Below are positions 1 to 64,000 of a DNA stretch of 64,000 nt, in pieces. A program made the translations under genes and the position numbers. Positions within the stretch are counted from its first letter, which is position 1, and the number at the start of each line of letters is the position of its first letter. This DNA comes from a bacterium (GTDB lineage Bacteria > Patescibacteriota > Minisyncoccia > Moranbacterales > GWC2-37-73). Below the pieces are notes generated by a model. The model did no database searches. It worked only from the letters and a program-made list of their open reading frames with translations, and had not been told where the DNA came from. The stretch lies in assembly GCA_003251635.1 (NCBI GenBank), contig QKEW01000008.1, positions 110,860-174,859 of the forward strand. The letters run 5' to 3'.

Positions 1-171
1 CAATTGTGTGCAAGATTTTATTCCTTTTTTGGGTAATATCTTTTTTTTCAACCTAGCTGATGTTTATTTATTCACAGGTTTTTTCTTCTTAGCTCTTAAA
101 CAAATAATTAGGCATCGATAACTTGTGCATAAGTAGTGTTTTTTTGTGATTACCTGTTGATAATTCGGAAT

Positions 172-180
172 TTATCCACA
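172..180. promoter_or_regulatory. Isolated consensus DnaA box (TTATCCACA) in AT-rich leader upstream of first gene
   Basis: Exact 9-mer TTATCCACA read directly; single copy, about 11.7 kb from the oriC boxes. Confidence 0.25.
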
Positions 181-519
181 TCTTTATTCTGCTCGCTGTG
201 AACAATTTGGCCATTTTTTTCCAAACTTTTGTTTTTTAAAAATTATCCCCTTTAAATTCCAGTGGCTTTTCTTACTAATATCAACAGTTTCCAATTGCCA
301 GTCGTTGGCTCAAAAATAAGATTATTTCAAGTTATACACTTTTTTTAAATTACTAATATTAATAATAAATTTAATATTCTTTATATATAATTTAATTAAT
401 ACATATGAATTCCATTCTTTAATTTAGGATTGTTCACTCTTAAATTTAAAGGGGCATCTCTGTAAAATATTAATTTTGAAATATATCATATTTATTGTAT
501 AGTTAAATAAAATTAATAT

Positions 520-1164
520 TTGGATATGTCAAAAAATAAATTAGTGGTTTTGGGTATAACTATTATTTTTGTTTTATTGGATTTGATAGTTTTTAAATTA
601 TTTGAAACTCAGAAATATTATCAAGATATTGCCGTTTTAGTAACTTTTTTTGTATTGGTGCCTTTTTTATATAATAAAATTATTTTAAAAAGAAAACTAA
701 ACTCAATAGGACTTACGGTTGGTAATTGGAAGCAGGGCCTTATTTGGTCAATTTTTTTATTAGTTGTTTCCTTTTTGGTTTTTTACGTTATTGCCAAATA
801 CACTCCTTTTTTGAATAAATATAATCTAAATGTTCAGGTTTCTCGAGATTTTTTTAAGTTTCTTTTTTATGAATTTGGTTTAGTTCTGTTTTTAAGTTTT
901 GTGTATGAATTTTTCTTTCGAGGTTTTTTAATGCTTTATTTGAAGGAAAATTTTGGTCGTGGTTCGATTTTAATTCAGTGGGTAGTTTTTCTGGGTCTGG
1001 TTTTTTTAGGTGGGGAATTTAGTTGGAATTTTTTGCCTTATATGGTTTTTTCTTTTTTGGCCGGCATTATTACTTATAAGAGTAATTCTATTTGGTATGC
1101 TTGGATAAGCCAATTTATTCTTATTTTTACAATGGATGTTTTTTTTATAAAATTTTTGCTATAA
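520..1164 (+). CDS. CPBP-family (CAAX/Abi-like) intramembrane protease-like membrane protein
   Basis: Multi-TM 214-aa protein with ExxxR-like motif (YEFFFRGFL) typical of CPBP glutamic intramembrane proteases. Confidence 0.45.
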   Translation: MDMSKNKLVVLGITIIFVLLDLIVFKLFETQKYYQDIAVLVTFFVLVPFLYNKIILKRKLNSIGLTVGNWKQGLIWSIFLLVVSFLVFYVIAKYTPFLNKYNLNVQVSRDFFKFLFYEFGLVLFLSFVYEFFFRGFLMLYLKENFGRGSILIQWVVFLGLVFLGGEFSWNFLPYMVFSFLAGIITYKSNSIWYAWISQFILIFTMDVFFIKFLL

Positions 1165-1179
1165 TATAAATACAAAAAA

Positions 1180-3843
1180 ATGAAATTCAAAAAAATACCA
1201 AAAAGAAAAAATTTTGTAATAGCTTTAAATGTGTTTTTGGCTCTTTTTTTGGTTTTAGAGAGAACAGATTTAGTCTATGGTGCGGATTTGGTCCCTGATG
1301 ATTATGCAGATGAGGTTTCGATAATGCCTGATGTTGGTTATTCTGGCATTGATGGTCCTGAAGTGGATGTTGTTTTTGATGACTCAGAAGGAGATGGAAC
1401 TATGACGGCCAAGGCTATATCAACTGGATTTAATGGCGGGGATGAAGATTTGTATTTTACTTGGTATTTGAAAAGATCTGGTTGCGGACTGGATAAGGAT
1501 CCTTCTTCTGATAAAAAAGAAAAATGCGATGAAGATAATGATGGAAAAATAACGGAAAATGATTGGAAAGTTAAAGCTGCGAAAATAATTGCAACCAACG
1601 GTTATACTGACGAAAGTAATGGAAGCTCTTCAAATGACGGAAATGATGACGGTTATCAAGCTTATCCGGAGTGGACTGGTGATAATGATGAGCCTAACTG
1701 TTATGTTCAGGATTTTGAAGACGGGGGTATCTATGAACTCAAGGAAACGGAAGAAGTTTTTACTTGTGCTAATCCGGTTTGTGTTGCAACCAAATCACTT
1801 TCTTGTAGCGGGGACAGTAAGCAGATTTGTCAGAGGCAAGCTGAACCTGATTGCCAGGTTACTGATGCGGAAACTTTTGTATCAGCTGGACAGTGTGACG
1901 GAGGAACTTTACTGTGTTTGTCTGGATCTTTTTCAAGTTCTCTGACCGACTTGGAAATTTGTTCGGCTTTGGGTAGCAGTTCCGGAGATAGTTGCGAGTC
2001 GTTAAGTGAGACTGTGCCGGGATGCAGTTTTGTGGAGAAAACGGATGGAAATATTTGTCAGCACTTATTTGCTCAGCCGGATGATGATTTGGATGAGGAG
2101 ACGGGCGATGATGAGTTTGATGACGATGAAGAGGAATTTTGGGGAACTGATCCGAATAATAAATTTACGGCTGGCAATTCCAACGTGGATGAGGCCAATG
2201 TTGTTGGATTGGGCGTAGATGAATTTACCTGGAACTATTTAGATGGAGACAAAGTTGGCTTGGTGGTTGAAGGTGAAAGTATTATTGATACCAAGCACAA
2301 TGATGGAACGAAGATGATTATGTGGGCATTTTCAAAAAACACTTGTTCGGCCATCAGTGACGCGATTGAAGAAAGAAGTTTCTATATAGACGACTTGTAT
2401 GGTCTGGAATTTGGAATTTTGACTGTCAAAGATTTGGATTTGAATGATTGTTTGGAAGAGAACTTGTTGGATCCATCTGGTGAATCAGCTGACGGCTATT
2501 TGAGTGTTGATTTGTCAGTTTCTCCCACTGAACCAAAAAATGATCCTTTGACGGATGGTCCGGACAATCGAGGCAGCGTGGTTACTGCAATTGCTTCTGT
2601 TTTGCAATATGACAGTCCGGAAAATCTACTTTATGATTGGAATGTCGAGGTTAGCAGTGACGGAACTAACGATCCGCCGCTTTGGAAAGATATTACAGAT
2701 GAGCTCACGGAACACAGTGTGTTATCAGGACTTGGAAATAGCAAGTTGACTTTCAAATTGAATCTTCTTTATGAGGATGATATTTTCCCTAACCAAAACG
2801 TGGAGCAATATCTGAAAATAAAAGTAAGAGCGTCGGAGGGCGGGGATGCTGCCGCCAGCGGAAAGGATGAATATATTTTAAAAATAAAGCAACTTGGACC
2901 GGATGTGATGGCCTATGATGCTGCTTATTCCGAAACTACCCAGAAATTATCTTTAGGCGGAGAGCTTTGTGGCGGAGATGATGAAATTGGCGCAGATTGT
3001 TTGGTTACAGTTAATCAGATAATTGGCTTAAGTGTTCCAAATGAAGATGGAAATCTGAGTGCATTTTCATGGAAAAAAGACGGGGAAAGTTTGACCTGTA
3101 GCAGTTCCATATCTAGTGGCTGTTCCAATGGGTCATCTTCGAATTTAGCTTTTTTCCCGGTGGTGGGCTCAATTGGCGATGAAATTGAAATAACAGCCAG
3201 TGCTATGAATCAGTCAACCGGGATTACCGAAACCTTTAGTAAAAAGTTTAAGATAATTCAGCCCTACGTTAAAATCGTTTCAGCCGATTCAGATTTAGTT
3301 TGGCCAAAGCAGTTGGGATATTATAAAAATCTTGACGGCACAGTGGCCTTGGATCTGAGCGATAAAATTTTCCAAGTGGTTGAAGATACTAAGGTTAGCT
3401 TGAAGGCAACTTTTTATCCCAATTCAATAGCTGAAACAGAAGGAGTGGAGGTTGTTTGGAAAGTATTAGGTGAAAGTTATAAGGGCGAAGATGAAATTTC
3501 TTTTACGGCCAGTAAAAATGCCGGCGGTTCCTATAATATAGAAGTTTTATCCACTTATTCACAGCCTGTTTCCACTAGGATGGCTCTAGCTAATATCTGG
3601 GGTATATCGCAAGTACAAACCGATGACGAACAATTGAGCTATGAAATACAAGTTGAAGTTTTGAAAAGTGAATATGATGAAGTTGCCCTTTTGAAAAATA
3701 CTAAGAAATTTCTGGCCAATATAATTTCAAATACTCCTGAGCAAGTCGTCTTTTTCTTGAAAATAATATTAAGTGTCGTTTTATTAATTGGAATTTCTGG
3801 ATTAGGTTTTCGTTTTATTCCAGGAGCTAACAATAATGAATAA
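1180..3843 (+). CDS. Large (887 aa) acidic, Cys-rich cell-surface protein with N-terminal signal/TM and C-terminal TM anchor
   Basis: Long ORF. N-terminal hydrophobic segment, Asp/Gly/Cys-rich low-complexity body and C-terminal hydrophobic tail (VVLLIGISGLGF). Stop overlaps start of next gene (ATGA). Confidence 0.55.
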   Translation: MKFKKIPKRKNFVIALNVFLALFLVLERTDLVYGADLVPDDYADEVSIMPDVGYSGIDGPEVDVVFDDSEGDGTMTAKAISTGFNGGDEDLYFTWYLKRSGCGLDKDPSSDKKEKCDEDNDGKITENDWKVKAAKIIATNGYTDESNGSSSNDGNDDGYQAYPEWTGDNDEPNCYVQDFEDGGIYELKETEEVFTCANPVCVATKSLSCSGDSKQICQRQAEPDCQVTDAETFVSAGQCDGGTLLCLSGSFSSSLTDLEICSALGSSSGDSCESLSETVPGCSFVEKTDGNICQHLFAQPDDDLDEETGDDEFDDDEEEFWGTDPNNKFTAGNSNVDEANVVGLGVDEFTWNYLDGDKVGLVVEGESIIDTKHNDGTKMIMWAFSKNTCSAISDAIEERSFYIDDLYGLEFGILTVKDLDLNDCLEENLLDPSGESADGYLSVDLSVSPTEPKNDPLTDGPDNRGSVVTAIASVLQYDSPENLLYDWNVEVSSDGTNDPPLWKDITDELTEHSVLSGLGNSKLTFKLNLLYEDDIFPNQNVEQYLKIKVRASEGGDAAASGKDEYILKIKQLGPDVMAYDAAYSETTQKLSLGGELCGGDDEIGADCLVTVNQIIGLSVPNEDGNLSAFSWKKDGESLTCSSSISSGCSNGSSSNLAFFPVVGSIGDEIEITASAMNQSTGITETFSKKFKIIQPYVKIVSADSDLVWPKQLGYYKNLDGTVALDLSDKIFQVVEDTKVSLKATFYPNSIAETEGVEVVWKVLGESYKGEDEISFTASKNAGGSYNIEVLSTYSQPVSTRMALANIWGISQVQTDDEQLSYEIQVEVLKSEYDEVALLKNTKKFLANIISNTPEQVVFFLKIILSVVLLIGISGLGFRFIPGANNNE

Positions 3844-4807
3844 AAAAAATATAAAAAAAAATAAGAAAAAACTGTTTCTGATGATAGCTTTGTGCTGCCT
3901 CATCTTTTTGTTGGCTGGAAAAACCCAAGCTCAGGAATACAAGATTATGGAAGCTATCCCGGGATTTTTTCAAGCAGGATCGGTCTTGGGACTGGCTGAG
4001 TTAATCTCGGCTATTTATAAGATGGCTATCTGGATTGTTGGAATAGCGGCTCTCTTCATGATTACGATTGGAGGTTTTTTGTATGCAACTAGCGCCGGAA
4101 ACACAGCCACAGCCGGAAATGGTAAGCGGTTTATTAAGGATGCTTTGCTTGGCTTGGTTGTGGCACTGGGAGCTTATTTTATTTTAAACTTTTTTAATCC
4201 GGACCTGGTTAATACGAACAATATTACAACGGACTCTTTAACTAAAACAAGCGGGCAGATATCTTCAGTCGAGGTTTCAGCTGAAACTGCCACCTTGATT
4301 GAAAATTTGGAATTGGATGATTTGGCTCAAGAAATTTTGGATAGTTCCAATATAAAGCTGCAAGGAGCAGATAGGGCCGATTGTGCCAATTCTTCAGGAG
4401 AAAGGGTTAGTCCTCAAAAAAATATGCAAGAGTTAGCGGGTAGCACACCGATGACTGTTTGTAACGCTGCTTGTGAAACTGGCGGGGTGCCCTGTGGAGC
4501 ATATCAGACCGCTTCAAAGAAAATGTTGGAGGCCCTTGTGATTTTGGGCCAAAGCAAAAGTTTTGAGGTTACCAGCTTTAGTGGCGGTCAGCACGGAAGT
4601 AATTCCTCGACTCACTATAAGGGTCAAGCTGTTGATATTGTGCCCCCAACCAGCGCTAATTGGAATACTTATGTCGAAGCCTTGGTGAGTTTGGGTGCTA
4701 ATCCGGATCAAACTTTCTGTGAAGATCCTAAGGCAACAGGCGGAAGTATTAAGAGTTTAGATTGCAAGGTAAAGCATCATATTCACGCTTCGTTTCTTAA
4801 CTCTTGA
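3836..4807 (+). CDS. Membrane protein: signal peptide plus two-TM pilin-like N-domain fused to M15/LAS-type zinc peptidase-like C-domain
   Basis: Translationally coupled to upstream gene. C-terminal motif SSTHYKGQAVDIV resembles the SxHxxGxAxD zinc-binding motif of peptidase M15 (VanY/D,D-carboxypeptidase-like cell-wall hydrolases). Confidence 0.4.
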   Translation: MNKKNIKKNKKKLFLMIALCCLIFLLAGKTQAQEYKIMEAIPGFFQAGSVLGLAELISAIYKMAIWIVGIAALFMITIGGFLYATSAGNTATAGNGKRFIKDALLGLVVALGAYFILNFFNPDLVNTNNITTDSLTKTSGQISSVEVSAETATLIENLELDDLAQEILDSSNIKLQGADRADCANSSGERVSPQKNMQELAGSTPMTVCNAACETGGVPCGAYQTASKKMLEALVILGQSKSFEVTSFSGGQHGSNSSTHYKGQAVDIVPPTSANWNTYVEALVSLGANPDQTFCEDPKATGGSIKSLDCKVKHHIHASFLNS

Positions 4808-4865
4808 AAAGGAAGGGTGTTTTGATTAAAAAATGATAGGCGCAAGACTAATTGTCTAAAAATCA

Positions 4866-6002
4866 ATGAAAAAGATTTTTATCGTATTGAGCATTCTGTT
4901 GCTTTTGAGTTTAATTTTGCTTTTTGTATATAATTTTGCCTTTGATGGTTCTATTGGAATTGAGTCCAAGGGGCTTAGCTTTAATAAAAACGATCTGTTT
5001 TCAACCCAAAACAGCGATGAAGCTGAATCTGGTAAAATTTCATCTTTAGTCAATGATGAAATTGACAGTATTTTTTTAGACCGAGATAATCAGAAGATCA
5101 TCTATTATTCAAAGACTGATGGTCAATTTTGGCAGTTTGATTTGGAAAAAAAGAAAAAAAGTAATTTCTCTCAAAAATCTTTCCAGAATGTATCCAAAAT
5201 CAATTGGTCAAATGATGGAAAAGGGGTAGTTGTTGAACGGGTTGACAATGGTCAGAAAGTTTTTTCTTTGTATGAATTTGAAACTGGTTTCGAAAACGAG
5301 TTTCGCCAAGGAATGGATGAGATTGTTTGGGATTATTTGGGAGACAAGATAATCTATAAGTATTTTAATCAGGACGACGGAAAAAGGAGTATTAATGTAG
5401 CTGGGAAGGACGGGGGCAATTGGAAAAAAATCACGGATGTTGATTTTCGAGATATTTCAATTGAGCCAATTCCTAAAACGTCTTTGATTTCTTTTTGGAA
5501 TCAAGGTGTTTTTGCCGAGGAAACCAGTTTGTCAATCTCCAGTTTAAATGGCGGACAGCTGCGTCAAATTTTTTCCGGAAAGTTCGGTGCTGACTATAAA
5601 TGGTCTCCGGATGGCAAAAAAGTTTTTGTCAGCTATCTAAAAGATAGTCAGAAGGATTTATTGGCAGGTGGCGTGATCGATATTGATGGAAATTTTGTAG
5701 CGCTTGATTTGCCGACCTTAGCCTCTAAGATAGTGTGGTCTTTGGATAACAAGCATATCTTCTATGCTTTGCCAGTGATTCCGGATGGTTTTGTTTTGCC
5801 GGATGATTATAAAAACGGAAATTTTCAGACGGCTGATAGCTTTTGGAAAATAAACATCGAGACCGGTGAGAAAAAACGCTTAGTGGAGCTGGAGGATATT
5901 GGCGGAGTTTATGACGCGAAGAATTTAACTTTATCTCCCAATGAAGATTCGTTGTTTTTTATAAACAGAATTGACAATAAACTTTACTCTTTTGAATTAT
6001 AG
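4866..6002 (+). CDS. Secreted PD40/TolB-like beta-propeller repeat protein
   Basis: Signal peptide; repeated WSxDGK motifs (WSNDGKGVVV, WSPDGKKVFVSY) typical of WD40-like beta propeller (PD40) repeats. Confidence 0.5.
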   Translation: MKKIFIVLSILLLLSLILLFVYNFAFDGSIGIESKGLSFNKNDLFSTQNSDEAESGKISSLVNDEIDSIFLDRDNQKIIYYSKTDGQFWQFDLEKKKKSNFSQKSFQNVSKINWSNDGKGVVVERVDNGQKVFSLYEFETGFENEFRQGMDEIVWDYLGDKIIYKYFNQDDGKRSINVAGKDGGNWKKITDVDFRDISIEPIPKTSLISFWNQGVFAEETSLSISSLNGGQLRQIFSGKFGADYKWSPDGKKVFVSYLKDSQKDLLAGGVIDIDGNFVALDLPTLASKIVWSLDNKHIFYALPVIPDGFVLPDDYKNGNFQTADSFWKINIETGEKKRLVELEDIGGVYDAKNLTLSPNEDSLFFINRIDNKLYSFEL

Positions 6003-7180
6003 TTTTTAGTTTGACTGATTGATAATAGAAGAAATATCCAAAAATAAAAAGAAAGGTCATTTTTCCAAAAAGGAGTGTCGATTAGTCCGTAAATCAAAGT
6101 ATACAAAATAAAAGCTAGAAAAAAGCCAGCGAATCGTTTTTTTTGATTTTTCCAGGCTTGATTTAGCCAAACTAGACTGAGCCAGATAAAACCAATCAGA
6201 CCAAAAATCGAGGTTTGTAAATAAAAGGCTAAAAATAAATTATGAGGCTGTGGGACCGCCCACTCAAGATATGGTGGAAAATATTTTTGATATTGAAGAT
6301 ACGTGTCCTGAAAATTGCCCGGTCCGATACCCAAAATTGGGTAATCTTGGATTATTTTTAAACTGGATTGCCAAATCATCAGGCGCGAATTGAATGATGA
6401 TCGAGAACCGAACATGTGAACAATTCTTTCTTGAACATTTTCACTTGGAAAAATAAAAAATAGACAGATAAATAGGAAAAACAGCCAGAGAAGGCGGGAA
6501 ATTTTTTTAGGCGTAAATATTATAAACAAGGTTATTGTCAGAGCAATCCAATTGCCAAGAGAAAAGGTGAAGTAGAGGGCAGTCAGAATCAAAATCAGAC
6601 CTGGTAATAAATAATTTTTTATTCGAACCGAATTATTTTCTGCGATAAGGAAAATTCCGGCTAAAAGCCCAATTACCAAAAGCATGGCCAGATAATTAGG
6701 CGAGGCATAAAAAGACGCTAGCCGATTATCATAGGTTACCAGAAATAAGCTTTTATAAATCAAAGCTATGGCGGCAACCAAGGTTAAAGAGCCAAAAATT
6801 GTTATTAGAATTTTTTGAGTTGAAAGCGTGCTGGAAGCGGAACGGGTTTTTGCTAAACAAAACGCAAAAATCAATGGAATAATAAACCAACTTTTTATTA
6901 TGCCAAGTCCGGATAGGGTAGGCTGATTAAAAATATAAGATAAAGCCAGTCCGATTAGTATGAGGCCGACTGGCCATCGCAAGTTTTTAATAGCTGATTG
7001 GTTAAATAGACTTGTTTCTTTATTGCTTAAATTCCAAATTAAAAAAAATAAAATTGATAAGATCGCCAAAAATTCCGGGATATTGGTTGGAATTTGGCAA
7101 AGGGAAAATCTAACCCAGTAGAAGGGAATAAGAAAGAGGGTAAGCAGAAAAAAAATATTAGTCGTTTTTGGTAACTTCAT
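5984..7180 (-). CDS. O-antigen ligase (Wzy_C) family membrane protein
   Basis: Polytopic membrane protein with GPGNF and HNLFL motifs characteristic of the O-antigen polymerase/ligase family. Confidence 0.5.
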   Translation of the reverse strand: MKLPKTTNIFFLLTLFLIPFYWVRFSLCQIPTNIPEFLAILSILFFLIWNLSNKETSLFNQSAIKNLRWPVGLILIGLALSYIFNQPTLSGLGIIKSWFIIPLIFAFCLAKTRSASSTLSTQKILITIFGSLTLVAAIALIYKSLFLVTYDNRLASFYASPNYLAMLLVIGLLAGIFLIAENNSVRIKNYLLPGLILILTALYFTFSLGNWIALTITLFIIFTPKKISRLLWLFFLFICLFFIFPSENVQERIVHMFGSRSSFNSRLMIWQSSLKIIQDYPILGIGPGNFQDTYLQYQKYFPPYLEWAVPQPHNLFLAFYLQTSIFGLIGFIWLSLVWLNQAWKNQKKRFAGFFLAFILYTLIYGLIDTPFWKNDLSFYFWIFLLLSISQTKNYNSKE

Positions 7181-8420
7181 TATTTTGAGCTAAGGCCAGG
7201 AGAATAAAAAATATGCTCAGGACATGAACCGAATAGAGGGGAGTTTCAACTAAAGAGTAGCTTGAAAAGAAAATTAGAGAGGAGAATATTCCCAGATAAA
7301 ACCAATCATGTCTTCTTTTGAACAGGAAAACTAATGTTGAAATAATGGTTAATAGGTAAAAAATTAGACCGAAAAACCCGCTTTCGGTTAGGATGTCTAA
7401 ATATAAATTGTGGGCATAGATAGGATCTCGATAATTGGTAGTCGGCTCAATAGCCAGGGGTAAGTTGCCAAGTCCCACTCCCAAAGGATGTTGTTTGAAT
7501 ATTTGCCAGGATTTTTTCCAAAGTTCTATTCGGCCGAGATTTGATCCTTCTTGAAAATCAAAAGTGTCCAAAAAGCGTTGTCTGACTGGAGATAGGGTTG
7601 CCAAAATGGTAATAAACAGGAAAATCGTGAAGGCTATTCGGGCTGCTTTTCTAAAATTTATTGTTGAATTTTTTTTGATAAAGTAGCTTAAAAAAGCAAA
7701 AGAAGCAAAAATTATACCCAAATATCCTCCTCGTGAAAAAGTTAGTAAATTAACAATAAAAATTAAAAGAAAAACTAAAAGAAATTTTTTATTTTTTGTT
7801 TTAAGATAGTAGGCTAAAGCTAGTGGGGCAGTCAATCCCAGGTAAAAAGAAAACATATGGGGATCTGGAAAAATTGAAACTGCTCGGAAAATCGTTTTTC
7901 CTCCAACATTAACTAGCCAACTGGAATGTTCCCAGACAGCTGCTGAAAAGGATGGTCCCAGAAATATCGGGGATATGATCTTGCCCCAAAAGTTTTGTAA
8001 ATTGTTGATAGCGAAAATAAATTGACTCAGAAATTGACCCAGGCCAATTAGAGCCAAGAAAAAACTCCCCAGTGCTAGGAATTTAAAAGTCTGCCAATAA
8101 AATTTTTGTTGAAATTTCTGGCTAAAGAGCCAAAATAATGGAAAAATTGAAAGAACGAAAAGGATTTTGCGCAAGCCCCAAAAAGGATTTTGAGCCCAAA
8201 AAAGAGAAAAACTCAGGAAAAATATAAAGCTGTAGAGAAAGAGGGCGGATGCAGAGCTTGGAATCAAAAGCCTTTTTCTCTTGAGGCTTTGGATGAGCCA
8301 AAAAATAAAAAGTAGCGGAATGAAAATCCTGACGGAAGCCAGATCAATGTCAGTTGCGGGCCTTAGCGCTAATTGAAAGGGTAGATATAGGCAAAAGAGT
8401 AACAAGAGTTTTTCTAGCAT
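7158..8420 (-). CDS. O-antigen ligase (Wzy_C) family membrane protein
   Basis: Polytopic; SRGGYLG and IYAHNLYLDILTESGFFG motifs (R..G / HN.yL..E.G..G) of Wzy_C. Confidence 0.6.
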   Translation of the reverse strand: MLEKLLLLFCLYLPFQLALRPATDIDLASVRIFIPLLFIFWLIQSLKRKRLLIPSSASALFLYSFIFFLSFSLFWAQNPFWGLRKILFVLSIFPLFWLFSQKFQQKFYWQTFKFLALGSFFLALIGLGQFLSQFIFAINNLQNFWGKIISPIFLGPSFSAAVWEHSSWLVNVGGKTIFRAVSIFPDPHMFSFYLGLTAPLALAYYLKTKNKKFLLVFLLIFIVNLLTFSRGGYLGIIFASFAFLSYFIKKNSTINFRKAARIAFTIFLFITILATLSPVRQRFLDTFDFQEGSNLGRIELWKKSWQIFKQHPLGVGLGNLPLAIEPTTNYRDPIYAHNLYLDILTESGFFGLIFYLLTIISTLVFLFKRRHDWFYLGIFSSLIFFSSYSLVETPLYSVHVLSIFFILLALAQNNEVTKND

Positions 8421-8503
8421 GATGGTTCGACGCCTAAATCTTTATAGTTTATGAAAATAAACCATAAAGACACACAAAATGATTCTGTCTGAAAATTAAA
8501 TGG

Positions 8504-9943
8504 CTATTCTTTTATATCTGGGGTAGCAACTTTACTGGAAAAAATACTAAGAATCTCATGGGTCTTTATTGTCTTGGTTGCGAAAAGAGAAGCAAAGTAT
8601 ATCCCGGCTGAGCCAATAATTAGTAGAAACAAATTAATTTGGGAAAAGAAGAAGAGGAAAAGTGACATGAAGACACAAGATATGATTGATCCGCCAAAAC
8701 CCTGAAATTTTGGAGTGTAGTTTAAATATTTTTTTACCAAATAAAAAGTGGCAAAAGCTACGAATAATTCAGTCAAAACCGAAATAGCAGCGGCTCCGAA
8801 ATAGGAAAAAAGAGGAATAAGGATTAAGTTGGAGGCAATGTTGAAAATGGCAGCTCCTGAAAGCACCACCATTAGTTTCTTTTGCAAGTTGCCGGCAATA
8901 AGGATGTTGTTGAAAAAATTTCCAAAAAAAATGAAAATCAAAGCGAAAATCAAAACCCTTAGCACATTGGCTGATTGATGGAACTCGGGTCCGGCGATTA
9001 GGGTTATTATTTGTTCGGACAAAAACAGGGTTCCGATTGCCAACGGCAAAACCAAAATGACAAAAATTTTGAAAGTTTCATTAGAAATATATCGAAACCT
9101 TTTGCTATCGGTAAAAATATAACGCGACATTAAGGGTAAAATAAGGCCGATAATCATGGCGGGGAAGAAAGTGAAATTCTCGATAACTTTATAGGCGGCG
9201 TTGTAGATTCCCACTTGAGAACTGTTTTGGAGAATTGAGAGCAAGATGGTGTCTAATTTAAAATAAAGAAAAGTAACCAAAACCGAAACCCCCATAGGCA
9301 GAGATTCTTTTAAAAAACTTTTCCAGTAACTGAAATCAAAGCGAAGTTTTAGCGGAACATATTTTCTGGCTAAAAATAATACAAAAGTTAAATTAAAGAT
9401 CATGTAAACCAAAAGAGAGGAGATTATGATAAGAAAACCCCAGTCTCGGACAACTGCTAAAATTATGATTGAGGTTTGCAGCGCTTTTCCTAAAAATTCA
9501 ACCAAGGCAATTTTGTCCATGGCTACATTTTTTTGAAAAACTCCGTTAAGAACCGAATAGCCTGAAGAAAAAACAAAAGCCAAAGCTGAAAGAATAATCC
9601 CAAGCTTTACTTCGAATGAATAAGGCAAAAAGTAGGCAATCAGAGGTGAAACCAATAAGACTCCTAAAGAAGTGACTAATCTTAGCGCTAAAACATTGCC
9701 AACGATAATTTCTTCGTCGGCATTTTCACGGGAAATGTTGCGAGCAGTTATTGAATAAAGGCCAAGGTCAGCTATGGCTCCAAAAAAAGCAAAAAAAGCT
9801 AAGACCACGGAATAATCTCCAAAGCCTTGAGTTCCCAAATAGCGGGTAATAAAACCGATTCCAACCAACGCTAAAAATGTCGACAAAACCTTAGCGGTTG
9901 CCACAAAAACTACGTTATAGGCTATTTTTCGTGCAATGGCCAT
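8504..9943 (-). CDS. Polysaccharide biosynthesis protein / Wzx-like oligosaccharide flippase (MOP superfamily)
   Basis: 479 aa, about 12-14 TM segments, N-terminal region typical of Wzx/polysaccharide biosynthesis proteins. Adjacent to two O-antigen ligase-like genes. Confidence 0.6.
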   Translation of the reverse strand: MAIARKIAYNVVFVATAKVLSTFLALVGIGFITRYLGTQGFGDYSVVLAFFAFFGAIADLGLYSITARNISRENADEEIIVGNVLALRLVTSLGVLLVSPLIAYFLPYSFEVKLGIILSALAFVFSSGYSVLNGVFQKNVAMDKIALVEFLGKALQTSIIILAVVRDWGFLIIISSLLVYMIFNLTFVLFLARKYVPLKLRFDFSYWKSFLKESLPMGVSVLVTFLYFKLDTILLSILQNSSQVGIYNAAYKVIENFTFFPAMIIGLILPLMSRYIFTDSKRFRYISNETFKIFVILVLPLAIGTLFLSEQIITLIAGPEFHQSANVLRVLIFALIFIFFGNFFNNILIAGNLQKKLMVVLSGAAIFNIASNLILIPLFSYFGAAAISVLTELFVAFATFYLVKKYLNYTPKFQGFGGSIISCVFMSLFLFFFSQINLFLLIIGSAGIYFASLFATKTIKTHEILSIFSSKVATPDIKE

Positions 9944-9996
9944 GTAACTAAGCCTTAAAAAGTGAATTTTAAATTTTGTGAAAAAATCAGAGACAA

Positions 9997-10506
9997 TTAA
10001 ATGAAATCACTCGGTTTTACCACGATTTTTCTTTCTTCACCCTCTCCGATACTTTCAGTAACTACGGCTTCATTCTTGGATAATTCCAAGTGTACCAAGC
10101 GACGCTCATAGTTCGACATGGGTTTCATGATGATGGAGCGTTTTTCTTGCAGAGCCTTGGAGGCTGCCTCCTTAGCCAATTCGATTAGGTTGTCATTTTT
10201 TTCTCTGCGGTAGGAATTTATGTCTATTACGAATTTTATTTTTTCCTCAGTTTTTTTTCTGGTTAAAAGACGGGCTAAATGTTGGATAGCTTGCAGATTT
10301 TGTCCGTGTTGTCCGATTAGGAAGTTAGAATCTTCATTGGTGGAAATGTTGCAAACAACTTCTGTTTCATTTTCTGATGAATTCGATGACTCAATTTTAA
10401 TTTCAGGATCAAATCCCATTTTAAGCAAAAGTTCTTTAACTGTTTCTTCGATCAACTGATTGATTTCTTTTGGATTCTTCATATCTTTAAAATTAATGTT
10501 TGGCAA
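9997..10506 (-). CDS. jag: Jag/KhpB RNA-binding protein (KH + R3H domains)
   Basis: C-terminal R3H-like segment (ERRLVHLELS...IGEGEERKIVVKP). Conserved position downstream of yidC. Confidence 0.75.
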   Translation of the reverse strand: MPNINFKDMKNPKEINQLIEETVKELLLKMGFDPEIKIESSNSSENETEVVCNISTNEDSNFLIGQHGQNLQAIQHLARLLTRKKTEEKIKFVIDINSYRREKNDNLIELAKEAASKALQEKRSIIMKPMSNYERRLVHLELSKNEAVVTESIGEGEERKIVVKPSDFI

Positions 10507-11218
10507 CTTTTTTTTGTATGTAAATCTGCTGGATCAGCATGAATAAGGTTGAGGTCAACCAGTAAAGTGATAGGCCGGCGGCAAATTTTATTCCAATAAA
10601 GAAAGTCAGGGCTGGTCCTAAAAATAACATTTGCTTGTTCATCATCTGAGCGATATCAGGTTCATTATTGGCCTGTTTTTTGGTTGTTGAGGATTTGGCC
10701 ATAAGCATTTTGGTTTGAAAAAACTGGGCGGCCGCAGCCAAAAAGGCTATGAAAACATTGGGTTTTGTTAAATCAACGAAGTAAATGAAGAATTGATTGA
10801 TATTTCCAGGATCAGAAACGAATGAATATAATTGTTGGCTGTCAACCGTGAGTCCGCTCGAGGATATGTTAAATAGGATTCTGTAAATCGCAATCAAAAA
10901 CACTAATTGAATCACGAGAGGCAAACAGCCGGAAAAGGGGTTAGTTTTTTCAGTTTTGTAGAGTTCCATCAACTCTTTGGCCTGCTGCTCTTTGTTGCCG
11001 GCAGTTTTTTTCTGGATCTCTTTGATCTTTGGTTGAATTTCTTGCAACTTTCTTTGAGAATCTATTTGTTTACGGTAAATCGGAATAAGCAAAGAACGCA
11101 AAAACAAAGTTATGAGAATTATAGAAACACCAAAATCGCCACCAGGAATTATGTCGTAAAGGAAAATCAGAATGTTGTATAGAGGTTGATAGATGAAAGC
11201 ATGAAAAATTCCGCCCAT
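10493..11218 (-). CDS. yidC: Membrane protein insertase YidC/Oxa1 family (short form)
   Basis: Characteristic YidC core (PFSGCLPLVIQLVFLIAIYR) and synteny rpmH-rnpA-yidC-jag. Confidence 0.85.
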   Translation of the reverse strand: MGGIFHAFIYQPLYNILIFLYDIIPGGDFGVSIILITLFLRSLLIPIYRKQIDSQRKLQEIQPKIKEIQKKTAGNKEQQAKELMELYKTEKTNPFSGCLPLVIQLVFLIAIYRILFNISSSGLTVDSQQLYSFVSDPGNINQFFIYFVDLTKPNVFIAFLAAAAQFFQTKMLMAKSSTTKKQANNEPDIAQMMNKQMLFLGPALTFFIGIKFAAGLSLYWLTSTLFMLIQQIYIQKKVAKH

Positions 11219-11222
11219 TTTT

Positions 11223-11570
11223 TTATTTTAGTAAATTATTTTTCTTTAAAGCTGTTTCTAAATCCCTGGATATTTCCTCGGTTTTTAGGTTTTTAGCTGA
11301 AAATCCTTTTTTTAAACCAATAATCAGATTTAACTGGGGTTTGATCTTGAATTGTATTTGATAAACGGCGGCTCTCAATTTTCTCTTTATCTGATTTCTT
11401 TCAACGGCTTTCTTGAAGCTGTTTTTTCCAACAACAAATCCAAATTTAGTTTCCGGGCAGTTATTTTCTTTAACCTTGATAATCAAAAATTTGGAAGAAA
11501 AAAAGCTGCCATAGCGGAAAGTCTTTTCAAATTCTTGTTTATTTTTTAATCGATTTTTTTGCTTTAGCAT
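11223..11570 (-). CDS. rnpA: Ribonuclease P protein component
   Basis: Basic 115-aa protein directly downstream of rpmH; RnpA-like sequence (KNRLKNKQEFEKTFRYG). Confidence 0.8.
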   Translation of the reverse strand: MLKQKNRLKNKQEFEKTFRYGSFFSSKFLIIKVKENNCPETKFGFVVGKNSFKKAVERNQIKRKLRAAVYQIQFKIKPQLNLIIGLKKGFSAKNLKTEEISRDLETALKKNNLLK

Positions 11571-11594
11571 GACTAAAAATCATTTCTATCTAAG

Positions 11595-11729
11595 CTAGAC
11601 GGATAATTTCTTCCTTCCTTTCTGGCGTCTCTTCTTGATTACAGCTCTTCCGGTGGAGGTGCTCATTCTTTGAAGGAATCCATGTCTTTTTTTTCTCTTC
11701 CCTTTTTTTGGTTGATAGGTTCTTTTCAT
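11595..11729 (-). CDS. rpmH: 50S ribosomal protein L34 (44 aa; below ORF-track cutoff, found by hand translation)
   Basis: Reverse-strand translation gives [44 protein letters not shown], a canonical L34 sequence. Confidence 0.85.
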
Positions 11730-11969
11730 ATCGTTACATTATTTAATTATGTTGATAACTAAATTGAGTGTACATTTTTGAAGTGAAAAAGTCAATGTTT
11801 TGTGTTTAAAAAAGCCAAAAAAGACTAGGGGAACGGATGAGTTTGAAAATTAAGTAAAAACCAAAAATGTTGGCAGTTATTAACAAGTTATCCACATGGT
11901 TAATAACATTAGTAACTGGTGTGGATAACTCTGGCGTGATATAATTTTTCCAACGGTAAAGAAGTTTCT
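11730..11969. promoter_or_regulatory. Probable chromosomal replication origin (oriC) between rpmH and dnaA
   Basis: Two perfect TTATCCACA DnaA boxes in inverted orientation (11888-11896 and 11930-11938) plus a weaker box (TTGATAACT, about 11752) in an AT-rich intergenic region. Classic rnpA-rpmH | dnaA-dnaN arrangement. Confidence 0.65.
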
Positions 11970-13385
11970 ATGAAAAATGAAGAACTTTGGCAAGCGGCAC
12001 TGGGGGATATAGAGCTTTCCATATCAAAAGCTAATTTTATTACTTGGTTTAAAAATACCTCGATCATTTCAAATGAAAATGGCCGGGTGGTTATTGGTGT
12101 ACCAAACGGTTTTGCTAAAGAATGGCTGGAAAATAAATATAATACTTACATTTATAAGGCCTTGCGCAGTTTCCAGGAGGATGTTCGGGAAATAAGTTGT
12201 GTCATTCATAATCCTCAAAATAATTCATCCGGGGAGAAAGCTGCCGAAAGAAGCCAGGCCAGTTCTTTTAATAGAGACAAGGCAGTTGAAAGCAATTTGT
12301 CTGCCAGTGAGCCCAGCCAAGTTCAGGCGGGAACCCAGCAAAGCTTCGATTATATTTCTGAATCCAACATAAATCCCCGTTATACTTTTGATAATTTTAT
12401 AGTGGGTGAAAATAATGAGTTGGCTAGAGCGGCTTGCTATGCAGTTTCGCAGAATTTGGGCAGGATTTATAATCCGCTTTTTATTTATGGCGGAGTTGGT
12501 TTAGGCAAAACTCATTTGCTTCAATCAATCGGAAATGAAATTTTGCGTAAAGATCCAAAAAAAAGAATAAAATATATGACTTCTGAGCGGTTTGCCAATG
12601 AATTGATTGATTCGATCAGAAACCAAACTATAAATGAATTTAAATCAAGCTATCAGCAAATCGATCTTTTAATTATTGATGATATTCAATTTTTGGCTGG
12701 CAAAGAGAAAACCCAAAATGAATTTTTTCACATTTTCAATGCTCTTTATCAGATCAATAAGCAAATTGTTTTGAGTAGTGACCGACCGCCTCGAGCCATT
12801 GCAACATTGGAGGAACGTTTACGGTCGCGTTTCGAGGGTGGCATGATTGCGGATGTCAGCAGTCCGGATTTGGAAACCCGAATGGCGATCTTAAAAGCCA
12901 AATTGGCTGAGAAAAGCTTTTATTTAGAAGAGGATGTGGTGAAATTCATCGCTGAAAATATTAAAAACAATATTCGTGAATTGGAAGGATCGCTTAATCG
13001 GATCATGGCCGCTTGTGAATTTGGGCAAAAAGCTCCGGATATGGAATTGGTTAAGAGGACCTTATCAGATTTGATTTCTTCTGGAAAAAAGAAAGGTGTC
13101 CAGCAAAATCACGTAGTTGAAGCTGTGGCTAATTTTTTTGGCATAGATAAAAAAGATTTGATTAATAAAGGCCGAAAAAAGGAGATTTCTCGAGCTAGGC
13201 AAATAGCCATGTATTTGATGAGGAAAGAGCTGAACGCTTCCTATCCGGGAATCGGTAGTGTTTTTGGTGGACGTGATCATACGACGGCTTTGCACGCCTA
13301 CGAAAAAATAAATCGGGAACTGGAAACGGATAGTAAACTAAGGGAAGATGTTGAGGTTTTGACAGAAAAGATATACGAAATATAA
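11970..13385 (+). CDS. dnaA: Chromosomal replication initiator protein DnaA
   Basis: AAA+ Walker A GGVGLGKTHLL, sensor motifs and C-terminal DnaA DNA-binding domain. Confidence 0.95.
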   Translation: MKNEELWQAALGDIELSISKANFITWFKNTSIISNENGRVVIGVPNGFAKEWLENKYNTYIYKALRSFQEDVREISCVIHNPQNNSSGEKAAERSQASSFNRDKAVESNLSASEPSQVQAGTQQSFDYISESNINPRYTFDNFIVGENNELARAACYAVSQNLGRIYNPLFIYGGVGLGKTHLLQSIGNEILRKDPKKRIKYMTSERFANELIDSIRNQTINEFKSSYQQIDLLIIDDIQFLAGKEKTQNEFFHIFNALYQINKQIVLSSDRPPRAIATLEERLRSRFEGGMIADVSSPDLETRMAILKAKLAEKSFYLEEDVVKFIAENIKNNIRELEGSLNRIMAACEFGQKAPDMELVKRTLSDLISSGKKKGVQQNHVVEAVANFFGIDKKDLINKGRKKEISRARQIAMYLMRKELNASYPGIGSVFGGRDHTTALHAYEKINRELETDSKLREDVEVLTEKIYEI

Positions 13386-13490
13386 AAGTGGATAAGCTGT
13401 GACTAACTGTTGGTTTATTTTTTTAAAAATTCTTGTAAAATGGCTAAATAGCTGAAAATGGCAACTTAAACATTATTTGTCGGAAAAAAT

Positions 13491-14639
13491 ATGAAAGTAG
13501 TTTGTACTCAAGAAAAATTTAAAAAAGCTATTTATAGCACTGAAAGAGTGGTGGGTAAGCAAATAACCTTGCCTATTTTGGAAAATATTTTATTGGAAAC
13601 AGAAGGCGGAATGTTGAAATTCTCGGCTACTAATTTGGAAATCGGAGTTTTTTTGAAAATCGGGGCCAAAGTTGAAAAGGAAGGTCAAATAACTGTCCCA
13701 GCTAAATTGCTTAGCAGTTTTGTGAATAATTTGCCAACTGATAGCACGATTTCTTTGGAAGCTGAAAACCAGGTTTTGAAAGTTTCAAGTGGAAGTGTGG
13801 AGGGGTCTATAAAAGGTTTGTTGGCTCAAGATTTTCCGATAATTCCAGAAATGGAAGGAAATTTTCTGTTTTCTCTGAATGCTCAAAAAATGAAAGAGTC
13901 GATCAATCGATTGATTCCATGTGCTTCTTTGGATGCGACGCGACCGGAGCTTTCAGGAATAAGCTGGATTTTTTCTGATAGTAAGGTTTTTTTGGCAGCC
14001 ACTGATAGTTTTCGGTTGGCTCAACAGATAATTCCGATTAAAAAAGAGCAAGAGCAAGAATACAATCTCTTTGTGGAAAAGAACAATTCTTTAGTTGTTC
14101 CGGCCAACACATTGGCGGAAGTTTTTCGGGTTGTTGGACCAGAAACTAAGGAAATCAAAGTCTCCATAGAGGAAAGTCAAATATTTTTTCAAATTGATAA
14201 TATTCGGATTGTTTCGCGCTTGATTAATGGAAAATATCCTGAATATAAACAGATTATTCCGAAACAATTTGCCACTCGAGCAATTGTTTCCAAGGATGAA
14301 CTTTTGCGGGCGGTAAAAATTGCTGGAATTTTTGCTAAAAATAAAACAGGCGAGGTTCGTTTTGAAATTGATTCGGATGGCGGGCAGATCATGGTTTATT
14401 CCAAGGCTGAGGAGGTTGGTGACAATAAAACGGTTTTACAATCTCAAATTTCTGGACCCAAGCAAGAAATCATCTTCAATCCGCGTTATATTGTAGACGG
14501 AGTTCAGACGATTCCGACTGAAAGAGTGGTAATTTTGGTTAATGACAACGCCTCACCGGCTGTTTTGCGGATGATTGAGGGCAGTGAAAATAAGGAAAAT
14601 CTGGACTATACTTACGTGGTGATGCCAATCAAGGCCTAG
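13491..14639 (+). CDS. dnaN: DNA polymerase III beta sliding clamp
   Basis: 382 aa, three-domain clamp-like sequence directly downstream of dnaA. Confidence 0.9.
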   Translation: MKVVCTQEKFKKAIYSTERVVGKQITLPILENILLETEGGMLKFSATNLEIGVFLKIGAKVEKEGQITVPAKLLSSFVNNLPTDSTISLEAENQVLKVSSGSVEGSIKGLLAQDFPIIPEMEGNFLFSLNAQKMKESINRLIPCASLDATRPELSGISWIFSDSKVFLAATDSFRLAQQIIPIKKEQEQEYNLFVEKNNSLVVPANTLAEVFRVVGPETKEIKVSIEESQIFFQIDNIRIVSRLINGKYPEYKQIIPKQFATRAIVSKDELLRAVKIAGIFAKNKTGEVRFEIDSDGGQIMVYSKAEEVGDNKTVLQSQISGPKQEIIFNPRYIVDGVQTIPTERVVILVNDNASPAVLRMIEGSENKENLDYTYVVMPIKA

Positions 14640-14644
14640 TCTTT

Positions 14645-14923
14645 ATGAAAAAAATCGGTTATTTTTTACAAAAAAAGCAGTTAACCAAAAAAGCAGCTTT
14701 AGATGACAAAAGCATTTTCTATGTTTTTGATAAGATCATAAAACAGGAATATGGAAATCGGGGGCTGGAAAATGTGAAGCCAAGTTATTTTAAGGGTAAA
14801 AAACTTTTTCTCAAAGCGGAAAATTCCAATTGGGCTAGTGAAATTTGGCTTAATCGTCAGAATTTGATCGACAAAATCAACGCAGAATTGGGTTTTGACG
14901 AAATTGAAGAAATTTCAATTTAA
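14645..14923 (+). CDS. DUF721 / DciA-like small protein
   Basis: 92 aa; C-terminal segment (FKGKKLFLKAENSNWASEIWLNRQNLIDKINAELGFDEIEEI) matches the DUF721 pattern. Located right after dnaN, as DciA-family genes often are. Confidence 0.5.
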   Translation: MKKIGYFLQKKQLTKKAALDDKSIFYVFDKIIKQEYGNRGLENVKPSYFKGKKLFLKAENSNWASEIWLNRQNLIDKINAELGFDEIEEISI

Positions 14924-15013
14924 GGTCCTTGCCAAATGAAAAAGTTTGTGGTAACATCTTGGAAGTGTTTCAGTCGCAAATAATTTATATCTATTTAATT
15001 TTGGGAAAAATCT

Positions 15014-15283
15014 ATGCCAATTAAGAAATCGGCCAAAAAGTATATGCGAGTAACCGAAAGGAAAACTTTGCAAAACAAGGAGGTTAAGGGAGTTTTTCGC
15101 AGCGCTATCAAGAAAACTCGCGAGGCTGTTAGCAGCAATAAAATTGAAGAGGCGCAAAAATGGTTAAAAGTAGCCACTAAAGCCTTGGATAAAGCAGCTC
15201 AAAAGAAAGTTATCAAGAAAAATACAGCTGCTCGCAAGAAATCAAGACTTAATAAGGCTGTTAAGGCAGTAGCTGCAAAATAA
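15014..15283 (+). CDS. rpsT: 30S ribosomal protein S20
   Basis: N-terminus MPIKKSAKKYMRV...RSAIKK matches S20. Confidence 0.85.
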   Translation: MPIKKSAKKYMRVTERKTLQNKEVKGVFRSAIKKTREAVSSNKIEEAQKWLKVATKALDKAAQKKVIKKNTAARKKSRLNKAVKAVAAK

Positions 15284-15392
15284 GCTCATTGGTTTGCTTG
15301 TAAAAAAACGGCTCCTTTGGAGCTGTTTTCGGTTGACAAATGATGCTTGTTTGATAGATTTTTGAGTCGCAACAAAACTGAGGAGGTGTAAA

Positions 15393-15623
15393 TTGGAATC
15401 AACAGAAGTGGGGCAAGTGAGGGGTCACTTAAGGATAGCAAGTTTACTGATTTTGCTATCCATTATCTTTCTCGCAGCGGAAGACAATTCTTTGTCTTTT
15501 ATGTTGTCAATAAGCGGAGTGGTAGTAATTGTTGCCATTCTTAAATGCAACCTAGGTAAATCTGAAAAAGTCTGCATTTTTTTTGGTGTAGCGGGATTTT
15601 TATCTCTGGAATTTTTGCGGTGA
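15393..15623 (+). CDS. Small two-TM hypothetical protein
   Basis: ORF only; hydrophobic segments; weak support. Confidence 0.2.
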   Translation: MESTEVGQVRGHLRIASLLILLSIIFLAAEDNSLSFMLSISGVVVIVAILKCNLGKSEKVCIFFGVAGFLSLEFLR

Positions 15624-15897
15624 TTCCAGTGATAATAGCAATGGTTGCGTCGATTCTAAAATAATTCATTCGTAGAAAAATTTAAAGGCACGCCCCAAAT
15701 GGGAAACGGCCTTTTTTAATCAAAAAAATTCAAATGATAATAAAACATCAGGGGTAAAATTATTTTTTGTTAATAATATAGATAAAATATGAATATTTGT
15801 ATAGGTTATTGACATAAATCCTATTATTATATATAATTCATATATAAACTATATATATAATATATATCTAATTTATATATAAATATCTTTTATTTTT

Positions 15898-17262
15898 ATG
15901 AGCAAAAACACTAAAAATCAATATTTTTATGAATTGGAAAAGCCAGAATTGAAAAAAATAGGATTAAAGGCTTTGGAGCATGTTTTTGGTGAGAAATCCG
16001 TGCAACTGAAAATCCTTGAATTGCTAAAAAAAGCTTCTTTTCCAAAGTATTTGTATTGGGATAAGGTTAAATATTTTGAATTGCCAACTGAAATTGGGAG
16101 TCCGGAATTGTTTTGGAAAGTTGTAAAAATTTCCAGAAACTTGGAGTCTATCAGGACCCCAATTAAAACTGAAAAAGGAGATTATTTTAGTTGGGTGAAA
16201 ATTTTGAAATTGGATGAATTTTTGCACAGACTTGATTTGAATACGGGGGGTCATTTATCGATGTTTGCAGAAGATTTGGATGAAAAAAAACGTTTAAGAT
16301 TTATCTCAAATGGGATAATTGAAGAATCCATTGCTTCTTCACAATTGGAGGGAGCGAATACTACTCGAAAAATGGCTAAGCAATTTTTACTTGAAGGAAG
16401 AAAACCTAAAAATAACAGTGAGCAAATGATCCTGAATAATTATGAGGCCATGCTGTACATTGAAGAAGATTTGAAAAAAATGAGCCTGGATACAAGTTCA
16501 CTATTTAACTTACATGCCATTTTAACCAAAAACACTTTGTCCACTAAAGATATTGCCAGGTTCAGACGGGATGTGGACGAAATTGTGGTGAGTGATAATG
16601 ATGGGATGGTTTATCACATTCCGCCCAGAGAAAGTTTTCTCTTAAGGGAAATGGAGAATTTTTTAGATTTTTGTAATGACAAAAATGATGAAGAAAACTT
16701 CCTGCACCCAGTGATCAAGGCCATCATGATTCATTTTTGGGTGGGTTATTTACATCCGTTCGTGGACGGCAATGGAAGGATGGCTAGAGCATTGTTTTAT
16801 TGGTATTTGTTGAAAAAAGGTTACTGGGCTTTTGCTTATCTGCCAATTTCGATGACAATCCGGAAATCGCCGCAGCAATACAAAATGGCTTACCTGTACA
16901 GCGAACAAGATGATAACGATCTGACTTATTTTATTGATTACAATATTAATAAAATTAAATTATCACTGAAGGATTTTGAGGAATATATCGTTAAAAAAGA
17001 AAAAGAAGCCAAAATTTTCAGGGAAAGTGCAATTAAAAAATTCCAACTTAACGAAAGGCAATTGAAATTGTTGCAATATTTTCAAAAAAATCCAGAGGGT
17101 AAAACTTTTGCCAGAATGCATGCGAATATTTATCAAATTTCCTGGTTGACGGCGGCCAATGATTTGAAAGAAATGGAAAAGGACGGATTGCTTGAGTCTG
17201 AAAAAATGGGAAAGAATAAATTTTACCGCCCAACTACTAAGATAGACGAGTTTTTTGAGTGA
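15898..17262 (+). CDS. Fic-family protein (class II, N-terminal inhibitory S-x-x-x-E-G motif) with C-terminal wHTH
   Basis: Canonical Fic motif HPFVDGNGRMARAL. Upstream SSQLEGA matches the (S/T)xxxE(G/N) inhibitory helix motif. Preceded by AT-rich (TATATA-rich) leader. Confidence 0.85.
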   Translation: MSKNTKNQYFYELEKPELKKIGLKALEHVFGEKSVQLKILELLKKASFPKYLYWDKVKYFELPTEIGSPELFWKVVKISRNLESIRTPIKTEKGDYFSWVKILKLDEFLHRLDLNTGGHLSMFAEDLDEKKRLRFISNGIIEESIASSQLEGANTTRKMAKQFLLEGRKPKNNSEQMILNNYEAMLYIEEDLKKMSLDTSSLFNLHAILTKNTLSTKDIARFRRDVDEIVVSDNDGMVYHIPPRESFLLREMENFLDFCNDKNDEENFLHPVIKAIMIHFWVGYLHPFVDGNGRMARALFYWYLLKKGYWAFAYLPISMTIRKSPQQYKMAYLYSEQDDNDLTYFIDYNINKIKLSLKDFEEYIVKKEKEAKIFRESAIKKFQLNERQLKLLQYFQKNPEGKTFARMHANIYQISWLTAANDLKEMEKDGLLESEKMGKNKFYRPTTKIDEFFE

Positions 17263-17267
17263 ACCGT

Positions 17268-18230
17268 TTAAACCCCCACGATAAACCGATCCAGGGCTAG
17301 GACCAGATCGGTTTGGCCAGTTTTGACTTGTTGGTCAATTTTTTCCAGGTCTTGATAGATTTTTTTCAATTTTTCTAGGGAGGTTTGGCGGATTTGGGAC
17401 AACGATTTTTGAACCACAAACGGATGAAGCTTGGTCTGGACAGCAATGGCGCGCGGATCCGGGTTGCCGTTTTGCCAGGCGTCGGCAATTTTGAGCAGGT
17501 TGCGAATTTGGTAGATATACATGGAAAAAACATAGAAGACATCTTCACCTTTTTCAATTTGTTGATGAAAAAGGTCCAGGGCAAGTTTTTTATTTTGACT
17601 CAAGAGCGCCTCAATTGTTTGAAAAATATTGGATTGAATTTGAGCTTTAACCATTTTTTCCAAATCAGTTTCGGTTAGGGTGCCTTCGGGTTTAAAAGTT
17701 ATCAATTTTTCCAGTTCATTTTTGAGTAAAAAAAGATCGTTACCCACAGTCGAAGCCAACAGGGAAACGGTTTTTGGATCAAAAGCTGTTTGAATTTTAT
17801 TTTTTTGAAGATAGTTTTGAATCCATTTTTCCAATTCAAAATTCTTAAGAAGATCAAATTGTTGTTTTTTGGCGTTTTTGTCTAAGAATTTATAGAAGGA
17901 CAGATTTTTACGAGGATTGGAATTTTCATGAAAAATTAGCGTTGAATCGGGATTTTTGTCCAAAGCAGCTTTTTTTAATTTTTCCAAAACTTCTTTTTGT
18001 TTTTCGCTGGAAACATTTTGAAGAAAATCCAAGGAGATTATCAATTTTTTTTGGGAAAAAAGCCCCTCATTTTGCCAAGAAGCTTCCAACTGGTCGGTTG
18101 AGGCTTCTTTTTGGGAAAAATCGATGATTATCAGGTTTCCATTAGGATTTTTTTGTTGGAAAAGTTGTTTCAGCTCGGAAAGTTTTTCCTCGGAACGGAA
18201 TAAGTCTTCTCCAAAAAGAAATATGAGCAT
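17268..18230 (-). CDS. holA: DNA polymerase III delta subunit
   Basis: 320 aa, N-terminal MLIFLFGEDLF...; delta-subunit-like domain organisation. Confidence 0.65.
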   Translation of the reverse strand: MLIFLFGEDLFRSEEKLSELKQLFQQKNPNGNLIIIDFSQKEASTDQLEASWQNEGLFSQKKLIISLDFLQNVSSEKQKEVLEKLKKAALDKNPDSTLIFHENSNPRKNLSFYKFLDKNAKKQQFDLLKNFELEKWIQNYLQKNKIQTAFDPKTVSLLASTVGNDLFLLKNELEKLITFKPEGTLTETDLEKMVKAQIQSNIFQTIEALLSQNKKLALDLFHQQIEKGEDVFYVFSMYIYQIRNLLKIADAWQNGNPDPRAIAVQTKLHPFVVQKSLSQIRQTSLEKLKKIYQDLEKIDQQVKTGQTDLVLALDRFIVGV

Positions 18231-18249
18231 AAATTTGGTTACAAATAAA

Positions 18250-18300
18250 AAACACTAAAACTAAAGGTGTATCTAAATACTAAACGTTTTAGTGTTTTTT
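18250..18300. terminator. Bidirectional intrinsic terminator (13-bp perfect stem AAAACACTAAAAC/GTTTTAGTGTTTT, flanked by A/T runs)
   Basis: Read directly; lies at 3' end of minus-strand gene 18316..19476. Confidence 0.6.
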
Positions 18301-18315
18301 GAAAAGTGGCTCAGC

Positions 18316-19476
18316 TTAGGCGGTTGGTTCCCATTTGAGGGATTGTCCAGGCTCCAGAATTTCAACCCAAACTTGGCCTGGTACAAACTTGATTTCTTGG
18401 CCGGAGCTGTTGTAAAAATAAAGTTTGCTATCCAGCTTGGAACGATCTTTCTTCCAGCTGCCTCGAGTTTCTTGCCCATTGAAGTAAAAATAAGCCTCGC
18501 CGCTATCGCTGTCGTCATACCAAGGATCGCCAATTTCAACATTGTTGTAGCGACCACTGACACTTTCAACTCCGGTACTTTTTATTTCCGGTACATCAGC
18601 CCAAGGATCCTGTAGCCCTTTGCCGGTATAGTCTTGGTCGATGGTTATTTGTTCGGATTTGGCAAACATAACTACCACATTTTTAGGGGCTAATCTTTGG
18701 TTATTGTTACGGTCGGTATCCGGTTGTCCATCCCAACTGCGTAAATAAGTGTTAGAAGCTTTATCGTAATCATATTCAACATCGTAAGGCTGGGCAAAAG
18801 CTACTCGTAAATTTCCACCATTCGGTCGTTGGCTTTCAGCTAATTCGCTTTGATGTGGGTAGCCGGAAAAACTATTTTCTTGTTCATAGCCAGAGTTGGC
18901 CAACATTTTCAAAACATTTTCCTGGGTGATGCGCCCGGTATCTTCCATGCGCATTTGTCCGGTAGCTTCGCGACGATCACAATAGGAGCTAGTTAAGCAA
19001 TTGACATTATCAATAACTCCTTTGCCGAGAAGGTTTTCGGCGAAAATTGAATAACCCCAGTGAACGTAAATAGCATCTAAGCCTTTGGCGAGGGGAATGT
19101 AGTCATGACGCCCGGAACGAATGGCACCAATTTCTTCAGGAATTTCGCAGCCATAAACGCCCATCAGACGAGTAACGGAAGCGGTATAGGCTGGCATTTC
19201 GAAAATCATGTCAGCTTGGGAGAAACCAGCGGCTGGACGAGCTTGAACATCGGCTGGTTGCATGACAGCTACCAATCGACGATTCCAGTTTTCGCAAGAA
19301 ATTCCGGTAATCGGATTGACTGGGCCTTCATTTTTTATTTCTTCAGTTTTTTGACCCTCAGGATTTAAATTAATCTGTTCGTGTTGATTTTTGTTGCTGT
19401 TGGAGGTTAAGCGAAAAATACCGTAGGCGATCGCCATAACAATGACAATCAGGATTAATTTTTGTTTTCCGTTCAT
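18316..19476 (-). CDS. Secreted/membrane-anchored protein, DUF3048 (YerB)-like
   Basis: N-terminal TM/signal. Segments (RPAAGFSQADMIFEMP...TRLMGVYG) resemble DUF3048 lipoproteins as remembered; not confirmed. Confidence 0.35.
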   Translation of the reverse strand: MNGKQKLILIVIVMAIAYGIFRLTSNSNKNQHEQINLNPEGQKTEEIKNEGPVNPITGISCENWNRRLVAVMQPADVQARPAAGFSQADMIFEMPAYTASVTRLMGVYGCEIPEEIGAIRSGRHDYIPLAKGLDAIYVHWGYSIFAENLLGKGVIDNVNCLTSSYCDRREATGQMRMEDTGRITQENVLKMLANSGYEQENSFSGYPHQSELAESQRPNGGNLRVAFAQPYDVEYDYDKASNTYLRSWDGQPDTDRNNNQRLAPKNVVVMFAKSEQITIDQDYTGKGLQDPWADVPEIKSTGVESVSGRYNNVEIGDPWYDDSDSGEAYFYFNGQETRGSWKKDRSKLDSKLYFYNSSGQEIKFVPGQVWVEILEPGQSLKWEPTA

Positions 19477-19498
19477 GGTTATTTTTTATGGATTAAAT

Positions 19499-20314
19499 TT
19501 ATTTTTGGCAATGCGGACAATAGAAAGTGCTTCTTTGTCCGATTGTTGATTTCTCGATTATTGTACCACAAATCGGGCACTTCTGACCATTTTTTCTGTA
19601 AACTTGCAAAACTTCTTGAAAATGACCTTTGTGTCCATATCCATCCAGATAATCGCTGTCGGAAGTGCCGCGCATTCTGACTGCTTTTCGGAGAATTTTT
19701 TTGATCGCTCGATGGAGTTGATTGATTTCGATCGCACTCAAACTTCCAGTTTGACGATGAGGATTAATTTTAGCCTCAAACAAAATTTCACTGGCGTAGA
19801 TGTTTCCGATGCCAGTGATTAAATTCTGTTCCAGTAATACGGATTTGAGATTTTTTGTTTTGTTTTTTTGCAAAATTTTGGTCAGTTTCTGAGTGGTGAA
19901 TTTTGGATTCAAAGCGTCAATGCCCAATTTTTCAAAATATTTTTCCAAATCGGCTTTTTTGACCAAATTTAGACTGCCAAATTTGCGGACATCGCGAAAT
20001 TCCAAAAATCCGCTTTCTAAAAAGAAATTGTGACGTAAGATTTTATTTTTACTGGGCTTGTTTTGAAAAATGAGTTGGCCGGTCATTTTCAGGTGAACCA
20101 AAATGACCCAGTCGTTTTCCAGAAAAATCAGGATATTTTTGCCTCTTCTTTGAATGTCGGTAATTTTTTGGCTAAGAATCGTTTTTTTAAATTCAGAAAG
20201 ACTTGTGTTTTTCAATGCTTTTTCCCAAGCAGTTTCAAAATTAACAATTTTTTGACCAATAATTGTTTGATGTAAATCGCTGACAATGGTTTGAACTTCA
20301 GGTAATTCGGGCAT
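19499..20314 (-). CDS. mutM: Formamidopyrimidine-DNA glycosylase (Fpg/MutM). True start is the internal Met of MPELPEV; the track ORF is 5'-extended
   Basis: Fpg requires N-terminal Met-Pro(catalytic)-Glu-Leu-Pro-Glu-Val. C-terminal zinc finger CPICG...CPHCQ. Start coordinate taken from the ORF-track frame, plus or minus 1 nt. Confidence 0.85.
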   Translation of the reverse strand: MPELPEVQTIVSDLHQTIIGQKIVNFETAWEKALKNTSLSEFKKTILSQKITDIQRRGKNILIFLENDWVILVHLKMTGQLIFQNKPSKNKILRHNFFLESGFLEFRDVRKFGSLNLVKKADLEKYFEKLGIDALNPKFTTQKLTKILQKNKTKNLKSVLLEQNLITGIGNIYASEILFEAKINPHRQTGSLSAIEINQLHRAIKKILRKAVRMRGTSDSDYLDGYGHKGHFQEVLQVYRKNGQKCPICGTIIEKSTIGQRSTFYCPHCQK

Positions 20315-20377
20315 GGGAAGTTTTATGTTATTATTTGAAAGTAATGCTATTTTAGCAATAATTTTTAAATCAGCAAG

Positions 20378-21580
20378 TTGATGCCACACAATTTTCACAC
20401 AACCTACAGCTTTTTGAAAAATAAAGAAATGAACTCTTTGTATATTTCCTATGCAATTTATCAGTTCGCTATGGGCTTGATTTCCATTTTTGTGCCGGTC
20501 TATCTTTATCAATCCGGCTATTGTGTGGTAGACATTCTGGTTTATTTCTTCTTGGTTTCAGTTTATTTTCTGGCTTTTGCTTTTTGGGGAGTGAAAATTG
20601 TGGAAAAAATCGGCGTTAAACACTCAATGCTTTTGGCGGTGCCGTTGAATATTATTTATTTTTTGGGTTTGAAATTCATTATTCAATTTCCGGTTTTGTT
20701 TTTTATCTTGCCGTTTTTTAAGGCGGTTAAGATGCAAATTTATAATTATGGATTTCATCTGAATTTTGTGGAACACTCTGATCGAAAAAAAGAGGGACGG
20801 GAGGTGGCTTTGATTCAAATGGGATCGCTTCTGGCCAGTGGGTTGGCGCCATTTTTTGGTGGTCTGATTATCAAATTTTCCAGTTACCCGATTCTTTTTA
20901 TTGTCGGGTCAATCTTGCTTTTTGTTTCAGCTTTTCCTCTTTTTCTGACTAAGGATAAACACGAAAAAGTTCAATTTAGCCGTCAAGACTTATTTGGAGA
21001 TATTTTCAAAAAGGAAAATCGGGGAGTTTTATTGAATTTTAGCGGTTATGCAGTTGAGTCCTGGATCGGATTTATTTTGTGGCCGCTTTTTCTGTTTATT
21101 ATTTTGAAAAGCAGTGAAGCGGTGGGAGCGGTGGCTTCTCTTTCAATGATCTTAACTCTGGTTGTTTTTTATTTCGTCGGTCGCAAAACGGATGGGAGTG
21201 ACAAAGAAAAAATGCTCAAAGTCAGCTCGGTTTTTTATTCGGTTGGTTGGATTTCGCGTCTTTTTGCCTATAACTTCACCTCAGTTTTTTTGGTGGACAC
21301 TTATAAGAATCTTTCCATGCGTTTCATTCAAATTCCTTGGAGTGCCAATTTTTATGAGCAAGCCAAAAAAAGAAATCATTTTTATTTTATTGTTGAGCGG
21401 GAGTTCATTTTTCATTTCGCCAGGATTATTTTAATGCCGCTGCTGATTGCAATTTTCTATTTCGATTGGCTGCCATTTCGAATTTCTTTTACCCTAGCTG
21501 CTTTCGCTTCACTTTTCTATGCCTTTTCAATCAAAAAAAATTCCCCAACGGAGAATTTAGCTACAAACAAATCTTTTTAA
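20378..21580 (+). CDS. Polytopic membrane protein, probable MFS-like transporter (start probably downstream of the track start)
   Basis: 400 aa with about 12 hydrophobic helices; divergent from fpg. Confidence 0.4.
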   Translation: MMPHNFHTTYSFLKNKEMNSLYISYAIYQFAMGLISIFVPVYLYQSGYCVVDILVYFFLVSVYFLAFAFWGVKIVEKIGVKHSMLLAVPLNIIYFLGLKFIIQFPVLFFILPFFKAVKMQIYNYGFHLNFVEHSDRKKEGREVALIQMGSLLASGLAPFFGGLIIKFSSYPILFIVGSILLFVSAFPLFLTKDKHEKVQFSRQDLFGDIFKKENRGVLLNFSGYAVESWIGFILWPLFLFIILKSSEAVGAVASLSMILTLVVFYFVGRKTDGSDKEKMLKVSSVFYSVGWISRLFAYNFTSVFLVDTYKNLSMRFIQIPWSANFYEQAKKRNHFYFIVEREFIFHFARIILMPLLIAIFYFDWLPFRISFTLAAFASLFYAFSIKKNSPTENLATNKSF

Positions 21581-21588
21581 AAGAGATT

Positions 21589-24303
21589 TTAGATTTCGCC
21601 CCAGTTGTCGCCAATTTTAACATCGACCTCCAAGGGAACTTTTAGGGTTAGAACATTTTCCATGACTTTTTTGATTTCTTGGGCAAAATTTTGGGAAATT
21701 TCCTTTTTGACTTCAAAAATTATTTCGTCGTGGACCTGCAAAATGGCTCGAGCCTGTTGAGAATATTTCTCTTCAATCAATCGTTCGGTCTTGATCATGG
21801 CTAACTTGACGATATCCGAAGCCAGACCTTGAATCGGCATATTGATAGCCATTCTCTCGGCGCCGGCGGCTACTTGAAAATTGGAAGAATTGATTTGGGG
21901 CAAATAGCGGCGCCGTCCCAAAATCGTTTCGACGTAACCATTTTTTTTGGCAAATTCTCGAGTTTTTTGCATGTAATTGGCCACGCCGGCAAATTTTTTC
22001 AAGTAGGTGTCGATAAATTCCTGAGCTTGATCACGGGAAATCTTGGCACTTTGAGAAAAGCCGTAAGCCCCGATTCCGTAGATGATGCCAAAGTTCAGCG
22101 CCTTGGCGTTTCGGCGCATGTTTTTGGTTACCTGAGAAAGTGGAACCTGGTTTATTTCAGCGGCGGTTAATTGATGAATGTCAGCTCCCTGATGAAAAGT
22201 TTCCATCATTTTAGGATCTTCGCTAACGTGAGCAATGGCTCGCAGATCAATTTGAGAATAGTCGGCACCGACTAAAACGCATTCGTCTTGAGCTTCAAAA
22301 GCGGTGCGCAAAAATCTGCCCAGCTCAGTTCGAATCGGAATGTTTTGTAAATTCGGATCACTGGAAGAAAGCCGACCGGTAGCAGTCACAGCTTGATTGA
22401 AAGAGGTGTGAATGCGTGACTCTTCATCCAAAAGAAGAGGAATGACATCCAAATAAGTATTTTTCAGCTTGAAGAGTTCGCGATATTGTTCGATTTTTTC
22501 AATGATTGGGTGGAGGTCTCGAAGCTTTTCCAATTCTCCCGAGGCGGTAGAAAACTTAGTCTTGGTTTTTTTGATCAGATTGGTAGGGAGCTTAAGTTTT
22601 TCAAACAGGATGTCGGAAAGTTGGGAAGGGGAATTGATGTTGAAATTTTGTCCAGCTAAGGAATAGATGGAGTCCTCCAAGTCTTGAAGTTGCTTGGCTA
22701 ATTTTTCAGATATTCCTTGAAAGATGACAGGATTAAGCTTGATTCCGGCCAGCTCCATGTCGGCTAAAATCTTGATCAAAGGCATTTCAAGTTTTGTCAA
22801 AATATTCTCAAGGTTGTTTTTTTCGCCCAACTCTTTTTTTTGCTGGCGGGAAATTTCTTGGATTTTTTCAAACAGGATTTTGTAAAGCTTGAAATAATAG
22901 TCGGCTTTTTGACAGGCGCGTCTGGCGATAATTCCTTCGTTTTGAGTTTGAAGCATGGAAAGTTGACCTTTGGATTTTTCACCGAAATCAACTTCTTCGC
23001 CTAAGTGTTCCAGGATCAATTTTTCCAGATCGATTTTTTCTCCCGGGTTTAGCAGGTAAGTTAACAAAGTCAGATCAAAATCTTGACTGTTGAAATTAAG
23101 TTGAATTTTTTCACGAAGCAATTGTTTGTAGTCTTTTTTTAAATCAAAGCCGATTTTTCCAATCCTGTCATCTTCAAGTAACTGTTTGATTAGGGGAAAT
23201 GATTTTGCTGAAAATGGAATGAAATTGGCACGACCGGTTTTGGTGCAAAAAGCTACCCCGCTGATTTTTTGGTCGGATTGAGCCAAGCAAAAAGCGATTG
23301 GGGAATTGCTGCGGATTTCTTCAAAGATTTTTTGCCAACCATTTTCGCCGACAATTTGATATTTAAAATCAGCTACTTCCTTTTGATTTGAATCGGATTT
23401 TTGTGGGGAATTTTCGCTATCCCTGCTTTGTTCGGGTAATCTTTTGATAAGTGAGAAAAAGTTCAACTCCCTAAAAAGAGCGGTAATTTTGTCCCGATCA
23501 AATTCGTGCAAGATTGCTGAAGGTAAATCTAGTTTAACATCAACTTGGCAGTCTATGGTGGCTAATTTTTTGCTCAAAATCGCTTGGGCCTTATCTTCTT
23601 GAAGTTTGTCATGAACCGAGCCTTTGACTTGATCCAAATTTTCATAGACTTTTTCCAAGGTGCCAAATTCTTTGAGTAGTCCAGTGGCAGTCTTTTCGCC
23701 AACACCCTTAACTCCCGGAATGTTGTCGGACGGATCGCCGCGAAGTCCCTTGAAATCGCGCAGTTGGTCCGGTGAAAAGCTGTATTTTTCCCAAACAGCT
23801 TTTTCGTCAAATAAAACTGAATCGGAAAGTCCGCGTCGCATGGTGAAAACCTTGGTTTTTTCATTAACCAATTGCAAGGCATCCATATCGCCAGTCACGA
23901 TGATGGTTTCAATATTTTCTTTTTGCTGTTGGGCTTGATTGGCTAAAGTGCCTATCACGTCATCCGCTTCAAAGCCGGCTTTTTCATAGATGGGAATATT
24001 GAAAGTTTCGACCACTTTTTTAACCAAGGGAATTTGGGCGTAGAGCTCGTCAGGGGCTTTTTGGCGATGGGCTTTGTAGTCGGCAAATTCTTCGTGGCGA
24101 AAAGTCGGTCCAGCCAAATCAAAAGAAGCCGCCACGTAGTCAGGCTGGAATTGTTCAACGACTGAAAGCAAGGTGGAAGAAAAACCGTAAACGGCGTTGA
24201 CCAGTTCGCCTTTTTTGGTGGTCAGCGGTGGTAAGGCATGAAAAGCGCGGTGAATGAGCGCATTGCCGTCGATCAGGATTAATTTTTTAGGTTTATTTGG
24301 CAT
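21589..24303 (-). CDS. polA: DNA polymerase I (5'-3' exonuclease + Klenow-like polymerase)
   Basis: N-terminal 5'-3' exonuclease motifs (LILIDGNALIHRAFHA), C-terminal family A polymerase motifs (DYSQIDLR, QVHDEI). Confidence 0.95.
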   Translation of the reverse strand: MPNKPKKLILIDGNALIHRAFHALPPLTTKKGELVNAVYGFSSTLLSVVEQFQPDYVAASFDLAGPTFRHEEFADYKAHRQKAPDELYAQIPLVKKVVETFNIPIYEKAGFEADDVIGTLANQAQQQKENIETIIVTGDMDALQLVNEKTKVFTMRRGLSDSVLFDEKAVWEKYSFSPDQLRDFKGLRGDPSDNIPGVKGVGEKTATGLLKEFGTLEKVYENLDQVKGSVHDKLQEDKAQAILSKKLATIDCQVDVKLDLPSAILHEFDRDKITALFRELNFFSLIKRLPEQSRDSENSPQKSDSNQKEVADFKYQIVGENGWQKIFEEIRSNSPIAFCLAQSDQKISGVAFCTKTGRANFIPFSAKSFPLIKQLLEDDRIGKIGFDLKKDYKQLLREKIQLNFNSQDFDLTLLTYLLNPGEKIDLEKLILEHLGEEVDFGEKSKGQLSMLQTQNEGIIARRACQKADYYFKLYKILFEKIQEISRQQKKELGEKNNLENILTKLEMPLIKILADMELAGIKLNPVIFQGISEKLAKQLQDLEDSIYSLAGQNFNINSPSQLSDILFEKLKLPTNLIKKTKTKFSTASGELEKLRDLHPIIEKIEQYRELFKLKNTYLDVIPLLLDEESRIHTSFNQAVTATGRLSSSDPNLQNIPIRTELGRFLRTAFEAQDECVLVGADYSQIDLRAIAHVSEDPKMMETFHQGADIHQLTAAEINQVPLSQVTKNMRRNAKALNFGIIYGIGAYGFSQSAKISRDQAQEFIDTYLKKFAGVANYMQKTREFAKKNGYVETILGRRRYLPQINSSNFQVAAGAERMAINMPIQGLASDIVKLAMIKTERLIEEKYSQQARAILQVHDEIIFEVKKEISQNFAQEIKKVMENVLTLKVPLEVDVKIGDNWGEI

Positions 24304-24531
24304 GGTTTAAGTATAAAATGTCCAGGGAAATATGACAATGATTTTTAAAAATAAAAAAACGTCTGGTTAATATTTACCGGTTGATGTTAGCCACCCACCA
24401 AAAATATAGGCTGATTGTTTTGGAAAGAAAAACGGGTTAAAATGGTAGTACAATTTGGACAACAGCTTTTGGGCTGGATTTTGACGGGGCTTTGGGGTCT
24501 TAACAAAATATCGTTGATATGCTTTTCCAAT

Positions 24532-24567
24532 AAAAAGCCCCCTAGCTTTAACAGCAGGGGGCTTTTT
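24532..24567. terminator. Bidirectional intrinsic terminator (AAAAAGCCCCCT...AGGGGGCTTTTT)
   Basis: 11-bp GC-rich stem with flanking A and T runs, downstream of the minus-strand cyclophilin gene. Confidence 0.7.
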
Positions 24568-24678
24568 CTATGTCTCATTTTTTATTTTTAGAGAGTTTAA
24601 GTTTCCAATTTTCCAGCGCTGAAAAAATTTCCAAAAACAATATTAAAAAAATCCTGATTTTAGCTGAAAGATAAATTT

Positions 24679-25398
24679 TTATTTTTCAATCAATTCAACT
24701 GAATCAATCGTGATTTTTTCCAAAGGTTGATCTTGCGAATTGGTGGCGGATTTTTCAATCTGGTCAATCACTTCCATTCCGGAAATCACTTGGCCAAAGT
24801 TGGTGTGATGACCATCAAGCCAAGGAGTCGCCTCAGCGGTGACAATGAAAAACTGTGAGCCATTGGTGTTGGGTCCCGAGTTGGCCATAGCCAGTGAACC
24901 GCGAACCAATTTTTCATCGTTGATCTCGTCGTTAAATTTATAGCCTGGGTCGCCGGTTCCGACTGCCACTTTGGTCCAGTCTGCTTGCTTGGAAAGCGGA
25001 TCGCCGCCTTGAATCATGAAATCTTTGATGACTCGGTGAAAAGCGGTGTCGTCATAGAAATTTTCTTGAGCCAATTTGAGAAAATTTTCAACGGTTTGGG
25101 GTGATTTATCGGCGAAAAATTTCACTTCAATGTCACCCAAGGAAGTTTTCAAAATTGCCCGGTCATATTTTTGGATCAACTCCAAATTTTCATTTTCCAT
25201 AGAATTTTCGTTAATTTTATTATTTTCTTGTTGGACTGCTTGATTGATTTTCTCTTCGGCTGTCTTTTTGGTTTCCAATAAATCGGAAACGTAGTTGGAA
25301 GATTCTTTTTGAGCGGATTTTTCTTGAGGATTGGTATTTATTTTGTAATAGGCAAAGGCAGCTAGGACAATAAGAACAAAAAGGATGATTTTTTTCAT
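24679..25398 (-). CDS. Peptidyl-prolyl cis-trans isomerase, cyclophilin type, with N-terminal signal/anchor
   Basis: Cyclophilin motifs FHRVIKDFMIQGGDP and ANSGPNTNGSQFFI. Confidence 0.85.
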   Translation of the reverse strand: MKKIILFVLIVLAAFAYYKINTNPQEKSAQKESSNYVSDLLETKKTAEEKINQAVQQENNKINENSMENENLELIQKYDRAILKTSLGDIEVKFFADKSPQTVENFLKLAQENFYDDTAFHRVIKDFMIQGGDPLSKQADWTKVAVGTGDPGYKFNDEINDEKLVRGSLAMANSGPNTNGSQFFIVTAEATPWLDGHHTNFGQVISGMEVIDQIEKSATNSQDQPLEKITIDSVELIEK

Positions 25399-25405
25399 AA
25401 ATTTT

Positions 25406-25873
25406 TTATTTTAAAATTATTTCTCGTCTATTTCCATCCAGATGACGAAAGTTCAGCCAAATGGAATTTTCCGGCAAAAGCTCAAGAATTTTTTCCGGCC
25501 ACTCCACAATAATAACGCAATTTTTCTTTTGGAGGAAATCTGGCCAACCTAGATCTAACAAATCTTGGGAACTGATGCGATAGGCGTCAATGTGGATGGC
25601 TTCCACAATCGATGAATAATTGTTGTTTGTTTTTAGTTGTGAGTTGTCAGTTTTTCGGTTATCAGTTTTTCGGTAGTTTTTCAAAATGGCAAAAGTCGGA
25701 CTGGTAAAAGGGCCTTCGAAGCCTAATTCATTCAAGAGTCCCTGGGTAAAAGTTGTTTTGCCTCCACCCAAATCTCCCTCCAAGCACAAAACTTGGCCAC
25801 CGGAAAGTTTTTGAGCCATTTTCCGAGCCAAATCTTGAGTCTCAAGTGGATTTTGGGTGATGAATTTTTCCAT
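25406..25873 (-). CDS. tsaE: tRNA threonylcarbamoyladenosine biosynthesis ATPase TsaE (YjeE)
   Basis: P-loop GDLGGGKTTFTQGL and TsaE-size protein. Contains an in-frame 15-nt tandem duplication (NRKTD x2). Confidence 0.75.
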   Translation of the reverse strand: MEKFITQNPLETQDLARKMAQKLSGGQVLCLEGDLGGGKTTFTQGLLNELGFEGPFTSPTFAILKNYRKTDNRKTDNSQLKTNNNYSSIVEAIHIDAYRISSQDLLDLGWPDFLQKKNCVIIVEWPEKILELLPENSIWLNFRHLDGNRREIILK

Positions 25874-25923
25874 ACCTAAAGCTTAGATTATTTTGGGCAA
25901 AAAGAAAATACCCGCCTCGGAAA

Positions 25924-26181
25924 CTAGTTTCCAAAGCGGGCATTGATTGATCTGCCATTATAACGGATGCGAGCATTATCCGTTTTGATGGAGAATTCGA
26001 ATTTTTGCATAACAATACCGGAGGGTTCTTCTTTGCGGTATTGTTCTTTCGGTGGCCGGCTGGCATCCAGTGCTGACCAGGTTTGGCTACTTGGGTCATA
26101 GACCCGAATAGTGTTCCTTGGGGCGGCGCAACCGCCGAGAAACAGCCCCAGCAACAGCGTCATAACCAACATTTTTTTCAT
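25924..26181 (-). CDS. Small lipoprotein (signal peptide + lipobox Cys)
   Basis: MKKMLVMTLLLGLFLGGCAAP lipobox; GGAGG SD 7 nt upstream. Preferred over the overlapping alternative-frame ORF 25842..26099. Confidence 0.45.
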   Translation of the reverse strand: MKKMLVMTLLLGLFLGGCAAPRNTIRVYDPSSQTWSALDASRPPKEQYRKEEPSGIVMQKFEFSIKTDNARIRYNGRSINARFGN

Positions 26182-26450
26182 AAAACCTCCTCGGACGCTC
26201 GGCGTCCTTTTTTTGAATAAGGAACTAATCTAAGCTAACAATATAGCATAGCATATTTTTCCAATTTTGTCAAGTCGGAAAAAGGCGCCAATTGACACGC
26301 CGAAAAAAGCCTGATAAATTGGAAGACTGGCCGAAGGCGTGTGGCGCGTAGCTCATAGCGCCAAGCACGAAATGCGCAATGAATTAACTCAAAATCAAAA
26401 GCTATTAACCTAAAACCTAACCGCCTAAAAACTAAAAACTGCTAACCAAT

Positions 26451-27584
26451 ATGGTTTTAGATCAGGAGAAACAATTTGAAAAAATCATTACTGAATCTGA
26501 GGAAATTTTGATTTTGTTGCCAAGAAATCCCAGTGGAGATTCAATCGGTTCGGCTTGGGCGCTGAGCTTTTTTTTGCAGAAAAAAGATAAAAAGGCCACG
26601 ATTGTTTTTGAAGATGGATCAGTTGGGGATAAATATGATTTTTTGCCTAAACCGGAGAAGGTTTTGCATGAACTTTCCGGTACGCAGGATTTTATTTTGT
26701 CTTTCAATACCAAGTTCAATAAAATCGTTGATATCAAAACGGAAAAATTGGACGAAGAGCTTCGAGTCTATATCACGCCGGAAAAGGGCTCCATTGATCC
26801 GCGTGATTTTTCCTTTATTCCTTCGCGCTTTAAATATGACGCCCTGATTGTTTTGGGCAGTCCCGATCGGGAGTCTTTGGGAAAAATTTTTGAGGATAAT
26901 CCGGATATTTTCTATGAAGTGCCGGTGATTAATATTGATTTTCATCCGGAAAATGATCGTTTTGGACAAATGAATGTTTTGGATATGGCCGCTTCTTCAG
27001 TGGCAGAGATTTTGTTTGATATGTTGGAGAAAATTGATGAAAATTCTTTGGATGAAAAAATTTCCTTGTGTTTGCTAACGGCTATTATTGAAGCGACTAA
27101 CAGTTTTCAAAATCAAAAAACTACGCCGAAATCCTTGTTGATGTCAGCCACTTTGATGAATAAGGGAGCGGACCAGCAAAAGATTATTCGCTATCTGTAC
27201 AAAACCCAGCCTTTTTCAGTTTTAAAGCTTTGGGGTCGGGTGATGGCGCGACTGCGCTGGGTGGAAGATTGCGCTTTAGTTTGGGCGCCGGTTCTTTTGG
27301 AAGATTTTGTGCAAAGTCGTTCCAATCCGAAAGAAGTCGGGTTGATTTTGGATAAAATCATGGAAAATTATTCTCAGGGCAAGATTTTTATGGTTGTTTA
27401 CGCTAAAGACAATGAAAAAACCCAGGTAATAATAAAATCCAGCGAATTGCAGGTCATTAAAAAATTGGCAGCTATTTTTGATGGAAAAATAAGCGCCGGT
27501 GTGGTGGAATTTTCTCAAGATGAAAATAATCTTCAAGCAGTTGGAGAAAAAATCAGCGAGAAAATAAGCGAAATCCTGACTTAA
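26451..27584 (+). CDS. DHH-family phosphoesterase (NrnA-like oligoribonuclease/pAp phosphatase), DHH motif variant DFH
   Basis: NrnA-like N-terminus (PSGDSIGSAWAL), GSPDRE, and INIDFHPEN in place of the DHH motif. Confidence 0.6.
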   Translation: MVLDQEKQFEKIITESEEILILLPRNPSGDSIGSAWALSFFLQKKDKKATIVFEDGSVGDKYDFLPKPEKVLHELSGTQDFILSFNTKFNKIVDIKTEKLDEELRVYITPEKGSIDPRDFSFIPSRFKYDALIVLGSPDRESLGKIFEDNPDIFYEVPVINIDFHPENDRFGQMNVLDMAASSVAEILFDMLEKIDENSLDEKISLCLLTAIIEATNSFQNQKTTPKSLLMSATLMNKGADQQKIIRYLYKTQPFSVLKLWGRVMARLRWVEDCALVWAPVLLEDFVQSRSNPKEVGLILDKIMENYSQGKIFMVVYAKDNEKTQVIIKSSELQVIKKLAAIFDGKISAGVVEFSQDENNLQAVGEKISEKISEILT

Positions 27585-27744
27585 TTTTTGAAAGAAATCG
27601 AACTGGGTTTTTGGTAAAAATTTTTTGGCAGACCTCTGCAGTCTGTTTTTTGTTTGGGTATAAATCAGGTATGTATGTCAACTTGCTCTTGGGTTGATAC
27701 CGTTTTATAATTAAAATCAGAAGAAATAAAAAAGAAACAAAAAA

Positions 27745-30700
27745 ATGGTTAAGGTTGATAAAAATAATTCAAGCGGTTTTGCTCAAAGCGACGATACTGA
27801 CAAATTGCTCAGAAAAATGCGCGATGAATCTGAGGAGCAACAAGCGGCTAGAATTGCTGATGAAAACAAACTTACTTATATAGATTTGAATATTTTTCCG
27901 GTCAGCATTGAAGATGTGCGAACAGTTTCTTTTGAAGATTCAAAAAAATATCAGATAACTGTTTTTCAAAAAACCGGAAGAGAGGTTCATGTGGCTTTGA
28001 TTGATCCGAAAAATAAAGAAACTTTGGATTTTATCGAGTCGCTTAAAAATGACAACGGTTGGAACATGCACATCTACGTGATTTCCTTGTCTTCTTTGAA
28101 GAAAATCTGGAAGCGCTACGAAGAAGCTCCTTTCATGGCCAGCTTGGAGAAAATGCAAATTTCTTTGACGGGTAGTGATTTGGAAAAATTCGAACAAGAC
28201 TTTGGCGGTCTTTTGGAACTTAAGAAAAAAATTCGGGACATTCCAACTACTCAGGTAGTGACGATCATTATGGCTGGAGCGGTTAAAATGAAAGCCAGTG
28301 ACGTTCATTTTGAACCGCAGAAAGAACAGGTGCGTTTACGTTTTCGTATCGACGGTGTTTTGCAAGAAATTGGAGATTTGCCGCCGGATATTTATCGATT
28401 CATTCTTTCGCGCATCAAGATGATGGGCAAGATGAAAATCAACGTGCGCGATATGGCTCAGGACGGACATTTTTCGATTGATTTGGAAAATGGCGGATTT
28501 AATGTGCGGGTCAACACTATCCCGGGAAATCATGGCGAATCTATTGTGATGCGTCTTTTGAATCAATCGGACATCATGCTTTCAGTTGAAGATTTGGGGC
28601 TTCGCGGTTTGGCCTATGAGCAACTTCAAAAACAAATTGAGCAACCCAACGGAATGATTCTAACTACCGGTCCAACTGGCAGCGGAAAGACTACCACGCT
28701 TTATGCGATTATCAACAAGCTCAATACGCCAGATATTAAGATCATTACGATTGAAGATCCGATCGAATATGAGGTTAAGGGTATTTCCCAAACTCAAATT
28801 GAAAAAGACCGTAATTATACTTTTGCCGAGGGCCTTAGGGCGATCGTGCGTCAAGATCCGGATGTGATTTTGGTGGGTGAAATTCGTGATGAGGAAACTT
28901 CGGACATTTCAGTCAACGCGGCTTTGACTGGTCACTTGGTGCTTTCAACTTTGCATACCAATAACGCGCCGGCTTCAATTCCGCGTTTTATTGAATTGGG
29001 GGTTAAGCCGAATTTGATCGCGCCTTCAGTCAATGCTTTTATTGCCCAACGTTTAGTCCGAAAACTTTGTGAACATTGCAAAGAGGCCTACACGCCGGCT
29101 CAAGAAACAATTTCTTCAATTAAGAAAATTCTTTCAATCATTTCACCCAAAGCCAAAGTTGAAATTCCTAAAAATATCGAAAAATTGTATCGCCCAGTTG
29201 GTTGTCCGAAATGTCATAATCTGGGCTATAAGGGTCGAATTGGAATTTTTGAAGTTTTGACCATCAATGAAGAAATTGAAAAATTGATTTTGGAAATGGG
29301 CGGCGAAAGGGAAATTGCTCAAGCGGCTATGGAAGATGGAATGATAACGATGGCTCAAGACGGAATTCTCAAGGCGGTTAGCGGGGAAACTTCCATGGAA
29401 GAAGTTTGGCGGGCGACTGGGCAAAGTGAGTTTTTAGAAACGATCTATGAAAAATTGATGGAGCAATCCTTGTCGCGATCAATCACGGTTTCTGAAAATG
29501 ATTTGCAGAAAGTTTCGCAAAATCTGGATTCGATTGAAAAATTGGGAGAGCTGATCAAGGGGGCTAACCAAAAGGCTATTGCTAAATATATTTTTGCCAG
29601 CAGTTTGCTTTTGGGAGTGGGTGACATTCATATTGAGCCCGAAGAAAAAGATGTGAAGATTCGTTATCGAATTGATGGGATTTTACAAACCATCGCAACT
29701 ATTCCTTTGGATGAATATCCAAGTTTTTTGGGTGAAATAAAATTTCTAAGCGGATTTAAGGCGGACGTGCGAGACGGAGTTAAGGATAGCCGTTTTGCAA
29801 TTGAGCTGGAAAAACCTTTTGAAAAATTGACAGAAACCAAAGTGGATGTGCGCGTCTCGATTATTTTGGGTGGTTTTGGAGAAACGGTGGTTATGCGACT
29901 CCTTAGCAAATCAGCAGTGGCTTTGGATTTGACCAAGTTGGGAATTCGACAGCAAACACTGGATAAGATCATGCATGTCATCAAAAAACCCAATGGTATT
30001 TTTCTTAACACCGGACCGACCGGTAGTGGAAAGACTACCACGCTGTATAGTATTTTGGGAATTTTGAATCAGCCGGAAGTTAAGATCATAACAGTGGAAG
30101 ATCCGATTGAATATCAAATGGAAGGTGTTTTGCAAACTCAAGTTAATGAGGAAGCCAATTACACTTTTTCCACGGCCCTTAGATCGCTTTTGCGTCAAAA
30201 TCCGGACATCATGATGATTGGAGAAATTCGCGACAATGAAACGGCTAATATCGCAGTTCAAGCCGCTTTGACTGGTCATGCTATCTTTTCGACGCTGCAC
30301 ACTAATGATGCGGCCGCTTCGATTCATCGTTTGCTTAATATGGAAGTGGAAAGCGATGATTTAGCCACGGCTATCAATGCTCTAATGGCGCAAAGATTGG
30401 GACGCAAGCTTTGTGAGTGCAAAGAAAAAGTCATGCCGACTGCCGAGGAGAAAAAACACATTGAAGAAGTTTTAGCGACGATTTCTCAAAAGGCTGGAGT
30501 GGAGATTCCAAAAGTGGAATTTATCTATAAGCCCAAGGGCTGTGAAAAATGTAATCACATTGGGTATAGGGGTCGTACAACCATCACGGAAGTTTTGGTG
30601 GTCGATCGGGATGTGCAGGAATTGATTTCGACTCATGCGCTTTCTTCGCAAATCAAAGACAAGGCGGTCGAAAACGGCATGATCACCATGCTCCAAGACG

Positions 30701-30765
30701 GAATTTTGAAAGTTATGGAAGGCGAAACGACCTTGGAAGAAGTGGGCAGGATGGTTGGGGAATAA
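27745..30765 (+). CDS. Tandem-fused double PilB/GspE-type secretion ATPase (two complete ATPase modules in one 1006-aa protein)
   Basis: Two Walker A motifs (TGPTGSGKTTTLYAII; TGPTGSGKTTTLYSIL). Two Walker B/Asp boxes, two His boxes (GHLVLSTLHTNNA; GHAIFSTLHTNDA) and two Cys4 zinc clusters (CEHC..CPKC; CECK..CEKC). N-terminal GSPII_E_N-like domain. Confidence 0.85.
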   Translation: MVKVDKNNSSGFAQSDDTDKLLRKMRDESEEQQAARIADENKLTYIDLNIFPVSIEDVRTVSFEDSKKYQITVFQKTGREVHVALIDPKNKETLDFIESLKNDNGWNMHIYVISLSSLKKIWKRYEEAPFMASLEKMQISLTGSDLEKFEQDFGGLLELKKKIRDIPTTQVVTIIMAGAVKMKASDVHFEPQKEQVRLRFRIDGVLQEIGDLPPDIYRFILSRIKMMGKMKINVRDMAQDGHFSIDLENGGFNVRVNTIPGNHGESIVMRLLNQSDIMLSVEDLGLRGLAYEQLQKQIEQPNGMILTTGPTGSGKTTTLYAIINKLNTPDIKIITIEDPIEYEVKGISQTQIEKDRNYTFAEGLRAIVRQDPDVILVGEIRDEETSDISVNAALTGHLVLSTLHTNNAPASIPRFIELGVKPNLIAPSVNAFIAQRLVRKLCEHCKEAYTPAQETISSIKKILSIISPKAKVEIPKNIEKLYRPVGCPKCHNLGYKGRIGIFEVLTINEEIEKLILEMGGEREIAQAAMEDGMITMAQDGILKAVSGETSMEEVWRATGQSEFLETIYEKLMEQSLSRSITVSENDLQKVSQNLDSIEKLGELIKGANQKAIAKYIFASSLLLGVGDIHIEPEEKDVKIRYRIDGILQTIATIPLDEYPSFLGEIKFLSGFKADVRDGVKDSRFAIELEKPFEKLTETKVDVRVSIILGGFGETVVMRLLSKSAVALDLTKLGIRQQTLDKIMHVIKKPNGIFLNTGPTGSGKTTTLYSILGILNQPEVKIITVEDPIEYQMEGVLQTQVNEEANYTFSTALRSLLRQNPDIMMIGEIRDNETANIAVQAALTGHAIFSTLHTNDAAASIHRLLNMEVESDDLATAINALMAQRLGRKLCECKEKVMPTAEEKKHIEEVLATISQKAGVEIPKVEFIYKPKGCEKCNHIGYRGRTTITEVLVVDRDVQELISTHALSSQIKDKAVENGMITMLQDGILKVMEGETTLEEVGRMVGE

Positions 30766-30855
30766 GCGATATTTTTTAGTATTAGGGATATTTATATCCC
30801 ACAGTTTAGTTGATAATCTTTTGACTTTTTAATCCATCTCTTTGTTTTTTTATCT

Positions 30856-30881
30856 AACTTTTCTTGGCGCCAAGAAAAGTT
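30856..30881. promoter_or_regulatory. 26-bp perfect palindrome AACTTTTCTTGGCGCCAAGAAAAGTT (candidate operator)
   Basis: Read directly; perfect dyad in 350-bp intergenic region. Confidence 0.4.
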
Positions 30882-31061
30882 ACAAAAGAAGCGCGAACAT
30901 GACTCGCGCTGTTGAAATTTCTAACTCTGCTCGCTAAAATTTTAAACATGGGTTATTCAAACCACGAAAAATTTTGGCCGCTCACAGAGTTGAAATTTCC
31001 AAACGCGCTTCGTAATATTCGAAGAAATTCATTTTAAATGCAAGTTAATTTGAATTTTTGA

Positions 31062-31103
31062 ATAAAAAAACGCCCCCTGACTCTTTGCGAGCGCAGGGGG
31101 GTG
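31062..31103 (-). terminator. Intrinsic terminator for the minus-strand small-secreted-protein genes (CGCCCCCTG...CAGGGGGG + T-run on minus strand)
   Basis: GC stem and poly-T (minus-strand sense) immediately downstream of the gene ending at 31113. Confidence 0.6.
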
Positions 31104-31112
31104 TGTAAAACT

Positions 31113-31436
31113 TTATCGGTGCGGGTAGTATTCCAATTTCTTGGAATATCTTCCAGGACCGGATAAATCCGAGGAAGGGAATGCCTCGATTTTTATTATT
31201 ACTCCATTTTTATCTCTAAAGTGCCTGAAGTAGACACTTTCTGGATATATGGTGCGCCACTCCTCATCAGGGTAAAAACCTTCTTCTTTGATTTCTTGAT
31301 CAATATTGTGAAGAAAGTTTTTAATAGATGTGGGTATTTGCTTGGGATGGTCGGTACTTTTATCCCTGAATGAAAATGCAACAAGAAGTAGAATAATTAT
31401 TAGCACAAATGCAGTTTTTTTTATTGATATTTTCAT
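31113..31436 (-). CDS. Small secreted protein (signal peptide), possible distant paralog of the next two genes
   Basis: N-terminal hydrophobic signal; tandem with paralogs. Confidence 0.4.
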   Translation of the reverse strand: MKISIKKTAFVLIIILLLVAFSFRDKSTDHPKQIPTSIKNFLHNIDQEIKEEGFYPDEEWRTIYPESVYFRHFRDKNGVIIKIEAFPSSDLSGPGRYSKKLEYYPHR

Positions 31437-31448
31437 GAGTATTTCCCT

Positions 31449-31823
31449 TTAGTATTTTTCTGGTTCAAATCTAGTGTCTGTCCACCAGCCGATGTTAATT
31501 TCGGCCCCATTGTAATAGACAACGTCAACGTATCCATTGGGAGTTATTTCCAAGACGGACAGTTCATCATTCAGTTTTATCATAACTCCGCCTTCGGGCG
31601 TGTTGACCCATTTTCCGTAAAATGGAATCTGAGGAAATCTCAGATCCTTTAGATCAGCCAGACACTCCTCGGCTTGCTGAATGATTTCCGGAGAAATATT
31701 CAATTTTTCTTGGCAATCGGGGCAATATAGTTGTATGCTTGCCTCAAAGCCTAGGGCGTTTACCGCGGAAAAAGAAATAAAAAGCAAAAAACAAAAAGAA
31801 GTTGTTAAGAAACTTTTAAACAT
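31449..31823 (-). CDS. Small secreted Cys-containing protein, paralog family member 2
   Basis: Signal peptide; aligns with next gene (CPDC/PCEV, FPQIPFYGKW/FPPAPAFEKW, NGYVDVVYYNG/NGQVFYYSNN). AGGAG SD and conserved GGGCTATG start context. Confidence 0.55.
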   Translation of the reverse strand: MFKSFLTTSFCFLLFISFSAVNALGFEASIQLYCPDCQEKLNISPEIIQQAEECLADLKDLRFPQIPFYGKWVNTPEGGVMIKLNDELSVLEITPNGYVDVVYYNGAEINIGWWTDTRFEPEKY

Positions 31824-31892
31824 AGCCCGCTCCTTTCATTGAAAAATCGCTGGTTGAGTTACATGGAAAGGTAATTAACAAAAAAACGATTT

Positions 31893-32339
31893 TTACTGAT
31901 ATGCAGGCAAATCCCAGAAATCTGGATCCGGAGGTTCGTCTTTCTTGGGTTCGGTAGGAAATGAACACCGGAATCCATTTTGCCTAAATTTTATCAATAG
32001 GTCATCCTGTTCCTGCTCTATGGGAATGAATCCTAATTTATTCCAGGAACCAATTTTCATATTATTCTTGTTGTTTGAATAATAGAAAACCTGCCCGTTT
32101 GACTCTACCATAATGAATGATAGGTCGCAGAGAACCAGGATGGCCCCTGAATCCTGGGTGCCCCGCCATTTTTCAAAAGCTGGAGCTGGCGGGAAGCAAT
32201 TTTCATCAAGCCAAATTTCAATTTCCTTTAAAACCTCACAAGGAACCCTTAAGGGTTCCTCGTGTTGGTTCATGAACTGCCCAAAAACTGAAGTGGAACA
32301 CAAAACAATTGTAATTGTCAAAAAGCCTTTCTTGAGCAT
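31893..32339 (-). CDS. Small secreted Cys-containing protein, paralog family member 3 (true start at internal MLKKGF; track ORF is 5'-extended through a repeat)
   Basis: Signal peptide after internal Met with AGGAG SD. The upstream extension is a duplicated copy of the gene family 3' end, not coding. Confidence 0.55.
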   Translation of the reverse strand: MLKKGFLTITIVLCSTSVFGQFMNQHEEPLRVPCEVLKEIEIWLDENCFPPAPAFEKWRGTQDSGAILVLCDLSFIMVESNGQVFYYSNNKNNMKIGSWNKLGFIPIEQEQDDLLIKFRQNGFRCSFPTEPKKDEPPDPDFWDLPAYQ

Positions 32340-32403
32340 AGCCCCTCTTCTCCTTTTCGATAAAATCGCCTGTTTTAATTTAAAATAAAAAAAACGACTT
32401 CTA

Positions 32404-32550
32404 ATGATTTGCAGGCAAATCCCAGAAATTTGGATCCCCGGGGAAGCGTCAGTGTCGAGGAACAGCGCAGCCGAAACCACAGTGCCCGTGTCTTGGCAAA
32501 AAGACACCATTTGAGGACAAAAGATAGAAATCCCCAAACTGCCTGCAAAT
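32404..32550 (+). other. GC-rich about 147-bp element bounded by 13-bp inverted repeat TGATTTGCAGGCA/TGCCTGCAAATCA. Gene-3'-end remnant and/or candidate small structured RNA
   Basis: Terminal IR read directly. First 40 nt duplicates the 3' end of the gene at 31893. Internal hairpin GTGTCTT-GGCAAA-AAGACAC. Weak resemblance of GUCAGUGUCGAGGAACAGCGCAGCC to the SRP-RNA domain IV consensus. Confidence 0.2.
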
Positions 32551-32739
32551 CACTAAAAACCGTTTGATTTTTCTTTATTTAGTTGTGAACTTAACCACGA
32601 AGGTTCAGTCTAGCACAGCTTTATTTTTTTGTCAAGCGGTGTTATAATTGGTTACAAACCATTTGAGCTTATTTTTGGTTTACTAATCTTAGTACGTTTT
32701 TGGGTAGATTTTTATTTTAGATTAAAAAATATTTTTTCT

Positions 32740-33750
32740 ATGATTACCAGCAGTCAAGAAAATTCGGAGGATGTGGTTTTGGACAGCACTCTGCGGCCGC
32801 AAAAATTCGAGGAATATGTTGGCCAAGAGAAGGTTAAGGATAACCTGAGGGTTTTTATTGAGGCTGCCAAAAAAAGAGGAGATGTGATTGAACATGTGCT
32901 TCTCTATGGACCAGCCGGCCTTGGCAAAACCACTTTGGCTAATATCATTGCTAAAGAGACCGGAGTTAACATTCGGGTAACTTCCGGTCCAGCTATCGAA
33001 AGGGTTGGAGATTTGGGCTCAATCCTGACCAATCTTTCAGACGGAGATATTCTTTTCATTGACGAAATCCATCGTCTCAATAAAACCGTTGAAGAGGTGC
33101 TCTATCCGGCCATGGAGGACTACAAGTTGGATGTGATCATTGGCAAAGGCCCTTCGGCTCGAACTTTGCAATTGGATTTGCCTAAGTTCACTTTGATCGG
33201 GGCGACGACCCGTTTGGGTTCGCTTTCCAATCCGCTGCGAAGCCGCTTTGGCGCCATTCATCGTTTGGAGTTCTATACTCAAAATGAAATGGAAGAAATC
33301 ATTCGACGCAGCGGCAAGATTTTGCAGGTGCAAATGGATAGTGCCGGTTGTAGTCAAATTGCTCGTTGTTCGCGTCAAACACCACGGGTGGCCAATCGAA
33401 TTCTCAAAAGAGTGCGGGACTATTCCCAGATTTATGGAGACAATTTGATTGAAGAAAAAATTGCCAAAAAAGCTCTGGAAATGCTGGAGGTTGATCATTT
33501 TGGTTTGGAACCGACCGATCGTAATATCTTAATGACCATCATTGAAAAATTCGCTGGCGGACCGGTTGGGATTGGCACGATTGCGGCAGCCACTTCTGAG
33601 GAAGTTGAAACGATCGAAGATGTCTATGAGCCCTATCTGATTCAACTGGGATTTTTAGCTCGCACTCCACGTGGACGAGTGGTAACTGAAAATGCCTATC
33701 GACATTTGGGAAAAGATTTTCCGGTGGAAAAACAAAAAAATCTGCTATAA
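32740..33750 (+). CDS. ruvB: Holliday junction DNA helicase RuvB (start at internal MITSSQ; track ORF 5'-extended)
   Basis: AAA+ motifs [20 protein letters not shown], RuvB C-terminal winged helix. Confidence 0.9.
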
Positions 33751-33759
33751 TAAAAATAG

Positions 33760-33996
33760 TTGAAAACAAAAAATGTTATGATTGCAATTTTTCAAATACT
33801 CTATGCGGTGGTGATTCTGGTTTTTCTGCTTTTAAGCCTGTTTATAGTCTATCACTTGCTCAAATATTCCTATGATAAGAAAGTCACTTCTTTGATGGTG
33901 ACAATTTTTGTGGTTTTTACTGGACTTTTGATTTTTTCCAACATTATTTTGTTTCTTAATTTGCCGCTGGAGGATTTGTTCTACAATTTTCTCTAA
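33760..33996 (+). CDS. Small two-TM membrane protein
   Basis: ORF with two hydrophobic helices; weak. Confidence 0.3.
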   Translation: MKTKNVMIAIFQILYAVVILVFLLLSLFIVYHLLKYSYDKKVTSLMVTIFVVFTGLLIFSNIILFLNLPLEDLFYNFL

Positions 33997-34002
33997 AATT
34001 TC

Positions 34003-34581
34003 ATGTATAAGCTTAAGGATTTTAAATTTCAAAGCATTGGCCAATCCGAAGAAGAGGTGATTAAGGTCGTGCATCGCAATTGGTTTGACATCGCCAGTCA
34101 ATATTTTTTGGTTTTTTTGGCGACCATTATTTTTTTTGCGGGAATTTTTGTTTATCCTTGGATTTTTCCGCAATTCGATGATCCAAGTTATCGAATTTTG
34201 TTTTTGTTTGTGGAAAATGTTTTCCTATTGGCTATTTGGGTTTATTCTTTTTTGATCTGGGTGGATTATTATCTGGATATTTGGGTGGTGACCAGTGAAA
34301 GAATCATTAATATTGAACAGAAAGGCCTGTTTATTCGCCGAGTCAGTACGGCTGAATATGAAAAAATTCAGGATATCACCGTTGAAGTTAAGGGTTTTTT
34401 GCAAACGGTCATCAACTATGGAGATGTGCGGATTCAAACGGCCGGTGAATTGGAAAACATTATTTTTCGTCATGTCAGCAATCCCTATCAATTGAAAAAT
34501 CTTCTGGTAAAGCTGCAAAAAGATAAGGAGCTTCAAGAGAAGCAGGCCTTTGGGGCAATGATTCGGGGTGAGAATAAATAA
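34003..34581 (+). CDS. Membrane protein with bacterial PH-like (bPH_2/YdbT-like) domain
   Basis: Two N-terminal TM helices followed by a YdbS/YdbT-like PH-fold segment. Confidence 0.45.
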   Translation: MYKLKDFKFQSIGQSEEEVIKVVHRNWFDIASQYFLVFLATIIFFAGIFVYPWIFPQFDDPSYRILFLFVENVFLLAIWVYSFLIWVDYYLDIWVVTSERIINIEQKGLFIRRVSTAEYEKIQDITVEVKGFLQTVINYGDVRIQTAGELENIIFRHVSNPYQLKNLLVKLQKDKELQEKQAFGAMIRGENK

Positions 34582-34611
34582 AATAAAAAAACGCAGGGGG
34601 TAAAAGTTTGA

Positions 34612-36261
34612 GTGGGTTTTTGCTCAAGAAATAAAACGAAATATTTTTGGATGACGCTACTTTCAGTTTTGGGAGTAGGTTTTTTATTGAATAAAAATCA
34701 TATTTGTCTGGCTCAAAATGATGAAGGTGAGGAGGTGGCAGTTTGTGAAAGCGGCATTATTATTAATGAAATATATCCTTTTACAACGGAATTTGTGGAA
34801 TTAAAAAATATCGGTGAAGAGAAATGCGATTTATCGGGCTGGAGCATTACGGATGAATTGGGTTTTGATCCGGAAGATGTCACATTGAAAGAAAAAAGCT
34901 GGAGTTATCATCGAATATTTGCCGCCGAGAATACCTTGATTGATTCAGGCGGATATTTTGCATTTGAGGGAAATTTAAATTTGAACGATCCTGATGATAG
35001 TGTCAAACTTTTTAATTCACAAAAAGAGAAAGTTGATCAGCTTATTTATGGCAATTCGGTTAAGGGAAAATCATACAGTTTTTTCGGAGAAAAGTGGGAT
35101 TGGGTGAATCCAAGCTTAGGATTGGAAAACAGTCAGCCCCAAGTTGAAGAAGAACTAGCTTCAAGTTTGCAAATTGCCATCAAAATCGACAAAGACATCT
35201 ATCGGGACATCTATGCCGATTTTGAAGTTACGGCTAACGAAAAAGATTTTGGAGTAACTTGGGATTTTGGCGATGGACACAAGAGTTATAAGGCCGAGAC
35301 CACTCATAAATATGAAAAGATTGGAGAATATGAAGTTAGCGTGAAAGTTTCCGGTCAAGATGAAACTGTTTCCAAGCAAATGGAAATCGAAGTGGAAAAA
35401 TTTCCGGATTTGAAAGTGCGAATTGTGGCGGTTAATCCCAATCCAATTGGCGATGACAGCGAAGAAACCATAGTCATTAAAAACAAAAGTAAAAAGAAAA
35501 TCAATCTCAAAGGCTGGAGCTTGGCCACTGGAACTTCCGAAGAGGAACTGACCAATCATCCAATTCACGAAGATTTGAAAATTAGGGCCGGCAAAGAGGC
35601 GACGATCGATCGAAATGACAGCGCTTTTTCTTTAGGCAATCAAAAATCTTATATCGAGCTGCGCTATCCGGATGGACGAGTTTGCGACGATGTCGAATAC
35701 GAAAGTGAAAAAACAGTTGCCGAAGGTGCGATTTATCGAAAGGATAAAAATGGCCAATGGATTTGGGATTTGAGCGGTTTGGATGAGACTTCGGCGCTTA
35801 AGGAAAATGACTTTGGCGACGGCGAGGTCGAAACCATTTTCGGTTTTGCTCAGGAAGAAGATGCGCTGGAAACAATCAGTTTGCTTTTGGATGAATTTGA
35901 AAGGGAATGGGTTGGGATTTATGGTGAGAATGACTTAGTCCAAAACCCTGCTGATGAAGTTGCCGCGGCTTTGAAAAGTGACGCTGAAATTGAAATCGGA
36001 CAAATTTCTCCAGTTGAATTGGAAAACATGTTGGAAAAAATTTGGAAAGATTCAGCCGATAATTTTTCAGCGCCAAAGAAGTTGTCAAAAATTTCTTTGG
36101 ATAAAAATGGAATGAAAATTGAAAATAATCAAATAAAATTTACACATTCAATCAAATCGGATCCGCATTGGGTAGTCAGTTTTTGGCAGAGCTTTTCTAA
36201 TCAGGCCAACGCGAAGATAAATTCGATGCTCAACAAGCGCGAATATGAAAGTTGGGAGTGA
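34612..36261 (+). CDS. Secreted LTD-PKD-LTD protein (two lamin-tail domains flanking a PKD domain)
   Basis: LTD signatures (IINEIYPF...ELKN..C.LSGW.I; VAVNPNPIGDD...IKNKS...NLKGWSL) and PKD signature (WDFGDGHKSYKAETTHKYEKIGEYEV). Confidence 0.7.
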   Translation: MGFCSRNKTKYFWMTLLSVLGVGFLLNKNHICLAQNDEGEEVAVCESGIIINEIYPFTTEFVELKNIGEEKCDLSGWSITDELGFDPEDVTLKEKSWSYHRIFAAENTLIDSGGYFAFEGNLNLNDPDDSVKLFNSQKEKVDQLIYGNSVKGKSYSFFGEKWDWVNPSLGLENSQPQVEEELASSLQIAIKIDKDIYRDIYADFEVTANEKDFGVTWDFGDGHKSYKAETTHKYEKIGEYEVSVKVSGQDETVSKQMEIEVEKFPDLKVRIVAVNPNPIGDDSEETIVIKNKSKKKINLKGWSLATGTSEEELTNHPIHEDLKIRAGKEATIDRNDSAFSLGNQKSYIELRYPDGRVCDDVEYESEKTVAEGAIYRKDKNGQWIWDLSGLDETSALKENDFGDGEVETIFGFAQEEDALETISLLLDEFEREWVGIYGENDLVQNPADEVAAALKSDAEIEIGQISPVELENMLEKIWKDSADNFSAPKKLSKISLDKNGMKIENNQIKFTHSIKSDPHWVVSFWQSFSNQANAKINSMLNKREYESWE

Positions 36262-36270
36262 TTTGTAATT

Positions 36271-36389
36271 AACCTCCCCTCGGTCCCCTCCGCATCCCCC
36301 TCCCTTTCAAGGAGAGGGTCTGGGTGAGGTAAATTCTTGGCAAAAAGAAAATCCCCCAACAGGCGAGGCTGTCGGGGGGATAGTTTTTG
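36271..36389 (+). repeat. Island-boundary repeat copy 1: short R1 (5' box + hairpin-2 + SD region) followed by R2 terminator hairpin
   Basis: AACCTCCCCTCGGTCCCCTCC...CCCTTTCAAGGAGAGGGTCTGGGTGAGGTAAA + TTCTTGGCAAAAAGAAAATCCCCCAACAGGCGAGGCTGTCGGGGGGATAG. Near-identical to 42033-42195 apart from the R1 middle. Confidence 0.75.
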
Positions 36390-36393
36390 GGAA

Positions 36394-36606
36394 TCACTTG
36401 TAGATATAGGGAAGAATTTTTTCCCCATATCCGCGTTTTATTTGCTCAAGGCGGATGGATTTCAGTCCGTCTTTGCCGATCCAGTAGAGCTTTTTCAATC
36501 CAGTGTCAGTCATTTCCAGAAGGTCTTCAATTTTCTCAAACCCAAGCCGTTTAAGAGCGTTGATGGTTCTGTTATTCAAATTTCCCCAGGCATCTTTTTC
36601 GTTCAT
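36394..36606 (-). CDS. Stand-alone RNA polymerase alpha-CTD-like helix-hairpin-helix protein (70 aa)
   Basis: NRTINALKRLGFEKIEDLLEMTDTGLKKLYWIGKDGLKSI resembles the RpoA C-terminal HhH domain. GGAGG SD 7 nt upstream. Confidence 0.5.
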   Translation of the reverse strand: MNEKDAWGNLNNRTINALKRLGFEKIEDLLEMTDTGLKKLYWIGKDGLKSIRLEQIKRGYGEKILPYIYK

Positions 36607-36642
36607 GACAACCTCCTCGAGCTAGCAGTGATTTCGGAATTA

Positions 36643-37413
36643 TCAAAGTTCAGTTATTTTTTTTGCATCTATGATTGTGAATTTTATTTCGCACTTAACA
36701 TTTAGATTGTTTTTGAAATAATCTTCAAGCTGTTTTTGCAAAATATTCTCAAGTTCAGTTTTTGAAATGAAGTGACTGCTTGGAATTTTTCCAAGTCTTT
36801 TTTGAATTATTTTATCAATCTTATTTTTCCATGGCTGAGAAGGATCATAGAACCATCTTTCTTTCATGAAATAGGATTTTAGAACCTGAGTTAGTGAATT
36901 TAACAAATTTGGAAGTTCCTCATCCAGAATGGATATGTGAAATTTATAGATGAGATTCCAATTTTTATTTATCAATTTATGATTAAAATTTTTGTCAATT
37001 TGAATTATTTTTTCATGATGGTATTTGAGAAAATAAATATTTTTTTCTGGCAAGTATGTTATTTTTTTGGAATTGTAGATAAAAACTCGGGCATTATGGT
37101 CAAAATTTGTCTTGATAAGGTCGATGGGAATTATTAGTAAGAACAAAAATAAAAATATCAAACAAGTCACTGTCCATTTATCCTTCTTTATTTTCACTTT
37201 TGGGAAAATGCGATCCATTACCAATAAAAAAAGCAAAACTGGCAAAAGAATCAAAATTGTCGTCAAAAAAATTGGCCACTGAGTTTCTATGGCTAATAAG
37301 GAGGAAATAAAATGACCTGTTTCTATAAATGTCTTTACGGGTATCAAAATCAGAGAGAAAAAAAATAGAAAAAACACTGCAATGGTACTAAAAATTGAAC
37401 GGATTATAGTCAT
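36643..37413 (-). CDS. Membrane protein, hypothetical (N-terminal TM helices)
   Basis: ORF with GGAGG SD. Leader about 35 nt conserved with that of 36394..36606. Confidence 0.45.
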   Translation of the reverse strand: MTIIRSIFSTIAVFFLFFFSLILIPVKTFIETGHFISSLLAIETQWPIFLTTILILLPVLLFLLVMDRIFPKVKIKKDKWTVTCLIFLFLFLLIIPIDLIKTNFDHNARVFIYNSKKITYLPEKNIYFLKYHHEKIIQIDKNFNHKLINKNWNLIYKFHISILDEELPNLLNSLTQVLKSYFMKERWFYDPSQPWKNKIDKIIQKRLGKIPSSHFISKTELENILQKQLEDYFKNNLNVKCEIKFTIIDAKKITEL

Positions 37414-37428
37414 GACAACCTCCCTTGG

Positions 37429-37836
37429 CTAGCAGTGATTTCGGAATTTTTCGTAGTGGGGATATTTTTCAAAGAAAATTTTCTTTTCTTTTTTGAACAC
37501 AAAATATCTTCCCAAAAATAAAAACAAAATTAACAAAATTGCTAACAAATTACATGTGGCAATAAAATTGATGCTGTATTTATTAAAAAGTAAAAAAATA
37601 AACAGTGTTCCTGCTGCTGCATAGTAATAAAACACTATTCGTGCAAATTTTTTTAACCGTTTTTCACTTCCTGCTTCACTCCAGTCTTTCCAAAATTTCT
37701 CGCGTTCTTTATTGCAAAATTTTCTGTCAATCAGTTCCATTTGTCCACATTCGGGACATTTTTCCCAGAGGGCGGTTCCGCAATGTCCGCAAAAATTCGG
37801 ACCGGCGGTTTCTTTTTGGCACTTTGAGCAAATCAT
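37429..37836 (-). CDS. Zinc-ribbon membrane protein (CxxC x4 N-terminal, two C-terminal TM helices)
   Basis: CSKC...CGHC...CPEC...C motif then hydrophobic helices; related leader/SD. Confidence 0.5.
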   Translation of the reverse strand: MICSKCQKETAGPNFCGHCGTALWEKCPECGQMELIDRKFCNKEREKFWKDWSEAGSEKRLKKFARIVFYYYAAAGTLFIFLLFNKYSINFIATCNLLAILLILFLFLGRYFVFKKEKKIFFEKYPHYEKFRNHC

Positions 37837-38191
37837 GGCAATCTCCCTTGGTTAGTCTAGCCATATTCTTTTTATTTTGATTAAAACCGTGGCGCAGATG
37901 GAAGAATAAACTAAAATGAGAATTCCTATTGCAATTATTGTTTGCCAGTCCCAATTAAATTCCAGGGACGTTTCAAAAATAGAAATGACAAAAAGAAAAT
38001 AACTTTCTTTGATTATGCTTAAACTTATGGCAATCAATAATCCTGGCAGCGCGAAGGTGGTGATTTTAATCCAGGGTTTTAATTCCTTAGTATCTTTAAT
38101 GAGGCATGATGGTATTTGCTAACAGCCAACATTATAAATAATAAAATAAAACCGGCAGTTGCAAGCAGGGTCGACATAGTAAAGCAAAAAA

Positions 38192-38467
38192 TTAACTCCA
38201 TGATTCTTCTCCTTTCAAATTTCTTTGATTAATTTTTTTATTCAGATAAACTGTTAGCCAAACAAAAAATACATCGATAGAAGTTCTGATTACTAGTGAA
38301 ATCGTTGGGTGTGATATTAGATAGGGTTGGATCAAAAAACTTATTTGCAAGCCATTGGTTATAAGGAAAATACTGAATAATATTCGCATATAACGCCTGC
38401 CTGGATCCCAAAAACTTCCCAGACCCAAAAAAGCAGTAACAGCCATGTTTAAAAGTAATTCTCCCAT
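38192..38467 (-). CDS. Small membrane protein, hypothetical
   Basis: ORF with three hydrophobic segments; weak. Confidence 0.3.
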   Translation of the reverse strand: MGELLLNMAVTAFLGLGSFWDPGRRYMRILFSIFLITNGLQISFLIQPYLISHPTISLVIRTSIDVFFVWLTVYLNKKINQRNLKGEESWS

Positions 38468-38668
38468 GTGACACCTCCCGTGGTTAAATTGTCAAAGAAA
38501 ATGTTTCTTGATCTACAAGGAAACAGGTAATTTTCCCTAAAAATTAACAAATTGTCAACGAAAAATTGTAAAATATGGTCTAAAATCAGCCAAAATAAGG
38601 AAAAATAATAAAATTTCATCAATAATATTGACAAAAATGGGGAATTGGAGTATGATGATTTTATAATT

Positions 38669-38773
38669 AACCTCCCCTCGGTCCCCTCCTTGAAAAGGAG
38701 GGGAAGTGACGTGAGTTGAAACTAAAACGCGATTACCCCCTCCTTTTCAATGAGAGAGTCTGGGTGAGGTAAA
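38669..38773 (+). repeat. R1 full-length repeat copy (5' box, hairpin CCCCTCC-TTGAAAA-GGAGGGG, middle, hairpin CCCCCTCC-TTTTCAA-TGAGAGAG, GGGTGAGGTAAA) immediately upstream of the TrmB gene start
   Basis: About 95% identical to 42033-42137; supplies the SD-like GGTGAGG 8 nt before the ATG at 38779. Confidence 0.75.
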
Positions 38774-38778
38774 AAAAT

Positions 38779-39534
38779 ATGGACCAAGATTTAATCAAAC
38801 TTTTGGAAAATTCCGGTTTTACTCAAAAAGAAGCGCAAGTTTATTTGGCGCTTTTAGAGCTTTCCGAAGGAACCGTCAGTCAAATCGCCAAAACAACCAA
38901 GCTTAAACGGCCGATCATCTACGTGGTTTTGGAAGGTTTGATAAAAAGAGGTTTTGCCAATGAGCTGCCGGAAAGAAAAGTCAATGTCTATCAACCAATC
39001 AATCCAACTGTGATTTTGGGACAACTCAAAATGTCGGCCAAAAACTTTGCCCAAATGCTGCCAATCCTGCAAACCTTGGGAAATGACAGAAAAAAGAAAC
39101 CCAAGATTAGGTTTTATGACAACAAGGAAGATATTTTGAAAATTTGGGACGGCGAGATGAACATTGCCCAGGAAGCTTTTTTCATTTCTTCCTATCAAAA
39201 AATCGAAGAACACTTTCCGGGAAAAATTGCCGAGTGGATTGACAAGGCTCAAAAAGGTTTGACGGGCAAAGGCTTTCGTCATTTGATAGCTGACGATCCT
39301 TTGGAACTCGAGTTGGCACCCAAATTTTTGAAGGTTGATCAAAATGTCAGGATCTTATCCGAGCTGCGCGGTTTGAAAATGGATTTTACGATCTATGACA
39401 ACAAATTGGCCATAACTTCTTTGGAAGAAAACCCCTTTATTGTAGTGATTGAGTCGCCGGAACTGGTCGCTTCCATGCAGATGATTTTTGAATTGGCTTG
39501 GGAGAAGGGGAAGCGCGTAGCGCGTAGTGCTTAA
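38779..39534 (+). CDS. TrmB-family transcriptional regulator
   Basis: N-terminal TrmB wHTH (SGFTQKEAQVYLALLELSEGTVSQIAKTTKLKRPIIYVVLEGL). Confidence 0.8.
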   Translation: MDQDLIKLLENSGFTQKEAQVYLALLELSEGTVSQIAKTTKLKRPIIYVVLEGLIKRGFANELPERKVNVYQPINPTVILGQLKMSAKNFAQMLPILQTLGNDRKKKPKIRFYDNKEDILKIWDGEMNIAQEAFFISSYQKIEEHFPGKIAEWIDKAQKGLTGKGFRHLIADDPLELELAPKFLKVDQNVRILSELRGLKMDFTIYDNKLAITSLEENPFIVVIESPELVASMQMIFELAWEKGKRVARSA

Positions 39535-39618
39535 CGTATAACGTATAACGTAGAACGTAAAACGTGGAACCTGTAACCTGAAGCGTGGAGCGCGAAACGT
39601 GAAATATTGAACGTGAAG
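39511..39618 (+). repeat. Degenerate heptanucleotide tandem repeat ([A/G/T]A[A/G]CGT[A/G] x about 15) spanning the stop codon and 3' flank of the TrmB gene
   Basis: 7-nt periodicity read directly: aagcgcg tagcgcg tagtgct taacgta taacgta taacgta gaacgta aaacgtg gaacctg taacctg aagcgtg gagcgcg aaacgtg ... Confidence 0.6.
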
Positions 39619-39629
39619 TTAAAAAGAAA

Positions 39630-39670
39630 ATCCCCCAACAGGCGAGGCTGTCGGGGGGATAGTATTTTTT
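39630..39670 (+). terminator. R2 repeat copy = intrinsic terminator (ATCCCCCAACA-GGCGAGGC-TGTCGGGGGGAT + T-run)
   Basis: 11-bp stem with one mismatch, 8-nt loop, followed by TAGTATTTTTT. Confidence 0.65.
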
Positions 39671-39998
39671 AGTTTTGACTTAGGAAGGCAAAAACCGTCT
39701 TCCCGCTGACTTCATTTTCAAGCCAGCCATTAACTGAGCAGTAATCAGTTGCATCAGTGTCAGCTATTGCACGCCTTAGCTTGTACTGGCCGTCAGCGCC
39801 GAGGCACGGATTGTCAGCCAGAACGCAGCTTTCAAATTGACTTTTTGAAAGTTGCTCGCGCATTTTTTCAAAGGAGACTATCCTTGCCGGCCAATAATTC
39901 CTTGCATAACCGGCAGCTAACACGGCTGCAATGCAAAACCACTCATCTTCTTTTCCGCCACACAACTCAGCGGCTGTCTCGAATATAATTTCTCTCAT
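39669..39998 (-). CDS. Hypothetical protein, locally GC-rich (109 aa, 7 Cys)
   Basis: ORF in a conspicuously GC-richer patch than the surrounding genome; no recognisable family. Confidence 0.4.
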   Translation of the reverse strand: MREIIFETAAELCGGKEDEWFCIAAVLAAGYARNYWPARIVSFEKMREQLSKSQFESCVLADNPCLGADGQYKLRRAIADTDATDYCSVNGWLENEVSGKTVFAFLSQN

Positions 39999-40073
39999 TT
40001 TAAACCCCTTTCTTTTTTATTGGCTAAGTTGTTGAAAACTTTTTTTCTGTTTTTTGAGTTATACTATTAGGAA

Positions 40074-40631
40074 TTACATTACAAGCTTTTTGCTAAGGAG
40101 TCTTTTGAGGATATCCCCCCAGTTTTTACCTTGAAAAGGAATGACACCATTCTGGCAATATCTGCATGTATTACCCTGGGCATCTACACCTGTTCCTTCG
40201 CAGTCGTAGCAATGGATTGGTTTTCTTTTAATATCTATTTTCTGCACTTTAGATGTAAAAAGAATTTTTGTATCATCAATATTAAATACATACTCATAAA
40301 AATCAGGAGGGTTGCATTGTAAGCAATATTCTGGAAAATTCCATGGATCTTCACGTATAACAGCTATGAACTTAACTTTCATTTTTATGCCAATAAGGGC
40401 GAGACGCCACCCCAATAAATCCCTGGCAGGATCAGGAAGCCCACCTTCATATGAAATTTCCCACCCAAAGCCGGGTTTGATATGCAGGTTTGTTAGCAGA
40501 ACTTCAAATCCTTTTTTGTATAAAGGATTCACTGCTTCAAAATATGAGGAGACTATCGAGACATTATGGCCTTTGAGTGTATCAAGGGCTGATTGTGTTT
40601 TTTCGGGATGTTCAACGATAAGAATTTTCAC
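40074..40631 (-). CDS. Hypothetical protein with C-terminal DnaJ-type CxxCxGxG zinc-finger-like motif
   Basis: CYDCEGTGVDAQGNTCRYCQNG near C-terminus; N-terminal MKILIVEHPEKT resembles a small alpha/beta domain. Confidence 0.4.
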   Translation of the reverse strand: MKILIVEHPEKTQSALDTLKGHNVSIVSSYFEAVNPLYKKGFEVLLTNLHIKPGFGWEISYEGGLPDPARDLLGWRLALIGIKMKVKFIAVIREDPWNFPEYCLQCNPPDFYEYVFNIDDTKILFTSKVQKIDIKRKPIHCYDCEGTGVDAQGNTCRYCQNGVIPFQGKNWGDILKRLLSKKLVM

Positions 40632-40770
40632 AGCGTCCTCCTTTAATATTTTTAAGTTACTGTGTTACCTGGGCAAATTCTCAGCGTAACAGGCGATTAT
40701 ACCTTATTTTTACCAATACGTCAATAATTATGTCAATATATTAAATATAATCAAAATAATACAGAAAATA

Positions 40771-41586
40771 TTGACTAAAACAAGCCAAATATGTTATAAT
40801 AAGAATGTTGTCAGAATTGATAACAAAATTATGAATTTACTCCAAAAAGACCTAAAATCAATTGGATTGAGCGAAAACGAAGCAGTGGCCTATTTGGCCT
40901 TGCTTGAGTTAGGTGAGGCTTCTGTCGGAGAAATCGCTAAAAAAGCCGAGCTTAAAAGGCCAACGACTTATTTGATCATGGAATCTCTGAAGGAAAAGGC
41001 CTTGATAAGTATGGTAAAGCGAAAGAAAAAAACTTTATTTTTGGCTGAAGATCCCAGAAAAATCAATGAAATTTTGGAGGAGCGCAAACGAAAAATAGAT
41101 AAAATAATGCCACAACTTCTTTCAATTACTAATTCTCTGGAGGTTAAACCTAAGATTCAATATTTTGAAGGAGAAGAAGGGATTAAGAATGTTTATCGCG
41201 ATACTTTGAGATATCCAAATCAAGAAATGCTGGCCTTTTTTTCCGACTCGTATGCCAGGGGTTTTGAAGAGGATTTTTTTGAGAATTATTATTTTCAAAA
41301 AAGAGTTGAGAAAAAAATTTGGGTCCGAGCCATTTTGCCAAATCAAAAAATGACTAGAAGTTTAATGGTTCGCGACAGGGAGCATTTAAGGAAAACAAAA
41401 TTGGTCAGCAGTGAACTTTATCGGATTGAAGTGGAGGTTAATATATATGGAAAAAATCGAATTGGAATCATTTCTTTTGAAGAAAAATTTGCTTTGATCG
41501 TGGAAAGTCAAAAAATATCTCAGAGCTTGAAAAGTATTTTTGAATTGCTTTGGAGTTTGTTGCCGGAACATAAGCATAACGCATAA
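40771..41586 (+). CDS. TrmB-family transcriptional regulator (paralog of 38779..39534)
   Basis: N-terminal TrmB wHTH (LSENEAVAYLALLELGEASVGEIAKKAELKRPTTYLIMESL). Gene 3' end runs into a heptamer-repeat tract (41574-41615). Confidence 0.8.
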   Translation: MTKTSQICYNKNVVRIDNKIMNLLQKDLKSIGLSENEAVAYLALLELGEASVGEIAKKAELKRPTTYLIMESLKEKALISMVKRKKKTLFLAEDPRKINEILEERKRKIDKIMPQLLSITNSLEVKPKIQYFEGEEGIKNVYRDTLRYPNQEMLAFFSDSYARGFEEDFFENYYFQKRVEKKIWVRAILPNQKMTRSLMVRDREHLRKTKLVSSELYRIEVEVNIYGKNRIGIISFEEKFALIVESQKISQSLKSIFELLWSLLPEHKHNA

Positions 41587-41621
41587 CGTGAAGCGTGGAG
41601 CGTGAAATGTGAAAAATATCT

Positions 41622-41663
41622 TCCCCCCCCCTCCTTTTCAAGGAGGGGGTCTGGGTGAGGTAA
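41622..41663 (+). repeat. Partial R1 repeat (hairpin-2 CCCCCCCTCC-TTTTCAA-GGAGGGGG + GGGTGAGGTAAA) supplying the SD for the DUF559 gene
   Basis: Matches 3' portion of R1; ATG of the next gene 8 nt downstream. Confidence 0.7.
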
Positions 41664-41667
41664 AAAA

Positions 41668-42021
41668 ATGCAAAAAATTCACAACAGAAAAGAAAAACTA
41701 GAAAGCAGAAAATTATTGCGTAAAAATGCGACACCGCAAGAGATAATTCTTTGGTCTCGATTAAAAAGTAAGCAACTTGGCTGCAAGTTCAGAAGACAAC
41801 ATTCAATCGGTAGATATATTGTCGATTTTTATTGCCCAGAACATAAATTGATTATTGAAATTGATGGATCCCAACACAAATCTGAAGAAGCTTGTAAATA
41901 CGACAAAGAAAGAACCGAATATTTAGAAAAATTAGGCTTACAGGTCATAAGGTTTTGGAACAATGAGATTAATAATAATTTAGAAGGAACTATCCTGAAG
42001 ATTTTGGGATATTTAAAATGA
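41668..42021 (+). CDS. DUF559 endonuclease-domain protein (Vsr/PD-(D/E)xK-like)
   Basis: Typical DUF559 sequence (ATPQEIILWSRLKSKQLGCKFRRQHSIGRYIVDFYCPEHKLIIEIDGSQH). Confidence 0.75.
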   Translation: MQKIHNRKEKLESRKLLRKNATPQEIILWSRLKSKQLGCKFRRQHSIGRYIVDFYCPEHKLIIEIDGSQHKSEEACKYDKERTEYLEKLGLQVIRFWNNEINNNLEGTILKILGYLK

Positions 42022-42032
42022 TCTTAATCCAT

Positions 42033-42195
42033 AACCTCCCCTCGGTCCCCTCCTTGAAAAGGAGGGGAAGCGATGTGAGTTGAAGCTAAAACGCGATTGC
42101 CCCCCCTCCTTTTCAAGGAGATGGTCTGGGTGAGGTAAATTCTTGGCAAAAAGAAAATCCCCCAACAGGCGAGGCTGTTGGGGGGGATTTTATTG
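42033..42195 (+). repeat. Island-boundary repeat copy 5: full R1 followed by R2 terminator hairpin
   Basis: Direct repeat of 38669-38773 (R1) and of 36334-36389 / 39620-39670 (R2). Same orientation as all other copies. Confidence 0.75.
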
Positions 42196-42217
42196 ATGCG
42201 AGATGGGGCAAACGAAT

Positions 42218-42532
42218 TTAACGAAAAAGTGAAAGATAGGCCTCGCTGATTGAATGTTCTTGCGAATATTTCTCAGTCAGCCTTTTCTTTGCGATAGATC
42301 TGGTTAAATCTATCCAAATAAAAATTCCCAGGCACAGGAGAAACCCAAAGGCTAGCCCTGTTGTGAAACCCCACAGATCTTCTTCAAAAATCCCCAGGCC
42401 TGCAAAAAGCAAACCGAGCATGAAAGGAAGGGTAAAAGTGAGAACCGCGCATCCAACTAAAGGTGGGTCCCCCATTTCTTTCAGGATGATTGATTTTTGA
42501 TAATCTGGGTTGTTGCGACAGTGAGTTCGCAT
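42218..42532 (-). CDS. Small membrane protein, hypothetical
   Basis: ORF with two hydrophobic helices. Confidence 0.35.
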   Translation of the reverse strand: MRTHCRNNPDYQKSIILKEMGDPPLVGCAVLTFTLPFMLGLLFAGLGIFEEDLWGFTTGLAFGFLLCLGIFIWIDLTRSIAKKRLTEKYSQEHSISEAYLSLFR

Positions 42533-42789
42533 CTCGTTTTCTCCTTGCGCTACGACGTTTATGTTAAATTACTCTGCGAAAAAAACATGAATGTTAAAAC
42601 CTAACATGCGAAAAAGTGGTTGTCAATTTTGAATTTTTTCTTGAAAAGCTTGTTTTTGGATGTTACATTGTATTAAAGATATAAACCTTAAGAAAGGTTT
42701 CCAGCTGGAAGTCGAATATTTTAGGGCTCGTGATCTGACGACTTATAACCTAAAAGCTATTAGCTGCCAGTTAGAAACCTGCTAAAAAT

Positions 42790-43506
42790 ATGTCTGGACA
42801 CAACAAATGGTCGGGAATCAAACATCGCAAAGGTGCGCAAGATGCCAAGCGAGCCAATATTTTCACCAAGTTGGCGCGTTTGATCACGATTGCTGCCAAA
42901 GAAGGGGGTGGCAATCCGGAATCCAATGTTAAGTTGAAATTTGTGATGGAACAGGCTCGCAAAGCTAATATGCCCAAGGACAATGTGGAACGAGCTATCA
43001 AAAAAGGCACCGGCGAACTCAACGACGGGTCTCAAATCGAAGAGGTACTCTATGAAGCTTATGGTCCGGGTAATATTGCCATGCTGATTAAATGTGCGAC
43101 TGATAATAAGAATCGAACAGTTGGAGAAATCAAGACGGTTCTAAACAAATTGGGTGGCAAGATGGTGCCGGAGGGCAGCGTCAGTTTTTCGTTTCGTCAA
43201 TTGGGTGAAATTGAAATAGCAGTCAATGAAGACAATTTTGAACAAGTTGAATTGGAGGCGATTGAAGCTGGAGCCGAAGATACGATTTATAGTGGTGATT
43301 TTTTGACAATTTATACTAAGCCTGAAAATCTTTGGCAGGTCAAAGCTGAATTGGAGAAAGGTGCAAGAGAAGTTGAGGGAGCAGGATTGTCCTTTGTGCC
43401 AAGTCAGAAAATTGAAATCGATCAAGACACTAAATTAGACTACGAAAACCTTTTGGAAAAATTAGATGAACTCGATGACGTCCAAGAAATTTATGACAAT
43501 TTATAA
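42790..43506 (+). CDS. yebC: YebC/PmpR-family DNA-binding transcriptional regulator
   Basis: N-terminus MSGHNKWSGIKHRKGAQDAKRANIFTKL is the YebC signature. Confidence 0.9.
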   Translation: MSGHNKWSGIKHRKGAQDAKRANIFTKLARLITIAAKEGGGNPESNVKLKFVMEQARKANMPKDNVERAIKKGTGELNDGSQIEEVLYEAYGPGNIAMLIKCATDNKNRTVGEIKTVLNKLGGKMVPEGSVSFSFRQLGEIEIAVNEDNFEQVELEAIEAGAEDTIYSGDFLTIYTKPENLWQVKAELEKGAREVEGAGLSFVPSQKIEIDQDTKLDYENLLEKLDELDDVQEIYDNL

Positions 43507-44005
43507 GGGGCTACGGGTTTTAGGTATTGATCCAGGCACGGCCACAGTTGGTTGGGCGGTTTTGGAGCAGCTTCAAAATGGTCAGGTTCAAGCGGTTGAT
43601 TATGGGCACATCAGTACCGACAAGGATGATCCAACAGCTCAAAGGCTTTTGGAAGTGGCAGATGATTTGAGGGAAATAATAAAAAAATATGAACCACAAG
43701 AGGCGGCAGTGGAAGATCTTTTCTATTTTAAAAATGCCAAGACGGTTATCAAGGTGGCTCAGGCACGCGGGGCGATTCTTTTGACTTTAGAGCGCTTAAA
43801 TGTTATAATAGGGGAGTACACACCCCTTCAGGTCAAGCAGTCGATTACCGGATATGGACGGGCGGAGAAAAAACAAATTCAGTTGATGGTAAAAAATATT
43901 TTGAAACTTCGGGAAATTCCCCGACCGGACGACACGGCTGACGCCATTGCAGTCGCGCTTTGTCATTTAAATAGCCGCAAAATGCAAAACATGCTACAGG
44001 CTTGA
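43466..44005 (+). CDS. ruvC: Crossover junction endodeoxyribonuclease RuvC (start possibly at internal MTIYKG)
   Basis: LGIDPGTATVGWAVLE N-terminal RNase H-like motif; conserved yebC-ruvC order. Confidence 0.85.
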   Translation: MNSMTSKKFMTIYKGLRVLGIDPGTATVGWAVLEQLQNGQVQAVDYGHISTDKDDPTAQRLLEVADDLREIIKKYEPQEAAVEDLFYFKNAKTVIKVAQARGAILLTLERLNVIIGEYTPLQVKQSITGYGRAEKKQIQLMVKNILKLREIPRPDDTADAIAVALCHLNSRKMQNMLQA

Positions 44006-44066
44006 TTGGAAAACAAAAACCTTTTGATAGAGATAGAAAAGATAAACTTATAATTTTAACGCTTTT

Positions 44067-44720
44067 ATGGAAAATATCAATCCGGTTTTGGCTTATTTGG
44101 TGGCTCGGGGTTTGCCTTTGGATACGGTAATCATGCTTTTCATGTTGCCGATCATTGTGACTTTGATCGCTTTTTTTCGTCAGGTAGTTGGAATTAAGGC
44201 TTTTGGAATTTATACTCCGGCTATTGTGACTTTTGCTTTTTTGACCATACCCAAGTTGCGCTACGGAGTGGTGGTTTTTGTAGCGGTTATTGTTGTGGGA
44301 ATGTTGATGCGCTATGCCTTGAAAAAGTTGAGACTGCTCTATTTGCCGCGGATGGCCATTACTTTGAGCGTGGTGGCATTTTCAATGTTGATACTTTTGG
44401 CCTTGGGCGGTTCTTTTCAGCGAACCGGTTTGGCTTCGGTCAAAATCTTTCCGATTTTGATCATGATCACTTTGGTGGAAAAATTTGTGGGAACGCAAAT
44501 TGAAAAAGGTAATCGAACAGCTTTGATTTTAGCCTTGGAGACTTTGGTAATTTCTATTATCGGATTTTATTTGGCTAGCTGGAATGGTTTAATTGAATTT
44601 ATCATCGCTTATCCCTGGGCGGTTTTATTTACCATTCCGATCAATGTCTTTTTGGGTAAGTGGGATGGTTTGCGTTTGTCGGAATATGTTCGCTTTCGCA
44701 ATGTCTTAAAGAATATGTAG
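44067..44720 (+). CDS. 7TM membrane protein of the type associated with ATP-grasp ligases (7TM_transglut-like, no transglutaminase domain)
   Basis: 217 aa, 6-7 TM helices. Family assignment from remembered family pattern and from immediate adjacency to ATP-grasp ligase genes. Confidence 0.45.
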   Translation: MENINPVLAYLVARGLPLDTVIMLFMLPIIVTLIAFFRQVVGIKAFGIYTPAIVTFAFLTIPKLRYGVVVFVAVIVVGMLMRYALKKLRLLYLPRMAITLSVVAFSMLILLALGGSFQRTGLASVKIFPILIMITLVEKFVGTQIEKGNRTALILALETLVISIIGFYLASWNGLIEFIIAYPWAVLFTIPINVFLGKWDGLRLSEYVRFRNVLKNM

Positions 44721-44761
44721 CTCGGGCCTTTGGGTTTTTCACTATTAGTCGGACTTAAACT

Positions 44762-46168
44762 ATGGAGGGAGTTTTGAAAATGTTAAAAAATGGTAGGAAA
44801 ATTCTGGGAATGAATGCTCGCAATATTGATTACGTTCGGCCTTTGAATTTGAAAAAATCCAAAAAATTGGCGGATGACAAGATTTATAGTAAAAAAGTTT
44901 TGCAAAAAGCCGGTCTGCCAGTGCCTGATCTGATTGCTAAAATTCGAACCATTGAAGAGTTGGAAAAATTTGATTGGAGCTCGCTGCCAAACAGCTTTGC
45001 TCTCAAGCCTAATCGTGGTTTTGGCGGGGAGGGTATCGTTGTGGTTTATGGCAAGAAAAAAAGTCGAGATGAATGGATCAAGGCCAATGGCGATATTTTG
45101 ACGGTGGATGATTTGAAAAATCACATTCGCAACATTATTGATGGAACTTATTCGCTTTCCAACACGCCAGACGTAGCTTTTTTTGAACAGCGCCTGACGT
45201 TGCTCAAACTTTTCAAGCCCTATTCTTTCAAAGGCATTCCGGATATTCGCGTGATTGTTTTCAACAAGGTTCCGGTCATGGCCATGCTCCGGCTGCCCAC
45301 TCAAGAATCTGGCGGTAAGGCCAATTTGCAGCAGGGCGCGATCGGAGTTGGAATTGATTTGGCAACTGGCACCACTACTACAGCCGTTTTAGGCAAGGGC
45401 CGCTATATTGAATATGTTCCCGGAAGTCGCTTGCTGCTTTCGGGTATTAAGATTCCTTATTGGCAAAGTATTTTGAAATTTTCAGTCCAAGCCCAAGAAG
45501 TTTCGGGCTTGGGATTTTTAGGTGCGGACATTGCGATTGATAAAGAGCGCGGGCCGGTTTTTTTGGAACTCAATGCACGGCCGGGGCTTTCCATTCAAAT
45601 TGCTAATCTGGGTGGCCTCAAAGAAAGACTGGAAAGAGTTAGGGGAATCAAAATCAAAACAGTTGAGCGCGGCATTCGAGTTGGTATGGATCTTTTTGGA
45701 GGTGAGATTGAAGAAGAATTGGAAGAAATTTCCGGCAAGAAGGTGATTGGTTCGATTGAGAAAATAAAGTTGATCGGCAAGGAAGGACAAGAAATTGAAG
45801 TCGAGGCTAAGATTGATACGGGGGCCATGTCGACTTCGATTGATGTTGAGTTGGCGAGGGAATTGGGATTTGGTGATTTAACTGAGTTTTTTGACAAGAT
45901 TGAATTGCCAACCGGGTTTGTCAGGGAAGAAGCTCAAAAAATTATGAAAGATTTGAAACAGAAACATCAACACCCGGATTTAATTGATATTGATATAATA
46001 TTTTCATCTAATGGTGTGTCGATTCGTCCAAAGGTTAAAATAGAATTTATAATGGATCAATTGAGAATAGCCGCTAATGTCAATATAACTCAAAGAGCGG
46101 ATTTGAAATTCCAAACCATTATAGGCAAGAGGAATCTGAGCCGGTTTTTGGTGGATGTCAATAAATAA
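44762..46168 (+). CDS. ATP-grasp ligase (alpha-L-glutamate-ligase-related / RimK-like) fused to C-terminal retropepsin-like RimB/DUF785 domain
   Basis: ATP-grasp motifs (ALKPNRGFGGEGIVV; DIRVIVFN...RLP...GGKANLQQGA; FLELNARPGL). C-terminal domain with aspartyl-protease DTGA motif (KIDTGAMSTSID) and IGKRNLSRFLVDVNK tail as in RimK-associated zinc-protease-annotated proteins. Confidence 0.7.
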   Translation: MEGVLKMLKNGRKILGMNARNIDYVRPLNLKKSKKLADDKIYSKKVLQKAGLPVPDLIAKIRTIEELEKFDWSSLPNSFALKPNRGFGGEGIVVVYGKKKSRDEWIKANGDILTVDDLKNHIRNIIDGTYSLSNTPDVAFFEQRLTLLKLFKPYSFKGIPDIRVIVFNKVPVMAMLRLPTQESGGKANLQQGAIGVGIDLATGTTTTAVLGKGRYIEYVPGSRLLLSGIKIPYWQSILKFSVQAQEVSGLGFLGADIAIDKERGPVFLELNARPGLSIQIANLGGLKERLERVRGIKIKTVERGIRVGMDLFGGEIEEELEEISGKKVIGSIEKIKLIGKEGQEIEVEAKIDTGAMSTSIDVELARELGFGDLTEFFDKIELPTGFVREEAQKIMKDLKQKHQHPDLIDIDIIFSSNGVSIRPKVKIEFIMDQLRIAANVNITQRADLKFQTIIGKRNLSRFLVDVNK

Positions 46169-47102
46169 AATAGGCATGAAAAAAAGAGTACTAATACTTT
46201 TCAACAAGAAAGATTCTGAAAAATCTATAGGATCCAAACAATATGAAGATCTTTATTTGTATGCATCTGAAAAAGGTATTGAATTTTGTCGGGCATCTAT
46301 TGATGACTATGATTTGAAGAATAATTTTTTTAGAGAAGTTCAATTTTTTGATGGGGCGAAGTGGTTTATTGAAAAAAATGTCAAGCCCGATTTGGTTTTG
46401 GACAAATCACCATATGAAATCGGCGAAGAAAGAAAAAAAATCAGAGAATATATTTCGGCTAAATACGTTTTTGTTAACGATTTGAAAATTAGCAGAGTAT
46501 TAAGTGACAAATGGGAAACCTATAAAGAATTCGAAAATTTTTCGCCCAAAACAATTTTGATAGAAAATGATCATGATTTTGAAAATATTAATTTATTAAA
46601 AACTGAAGAAATAGTCCTAAAACCTAGGAGTGGGTCTGGCGGCAAAGATGTTAAAATAATCAAAAAAATAGATTTTTCTGGGAATAAATTACAATTTCCA
46701 TTTATAGCGCAAGAAATGGTGAATGCGGAAAAAGGAATAGCGGGTTTGGTTGATGGCCCGCATGATTTGCGAATTATTTTTAAAAACAGTACTCCTTTCT
46801 ATGCTTTTCTGAGAATACCTCCAAAGGGTAAATTAATAGCTAATGTTTCAAAAGGCGGAAAAGTCAAAGTTGTTCCGATAAACAAAATTCCAGAAAATAT
46901 TTTGGATCAAGCACGATTCATATCAGAAAAAATGAGTGAATTTCAAAGCAAATTTTTTTCTATAGATTTTATTGTGGATAATGAACAAAAACCTTGGATG
47001 CTTGAAATGAATTCTCGTCCCGGACTTATTTTGGAAGACGAGGAGTTGGAATATAAAGAATATTTTTACGATAATCTTTTGGATTTTTTGCTAAGCATAT
47101 AA
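46155..47102 (+). CDS. ATP-grasp ligase, paralog A
   Basis: LKPRSGSGGKDV, DLRIIF...ANVSKGGK, WMLEMNSRPGL motifs; ends FFYDNLLDFL like the next gene. Confidence 0.6.
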   Translation: MSINKIGMKKRVLILFNKKDSEKSIGSKQYEDLYLYASEKGIEFCRASIDDYDLKNNFFREVQFFDGAKWFIEKNVKPDLVLDKSPYEIGEERKKIREYISAKYVFVNDLKISRVLSDKWETYKEFENFSPKTILIENDHDFENINLLKTEEIVLKPRSGSGGKDVKIIKKIDFSGNKLQFPFIAQEMVNAEKGIAGLVDGPHDLRIIFKNSTPFYAFLRIPPKGKLIANVSKGGKVKVVPINKIPENILDQARFISEKMSEFQSKFFSIDFIVDNEQKPWMLEMNSRPGLILEDEELEYKEYFYDNLLDFLLSI

Positions 47103-47107
47103 TATTT

Positions 47108-48070
47108 ATGAAAAAAATATTAGTTTTATTTAAAAAAAGTGATTGGAAAAAAGACTATATTCCTGATGAAAAATATAGATTTTCATACGAATATTTTTAT
47201 AATAAATGCGCCGAAAAAGGAATTGAAATATATAGAGCTTCTTTTGGTTGGTATGATTTCAGAAAAAAAATATTTAGACATGCTTGGAAGTTTAATATTG
47301 ACAATCAAAATTGGGAAAGAGTTGCTGATATTGTCCCGGATTTGATATTTGATAAGGTTAAGCATAATGCTGAATCTTATAGTAAGACTGAGTTGATAAA
47401 TTCTAAATATAAATTTTTTAATTCGTTAGAGTTTACGAAAATTATTGACAATAAAATTGTAACGTCAATGTTGTTTTCGGAGTGGTCAAAAAAATGCATC
47501 GTTATTAATAGCCAAGAGGAACTTAAAGCATCGCTAGAACAGATTCAGACTGAAATGGCTGTTCTAAAGCCTACAAACGAAAGTGGTGGCAACGGTGTTA
47601 TTATAGGGAAAAAAGAGGAAATATTGAATGTTGTTGGCAGAAACAAAAAAATGTTGAATAATTTTATATTACAAGAATTTATCGACTCGTCAGCTGGAAT
47701 ACCAGGCATAACAATCGGAATACATGATCTTAGGCTGGTTCTTATAAATAAAAAAATTGTTTATTCTTACATAAGAAAACCAGCGAAAGGAAGTTATTTA
47801 GCCAATCTTGCTCAGGGAGGAACTAAGGATATAATTGATATAAGAAAACTGCCAAGGTCCTTGGATGAGATAGTCAAAAGGGCCCATGATATTTTCTCAT
47901 CTTTTAAATCGAAGATTTATACGATAGATGTTATGTTTGATCAAAGCGAAAGGCCTTTTGTGATCGAATTGAATTCTATGCCTGGGGCGCATTTCGAGGC
48001 TGGTCAAGAGTCTGCCAGAAAATTTTTTTATGACAATCTCCTTGAAGTTTTTTTAGATGAATTAAATTGA
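47108..48070 (+). CDS. ATP-grasp ligase, paralog B (tandem duplicate of 46155..47102)
   Basis: LKPTNESGGNGV, DLRLVLIN...ANLAQGGT, FVIELNSMPGA motifs; ends FFYDNLLEVFL. Confidence 0.6.
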   Translation: MKKILVLFKKSDWKKDYIPDEKYRFSYEYFYNKCAEKGIEIYRASFGWYDFRKKIFRHAWKFNIDNQNWERVADIVPDLIFDKVKHNAESYSKTELINSKYKFFNSLEFTKIIDNKIVTSMLFSEWSKKCIVINSQEELKASLEQIQTEMAVLKPTNESGGNGVIIGKKEEILNVVGRNKKMLNNFILQEFIDSSAGIPGITIGIHDLRLVLINKKIVYSYIRKPAKGSYLANLAQGGTKDIIDIRKLPRSLDEIVKRAHDIFSSFKSKIYTIDVMFDQSERPFVIELNSMPGAHFEAGQESARKFFYDNLLEVFLDELN

Positions 48071-48268
48071 TGATTTGTTTACTTTGAGATTAGAAAATTT
48101 AAATCAATTTTTACATGGTAAACCCTAAGTTTTTTAATTAAACGACCAAGTAGGTTTTTCTAATGAAAGTTGGATGGTTATGAATTGATTGGCTGATTTA
48201 TAGATTCTATAAAATCTTTGGCCTAACTATAATTTGTTTAAAATTTCGGGAAAACTAAGTAATATTTT

Positions 48269-49177
48269 ATGGAGAATTTAAGTCAGCCAAAATTTTTGAT
48301 AATAGGAAGAGAAGATAATGAGAATGTGAAAGATTTGAAGTGGGAAATTCGGCGGCGGGGTTGTAGAGTTGCGTGTGCCCAAATGAAAAATTTGACAATG
48401 AAAATAGATAAGAGCGACGGTTTTTTTGAATTTGTTGATACTAAGAATATTTTAAAGGTAGCGGATATTTTTATTTTCAGAATGTATAAAGATAGTATTC
48501 TTGAGGCTAAAATGCTTGCTAAGTGGCTGCTTAGTCATGATAAAGTCGTTATTGATAAATTCTTATTTAGCAAAGTGGCTTCAACTAAGCAATTTGATGC
48601 AAATTTGTTAGTTATTAACAAAATTCCCCAAATTAAAACCGTGTATTCTTTGAATGAGCGTGGTTGGGCTGATGCGCTTTCATCCTTGCGTAGCCCAATA
48701 ATAGTTAAGCCAGATAATGGCTCAAAAGGCCAGGGAATAATAAAATTTGAATCTTGTGGCGAGGCTCTGGATTTTTTGAAAAAAAATGTAAATGGTTTTA
48801 TAGCACAAGAATATATTTCAATTAAAAGTGATATTCGAATTTTTGTGGTTGGCGGAAGTGTTTTAGGCGGGATTGAAAGGCGTGTTGTTGAAAATGACTT
48901 TCGTTCCAATGTTTCCTTGGGGGCTGATGTTATTCCGGTTGAAGTTACAAAAGAAATGAGAAAAATATCATTAATGGCAGTTTCTGCTTTAAAGCTCGAT
49001 ATTGCCGGGGTTGATCTTATAAAACACGAAAATAGATGGCATGTCCTAGAGGTTAATGCTGCTCCGCAATGGCAAGGATTTAAAAAAGCTACCGGAATCA
49101 ATCCAGCAGAGCAAATTGTGAATTTGGCAATGAAAAGGTACAAGAAAAAGAATAAAAAATTTTTTGGTTTATTTTGA
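48269..49177 (+). CDS. RimK/LysX-family ATP-grasp alpha-L-glutamate ligase-like protein
   Basis: IVKPDNGSKGQGI, DIRIFVVGGSVLGGIERR...FRSNVSLGA, GVDLIK...WHVLEVNAAPQWQGF match the RimK-family pattern. Confidence 0.7.
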   Translation: MENLSQPKFLIIGREDNENVKDLKWEIRRRGCRVACAQMKNLTMKIDKSDGFFEFVDTKNILKVADIFIFRMYKDSILEAKMLAKWLLSHDKVVIDKFLFSKVASTKQFDANLLVINKIPQIKTVYSLNERGWADALSSLRSPIIVKPDNGSKGQGIIKFESCGEALDFLKKNVNGFIAQEYISIKSDIRIFVVGGSVLGGIERRVVENDFRSNVSLGADVIPVEVTKEMRKISLMAVSALKLDIAGVDLIKHENRWHVLEVNAAPQWQGFKKATGINPAEQIVNLAMKRYKKKNKKFFGLF

Positions 49178-49555
49178 TGTTTAAATGTCCATAATCTTTT
49201 GCGGAATGCGCTGTTGAATGTATTTTGTAGTTTTTTGCTGAACAAGATTTTTGAGAGAAATAAAATTTCTATTAAATAAATAATCATGTTTAAACACAAG
49301 AAAGAAAATTATTTATATCCCGAAAGAGTCTCTTTGGGTCTTGAAAAATCCTTAAAAAGACTGGTGAAATAGCTAAAAGTGGAGACGTTGTTTTGGTAAT
49401 TAAGGGTAATGAGACAAAAAGAACAATTAAATATTTAAAGAATTTTTTAAATATAAAAAACAGTTGATTTGAAATTAGGTTTCTGCATTGCCTTTCCCCC
49501 TTTCTCGTGCTATGATGGGGCGTGATAAGTTTGATAAGTTATTTTTTTAACTTTT

Positions 49556-52120
49556 ATGCGAAATTTTTTTTCCAAACGAAAATTACAACGAGACTCGTCT
49601 CAAAAATCTGAAAACAGGCGTAATTGGTGGAAAATAATCTGGAGAACTGGACTGATCTTGGCTCTGGTCGGCTTTTTAGCGGTGGCTGGAGTTTTTATTT
49701 ATTTTGCCAAGGATTTGCCGGACCCGGGCAAAGTTAATAGTCGCAACGTAGCTGAGTCGACCAAGATTTATGATCGAACCGGCAACAATTTACTCTATGA
49801 AATTCACGGCGAAGAAAAAAGAACGCTAGTAGCTTTTGAAGATATTCCGGATGCGGTCAAATATGCCACGATCGCTTTGGAGGATCAAGATTTCTATTCC
49901 CATCATGGAATCAAGGTCACCTCAATTATTCGGGCGGCAGTAAAGGATGTTTTGAATCGGGGAGCGGTCCAAGGAGCTTCAACCATCACGCAGCAATTTG
50001 TGAAAAATTCTTTGCTGACTTCCGAGAAAGCTTTGACTCGTAAAATTAAGGAGGCAATCTTATCGCTGGAAATCGAACAGAAATTTTCCAAAGATGAAAT
50101 TTTAGGCATGTATTTGAACGAGATTCCCTACGGATCCAATGCTTACGGAGTTGAGGCGGCGGCTCAAACTTTTTTTGCCAAATCGGCGCGCGATCTGACC
50201 TTGGATGAGGCAGCTATATTGGCTTCTTTGCCGCAAGCCCCTTCACGCTATTCGCCGTATGGATCCAAGACGGACGTTTTGAAAGCCAGGCAGGAAATTG
50301 CTTTGGATAAAATGGCTTCTTTTGGTTATATAACTCAGCAACAAGCAGATGAGGCTAAGGCGGTGGATGTGCTATCGAAAATTGTGGCTAAGAAAGAGGA
50401 TATCAAAGCCCCGCATTTTGTGATGTATGTTAAAGAATATTTGGAAGAAACTTATGGACAAGATGTTTTGGAGCAAGGTGGTTTGAAAGTTTATACCACT
50501 TTGGATTGGGACAAGCAACAGATTGCTGAAAAGGCGGTGGCGGAAGGAGCCGAGAAGAATTTAGCTAATTGGAATGCGGCTAATGCCTCAATGGTGGCAA
50601 TTGATCCGAAAACCGGACAAATTTTGGTTATGGTGGGTTCCAAAGATTATTTTGGTGCCAGTTATCCGGAAGGTTGTACTCCCGGTAAAAATTGTCTTTT
50701 TGAGCCGAATGTTAATGTTTCAATTCGGGATCGACAGCCTGGATCATCTTTCAAGCCCTATGTTTATCTGACGGCTTTCACTAAAGGCTATTCGCCGGAA
50801 ACTATGATTTTTGATGTTGAGACTAACTTTAGTACCAATGAAGACAAAGATTACACTCCGCAAAATTATGATGGTCAGTTCCGCGGACCTTTGAAGATGA
50901 AGGAGGCTTTGGCGCAGTCTTTGAACATTCCAGCAGTTAAAACTTTATATTTAGCTGGAGTTAAGGATTCCATTGCTACGGCTAAAAGTTTAGGAAACAG
51001 TGGACTGAATGAGCCTGATCGCTACGGACTTTCTTTGGTGTTGGGTGGCGGCGAAGTTAAACTGCTTGAACACGTTGGTGCTTTTTCGGTTTTGGCCAAT
51101 GATGGGGTTAAGCAAAACAGAACTGCTATTTTGCGAGTAGAGGATGCCAATGGAGATATCTTGGAGGAATATAAAGACAAAGAAGGGGAGCAAGTGGTGG
51201 AAGAAAAATATGTGGCCATGTTGGATCACGTTCTTTCAACTAACGATTATCGGGCACCAGTATTTGGAAACAACAATTTACTTAAGTTTGATGATCGGCA
51301 AGTAGCAGCTAAAACTGGAACAACCAATGAATTTCGTGATGGTTGGGTGATGGGCTACACTCCCTCTTTGGCGGTTGGCGTTTGGGTGGGAAATAATGAC
51401 AACACGGCTATGAAACCAGGAGCGGACGGTTCAATTGTGGCAGCTCCGATTTGGCGCAGCTTTTTGAACCAAGTCTTGGGAAACTATACAAAGGAAGAAT
51501 TTCCAAAATATGAAAAACCTGACAAGGACAGTGAAGATTACGTTGACAAGCCGATGCTTAATGGCGAATTGGATATCGAAAAGGATGTGAAGGTTTGCAA
51601 GATAAAGGACGGCGAATATTGTTTGGCTAATAAATATTGCACCTCTGATCAAGAGAAGAAGCGGGATTTTGCCAATGTGCATAACATTTTGTATTACGTG
51701 AAACTGGATGATCCGCGTGGTGACTATCCGGATAAGCCGAAAAGTGATATTCAGTATAAGAATTGGGAAAAAGGCGTGGAAGCTTGGTATGAAAAAGAAG
51801 AGAAAAATAATAAGGATGTTGTCTTAGGCCAAAAACCGGAAGATGACTGTAAGCAAGATGATTTTAAGGATAATTTGCCCAGCGTTTCTTTGTCCGTTTC
51901 TAAATCAGATGGCAAAGTTACCTTGACGGCTGATATTGATGCTCCGTATGGAACTGACAGTGTGAAATTTTCAGTTGATGGCAGTGAGATTTCTTCGGAC
52001 GGCAAAAAAGCAACCTATGAAATTCCAGACGATAAGGTTGGTGAAAAAGTTGAATGCAAAGTCGTCTTAAAAGATGAAAATGGCAATGAGGATAGTGATA
52101 GTAAAGAAGTTGAATTGTAG
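49556..52120 (+). CDS. Class A penicillin-binding protein (PBP1A: glycosyltransferase + transpeptidase) with C-terminal extension
   Basis: GT51 motifs (EDQDFYSHHGI, RQQGASTITQQ) and transpeptidase SxxK/KTG (KTGTTNEF); N-terminal TM anchor. Confidence 0.85.
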   Translation: MRNFFSKRKLQRDSSQKSENRRNWWKIIWRTGLILALVGFLAVAGVFIYFAKDLPDPGKVNSRNVAESTKIYDRTGNNLLYEIHGEEKRTLVAFEDIPDAVKYATIALEDQDFYSHHGIKVTSIIRAAVKDVLNRGAVQGASTITQQFVKNSLLTSEKALTRKIKEAILSLEIEQKFSKDEILGMYLNEIPYGSNAYGVEAAAQTFFAKSARDLTLDEAAILASLPQAPSRYSPYGSKTDVLKARQEIALDKMASFGYITQQQADEAKAVDVLSKIVAKKEDIKAPHFVMYVKEYLEETYGQDVLEQGGLKVYTTLDWDKQQIAEKAVAEGAEKNLANWNAANASMVAIDPKTGQILVMVGSKDYFGASYPEGCTPGKNCLFEPNVNVSIRDRQPGSSFKPYVYLTAFTKGYSPETMIFDVETNFSTNEDKDYTPQNYDGQFRGPLKMKEALAQSLNIPAVKTLYLAGVKDSIATAKSLGNSGLNEPDRYGLSLVLGGGEVKLLEHVGAFSVLANDGVKQNRTAILRVEDANGDILEEYKDKEGEQVVEEKYVAMLDHVLSTNDYRAPVFGNNNLLKFDDRQVAAKTGTTNEFRDGWVMGYTPSLAVGVWVGNNDNTAMKPGADGSIVAAPIWRSFLNQVLGNYTKEEFPKYEKPDKDSEDYVDKPMLNGELDIEKDVKVCKIKDGEYCLANKYCTSDQEKKRDFANVHNILYYVKLDDPRGDYPDKPKSDIQYKNWEKGVEAWYEKEEKNNKDVVLGQKPEDDCKQDDFKDNLPSVSLSVSKSDGKVTLTADIDAPYGTDSVKFSVDGSEISSDGKKATYEIPDDKVGEKVECKVVLKDENGNEDSDSKEVEL

Positions 52121-52147
52121 CAACTTATAATTGATTAAATTTTTTTC

Positions 52148-52720
52148 ATGATAGCTAAAATCAAAGGCAAAGTTGATCTGGTGGGAGATTCTTTTTTAGT
52201 GGTGATGGTAGGCGATTTGGGCTACAAAGTTTTTGTGGGTGCTTATACTTTAGGCAAAGTTGCTGGTCAAGGCGAAGTTGAATTTTTTGTTCATACTCAC
52301 GTTCGTGAGGATGTTTTGGCTCTTTATGGTTTTTTAACTTTGGATGAATTGGAGATGTTTGAGCTTTTGATTTCAATTTCCGGAATTGGTCCCAAAGCGG
52401 CTTTGGGAATTTTGGCAATTGCTGATCCGGCAGCTATTCAAACCGCAGTGGCCAGCGGGGATGATTCAATTTTGACTCGGGTTTCCGGAGTTGGCAAAAA
52501 GACGGCTGGTCGGGTCATTTTGGAATTGAAAAATAAAATTAAAAATCTTTCAACTGTTCACAAAATTGAAAACTCGGCAGACACCGATTCCTTGGAAGCT
52601 TTGGTGGCAATGGGTTATTCAATTGCTCAGGCTCGCGATGCTTTAAAAGATGTTGATAAAGACATTAAGGATGTAGGCGAGAGAGTTAAAACTGCTTTAA
52701 AAAAATTAGGAAATAAATAA
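52148..52720 (+). CDS. ruvA: Holliday junction DNA helicase RuvA
   Basis: MIAKIKGKV...VGDLGYKVFV N-terminal OB domain, HhH motifs (ISGIGPKAAL, VSGVGKKTAGR). Confidence 0.85.
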   Translation: MIAKIKGKVDLVGDSFLVVMVGDLGYKVFVGAYTLGKVAGQGEVEFFVHTHVREDVLALYGFLTLDELEMFELLISISGIGPKAALGILAIADPAAIQTAVASGDDSILTRVSGVGKKTAGRVILELKNKIKNLSTVHKIENSADTDSLEALVAMGYSIAQARDALKDVDKDIKDVGERVKTALKKLGNK

Positions 52721-52817
52721 AAATTCTTCAAAATTATTTTTGTGTGATATACTTAAAAAATAAAAATACTTTTAAGTTTTCTAAGAATGAGAACATAAAA
52801 TTAAATACAAAAACAAA

Positions 52818-53798
52818 ATGAAAAACGTTACAAAGAAAAATTTTTCAGTTAAAAAACTTATTGTTATTGTTGCAATATCGTTTATTTTATTATGTGTGGG
52901 GATTTTGTTGGGGACGAAAGGTAATAATTTGACTTCAAGCGGATTGCAAGCAAATCTGCCAAGCCTTTCATATAGTCGCAGTGCTACGGATAATTTGGAA
53001 ACTTCTGAATCAATTGTTGGCGGTAGTGTCAATGCCCCCACTAAATCGTCAATGATTGCCTATGATTCCTTATCGACTGAAGATGGTGGATTGGATTCAA
53101 CTTCAACTGAAAAGAAAATTATAAAAAGCGGAAACCTGACGCTCAAAGTTGAAGAGACTGAAAAGGCTATCGAAGAAGTTGCAAGCATAGTAAAAAATCA
53201 TCAGGGTCAAATTTTTTCTTCCAACATCAGCGAAGCGGTTAAAAATCAAAAAAGCGGATATTTGGTAGTCAAAGTTCCTTTCCTTGAGTTTGAAAGTTCT
53301 TTGGAAGATATAAAAAAAATTGCCACTCAAGTGGTTAATGAAAACACCAGCGGCCAAGATGTGAGTGAACAATATGTTGATTTGGCGGCTCAATTGAAGA
53401 ATAAGCAAGCGGAAGAAGAGTCATTTTTGAAAATATTGGAGCAGTCCGGAGAGATTGCGGATGTTTTGGCGGTAACTAAGGAGCTTTCTCGAGTTCGCGG
53501 TGAAATCGAAAGATTACAAGGCAAGATTCGTTATTTGGATTCCCGAACTGATTTGGCGACCATTACCATTTACCTAAGTGAGGATGTGCAAATTATTTCT
53601 GATCAGTGGAGGCCATTGCAGGTTTTGAAACAGTCAGTTGATGGACTGATTGAAAGACTGCAGAATTTGGCAGATGGTTTGATAAGATTTTTCGTGATTG
53701 GTCTGCCTTTGATTCTGATTTTCCTAGTATTTTTTTATCTGATCTTTATTCTAATTAGGAAAATCGTAGTTAAACATAGAATCAAAAATAAAAAATAA
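52818..53798 (+). CDS. DUF4349-domain membrane-anchored protein
   Basis: N-terminal TM, coiled-coil middle and C-terminal TM; sequence pattern of DUF4349. Confidence 0.55.
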   Translation: MKNVTKKNFSVKKLIVIVAISFILLCVGILLGTKGNNLTSSGLQANLPSLSYSRSATDNLETSESIVGGSVNAPTKSSMIAYDSLSTEDGGLDSTSTEKKIIKSGNLTLKVEETEKAIEEVASIVKNHQGQIFSSNISEAVKNQKSGYLVVKVPFLEFESSLEDIKKIATQVVNENTSGQDVSEQYVDLAAQLKNKQAEEESFLKILEQSGEIADVLAVTKELSRVRGEIERLQGKIRYLDSRTDLATITIYLSEDVQIISDQWRPLQVLKQSVDGLIERLQNLADGLIRFFVIGLPLILIFLVFFYLIFILIRKIVVKHRIKNKK

Positions 53799-53805
53799 TT
53801 TTTTC

Positions 53806-54246
53806 ATGAACAAAATAAACACAAAAAAAAGAGGATCGGCTTTGGTTTTTTCATTGATTTTACTTTCTCTCATGTTGGTGGTGGCAGTTGGATCATATTT
53901 AGCTTCAACTGGTGGCACCAAAACAAGCAATGATTCAATCAACTCAGTATCAGCCTTTCAAGCGGCTGACGCCGGAGTCGAGGAAGTCTTTAGAATTATC
54001 AATGAAAAGATTACCACTAGAGGCCCCCTGACTAGTTTGGAGGATGCCAGACTTTGTAATGATGACTTTCGATTCGTGGATGAGGATTCTTTGCGTTCCA
54101 GGAAAATTGTGGTAACTTTTTATGATAAGGACGGTGATTTGATTGATGACTGCAACGGTGCTACCTTGGGTGAAATCGGCTCAATAAAGTCGGTGGGTGA
54201 ATTTGCTGGAACGGCTCGGGCTGTTGTGGTTGAAGTTGAAGAGTAA
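53806..54246 (+). CDS. Small membrane-anchored secreted protein, hypothetical (not a canonical prepilin: lacks G/F(M)TLIE)
   Basis: N-terminal hydrophobic anchor; no class III signal peptide motif. Confidence 0.35.
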   Translation: MNKINTKKRGSALVFSLILLSLMLVVAVGSYLASTGGTKTSNDSINSVSAFQAADAGVEEVFRIINEKITTRGPLTSLEDARLCNDDFRFVDEDSLRSRKIVVTFYDKDGDLIDDCNGATLGEIGSIKSVGEFAGTARAVVVEVEE

Positions 54247-54278
54247 TTTGAACAGAAGTTGGGTTTGTAAAACCAGTC

Positions 54279-55445
54279 TTGTTTATGGAAAAGAGCAGTC
54301 AACTTACATTGGAAAACTTTTTGGAAACTTTTAGGAACGAGGCTTTTTTGCAATCAGAGGATTGGCGCAAATTTCAGGAGGCAGAAGGCCATAAAACGTT
54401 TCATTTCGAGAATGTTCTGAGATCTGAAAATCAGAAGATTCTCTTTTGTGTTTGGGCTAATATGATTGAACATAAATTGTCGATTGTCGGCAAATACTTC
54501 TATAGTCCCCGCGGGCCAATCATTCAAAGAGGCACGAATAATGGTTCAATTGAAGTGGCAGATTTTGAAAAAAGTCTGAATAGTTTGATTCAGGTGGCCA
54601 AAGAAAATCGTGCCGGTTGGATCCGTTTTGATGTGCAAAGCGAAGATGATCTGGTTTTGATCAAAAAAACTGCTCAGCGGATTTTTGCCAGCAAAACAAG
54701 TTGTCTAAAAAAATCACCTCATGACATGCAGCCAGCTCAAATTCTGGTGATTGATATTGACGAATCGCAGGAGAAATTGTTGGGTCAAATGAAAAGCAAG
54801 ACCCGATATAATATTCGCTTAGCTCAAAAGAAGGGAGTGGAGATATGCTCAGACAATGGAACCGAAGACGAAAGAAAAAAATATTTGGAAGTCTTTTTGA
54901 ATTTATCCAGCCAAACAGCTGAGAGAAAAAAAATTTCTTTCCATGAGGAAAATCACTATCGAAAAATGTTGGAAGTTTTTCCCAAAGATGTTTTTAAAAT
55001 TTATGTGGCTAAGTATGAAAATGAAATCATTGCAGCTAATCTGATGATTTTTTTTGGAGATACGGCCATCTATTTGCATGGAGCTTCAGCTGATAAATAT
55101 CGGGAAGTGATGGCGCCATTTTTTTTGCAATGGCAACAAATTCTGGATGCCAAGAAAAAAGGTTGCCGCTTTTATGATTTTGGCGGGGTGAAGATTGATA
55201 AGATTGAGTCCAAAAAAACAAATGATTTTCACGTTCCACACTCCACGTTTTGCGCTCAGGATTCTAGGCAGGGAATAACACGTTTTAAGGTCGGGTTTGC
55301 GCCTGAAGTTCAGCCGATTGTTTTTTCAGGAAGCTATGATGTAGTACTTAATTTTAAAAAATATCATATATATCGTTTTTTGGAGAAAATCAGAAGTTGG
55401 CAAACTAAGATAAAAAAGCTACATAAAAATTTATGCAAAAGATAA
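54279..55445 (+). CDS. FemAB-family peptidoglycan interpeptide-bridge aminoacyltransferase-like protein
   Basis: FemAB-like core (IYVAKYENEIIAANLMIFFGDTAIYLHGASADKYREVMAPFFLQWQ). Confidence 0.7.
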   Translation: MFMEKSSQLTLENFLETFRNEAFLQSEDWRKFQEAEGHKTFHFENVLRSENQKILFCVWANMIEHKLSIVGKYFYSPRGPIIQRGTNNGSIEVADFEKSLNSLIQVAKENRAGWIRFDVQSEDDLVLIKKTAQRIFASKTSCLKKSPHDMQPAQILVIDIDESQEKLLGQMKSKTRYNIRLAQKKGVEICSDNGTEDERKKYLEVFLNLSSQTAERKKISFHEENHYRKMLEVFPKDVFKIYVAKYENEIIAANLMIFFGDTAIYLHGASADKYREVMAPFFLQWQQILDAKKKGCRFYDFGGVKIDKIESKKTNDFHVPHSTFCAQDSRQGITRFKVGFAPEVQPIVFSGSYDVVLNFKKYHIYRFLEKIRSWQTKIKKLHKNLCKR

Positions 55446-56746
55446 AATCAAAAACACCTCAATTTTTAAAAAACTGGTTTCATTTGTTTCAAGCTATGTT
55501 AGCTAATCTTGTTTGGGGATTTCCATCGCGAAAAATAAAAGTAGTTGGAATTACTGGTACCAATGGAAAAACAACCACTGTTCAAATGTTGGCTAAAATT
55601 TTTGAAGAGGCGGAAAAAAAAGTAGCCTTGGCTTCAACCATCAATTTTCAAGTGGGAGAAAAAAAATGGGTTAATAAAACCAAGTTTACAACCCTTTCAG
55701 CTTGGTCAGTTCAAAAATTTATTCACCAAGCAGTTAGAGAAAATTGCGAATATCTTTTTTTGGAAACGTCTTCGCATGCTTTGGATCAGTTTCGAGTTTG
55801 GGGTGTGAAATATAAAACGGCTTTGATTACCAATGCTACTCGGGAGCATTTGGATTACCATAAGGACATGGAAAGATATCGAAAGGCTAAAAAGAGGTTA
55901 TTTAAAATGACCGCTAAAAATCGAGGCTGTTTGATTGTTAATTTGGATATGGAAAATCCAATTGAATTTTTGGACTTTCAAAAAGCCACCCGGATAGGCT
56001 ATACAGCCAATGAGGAAAAATTAAAATTGTTGATGCAAGACGATAAATTGCAAGTTTTGAAGGCTCAAGAAATTGACTTTGGAAAGATGGAAACTCGTTT
56101 TCAGATTAACGGCATAAATTTTTTGATTCATTTTCCAGGCCGTTACAATGTTGAAAATGCTTTGGCGGCAATCAGTGTGGCAGCGTCTGAAGGCATTGAG
56201 CTTGAAATTATCAGTAAAGCTTTGGATAAAATCAAGGGAGTCACTGGTCGCATGGAAAGAATCAGTGCTGCCGGTGGAGTGGAGATAGTAATCGATTATG
56301 CGGTCACTCCTGATTCCCTGGAAAAGCTTTATGAAATTATTTTCAATATGAAAAAAAAAGTTGATTCGAAAATCATTGCAGTTTTTGGATCTTGTGGTGA
56401 TCGAGATCGGGGCAAGCGGCCAATCATGGGAAAAATTGTGGCCAAAACAGCTGACTATATTATTTTGACCAACGAGGATCCATATTTTGAGGATCCACAG
56501 CGGATCTTGGATGAGATTGAAAGAGGAGTTTTGGAAGTTGGTGGGAAATTTCAAAAAGATCAGAATTTTTGGCAGATTATGGATCGGCGCGAAGCCATCC
56601 AAAGAGCTTTGAAATTAGCTAAATCAGGTGATATTGTGGTTTTGACTGGCAAGGGCGCTGAGGAAATGATGGCTATCGGAAGCAAGAGAATTCCTTGGAA
56701 TGATCGAAAAGTTGTTTTGGAAGAATTGGAGAAAACCAAGGCCTAG
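55433..56746 (+). CDS. Mur ligase family protein (MurE/MurT-like, very short N-terminal domain)
   Basis: GITGTNGKTTT P-loop about 35 aa from N-terminus, central REHLDYHKDMERYRKAK, C-terminal GSCGDRDRGKRPIMG...ILTNEDPYFEDPQRIL. Confidence 0.75.
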   Translation: MQKIKSKTPQFLKNWFHLFQAMLANLVWGFPSRKIKVVGITGTNGKTTTVQMLAKIFEEAEKKVALASTINFQVGEKKWVNKTKFTTLSAWSVQKFIHQAVRENCEYLFLETSSHALDQFRVWGVKYKTALITNATREHLDYHKDMERYRKAKKRLFKMTAKNRGCLIVNLDMENPIEFLDFQKATRIGYTANEEKLKLLMQDDKLQVLKAQEIDFGKMETRFQINGINFLIHFPGRYNVENALAAISVAASEGIELEIISKALDKIKGVTGRMERISAAGGVEIVIDYAVTPDSLEKLYEIIFNMKKKVDSKIIAVFGSCGDRDRGKRPIMGKIVAKTADYIILTNEDPYFEDPQRILDEIERGVLEVGGKFQKDQNFWQIMDRREAIQRALKLAKSGDIVVLTGKGAEEMMAIGSKRIPWNDRKVVLEELEKTKA

Positions 56747-56824
56747 CTAAAAAATCTGATTCAAGTTAAATAGTGCAAATAAAAAACGCCGGTTTCCTCG
56801 CAGTGTTTTTATTTGTATTTGTTT

Positions 56825-57262
56825 TTAGGCTAGAAAATAAATCAACAAGAAAGTTAGAAGCAGGCCGTAGATTCCACCGACAAAAACTTCGCTGATGCGA
56901 TGGCCCATTCTTTCTTTGAGTCGGGGAAATTTCTCTTCGATGTTTAGTTGACGTACTAGCATGTTAAGATAGCGTCCTTGGTCTCCCATGTAGACTCGCA
57001 GACGGGCAGCGTCATCAATTACGATAATAGCCAAAGCAACAGCTACTGCGAAAGCTCCTGAGGTCATTCCTTCGAAATAGCCCACGGAAGCAACCAGGGA
57101 AATTATGAAAGCGGTGTGCGCTGAAGGCATGTGACCATGGGTCATGGCATAGCGAATGTCCCAACCGTTTCGAACACTGTAAAAAATGTATTTGGTTAAC
57201 TGGGTCAAAAATCCAACCAGAATTGGAACCAGAAAAACAAGATAGGGTTTGAAAAAATCCAT
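56825..57262 (-). CDS. Divergent PAP2 (DUF212) family membrane protein
   Basis: THGHMPSAHTAFIISL motif typical of DUF212/acid phosphatase-vanadium haloperoxidase-related proteins. Confidence 0.6.
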   Translation of the reverse strand: MDFFKPYLVFLVPILVGFLTQLTKYIFYSVRNGWDIRYAMTHGHMPSAHTAFIISLVASVGYFEGMTSGAFAVAVALAIIVIDDAARLRVYMGDQGRYLNMLVRQLNIEEKFPRLKERMGHRISEVFVGGIYGLLLTFLLIYFLA

Positions 57263-57396
57263 AAGATATTTTTTATTTACACTTGAATTTTAGCATGTTT
57301 TTGGAAATATAAAAAGTTTTGAAATAAGTTCAAGGTTATATTATAATTGGTTTGGTTGTATAATTTATAGTAAGTTAATTAATTTATCAAAAAAAT

Positions 57397-57948
57397 ATGA
57401 ACATCGGATTAATTTTGGTCATTGTTTTGGTCTTGGTGGGCGTTTGGTTGGTGGCGGTTTATAACGGTTTGATTCGCCTGAAAAATCGAGTGGATGAGGC
57501 TTGGAGCGACATTGATGTGCAACTTAAGCGTCGCTATGATTTGATTCCGAATCTGGTCAATACGGTTAAGGGTTACGCTGCTCACGAAAGTCAGGTTTTT
57601 GAAAAGGTTACCGAGGCTCGTGCCAAGGCTTTAAGTGCTGGAACTGTTGGCGAAAAGCAACAAGCCGAGAACATGCTGACAGGAGCTTTGAAGTCAGTTT
57701 TTGCGGTGGCGGAAAATTATCCGGAATTGAAAGCCAATCAAAATTTCTTGGAATTACAAAGAGAACTTTCCGATACTGAAAACAAAATTCAAGCTGCGCG
57801 TAGATTCTATAATGGTAACGTGCGGGATTTCAATACCAAAATTCAAGTTTTTCCTAATAACTTGATTGCTGGAAGTTTGAATTTCAAGTCCCGAGAGTTT
57901 TTTGAGGCCGAGAGCGGGGAGAAAGAAAACGTGAAAGTTCAATTTTAA
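57397..57948 (+). CDS. lemA: LemA family protein
   Basis: N-terminal TM plus YNGLIRLKNRVDEAWSDIDVQLKRRYDLIPNLV LemA signature. Confidence 0.85.
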   Translation: MNIGLILVIVLVLVGVWLVAVYNGLIRLKNRVDEAWSDIDVQLKRRYDLIPNLVNTVKGYAAHESQVFEKVTEARAKALSAGTVGEKQQAENMLTGALKSVFAVAENYPELKANQNFLELQRELSDTENKIQAARRFYNGNVRDFNTKIQVFPNNLIAGSLNFKSREFFEAESGEKENVKVQF

Positions 57949-57968
57949 TTTTTAGTTAACTGGTTGAT

Positions 57969-58862
57969 ATGCCGACGATTTATAATCAAGCGGATAGAAA
58001 TACGACTTTGACGTGGATTTATATCAGCGGCTTTTTGGTGTTCGTGATTGGCGCGGGATTTGTTTTTTCCGAGGCCATGGGTAATCGAGCCATTCTTTTC
58101 GGGGCGGTCATTTTTTCAATTCTGATGAGCTTCGTGTCTTATTGGTGGAGCGACAAGATTGTCTTGGCTATGAGCGATGCCAAAGAGGTAACTCACGAAG
58201 ATGGGCGAGAAATTTATCATTTGGTGGAAAATCTTTGCATCACGGCCGGTTTGCCGGTTCCTAAGATCTATACTATTCAAGACAGCGCCATGAATGCTTT
58301 TGCCACCGGACGTAATCCGGAGCATGGAGTTATTTGTTTAACTAGCGGAATAATTAATCGATTGGAAAAAAGCGAATTGGAAGGCGTGATTGCTCATGAG
58401 CTTTCACATATTGGTAATCGAGACATCTTGCTTTCGACGGTCATTGTGGTTTTGGTTGGTTTTGTGACTCTGTTGGCGGACTGGTTTCGTCACTGGGCTT
58501 TTTGGGGCGGCAAAAGTGATGATCGAGATCGCGGACAACTACAAGTCATTTTGATGGTAGCAGCGATTGTGCTTTCAATTTTGGCGCCGATCGCGGCGGT
58601 TTTGATGCAGCTGGCGATTTCGCGAAAACGGGAATTTTTGGCGGATGCAGATGGGGCGCTTTTGACTCGCTATCCGGAAGGACTAGCTAGGGCTTTGGAA
58701 AAAATTTCAAATGACAGTGAAAAACTGGAAGTAGCCAATCGGGCCACGGCTCATCTTTTCATCGCCAATCCTTTTAAAGGTAAAAAAGTTTCATCACTGT
58801 TTTTAACTCACCCGCCGATTGAAGAGCGCATCGCGGCGCTGCGGGGAATTGAAAATAAGTAA
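57969..58862 (+). CDS. htpX: Zinc metalloprotease HtpX homolog (M48)
   Basis: HELSHIGNRD (HExxH), four TM helices, M48 topology. Confidence 0.85.
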   Translation: MPTIYNQADRNTTLTWIYISGFLVFVIGAGFVFSEAMGNRAILFGAVIFSILMSFVSYWWSDKIVLAMSDAKEVTHEDGREIYHLVENLCITAGLPVPKIYTIQDSAMNAFATGRNPEHGVICLTSGIINRLEKSELEGVIAHELSHIGNRDILLSTVIVVLVGFVTLLADWFRHWAFWGGKSDDRDRGQLQVILMVAAIVLSILAPIAAVLMQLAISRKREFLADADGALLTRYPEGLARALEKISNDSEKLEVANRATAHLFIANPFKGKKVSSLFLTHPPIEERIAALRGIENK

Positions 58863-58940
58863 TCTTCTTTTTTTAGAAAACGAAAAAACCGCCGGACGAT
58901 TTGCTGTCTCGGCGGTTTTTAATGTCACTTAGTTGACTAA

Positions 58941-59459
58941 TTATTCCATTAATTTCATTTTGAAATATTCCAGTTTCGCCCTTTTTTCATTTCCAAAAGC
59001 GATTGCATATAGCAGATTTTTATCTTTAGAGTCTGTCTCGAAATATTGAGACAGAGTTTTTTTTATATCGTCCAACTTTCTTGTGTAATAAAGGTGGAGC
59101 AATGACCCCCCATGTATTCCAAGCAGTAATACTATTACAGGTGTAAATTCTGCTTTAATTCCAAGGAAAGCAATGTTTATCGAGATTAGCATGAAAAACG
59201 CTAGCTCGATAATTATTGTTAGCCAGCCTGGCATCCAGCCGAACGGTCTGGACCTTTTTCGTGATTTTTTGAGATATTTTGGAACTTTTTGGCGAATTTC
59301 CAAAATATCTTTCCAGGTTCCTTCAATTGCTTTTATTCTTTGTTCAATTTCTTCTTCTGAATATAAAATTTCTCCTATCAATATATAGGGCTGCTTTCCA
59401 AATTCGACTTGGCATCTTTTAACAACCCCAGCTTTCAGTAGTTCTTGCAGTGTAGACAT
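58941..59459 (-). CDS. Hypothetical membrane protein
   Basis: ORF with two central TM helices. Confidence 0.4.
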   Translation of the reverse strand: MSTLQELLKAGVVKRCQVEFGKQPYILIGEILYSEEEIEQRIKAIEGTWKDILEIRQKVPKYLKKSRKRSRPFGWMPGWLTIIIELAFFMLISINIAFLGIKAEFTPVIVLLLGIHGGSLLHLYYTRKLDDIKKTLSQYFETDSKDKNLLYAIAFGNEKRAKLEYFKMKLME

Positions 59460-59582
59460 GGCACGACTCCTTTCTTGAAAACAAGCTTAAAAAGGTGATA
59501 CTATGGAATTATCCAAATGACTTTTGTTAATGAGCTGAGTTAATCATTTTGACTCATTTTTTTAAAAAACGCAAGTGGAATT

Positions 59583-60047
59583 TTGAATTATAAACTTATG
59601 TGGCCGGCGAAAAAAATCAAAAACGATGGGAAATATGAATGGACGGATCATTCGAAATTCAAGATGCAGTTTTATGGTCTCAGTCCCCAACGGGTGACGC
59701 GGGTGATCAAAAGTCCGCTGCGAGTGGAAAATGGAATTGTGGAAAACACAGTGGCCGTCATGCAGCCAGTCAGCACTAAAAGAGGCGAGGATGGTAAGAA
59801 GACTTGGTCGCAGGAGATTTGGGTAATGTATCAGGTAAAAACGCAAAACGCGAAACGCAAAACGCGAAACGTTATGAATCAAAAGCAAAATAAAAATGAC
59901 AAGCTAGTGGAGTTGCGACAGCAGATTAGTGGGAGTTTGAACAAGAAAATCGTTATTATTTCAGCCTGGCGCTATCCTGGCAAAACCGAAGAGGGCGAGG
60001 GTTTGCCGGCCGAAATTTTGCAGGAAATCGAAAGTGCGCTAAACTGA
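59583..60047 (+). CDS. Hypothetical protein containing an in-frame heptamer-repeat-encoded basic linker (KTQNAKRKTRN)
   Basis: ORF; internal tract AAAACGC AAAACGC GAAACGC AAAACGC GAAACGT at 59837-59872. Confidence 0.35.
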   Translation: MNYKLMWPAKKIKNDGKYEWTDHSKFKMQFYGLSPQRVTRVIKSPLRVENGIVENTVAVMQPVSTKRGEDGKKTWSQEIWVMYQVKTQNAKRKTRNVMNQKQNKNDKLVELRQQISGSLNKKIVIISAWRYPGKTEEGEGLPAEILQEIESALN

Positions 60048-60123
60048 AATCAATAGGGCGCAAGAAAGAAATTTCTTGCCAAAAGGTATTAACTAAACAG
60101 GCTAATTAAATTATTTTAAATTT

Positions 60124-60492
60124 ATGGAACAAGAAAACAAAGATCAACAAGTTGTTGAAAATGGTACCGTGGAGCAAAAAGCGCCAGAAACAGAAACTGT
60201 TTCAAAAGAGGCGGTTTCCGGTCAGGACAAGTTTTGGGCTTTTCTGAGTTATTTGGGAGTGTTGTTTTTGATCCCATTGCTCCTTAAGAGAGATTCAAAG
60301 TTTATTCAGCACCATGCTAAGCAGGGATTGGTAATGTTTATCGCAGAGTTCTTCTTCTGGATCCCACTTTTTGGCTGGATTTTGGCTCTGATTATTTTCA
60401 TCTTTTGGATTATGGCGATCATTCAGGTTGTTTCCGGTGAAATGAAACCGTTGCCGATCGTGGGTGATTTGGCTAAGAAATTAGACATCTAG
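60124..60492 (+). CDS. DUF4870-like small membrane protein
   Basis: FWAFLSYLGVLFLIPLLLKRDSKFIQHHAKQGLVMFI pattern; three TM helices. Confidence 0.5.
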   Translation: MEQENKDQQVVENGTVEQKAPETETVSKEAVSGQDKFWAFLSYLGVLFLIPLLLKRDSKFIQHHAKQGLVMFIAEFFFWIPLFGWILALIIFIFWIMAIIQVVSGEMKPLPIVGDLAKKLDI

Positions 60493-60571
60493 TTTTGCTT
60501 TCCATTGCAGGCGGCCTTCAAAGGTCGCCTGTTTTGCGTTATTATGGAGATATAAGTAATAAAAAAACTTT

Positions 60572-61996
60572 ATGGACAAAAAAACCAAAATTGTGGCGAC
60601 AATTGGATTGGCTAGTGAATCGGAAGAAATCTTGCGTCAGATGATTGAAAACGGGATGAATGTGGCGCGATTGAATTTTTCGCATGGAACACACGAATGG
60701 CATGGCAATGTGATTGGAATCATCCGAAAGTTGGCAGCTGAGATGGGAGTCAATGTCGGAATTTTGGCAGATTTGCAAGGGCCGCGCATTCGGACCTTAA
60801 CCGAGAAAGAATTTGAAATTGCCAAGGGAGAAATTGTTGAAGTGGGTGATGTTTCTGGATCTTCAGAAGCTAAATCAGAGAGCAAATTTTTTCAACTGGA
60901 TGTGTCCGGCATTGTTCAGGACATTGAAATTGGTCATGAAATTTTGGTGGAGGATGGCTTGATGAAATTGGCGGTTAGGGAAAAAAAGAACGGAATTTTG
61001 AGTTGCGAAGTTGTTGATGGCGGAATAATCAAAAATCACAAGGGAGTCAACATTCCGGATGCTCAGCTGAAAATCAGTCCGATCACGGAAAAAGATGAAA
61101 AAGATCTGGTCTTTTCTTTGGATCAAGATGTCGATTTTGTGGCCATGTCTTTTGTGAGCACATCTGAGGATATTGAAAATTTGCGATCAAAAATTAAAAA
61201 TCATTTGGGACGAGAAAATGATTTACCGCAAATTGTGGCCAAGATTGAAAGAAAAGAAGCGATCAAAAACTTAGATGAAGTTATCGAAGCAACTGACGCG
61301 GTGATGGTGGCGCGCGGCGATTTGGGCATTGAAATTGAAACATCCAAAGTGGCGGTCCTGCAAAAAGAAATTATTCACAAAAGTTTGGAACGAGTTAAGC
61401 CAGTGATTGTGGCCACTCAAATGCTCAACTCTATGATTGAAAATCCACGGCCAACCAGAGCGGAGGTTAGTGATGTTTCCAATGCGGTTATTGATCATGC
61501 CGACGCGGTGATGCTCAGTGGCGAATCAGCTAGTGGTAAATATCCAGTCGAGAGCGTTCGAATCATGGCGGATATTATCAGAAACACCGAAGTTTCGCCA
61601 TTTGATGATGTGATAGGCAAACTAAAAATCAAGGACGAGCAGAATTATAATGAAATCGTTTCGGGAGCTTATGAATTGGCCAAGTCTTCCGGAGTCAAAG
61701 CAATTTTACTTGGTAGCTATTCCGGATTTACTGCGCGGCTCATTTCACATTTTCGACCAGCTCAACCAATTTTGACAGTGACTAGTAATCCAAAAACCTT
61801 CAATCAACTGGCTTTGGTTTGGGGGGTTAGGGCGCGATTTTTTGAAAAAGGCGGCGTTTTTCGTGAGGATATTGATTGGTTGGTTGATCAGTCCAAGCAA
61901 GCAGGAGATTTGCAAATTGATGACAAAACAGTTTTGATTATGGGTCGAATGGAAAATGAAAAAATTCGTTTGATTGGTTTGAAGGAGATTGAGTAG
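60572..61996 (+). CDS. pyk: Pyruvate kinase
   Basis: KIVATIGLAS...ENGMNVARLNFSHG, MVARGDLGIEI motifs. Confidence 0.9.
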   Translation: MDKKTKIVATIGLASESEEILRQMIENGMNVARLNFSHGTHEWHGNVIGIIRKLAAEMGVNVGILADLQGPRIRTLTEKEFEIAKGEIVEVGDVSGSSEAKSESKFFQLDVSGIVQDIEIGHEILVEDGLMKLAVREKKNGILSCEVVDGGIIKNHKGVNIPDAQLKISPITEKDEKDLVFSLDQDVDFVAMSFVSTSEDIENLRSKIKNHLGRENDLPQIVAKIERKEAIKNLDEVIEATDAVMVARGDLGIEIETSKVAVLQKEIIHKSLERVKPVIVATQMLNSMIENPRPTRAEVSDVSNAVIDHADAVMLSGESASGKYPVESVRIMADIIRNTEVSPFDDVIGKLKIKDEQNYNEIVSGAYELAKSSGVKAILLGSYSGFTARLISHFRPAQPILTVTSNPKTFNQLALVWGVRARFFEKGGVFREDIDWLVDQSKQAGDLQIDDKTVLIMGRMENEKIRLIGLKEIE

Positions 61997-62166
61997 ACGT
62001 GGAACGTGGAACGCGGAGCCTGCTTCTGGCTTGCGGTTTTGGTTAAAATCGGGTAGGATAGCTTCTAGCTGTTAGTTGTTGGGCGTTCAGCTAATTAGTT
62101 TTTGTTATTTGTTTTGGGTTGTAAGTTTTTAGTCATTAGTCGTGGGTTGTTAGTTATAAGTTATTT

Positions 62167-62226
62167 GGAGAGGTCGCATATCATCGCGTAGCGAGACCCC
62201 GCTTCGCGGTGGGTGGTCGAGTGCAC
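62167..62226 (+). pseudogene. Partial duplicate of the tRNA-Ser 5' half (acceptor + D-arm) interrupted by a 32-nt insertion
   Basis: GGAGAGGTCGCATA [32 nt] GTGGTCGAGTGCAC reproduces the first about 30 nt of the intact tRNA 30 bp downstream. Confidence 0.4.
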
Positions 62227-62256
62227 ATGCTTGTTAACAATTTGTCAAAATTTTTT

Positions 62257-62346
62257 GGAGAGGTCGCATAGTGGTCGAGTGCACCGCCTTGGAAAGGCGG
62301 CATACTGTCAAAGGTATCGGGAGTTCGAATCTCCCCCTCTCCGCCA
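62257..62346 (+). tRNA. tRNA-Ser (anticodon GGA), 90 nt with long variable arm and encoded CCA
   Basis: GGAGAGG...CCTCTCC acceptor stem, D-arm GTCGCATAGTGGTCGAGTGCAC, anticodon stem-loop CCGCC-TTGGAAA-GGCGG, variable arm, T-arm GGGAGTTCGAATCTCCC, CCA. Confidence 0.85.
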
Positions 62347-62363
62347 AGGTATAAAAACTAAAT

Positions 62364-62768
62364 GTGTCACAAGACGCTGAAAACTTGAATCTTTTTGTTG
62401 CCGTCAATTATAATATGAGCATTTCTAAATGGCTTGAAAAATTTAAAAATTGTTGGCAAAGCCATGATGTTGATGGAATTTTGAGTTTGTTTTATGAAAG
62501 GGTGGCTTATTATGAAACACCTTTTTTAAAACTGGAAAAAAAGTCTCTGACTGAGGAATGGCAGAATATTGTTGATCAAAAAAACATAAATTTGAATCTT
62601 GAAATATTTTCTAGTTTTAAAGATAAACATTCAGTCATTTGGGAACTTTCATATTTTGACAAAGAAAATGTTAAACAGAAGATGGCCGGAATTTATCTGA
62701 TCGAGTTGGATGGGAATGGCAAGTGTATTTATTTTTATCAAGTTGGTGAGGTGCTAGCGGAGGCTTAA
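62364..62768 (+). CDS. Hypothetical protein (possibly NTF2/SnoaL-like fold)
   Basis: ORF only. Confidence 0.35.
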   Translation: MSQDAENLNLFVAVNYNMSISKWLEKFKNCWQSHDVDGILSLFYERVAYYETPFLKLEKKSLTEEWQNIVDQKNINLNLEIFSSFKDKHSVIWELSYFDKENVKQKMAGIYLIELDGNGKCIYFYQVGEVLAEA

Positions 62769-62845
62769 TCAGATAAATTTTTGCACTTTTTTCCAAACCG
62801 CCTATACTCTGGTATATTAGCGGTTTTTGATTGTAGTAAGGTCAT

Positions 62846-64000
62846 ATGAATTCAGCAGTGGATGACATCAAGTCCCGAATCAATATCGTAGATTTGGTCG
62901 GGGAATATGTGAAATTGCAAAAGGCAGGCGCCAACTGGAAAGCCTGTTGTCCTTTTCATAATGAAAAAAGCCCCTCGTTCATGGTTAATGAAGAAAAGCA
63001 GATTTTTCACTGTTTTGGTTGTGGCAAAGGCGGGGACATGTTCACTTTCTTGATGGAAATTGAGAGTTTAGAGTTTCGCGAAGCTTTGAAGATTTTGGCT
63101 GAAAAGTCTGGTGTGCAGTTGGAAAACTTCAATCCCGAAGCTCAAAAGGGCAAGAATCGAGTCCTGGAAGCTCTGGAGTGGGCCACTAAGTTTTGGGAAA
63201 AGCAGCTCTGGGAAGGATCCGGCAAGGATAAAATTTTGAAATATCTGAGCGAGCGGGGATTGACTTCGGACAGCATCCGCCAGTTTCGAATAGGTTACGC
63301 ACCGGAGGGTTGGAACAACTTGTTTAATTTTCTCTTGCAAAAAGGTTTTGCGGTTGAGGATATTTTGGGTGCCGGATTGATTATTGATAAGGAAATCGGC
63401 GCCAACCGTTATTATGACCGTTTTCGAGACCGGATCATGTTTCCAATTGAAGATGCGATGGGCAAGGTGATAGGTTTCAGCGCGCGAGTGGCCCCGGGCG
63501 GCGATGAGAGTCAGGCTAAATATATCAACACGCCAGAAACGACAGTTTATCACAAGAGCAAAGTTCTCTATGGAATATCAAAAGCCAAACAGGCTATCAA
63601 GGAGAAGGATTTTGTTTTGTTAGTGGAAGGCAATATGGATGTGATTGCGGCTCATCAAGCCGGGCTTAGAAATACGGTAGCGGCCTCAGGCACAGCTTTG
63701 ACTGTTGAACAATTGGCAATTTTGCGGCGTTACACCAATTCCAAAAACATCAAGATGCTTTTTGATATGGATAGTGCCGGTCAAAATGCGGCCAAAAAGA
63801 GTCTGGAACTTTATCTGTTGAACTTTTTTGGCAGTGGAATCATTCCGTCGGTAGTTTTTTTGGAAAACGGCAAGGATGCGGCCGATGCAGTCAAGGATGA
63901 TCCGGCGAGCTTGCTCCGGGCAGTGGAAAATTCTCAAAGCGCCCTGGACTACTTCTGGCGCCAGCTCTTGAAAAAATATGACCAGAAAAATCCTCAGCAG
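62846..64000 (+). CDS. dnaG: DNA primase DnaG (5' partial; continues beyond window)
   Basis: Zinc-binding domain CCPFHNEKSPSFMVNEEKQIFHCFGCGKGGD; TOPRIM motifs (LVEGNMDVIAAHQAG). Confidence 0.85.
   Translation, partial: MNSAVDDIKSRINIVDLVGEYVKLQKAGANWKACCPFHNEKSPSFMVNEEKQIFHCFGCGKGGDMFTFLMEIESLEFREALKILAEKSGVQLENFNPEAQKGKNRVLEALEWATKFWEKQLWEGSGKDKILKYLSERGLTSDSIRQFRIGYAPEGWNNLFNFLLQKGFAVEDILGAGLIIDKEIGANRYYDRFRDRIMFPIEDAMGKVIGFSARVAPGGDESQAKYINTPETTVYHKSKVLYGISKAKQAIKEKDFVLLVEGNMDVIAAHQAGLRNTVAASGTALTVEQLAILRRYTNSKNIKMLFDMDSAGQNAAKKSLELYLLNFFGSGIIPSVVFLENGKDAADAVKDDPASLLRAVENSQSALDYFWRQLLKKYDQKNPQQ

What the first reader, a model, noticed from the sequence alone, without database searches (positions are those of the whole stretch)
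44067..49177. Cluster of four ATP-grasp peptide ligases (one fused to a retropepsin-like RimB/DUF785 domain) plus a 7TM membrane partner: candidate novel peptide-ligation/modification system
Five co-directional, tightly spaced genes form the cluster. They are a 7TM membrane protein, an alpha-L-glutamate-ligase-related ATP-grasp whose C-terminus carries a DTGA aspartyl-protease-type domain, two tandemly duplicated ATP-grasp paralogs, and a RimK/LysX-type ligase. In Pseudomonas the protease domain is a separate gene (RimB) in the RimABK operon. RimK-family enzymes add poly-alpha-L-glutamate tails to proteins such as ribosomal protein S6, and 7TM-associated ATP-grasp proteins have been proposed as peptide-modification or signalling systems. 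Four different ATP-grasp enzymes in one operon suggests stepwise, ribosome-independent assembly or multi-site modification of a peptide or protein, possibly linked to the membrane by the 7TM protein. I know of no characterised system with this architecture.
Basis: partly seen in the sequence, partly recalled or inferred. Interest (0 to 1): 0.85.

Follow-up and report, generated by a model that had tools for sequence, protein, structure and literature searches.

The report
Rlo-like peptide ligase cluster, CPR variant
This is a compact candidate-phyla-radiation (Moranbacteria) version of the recently named Rlo system, in which a 7TM membrane protein is paired with a glutamate-ligase-like enzyme fused to a polyglutamate-type protease, followed by three extra ligase genes from a strain-variable, low-GC cassette; it is a new variant of a known but biochemically unsolved kind of system, not a wholly new one.

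Summary
The first two genes form an invariant core. One is a 217-aa 7TM protein (PF14402), which corresponds to the C-terminal module of RloB without its transglutaminase-like domain. The other is a 468-aa RloC-type ATP-grasp (PF14397/TIGR02291) joined by a conserved acidic linker to a RimB/RloA-type retropepsin domain. That domain keeps K350, D352-T-G-A, R422 and R445, the residues that bind and cut polyglutamate in Pseudomonas RloA. The pair sits between ruvC and the PBP1A gene in 79 of 79 informative related genomes.

The three downstream ATP-grasp genes are different in character. They share only 31–37% median identity with their relatives, against 62–65% for the core. They have 30–35% GC against 41–42%. 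They lie in a slot that holds 1–4 accessory ligases in 65 of 66 genomes, together with MATCAP-like carboxypeptidases, cyanophycin-synthetase-like halves, GNAT, glycosyltransferase and YdjC genes.

The most likely function is ATP-dependent building and trimming of an acidic peptide chain at the membrane, diversified by the cassette. The core kind is already known: rloABC was characterised genetically in 2025. The fusion, the truncated 7TM partner and the variable ligase cassette have not been described. Product and acceptor remain unknown.

The parts
44067..44720 (+). g1: 217-aa stand-alone 7TM membrane protein, equivalent to the RloB C-terminal module. It has no transglutaminase-like ectodomain and carries a conserved C-terminal motif W199-x-G-L-R-x-x-E-Y-x-R-F.
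   Evidence: PF14402, 98.5 bits. NCBIfam RloB positions 305-508 of 508 only. 29% identity to residues 310-503 of the Legionella 508-aa inactive-transglutaminase protein. About 7 hydrophobic segments and 7 predicted helices. Homologues are 70-82% identical and about 218 aa. RuvC ends at 44005, so there is no room for an N-terminal domain.
44762..45694 (+). g2 N-terminal part (aa 1-311): RloC-type ATP-grasp ligase ('alpha-L-glutamate ligase-like').
   Evidence: PF14397, 233 bits; TIGR02291, 287.6 bits over profile positions 9-291 of 317. The AlphaFold model's closest solved folds are ArgX/LysX, PsnB, RimK and Ddl. Catalytic residues are kept.
45695..45736 (+). g2 linker (aa 312-325): FGGEIEEELEEISG, an invariant acidic linker.
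   Evidence: F312, G313, G314, E315, E317, E321, S324 and G325 are invariant in 38 homologues. The motif is present in most fusions at 40-53% identity and absent from stand-alone RloC-type proteins. pLDDT is below 50 for residues 315-330. Sequence confirmed.
45737..46168 (+). g2 C-terminal part (aa 326-468): RimB/RloA-type retropepsin-like aspartic peptidase domain. It has no signal peptide, so it is cytoplasmic. D-T-G-A lies at 45815-45826.
   Evidence: PF05618, 26.1 bits. Profile against PDB: 9G58 2e-7, 9G59 6.5e-6, 2PMA 1e-3. K350, D352, R422 and R445 align with the K, D, R, R residues that coordinate and cleave polyGlu in RloA, with spacing 2/70/23 against 2/66/23.
46155..47102 (+). g3: accessory ATP-grasp ligase (315 aa), g3-type. 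It overlaps the end of g2 by 14 bp.
   Evidence: PF14398, 60 bits, plus weak GSH-S/RimK hits. 33% identical to g4. GC 30.3%, GC3 25%. Relatives in 42 loci, median identity 34%.
47108..48070 (+). g4: accessory ATP-grasp ligase (320 aa), g4-type.
   Evidence: PF08443, 53 bits. 341 homologues, all Patescibacteria/Moranbacteria; nearest 56% identical. Three of three homologues examined lie directly after a 7TM+fusion core. GC 31.0%.
48071..48268 (.). 198-bp AT-rich gap (24.7% GC) before g5; possible internal promoter.
   Evidence: No terminator-like site in the gap and no promoter-like site inside it either, so the promoter suggestion rests on AT-richness only. No credible small ORF.
48269..49177 (+). 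g5: accessory RimK-family alpha-L-glutamate-ligase-type ATP-grasp (302 aa).
   Evidence: TIGR00768, 154.6 bits against a cutoff of 143.4. MptN, LysX and RimK equivalogs all fall below their cutoffs. PDB RimK 5ZCT/4IWX at E 1.5e-21. GC 34.8%.
43466..44005 (+). ruvC: conserved upstream anchor of the locus. It marks synteny and is not part of the system.
   Evidence: L083 and L087 gene tables.
49556..52120 (+). Class A penicillin-binding protein (PBP1A-type): conserved downstream anchor, possibly functionally linked.
   Evidence: It follows the slot in 66 of 80 loci. It also follows the slot where the upstream flank differs (L086). In L089 it starts 25 bp after the last ligase gene. Transgly+Transpeptidase Pfam calls.

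Best explanation
The cluster has a two-gene conserved core and a variable cassette.

Core: a Moranbacteria form of the Rlo system. A cytoplasmic RloC-type ATP-grasp ligase works at the membrane with a 7TM partner (the RloB module). It is covalently fused, through a conserved acidic linker, to a retropepsin-like endopeptidase specialised for Glu-rich chains.

Cassette: g3, g4 and g5 are three further cytoplasmic amide ligases drawn from a strain-variable, low-GC slot.

Proposed mechanism:
1. The core ligase uses ATP to add acidic residues, most likely alpha-linked Glu, to a carboxylate acceptor.
2. The fused peptidase, acting as a dimer, trims or limits that chain in the same compartment, as RimB does for RimK.
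3. The accessory ligases start, extend or decorate the chain with genome-specific residues.
4. The 7TM protein docks the ligase by its cytoplasmic C-terminal helix and passes the product to, or couples it with, the cell envelope.

Shown here: gene and domain content, intact catalytic residues, conserved linkage, the fusions, and the variability and composition of the slot.

Inferred: glutamate as substrate, the acceptor, export or anchoring by the 7TM protein, and co-transcription.
For: Domains and catalytic residues:
- The retropepsin domain matches the RloA structures.
- It keeps K350, D352, R422 and R445, which equal the polyGlu-coordinating and catalytic K46, D48, R114 and R137 of RloA. 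Mutating those residues abolishes polyE cleavage and complementation.
- All four ATP-grasps keep their catalytic residues.

Conserved linkage:
- The core pair is present in 79 of 79 loci with upstream sequence.
- It is as conserved as housekeeping neighbours: median identity 62-65%, against 63% for RuvC and 59% for PBP1A.

Fusion proteins elsewhere tie the modules together:
- 7TM+ATP-grasp (P0248).
- ATP-grasp+retropepsin+MATCAP (about 790 aa).
- ATP-grasp+retropepsin+YdjC.
- The 7TM+ligase fusion also places the 7TM C-terminus in the cytoplasm.

Accessory ligases belong with the core:
- At least one is present in 65 of 66 slots.
- Three of three g4 homologues sit directly after a core.
- They stay adjacent where the flanks differ (L082 and L086).

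Other slot genes also act on acidic peptide chains or their tails:
- MATCAP-type carboxypeptidases.
- Cyanophycin-synthetase G- and M-domain homologues.
- A RimK-family ligase.

Genetics in P. aeruginosa: loss of rloB or rloC suppresses the loss of all RloA peptidases. This means the ligase and the 7TM protein generate what the peptidase must remove.

Structure: the closest solved folds of the core ligase are C-terminal peptide or protein ligases, namely ArgX/LysX and RimK.
Against: - No enzyme of the RloC family has a demonstrated substrate or product, so Glu is an inference from the peptidase and from family names.
- The peptidase here is cytoplasmic and fused, whereas RloA is secreted. The Pseudomonas model of trimming outside the cytoplasm cannot be carried over directly.
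- The 7TM model is of low confidence (pLDDT 63) and matches no solved transporter. Export is therefore unsupported by structure.
- g2 falls short of the TIGR02291 cutoff, and PF05618 is 0.9 bits under its cutoff.
- g5 follows a 198-bp gap and might be expressed separately.
- In some relatives the D-T-G-A motif has decayed (P0193, P0152, P0137), so peptidase activity is not universally required.
Confidence: 0.5

Rival explanations
1. Cytoplasmic protein-tail editing, RimK/RimB-like. The ligases add Glu or other residues to the C-terminus of one or more cytoplasmic proteins, for example ribosomal protein S6. The retropepsin domain, and MATCAP in other genomes, remove them. The 7TM protein acts only as a membrane anchor or sensor that regulates the enzymes.
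For: - The peptidase domain has no signal peptide and is fused to a cytoplasmic enzyme, like cytoplasmic RimB, which binds RimK.
- g5 is a bona fide RimK-family member and aligns with RimK structures.
- The nearest folds of g2 are protein C-terminal ligases.
- MATCAP relatives act on protein C-terminal tails (Pfam name).
Against: - The ligase type is TIGR02291/PF14397, not RimK, and it is always paired with the 7TM protein.
- Glycosyltransferase, YdjC and GNAT genes in the slot fit a non-protein or envelope product better.
- No ORF with an acidic tail or a long polyE run lies in or near the cluster.
- Hypervariability of the cassette is unexpected for modification of a conserved cytoplasmic protein.
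Confidence: 0.2
2. Peptidoglycan-linked function. The ligases build or vary a peptide attached to cell-wall precursors (a side chain or cross-bridge), or they control the neighbouring class A PBP, and the locus is part of a cell-wall module.
For: - The PBP1A gene follows the slot in 66 of 80 loci and keeps doing so when the upstream flank changes (L086). It starts 25 bp after the last ligase gene in L089.
- A distant locus has MurE-like and MurL genes downstream (L082).
- g3 weakly resembles the archaeal pseudomurein ATP-grasp.
- Pseudomonas rlo mutants show cell-shape and beta-lactam phenotypes, and the authors speculate about peptidoglycan synthases.
Against: - The same synteny block also holds yebC, ruvC and ruvA, which are unrelated to the wall, so adjacency may be mere gene order.
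- In the window a 378-bp gap separates g5 from the PBP gene.
- None of the four ligases reaches a Ddl or Mur family cutoff.
- L085 has the core without wall genes.
Confidence: 0.12
3. The three downstream ATP-grasp genes are functionally unrelated to the core. The ruvC-PBP1A interval would simply be a recombination hot spot where horizontally acquired genes accumulate.
For: - The slot has lower GC than its flanks in 65 of 65 loci, by 7.3 points on average.
- Gene content and order vary widely.
- Accessory genes are only 31-37% identical between genomes.
Against: - The cargo is not random. 65 of 66 slots hold amide ligases, almost all co-directional with the core.
- The same families are fused to the core protein elsewhere.
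- Accessory ligases stay next to the core in loci with other flanks.
- There are no defence-system hits, and g4, the one accessory gene searched against phage records, gave no match.
Confidence: 0.08
4. RiPP (graspetide-type) maturation of a ribosomal precursor peptide by ATP-grasp macrocyclases, with the peptidase removing the leader and the 7TM protein exporting the product.
For: - g5 has a very weak hit to ATP-grasp RiPP maturase models (28 bits against a cutoff of 350).
- PsnB appears among the structural neighbours of g2.
Against: - There is no precursor-like small ORF in the gaps.
- The family scores are far below cutoffs.
- The peptidase has a polyGlu-type basic substrate channel, not a leader-peptidase signature.
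Confidence: 0.02

Closest known systems
rloABC operon of Pseudomonas aeruginosa (Lormand et al., mBio 2025, PMC12239564); an annotated example lies on a Legionella adelaidensis plasmid, L091
   Same: - The same three protein families are linked: PF05618 retropepsin-like peptidase, PF14402 7TM protein and PF14397/TIGR02291 ATP-grasp.
- The peptidase keeps the polyGlu-binding K/R residues and the catalytic Asp.
- g1 aligns with the 7TM half of the RloB-type protein at 29% identity.
   Different: - The peptidase is fused to the C-terminus of the ligase and has no signal peptide, so it is cytoplasmic. RloA is a separate, secreted protein.
- The 7TM protein lacks the roughly 300-aa inactive transglutaminase ectodomain.
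- Gene order is B-C::A rather than A-B-C.
- It carries one to four extra amide ligases in a variable slot.
- The host is a CPR bacterium, whereas RloB was reported as 96% proteobacterial.
RimK-RimB (RimABK) ribosomal protein S6 polyglutamylation system
   Same: - An ATP-grasp ligase is paired with a cytoplasmic retropepsin-like peptidase that cuts Glu chains.
- RimB binds RimK. Here the two activities are in one polypeptide.
- g5 is a RimK-family member.
   Different: - The fused ligase is not RimK-type: TIGR00768 scores only 46 bits for g2.
- There is a 7TM partner, which Rim lacks.
- There is no RimA.
- No evidence points to S6 as the target.
Cyanophycin synthetase (CphA) and other non-ribosomal poly-amino-acid synthetases
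   Same: - ATP-grasp-driven, template-free extension of an acidic peptide backbone.
- Other Moranbacteria carry split CphA G-domain and M-domain homologues in the same slot.
   Different: - The window itself has no CphA-like gene.
- None of its ligases approaches the CphA cutoffs.
Eukaryotic tubulin tail code (TTL/TTLL ATP-grasp ligases with MATCAP/CCP peptidases)
   Same: - The logic is the same: several ATP-grasp ligases write, and dedicated peptidases erase, acidic or terminal residues on a chain.
- MATCAP homologues are fused to or adjacent to the core in relatives.
- There are weak TTL Pfam hits for g3 and g4.
   Different: - This is an analogy of design only.
- There is no MATCAP gene in this window, the acceptor is unknown, and the system is bacterial and membrane-associated.

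Membership tests
Rlo system (rloABC) | ATP-grasp of the 'alpha-L-glutamate ligase-like' family (TIGR02291 / PF14397), as in RloC | tested here: inconclusive
   PF14397 scores 233 bits against a cutoff of 31.4, so that test is met. TIGR02291 scores 287.6 bits against a cutoff of 314.2 while covering profile positions 9-291 of 317, so it is just below.
Rlo system (rloABC) | [quoted passage not shown] | tested here: not met
   Only the 7TM module is present: PF14402 at 98.5 bits, and NCBIfam RloB at 85 bits against a cutoff of 900, matching positions 305-508 only. There is no room for an N-terminal domain, because ruvC ends 61 bp upstream.
Rlo system (rloABC) | Retropepsin-like peptidase with catalytic D-T-G-A and a basic polyGlu-binding channel (K46, R114, R137 in RloA) | tested here: met
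   K350, D352-T-G-A, R422 and R445 are invariant in 38 homologues and align with 9G58/9G59.
Rlo system (rloABC) | The peptidase is secreted (N-terminal signal peptide); this is what separates RloA from RimB | tested here: not met
   The domain is internal, fused after a cytoplasmic ATP-grasp. g2 has no hydrophobic segment (maximum KD19 of 1.24).
Rlo system (rloABC) | The three modules are encoded together | tested here: met
   g1 and g2 are adjacent (41 bp apart) in the window and in 79 of 79 related loci with upstream sequence.
Rlo system (rloABC) | Genetic interaction: loss of the ligase or the 7TM protein suppresses loss of the peptidase; osmotic-stress phenotype | not testable with these tools
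   Requires genetics in a cultivable host.
RimK family alpha-L-glutamate ligases (TIGR00768) | Whole-protein score above the curated cutoff, with ATP-grasp catalytic residues present (tested for g5) | tested here: met
   154.6 bits against a cutoff of 143.4. Aligns with RimK 5ZCT/4IWX at E 1.5e-21, with DIR, DFRSN and EVN conserved.
RimK family alpha-L-glutamate ligases (TIGR00768) | Assignment to a specific equivalog (RimK-S6 ligase, LysX, MptN or CofF) for g5 | tested here: not met
   Scores against cutoffs: PRK10446 83/331, LysX 112/276, MptN 128/350, CofF 75/300.
RimK family alpha-L-glutamate ligases (TIGR00768) | Poly-alpha-L-glutamate synthesis or C-terminal glutamylation activity | not testable with these tools
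   Needs an enzyme assay.
   The best Ddl scores are about 15-22 bits against cutoffs of 243-246. The best GshB scores are about 29-57 bits against cutoffs of 272-408.
Graspetide (RiPP) ATP-grasp maturases | Family score above cutoff and an adjacent precursor peptide gene | tested here: not met
   TIGR04187 scores 28 bits against a cutoff of 350. There is no plausible small ORF.

The most novel reading that the evidence does not exclude
Moranbacteria may use a conserved membrane-docked ligase-peptidase core plus a swappable, low-GC cassette of ATP-grasp and Mur-type ligases, carboxypeptidases and sugar-modifying enzymes to make strain-specific, non-ribosomal acidic peptide polymers for the cell envelope. 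This would be a peptide counterpart of O-antigen or capsule locus variation in ultra-small episymbiotic bacteria. A second element of this reading is that the invariant acidic linker (FGGEIEEELEEISG) acts as a built-in pseudo-substrate or self-cleavage site for the retropepsin domain, as in a retroviral polyprotein.
Probability: 0.2. Interest if true: 0.8.

Novelty: new variant of a known kind. Interest (0 to 1): 0.55.

Why it matters
The biochemical role of RloB and RloC is still open. In Pseudomonas the operon affects osmotic tolerance, beta-lactam sensitivity, biofilm formation and cell shape, but neither the ligase product nor the peptidase substrate is known.

The CPR variant adds natural experiments that constrain the mechanism:
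- The ligase and the polyGlu-type peptidase are in one polypeptide, so they act on the same chain in the same compartment.
- The 7TM module works without the transglutaminase-like ectodomain.
- The 7TM protein and the ligase are fused in some lineages, so they dock physically.
- The system recruits further poly-amino-acid enzymes: RimK-type, cyanophycin-synthetase-type and MATCAP-type.

It also shows that the family is not mainly gammaproteobacterial, contrary to what was reported. It is as conserved as ruvC in a whole CPR lineage with very small genomes, which suggests an important envelope-related role. Finally, the hypervariable ligase cassette is a candidate source of surface or peptide diversity in bacteria that depend on contact with hosts.

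Tried and rejected
- **Fold search for the 7TM protein.** The AlphaFold model was too weak (pLDDT 63) and Foldseek against PDB found nothing with E below 3.9. This gives no information on a transporter-like fold.
- **Sequence search of g2 against PDB.** It found only a marginal Ddl hit. The single C-terminal domain gave spurious PPR-repeat hits ahead of 9G58. This was resolved by using a profile.
- **Anti-phage defence.** There were no PADLOC hits for any of the five proteins.
- **Phage or plasmid origin.** tblastn of g4 against phage records gave no match. Plasmid records contained only ordinary rloC-type genes.
- **RiPP precursor or carrier peptide.** There is no credible small ORF in the 198-bp and 378-bp gaps. 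A 64-aa ORF in L086 looks like a split ATP-grasp N-terminus rather than a carrier.
- **Acidic-tailed substrate.** None is encoded in the window.
- **RNA elements.** Rfam finds nothing in the region.
- **Promoter and terminator scan.** It was not informative.
- **Source of the window.** Exact look-ups gave no name or record.
- **Literature.** Iyer et al. 2009 (PMC3268129) could not be read. My memory that it predicted this association is therefore unverified. No paper in the library mentions PF14402, PF14397 or TIGR02291, or an ATP-grasp system of this kind in CPR bacteria.

Full report
**Observation.** The five ORFs exist as described, all on the + strand:
- g1, 44067-44720
- g2, 44762-46168
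- g3, 46155-47102
- g4, 47108-48070
- g5, 48269-49177

The spacing between them is 41 bp, a 14-bp overlap, 5 bp and 198 bp. Upstream lie yebC and ruvC. Downstream lie a class A PBP gene (49556-52120) and ruvA.

**Family scans**:
- g1 is PF14402 7TM_transglut (98.5 bits). It matches only positions 305-508 of the 508-residue NCBIfam RloB model.
- g2 is PF14397 (233 bits) and TIGR02291 'alpha-L-glutamate ligase-like' (287.6 bits, cutoff 314). It also has a weak PF05618/RloA-type match over aa 325-467.
- g3 and g4 are unclassified ATP-grasps with YheCD, RimK and GSH-S hits.
- g5 passes the RimK-family cutoff (154.6 against 143.4) but reaches no specific equivalog.
- All four keep the ATP-grasp catalytic residues.
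- g3 and g4 are 33% identical over their full length. They are old paralogues, and the same g3-type then g4-type order is seen in L028, L037 and L060.

**The known system behind the core.** NCBIfam's RloA and RloB names led to Lormand et al. 2025 (PMC12239564). In P. aeruginosa, rloA encodes a secreted retropepsin-like peptidase. rloB encodes an inactive transglutaminase fused to 7 TM helices. rloC encodes a cytoplasmic ATP-grasp that is 24% identical to RimK. The three genes form an operon. RloA cuts runs of at least 8 Glu in vitro, using D48 and the basic residues K46, R114 and R137. Deleting rloB or rloC suppresses the triple-peptidase mutant. An annotated rloABC example lies on a Legionella plasmid, and g1 aligns with residues 310-503 of its 508-aa RloB-type protein (29% identity).

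**The fused peptidase domain.**
- An alignment of 38 homologues shows invariant K350-x-D352-T-G-A355, R422-P423 and R445.
- A profile of the domain finds the two RloA-family crystal structures from that paper (9G58 at 2e-7, 9G59 at 6.5e-6, identity of the entries). It also finds Legionella 2PMA.
- In those alignments the K, D, R and R residues line up, with spacing 2/70/23 against 2/66/23 in RloA.
- The domain therefore has the catalytic Asp and the polyGlu-binding residues. It has no signal peptide and follows a cytoplasmic enzyme, so its location resembles that of RimB.

**The linker.**
- Between the two domains lies FGGEIEEELEEISG (aa 312-325). It is invariant at eight positions.
- It is retained in most fusions down to about 40% identity and is absent from stand-alone RloC-type proteins.
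- It is predicted to be disordered (pLDDT below 50).
- A Glu-rich, conserved, flexible segment next to a polyGlu-type protease suggests a pseudo-substrate or a self-processing site. This is inference only. RloA needs about 8 consecutive Glu, and the linker has 6 Glu in 8 residues, interrupted by Ile and Leu.

**Core versus cassette.**
- A scan of one genome per species returned 80 loci, nearly all Moranbacteria.
- tblastn mapping shows yebC-ruvC-7TM-fusion-[variable region]-PBP1A. The 7TM gene is present in all 79 loci that include upstream sequence.
- Median identity to the window is 62% for g1 and 65% for g2, comparable with 63% for RuvC and 59% for PBP1A. It is only 34%, 37% and 31% for g3, g4 and g5.
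- The interval between the fusion gene and PBP1A ranges from 88 bp to 6.2 kb.
- ORF clustering with Pfam and NCBIfam finds the following in that interval:
  - ATP-grasps of the g3/g4/g5 kind in 55 of 66 loci
  - a cyanophycin-synthetase G-domain-like ATP-grasp in 31 loci
  - a CphA M-domain-like Mur ligase in 5 loci
  - MATCAP-type metallopeptidases in 10 loci
  - GT1 glycosyltransferases in 7 loci
  - GNAT in 6 loci
  - YdjC in 6 loci
  - an unknown 617-aa protein with an HExxH-like motif in 5 loci
- 65 of 66 slots carry at least one accessory ligase. The split is 1 ligase in 20 loci, 2 in 31, 3 in 11 and 4 in 3.
- The slot has lower GC than its flanks in 65 of 65 loci, by 7.3 points on average (Wilcoxon p = 2.4e-12). 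In the window, g3-g5 have 30-35% GC (GC3 25-29%) against 41-42% for g1, g2 and PBP1A.

**Are the accessory genes linked to the core or only neighbours?**
- Three g4 homologues, chosen only for their long contigs, all lie directly after a 7TM+fusion pair.
- In L086 the upstream flank is different (an M50 peptidase), yet the order is 7TM, fusion, then four further ATP-grasp genes.
- In L082 and L083, where the fusion proteins are 38-48% identical to g2, the core is again followed by ATP-grasp and MATCAP genes. L083 has a PKD ectodomain on the 7TM protein and an 800-aa ATP-grasp+retropepsin+MATCAP fusion.
- An exhaustive search of cluster representatives with Pfam shows the following architectures:
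  - ATP-grasp+retropepsin (about 465 aa)
  - the same plus MATCAP (about 790 aa)
  - the same plus YdjC
  - 7TM+ATP-grasp (P0248)
  - stand-alone RloC-type proteins (about 300-330 aa)
- These fusions argue for one pathway. The 7TM+ligase fusion also places the 7TM C-terminus, with its conserved W-x-G-L-R-x-x-E-Y-x-R-F motif, in the cytoplasm next to the ligase.

**Most likely mechanism (confidence about 0.5).**
1. The RloC-type ligase, docked on the 7TM protein, extends an acidic chain with ATP. The chain is probably alpha-linked Glu.
2. The fused retropepsin domain, which must dimerise as retropepsins do, trims or limits the chain.
3. g3, g4 and g5 start, extend or decorate the chain in a genome-specific way.
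4. The 7TM protein couples the product to the envelope.

The substrate, the acceptor and any export step are inferred and not shown. The closest solved folds of the ligase are ArgX/LysX, PsnB, RimK and Ddl. This fits ligation onto a peptide carboxylate but does not identify the substrate.

**Rivals.**
- A purely cytoplasmic RimK/RimB-like protein-tail editor (0.2) fits the location of the peptidase and the RimK-family g5. It does not explain the obligatory 7TM partner or the sugar-related slot genes.
- A peptidoglycan-linked role (0.12) draws on the persistent PBP1A neighbour, which starts 25 bp after the last ligase gene in L089. It also draws on the Mur genes in L082 and on the Pseudomonas phenotypes. 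The same block also contains ruvC and yebC, however.
- A mere insertion hot spot (0.08) is contradicted by the non-random ligase and peptidase cargo and by the fusions.
- A RiPP system (0.02) lacks a precursor gene.

**Comparison with known systems, and novelty.**
- The locus works like Rlo and Rim. It contains all three Rlo protein families and the key peptidase residues.
- It fails two defining features of rloABC, namely a secreted peptidase and a transglutaminase-like ectodomain. The NCBIfam equivalog scores are also far below their cutoffs.
- I therefore rate it a new variant of a known kind.
- The published survey described RloB as 96% proteobacterial and the operon as a gammaproteobacterial innovation. 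Here the core is universal in a CPR lineage.
- I found no paper describing the CPR variant or its cassette.
- My recollection that Iyer et al. 2009 predicted the association of ATP-grasp, 7TM-transglutaminase and peptidase could not be checked.

**Limits.**
- All functional statements about substrates rest on homology and gene context.
- The 7TM model is unreliable.
- Operon structure was not measured.
- Several MAG labels among the loci (for example 'Bdellovibrionales' and 'Bathyarchaeia') conflict with their Moranbacteria-like synteny and are probably mis-assignments.

Noticed in passing
L025 9368-11618; the same families occur in 31 and 5 of 66 loci respectively: Other Moranbacteria carry, in the same slot, separate genes that resemble the G (ATP-grasp) and M (Mur-ligase) domains of cyanophycin synthetase. 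They score 181 and 215 bits over CphA positions 155-472 and 481-859. The G-like gene usually occurs without the M-like gene.
   Followed up: partly
L083 3474-5876 (P0138); L082 508-1614 and 4539-6392; P0123 and P0137: MATCAP-type metallocarboxypeptidase homologues (DUF1704/QEGLA) are fused to the ATP-grasp+retropepsin protein or encoded next to it. This makes systems with one ligase and two peptidases.
   Followed up: partly
P0193 (L082 2318-3706), P0152, P0137; alignment A5: In some distant fusions the D-T-G-A motif has decayed (VNTTR, VDSSN, IDTSR). The retropepsin domain is probably inactive there but is retained.
   Followed up: no
window 46001-49555, and 65 related loci: The slot between the fusion gene and the PBP1A gene has lower GC than its flanks in every locus examined, by 7.3 points on average. 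This resembles surface-polysaccharide loci.
   Followed up: yes
L089 6960-6985; L046 (88-bp slot): In some genomes the PBP1A gene starts 25-88 bp after the last gene of the system, so it may be co-transcribed. In the window the gap is 378 bp.
   Followed up: partly
L085 7904-8665: A heliorhodopsin gene lies two genes downstream of a 7TM+fusion core in a distant relative, after an uncharacterised 591-aa protein.
   Followed up: no
window 44762 versus 44780: The g2 start codon is ambiguous. The ORF gives 468 aa from ATG 44762, but the public gene call (P0001) is 462 aa starting at Met7. Homologues have about four residues before the conserved LKN motif.
   Followed up: partly
L001, L007, L008, L024, L061 and others (record titles): Many MAGs labelled 'uncultured Bdellovibrionales', 'Micavibrio' or 'Bathyarchaeia archaeon' share 60-70% identity and full yebC-ruvC-core-PBP1A synteny with Moranbacteria. 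The labels look wrong.
   Followed up: no
window 41668-42021 (+): A 117-aa ORF lies between a TrmB-like regulator ORF and yebC. By eye it resembles a DUF559/Vsr-like endonuclease domain. This was not tested.
   Followed up: no
window 62257-62343 (+): This is the only Rfam hit in the window: an 87-nt tRNA, long enough to carry a long variable arm.
   Followed up: no
window 1180-3843 (+): This 887-aa ORF is the only one in the window with an acidic run of at least 6 residues (DDDEEE). It is 40 kb from the cluster and was not examined as a candidate substrate.
   Followed up: no
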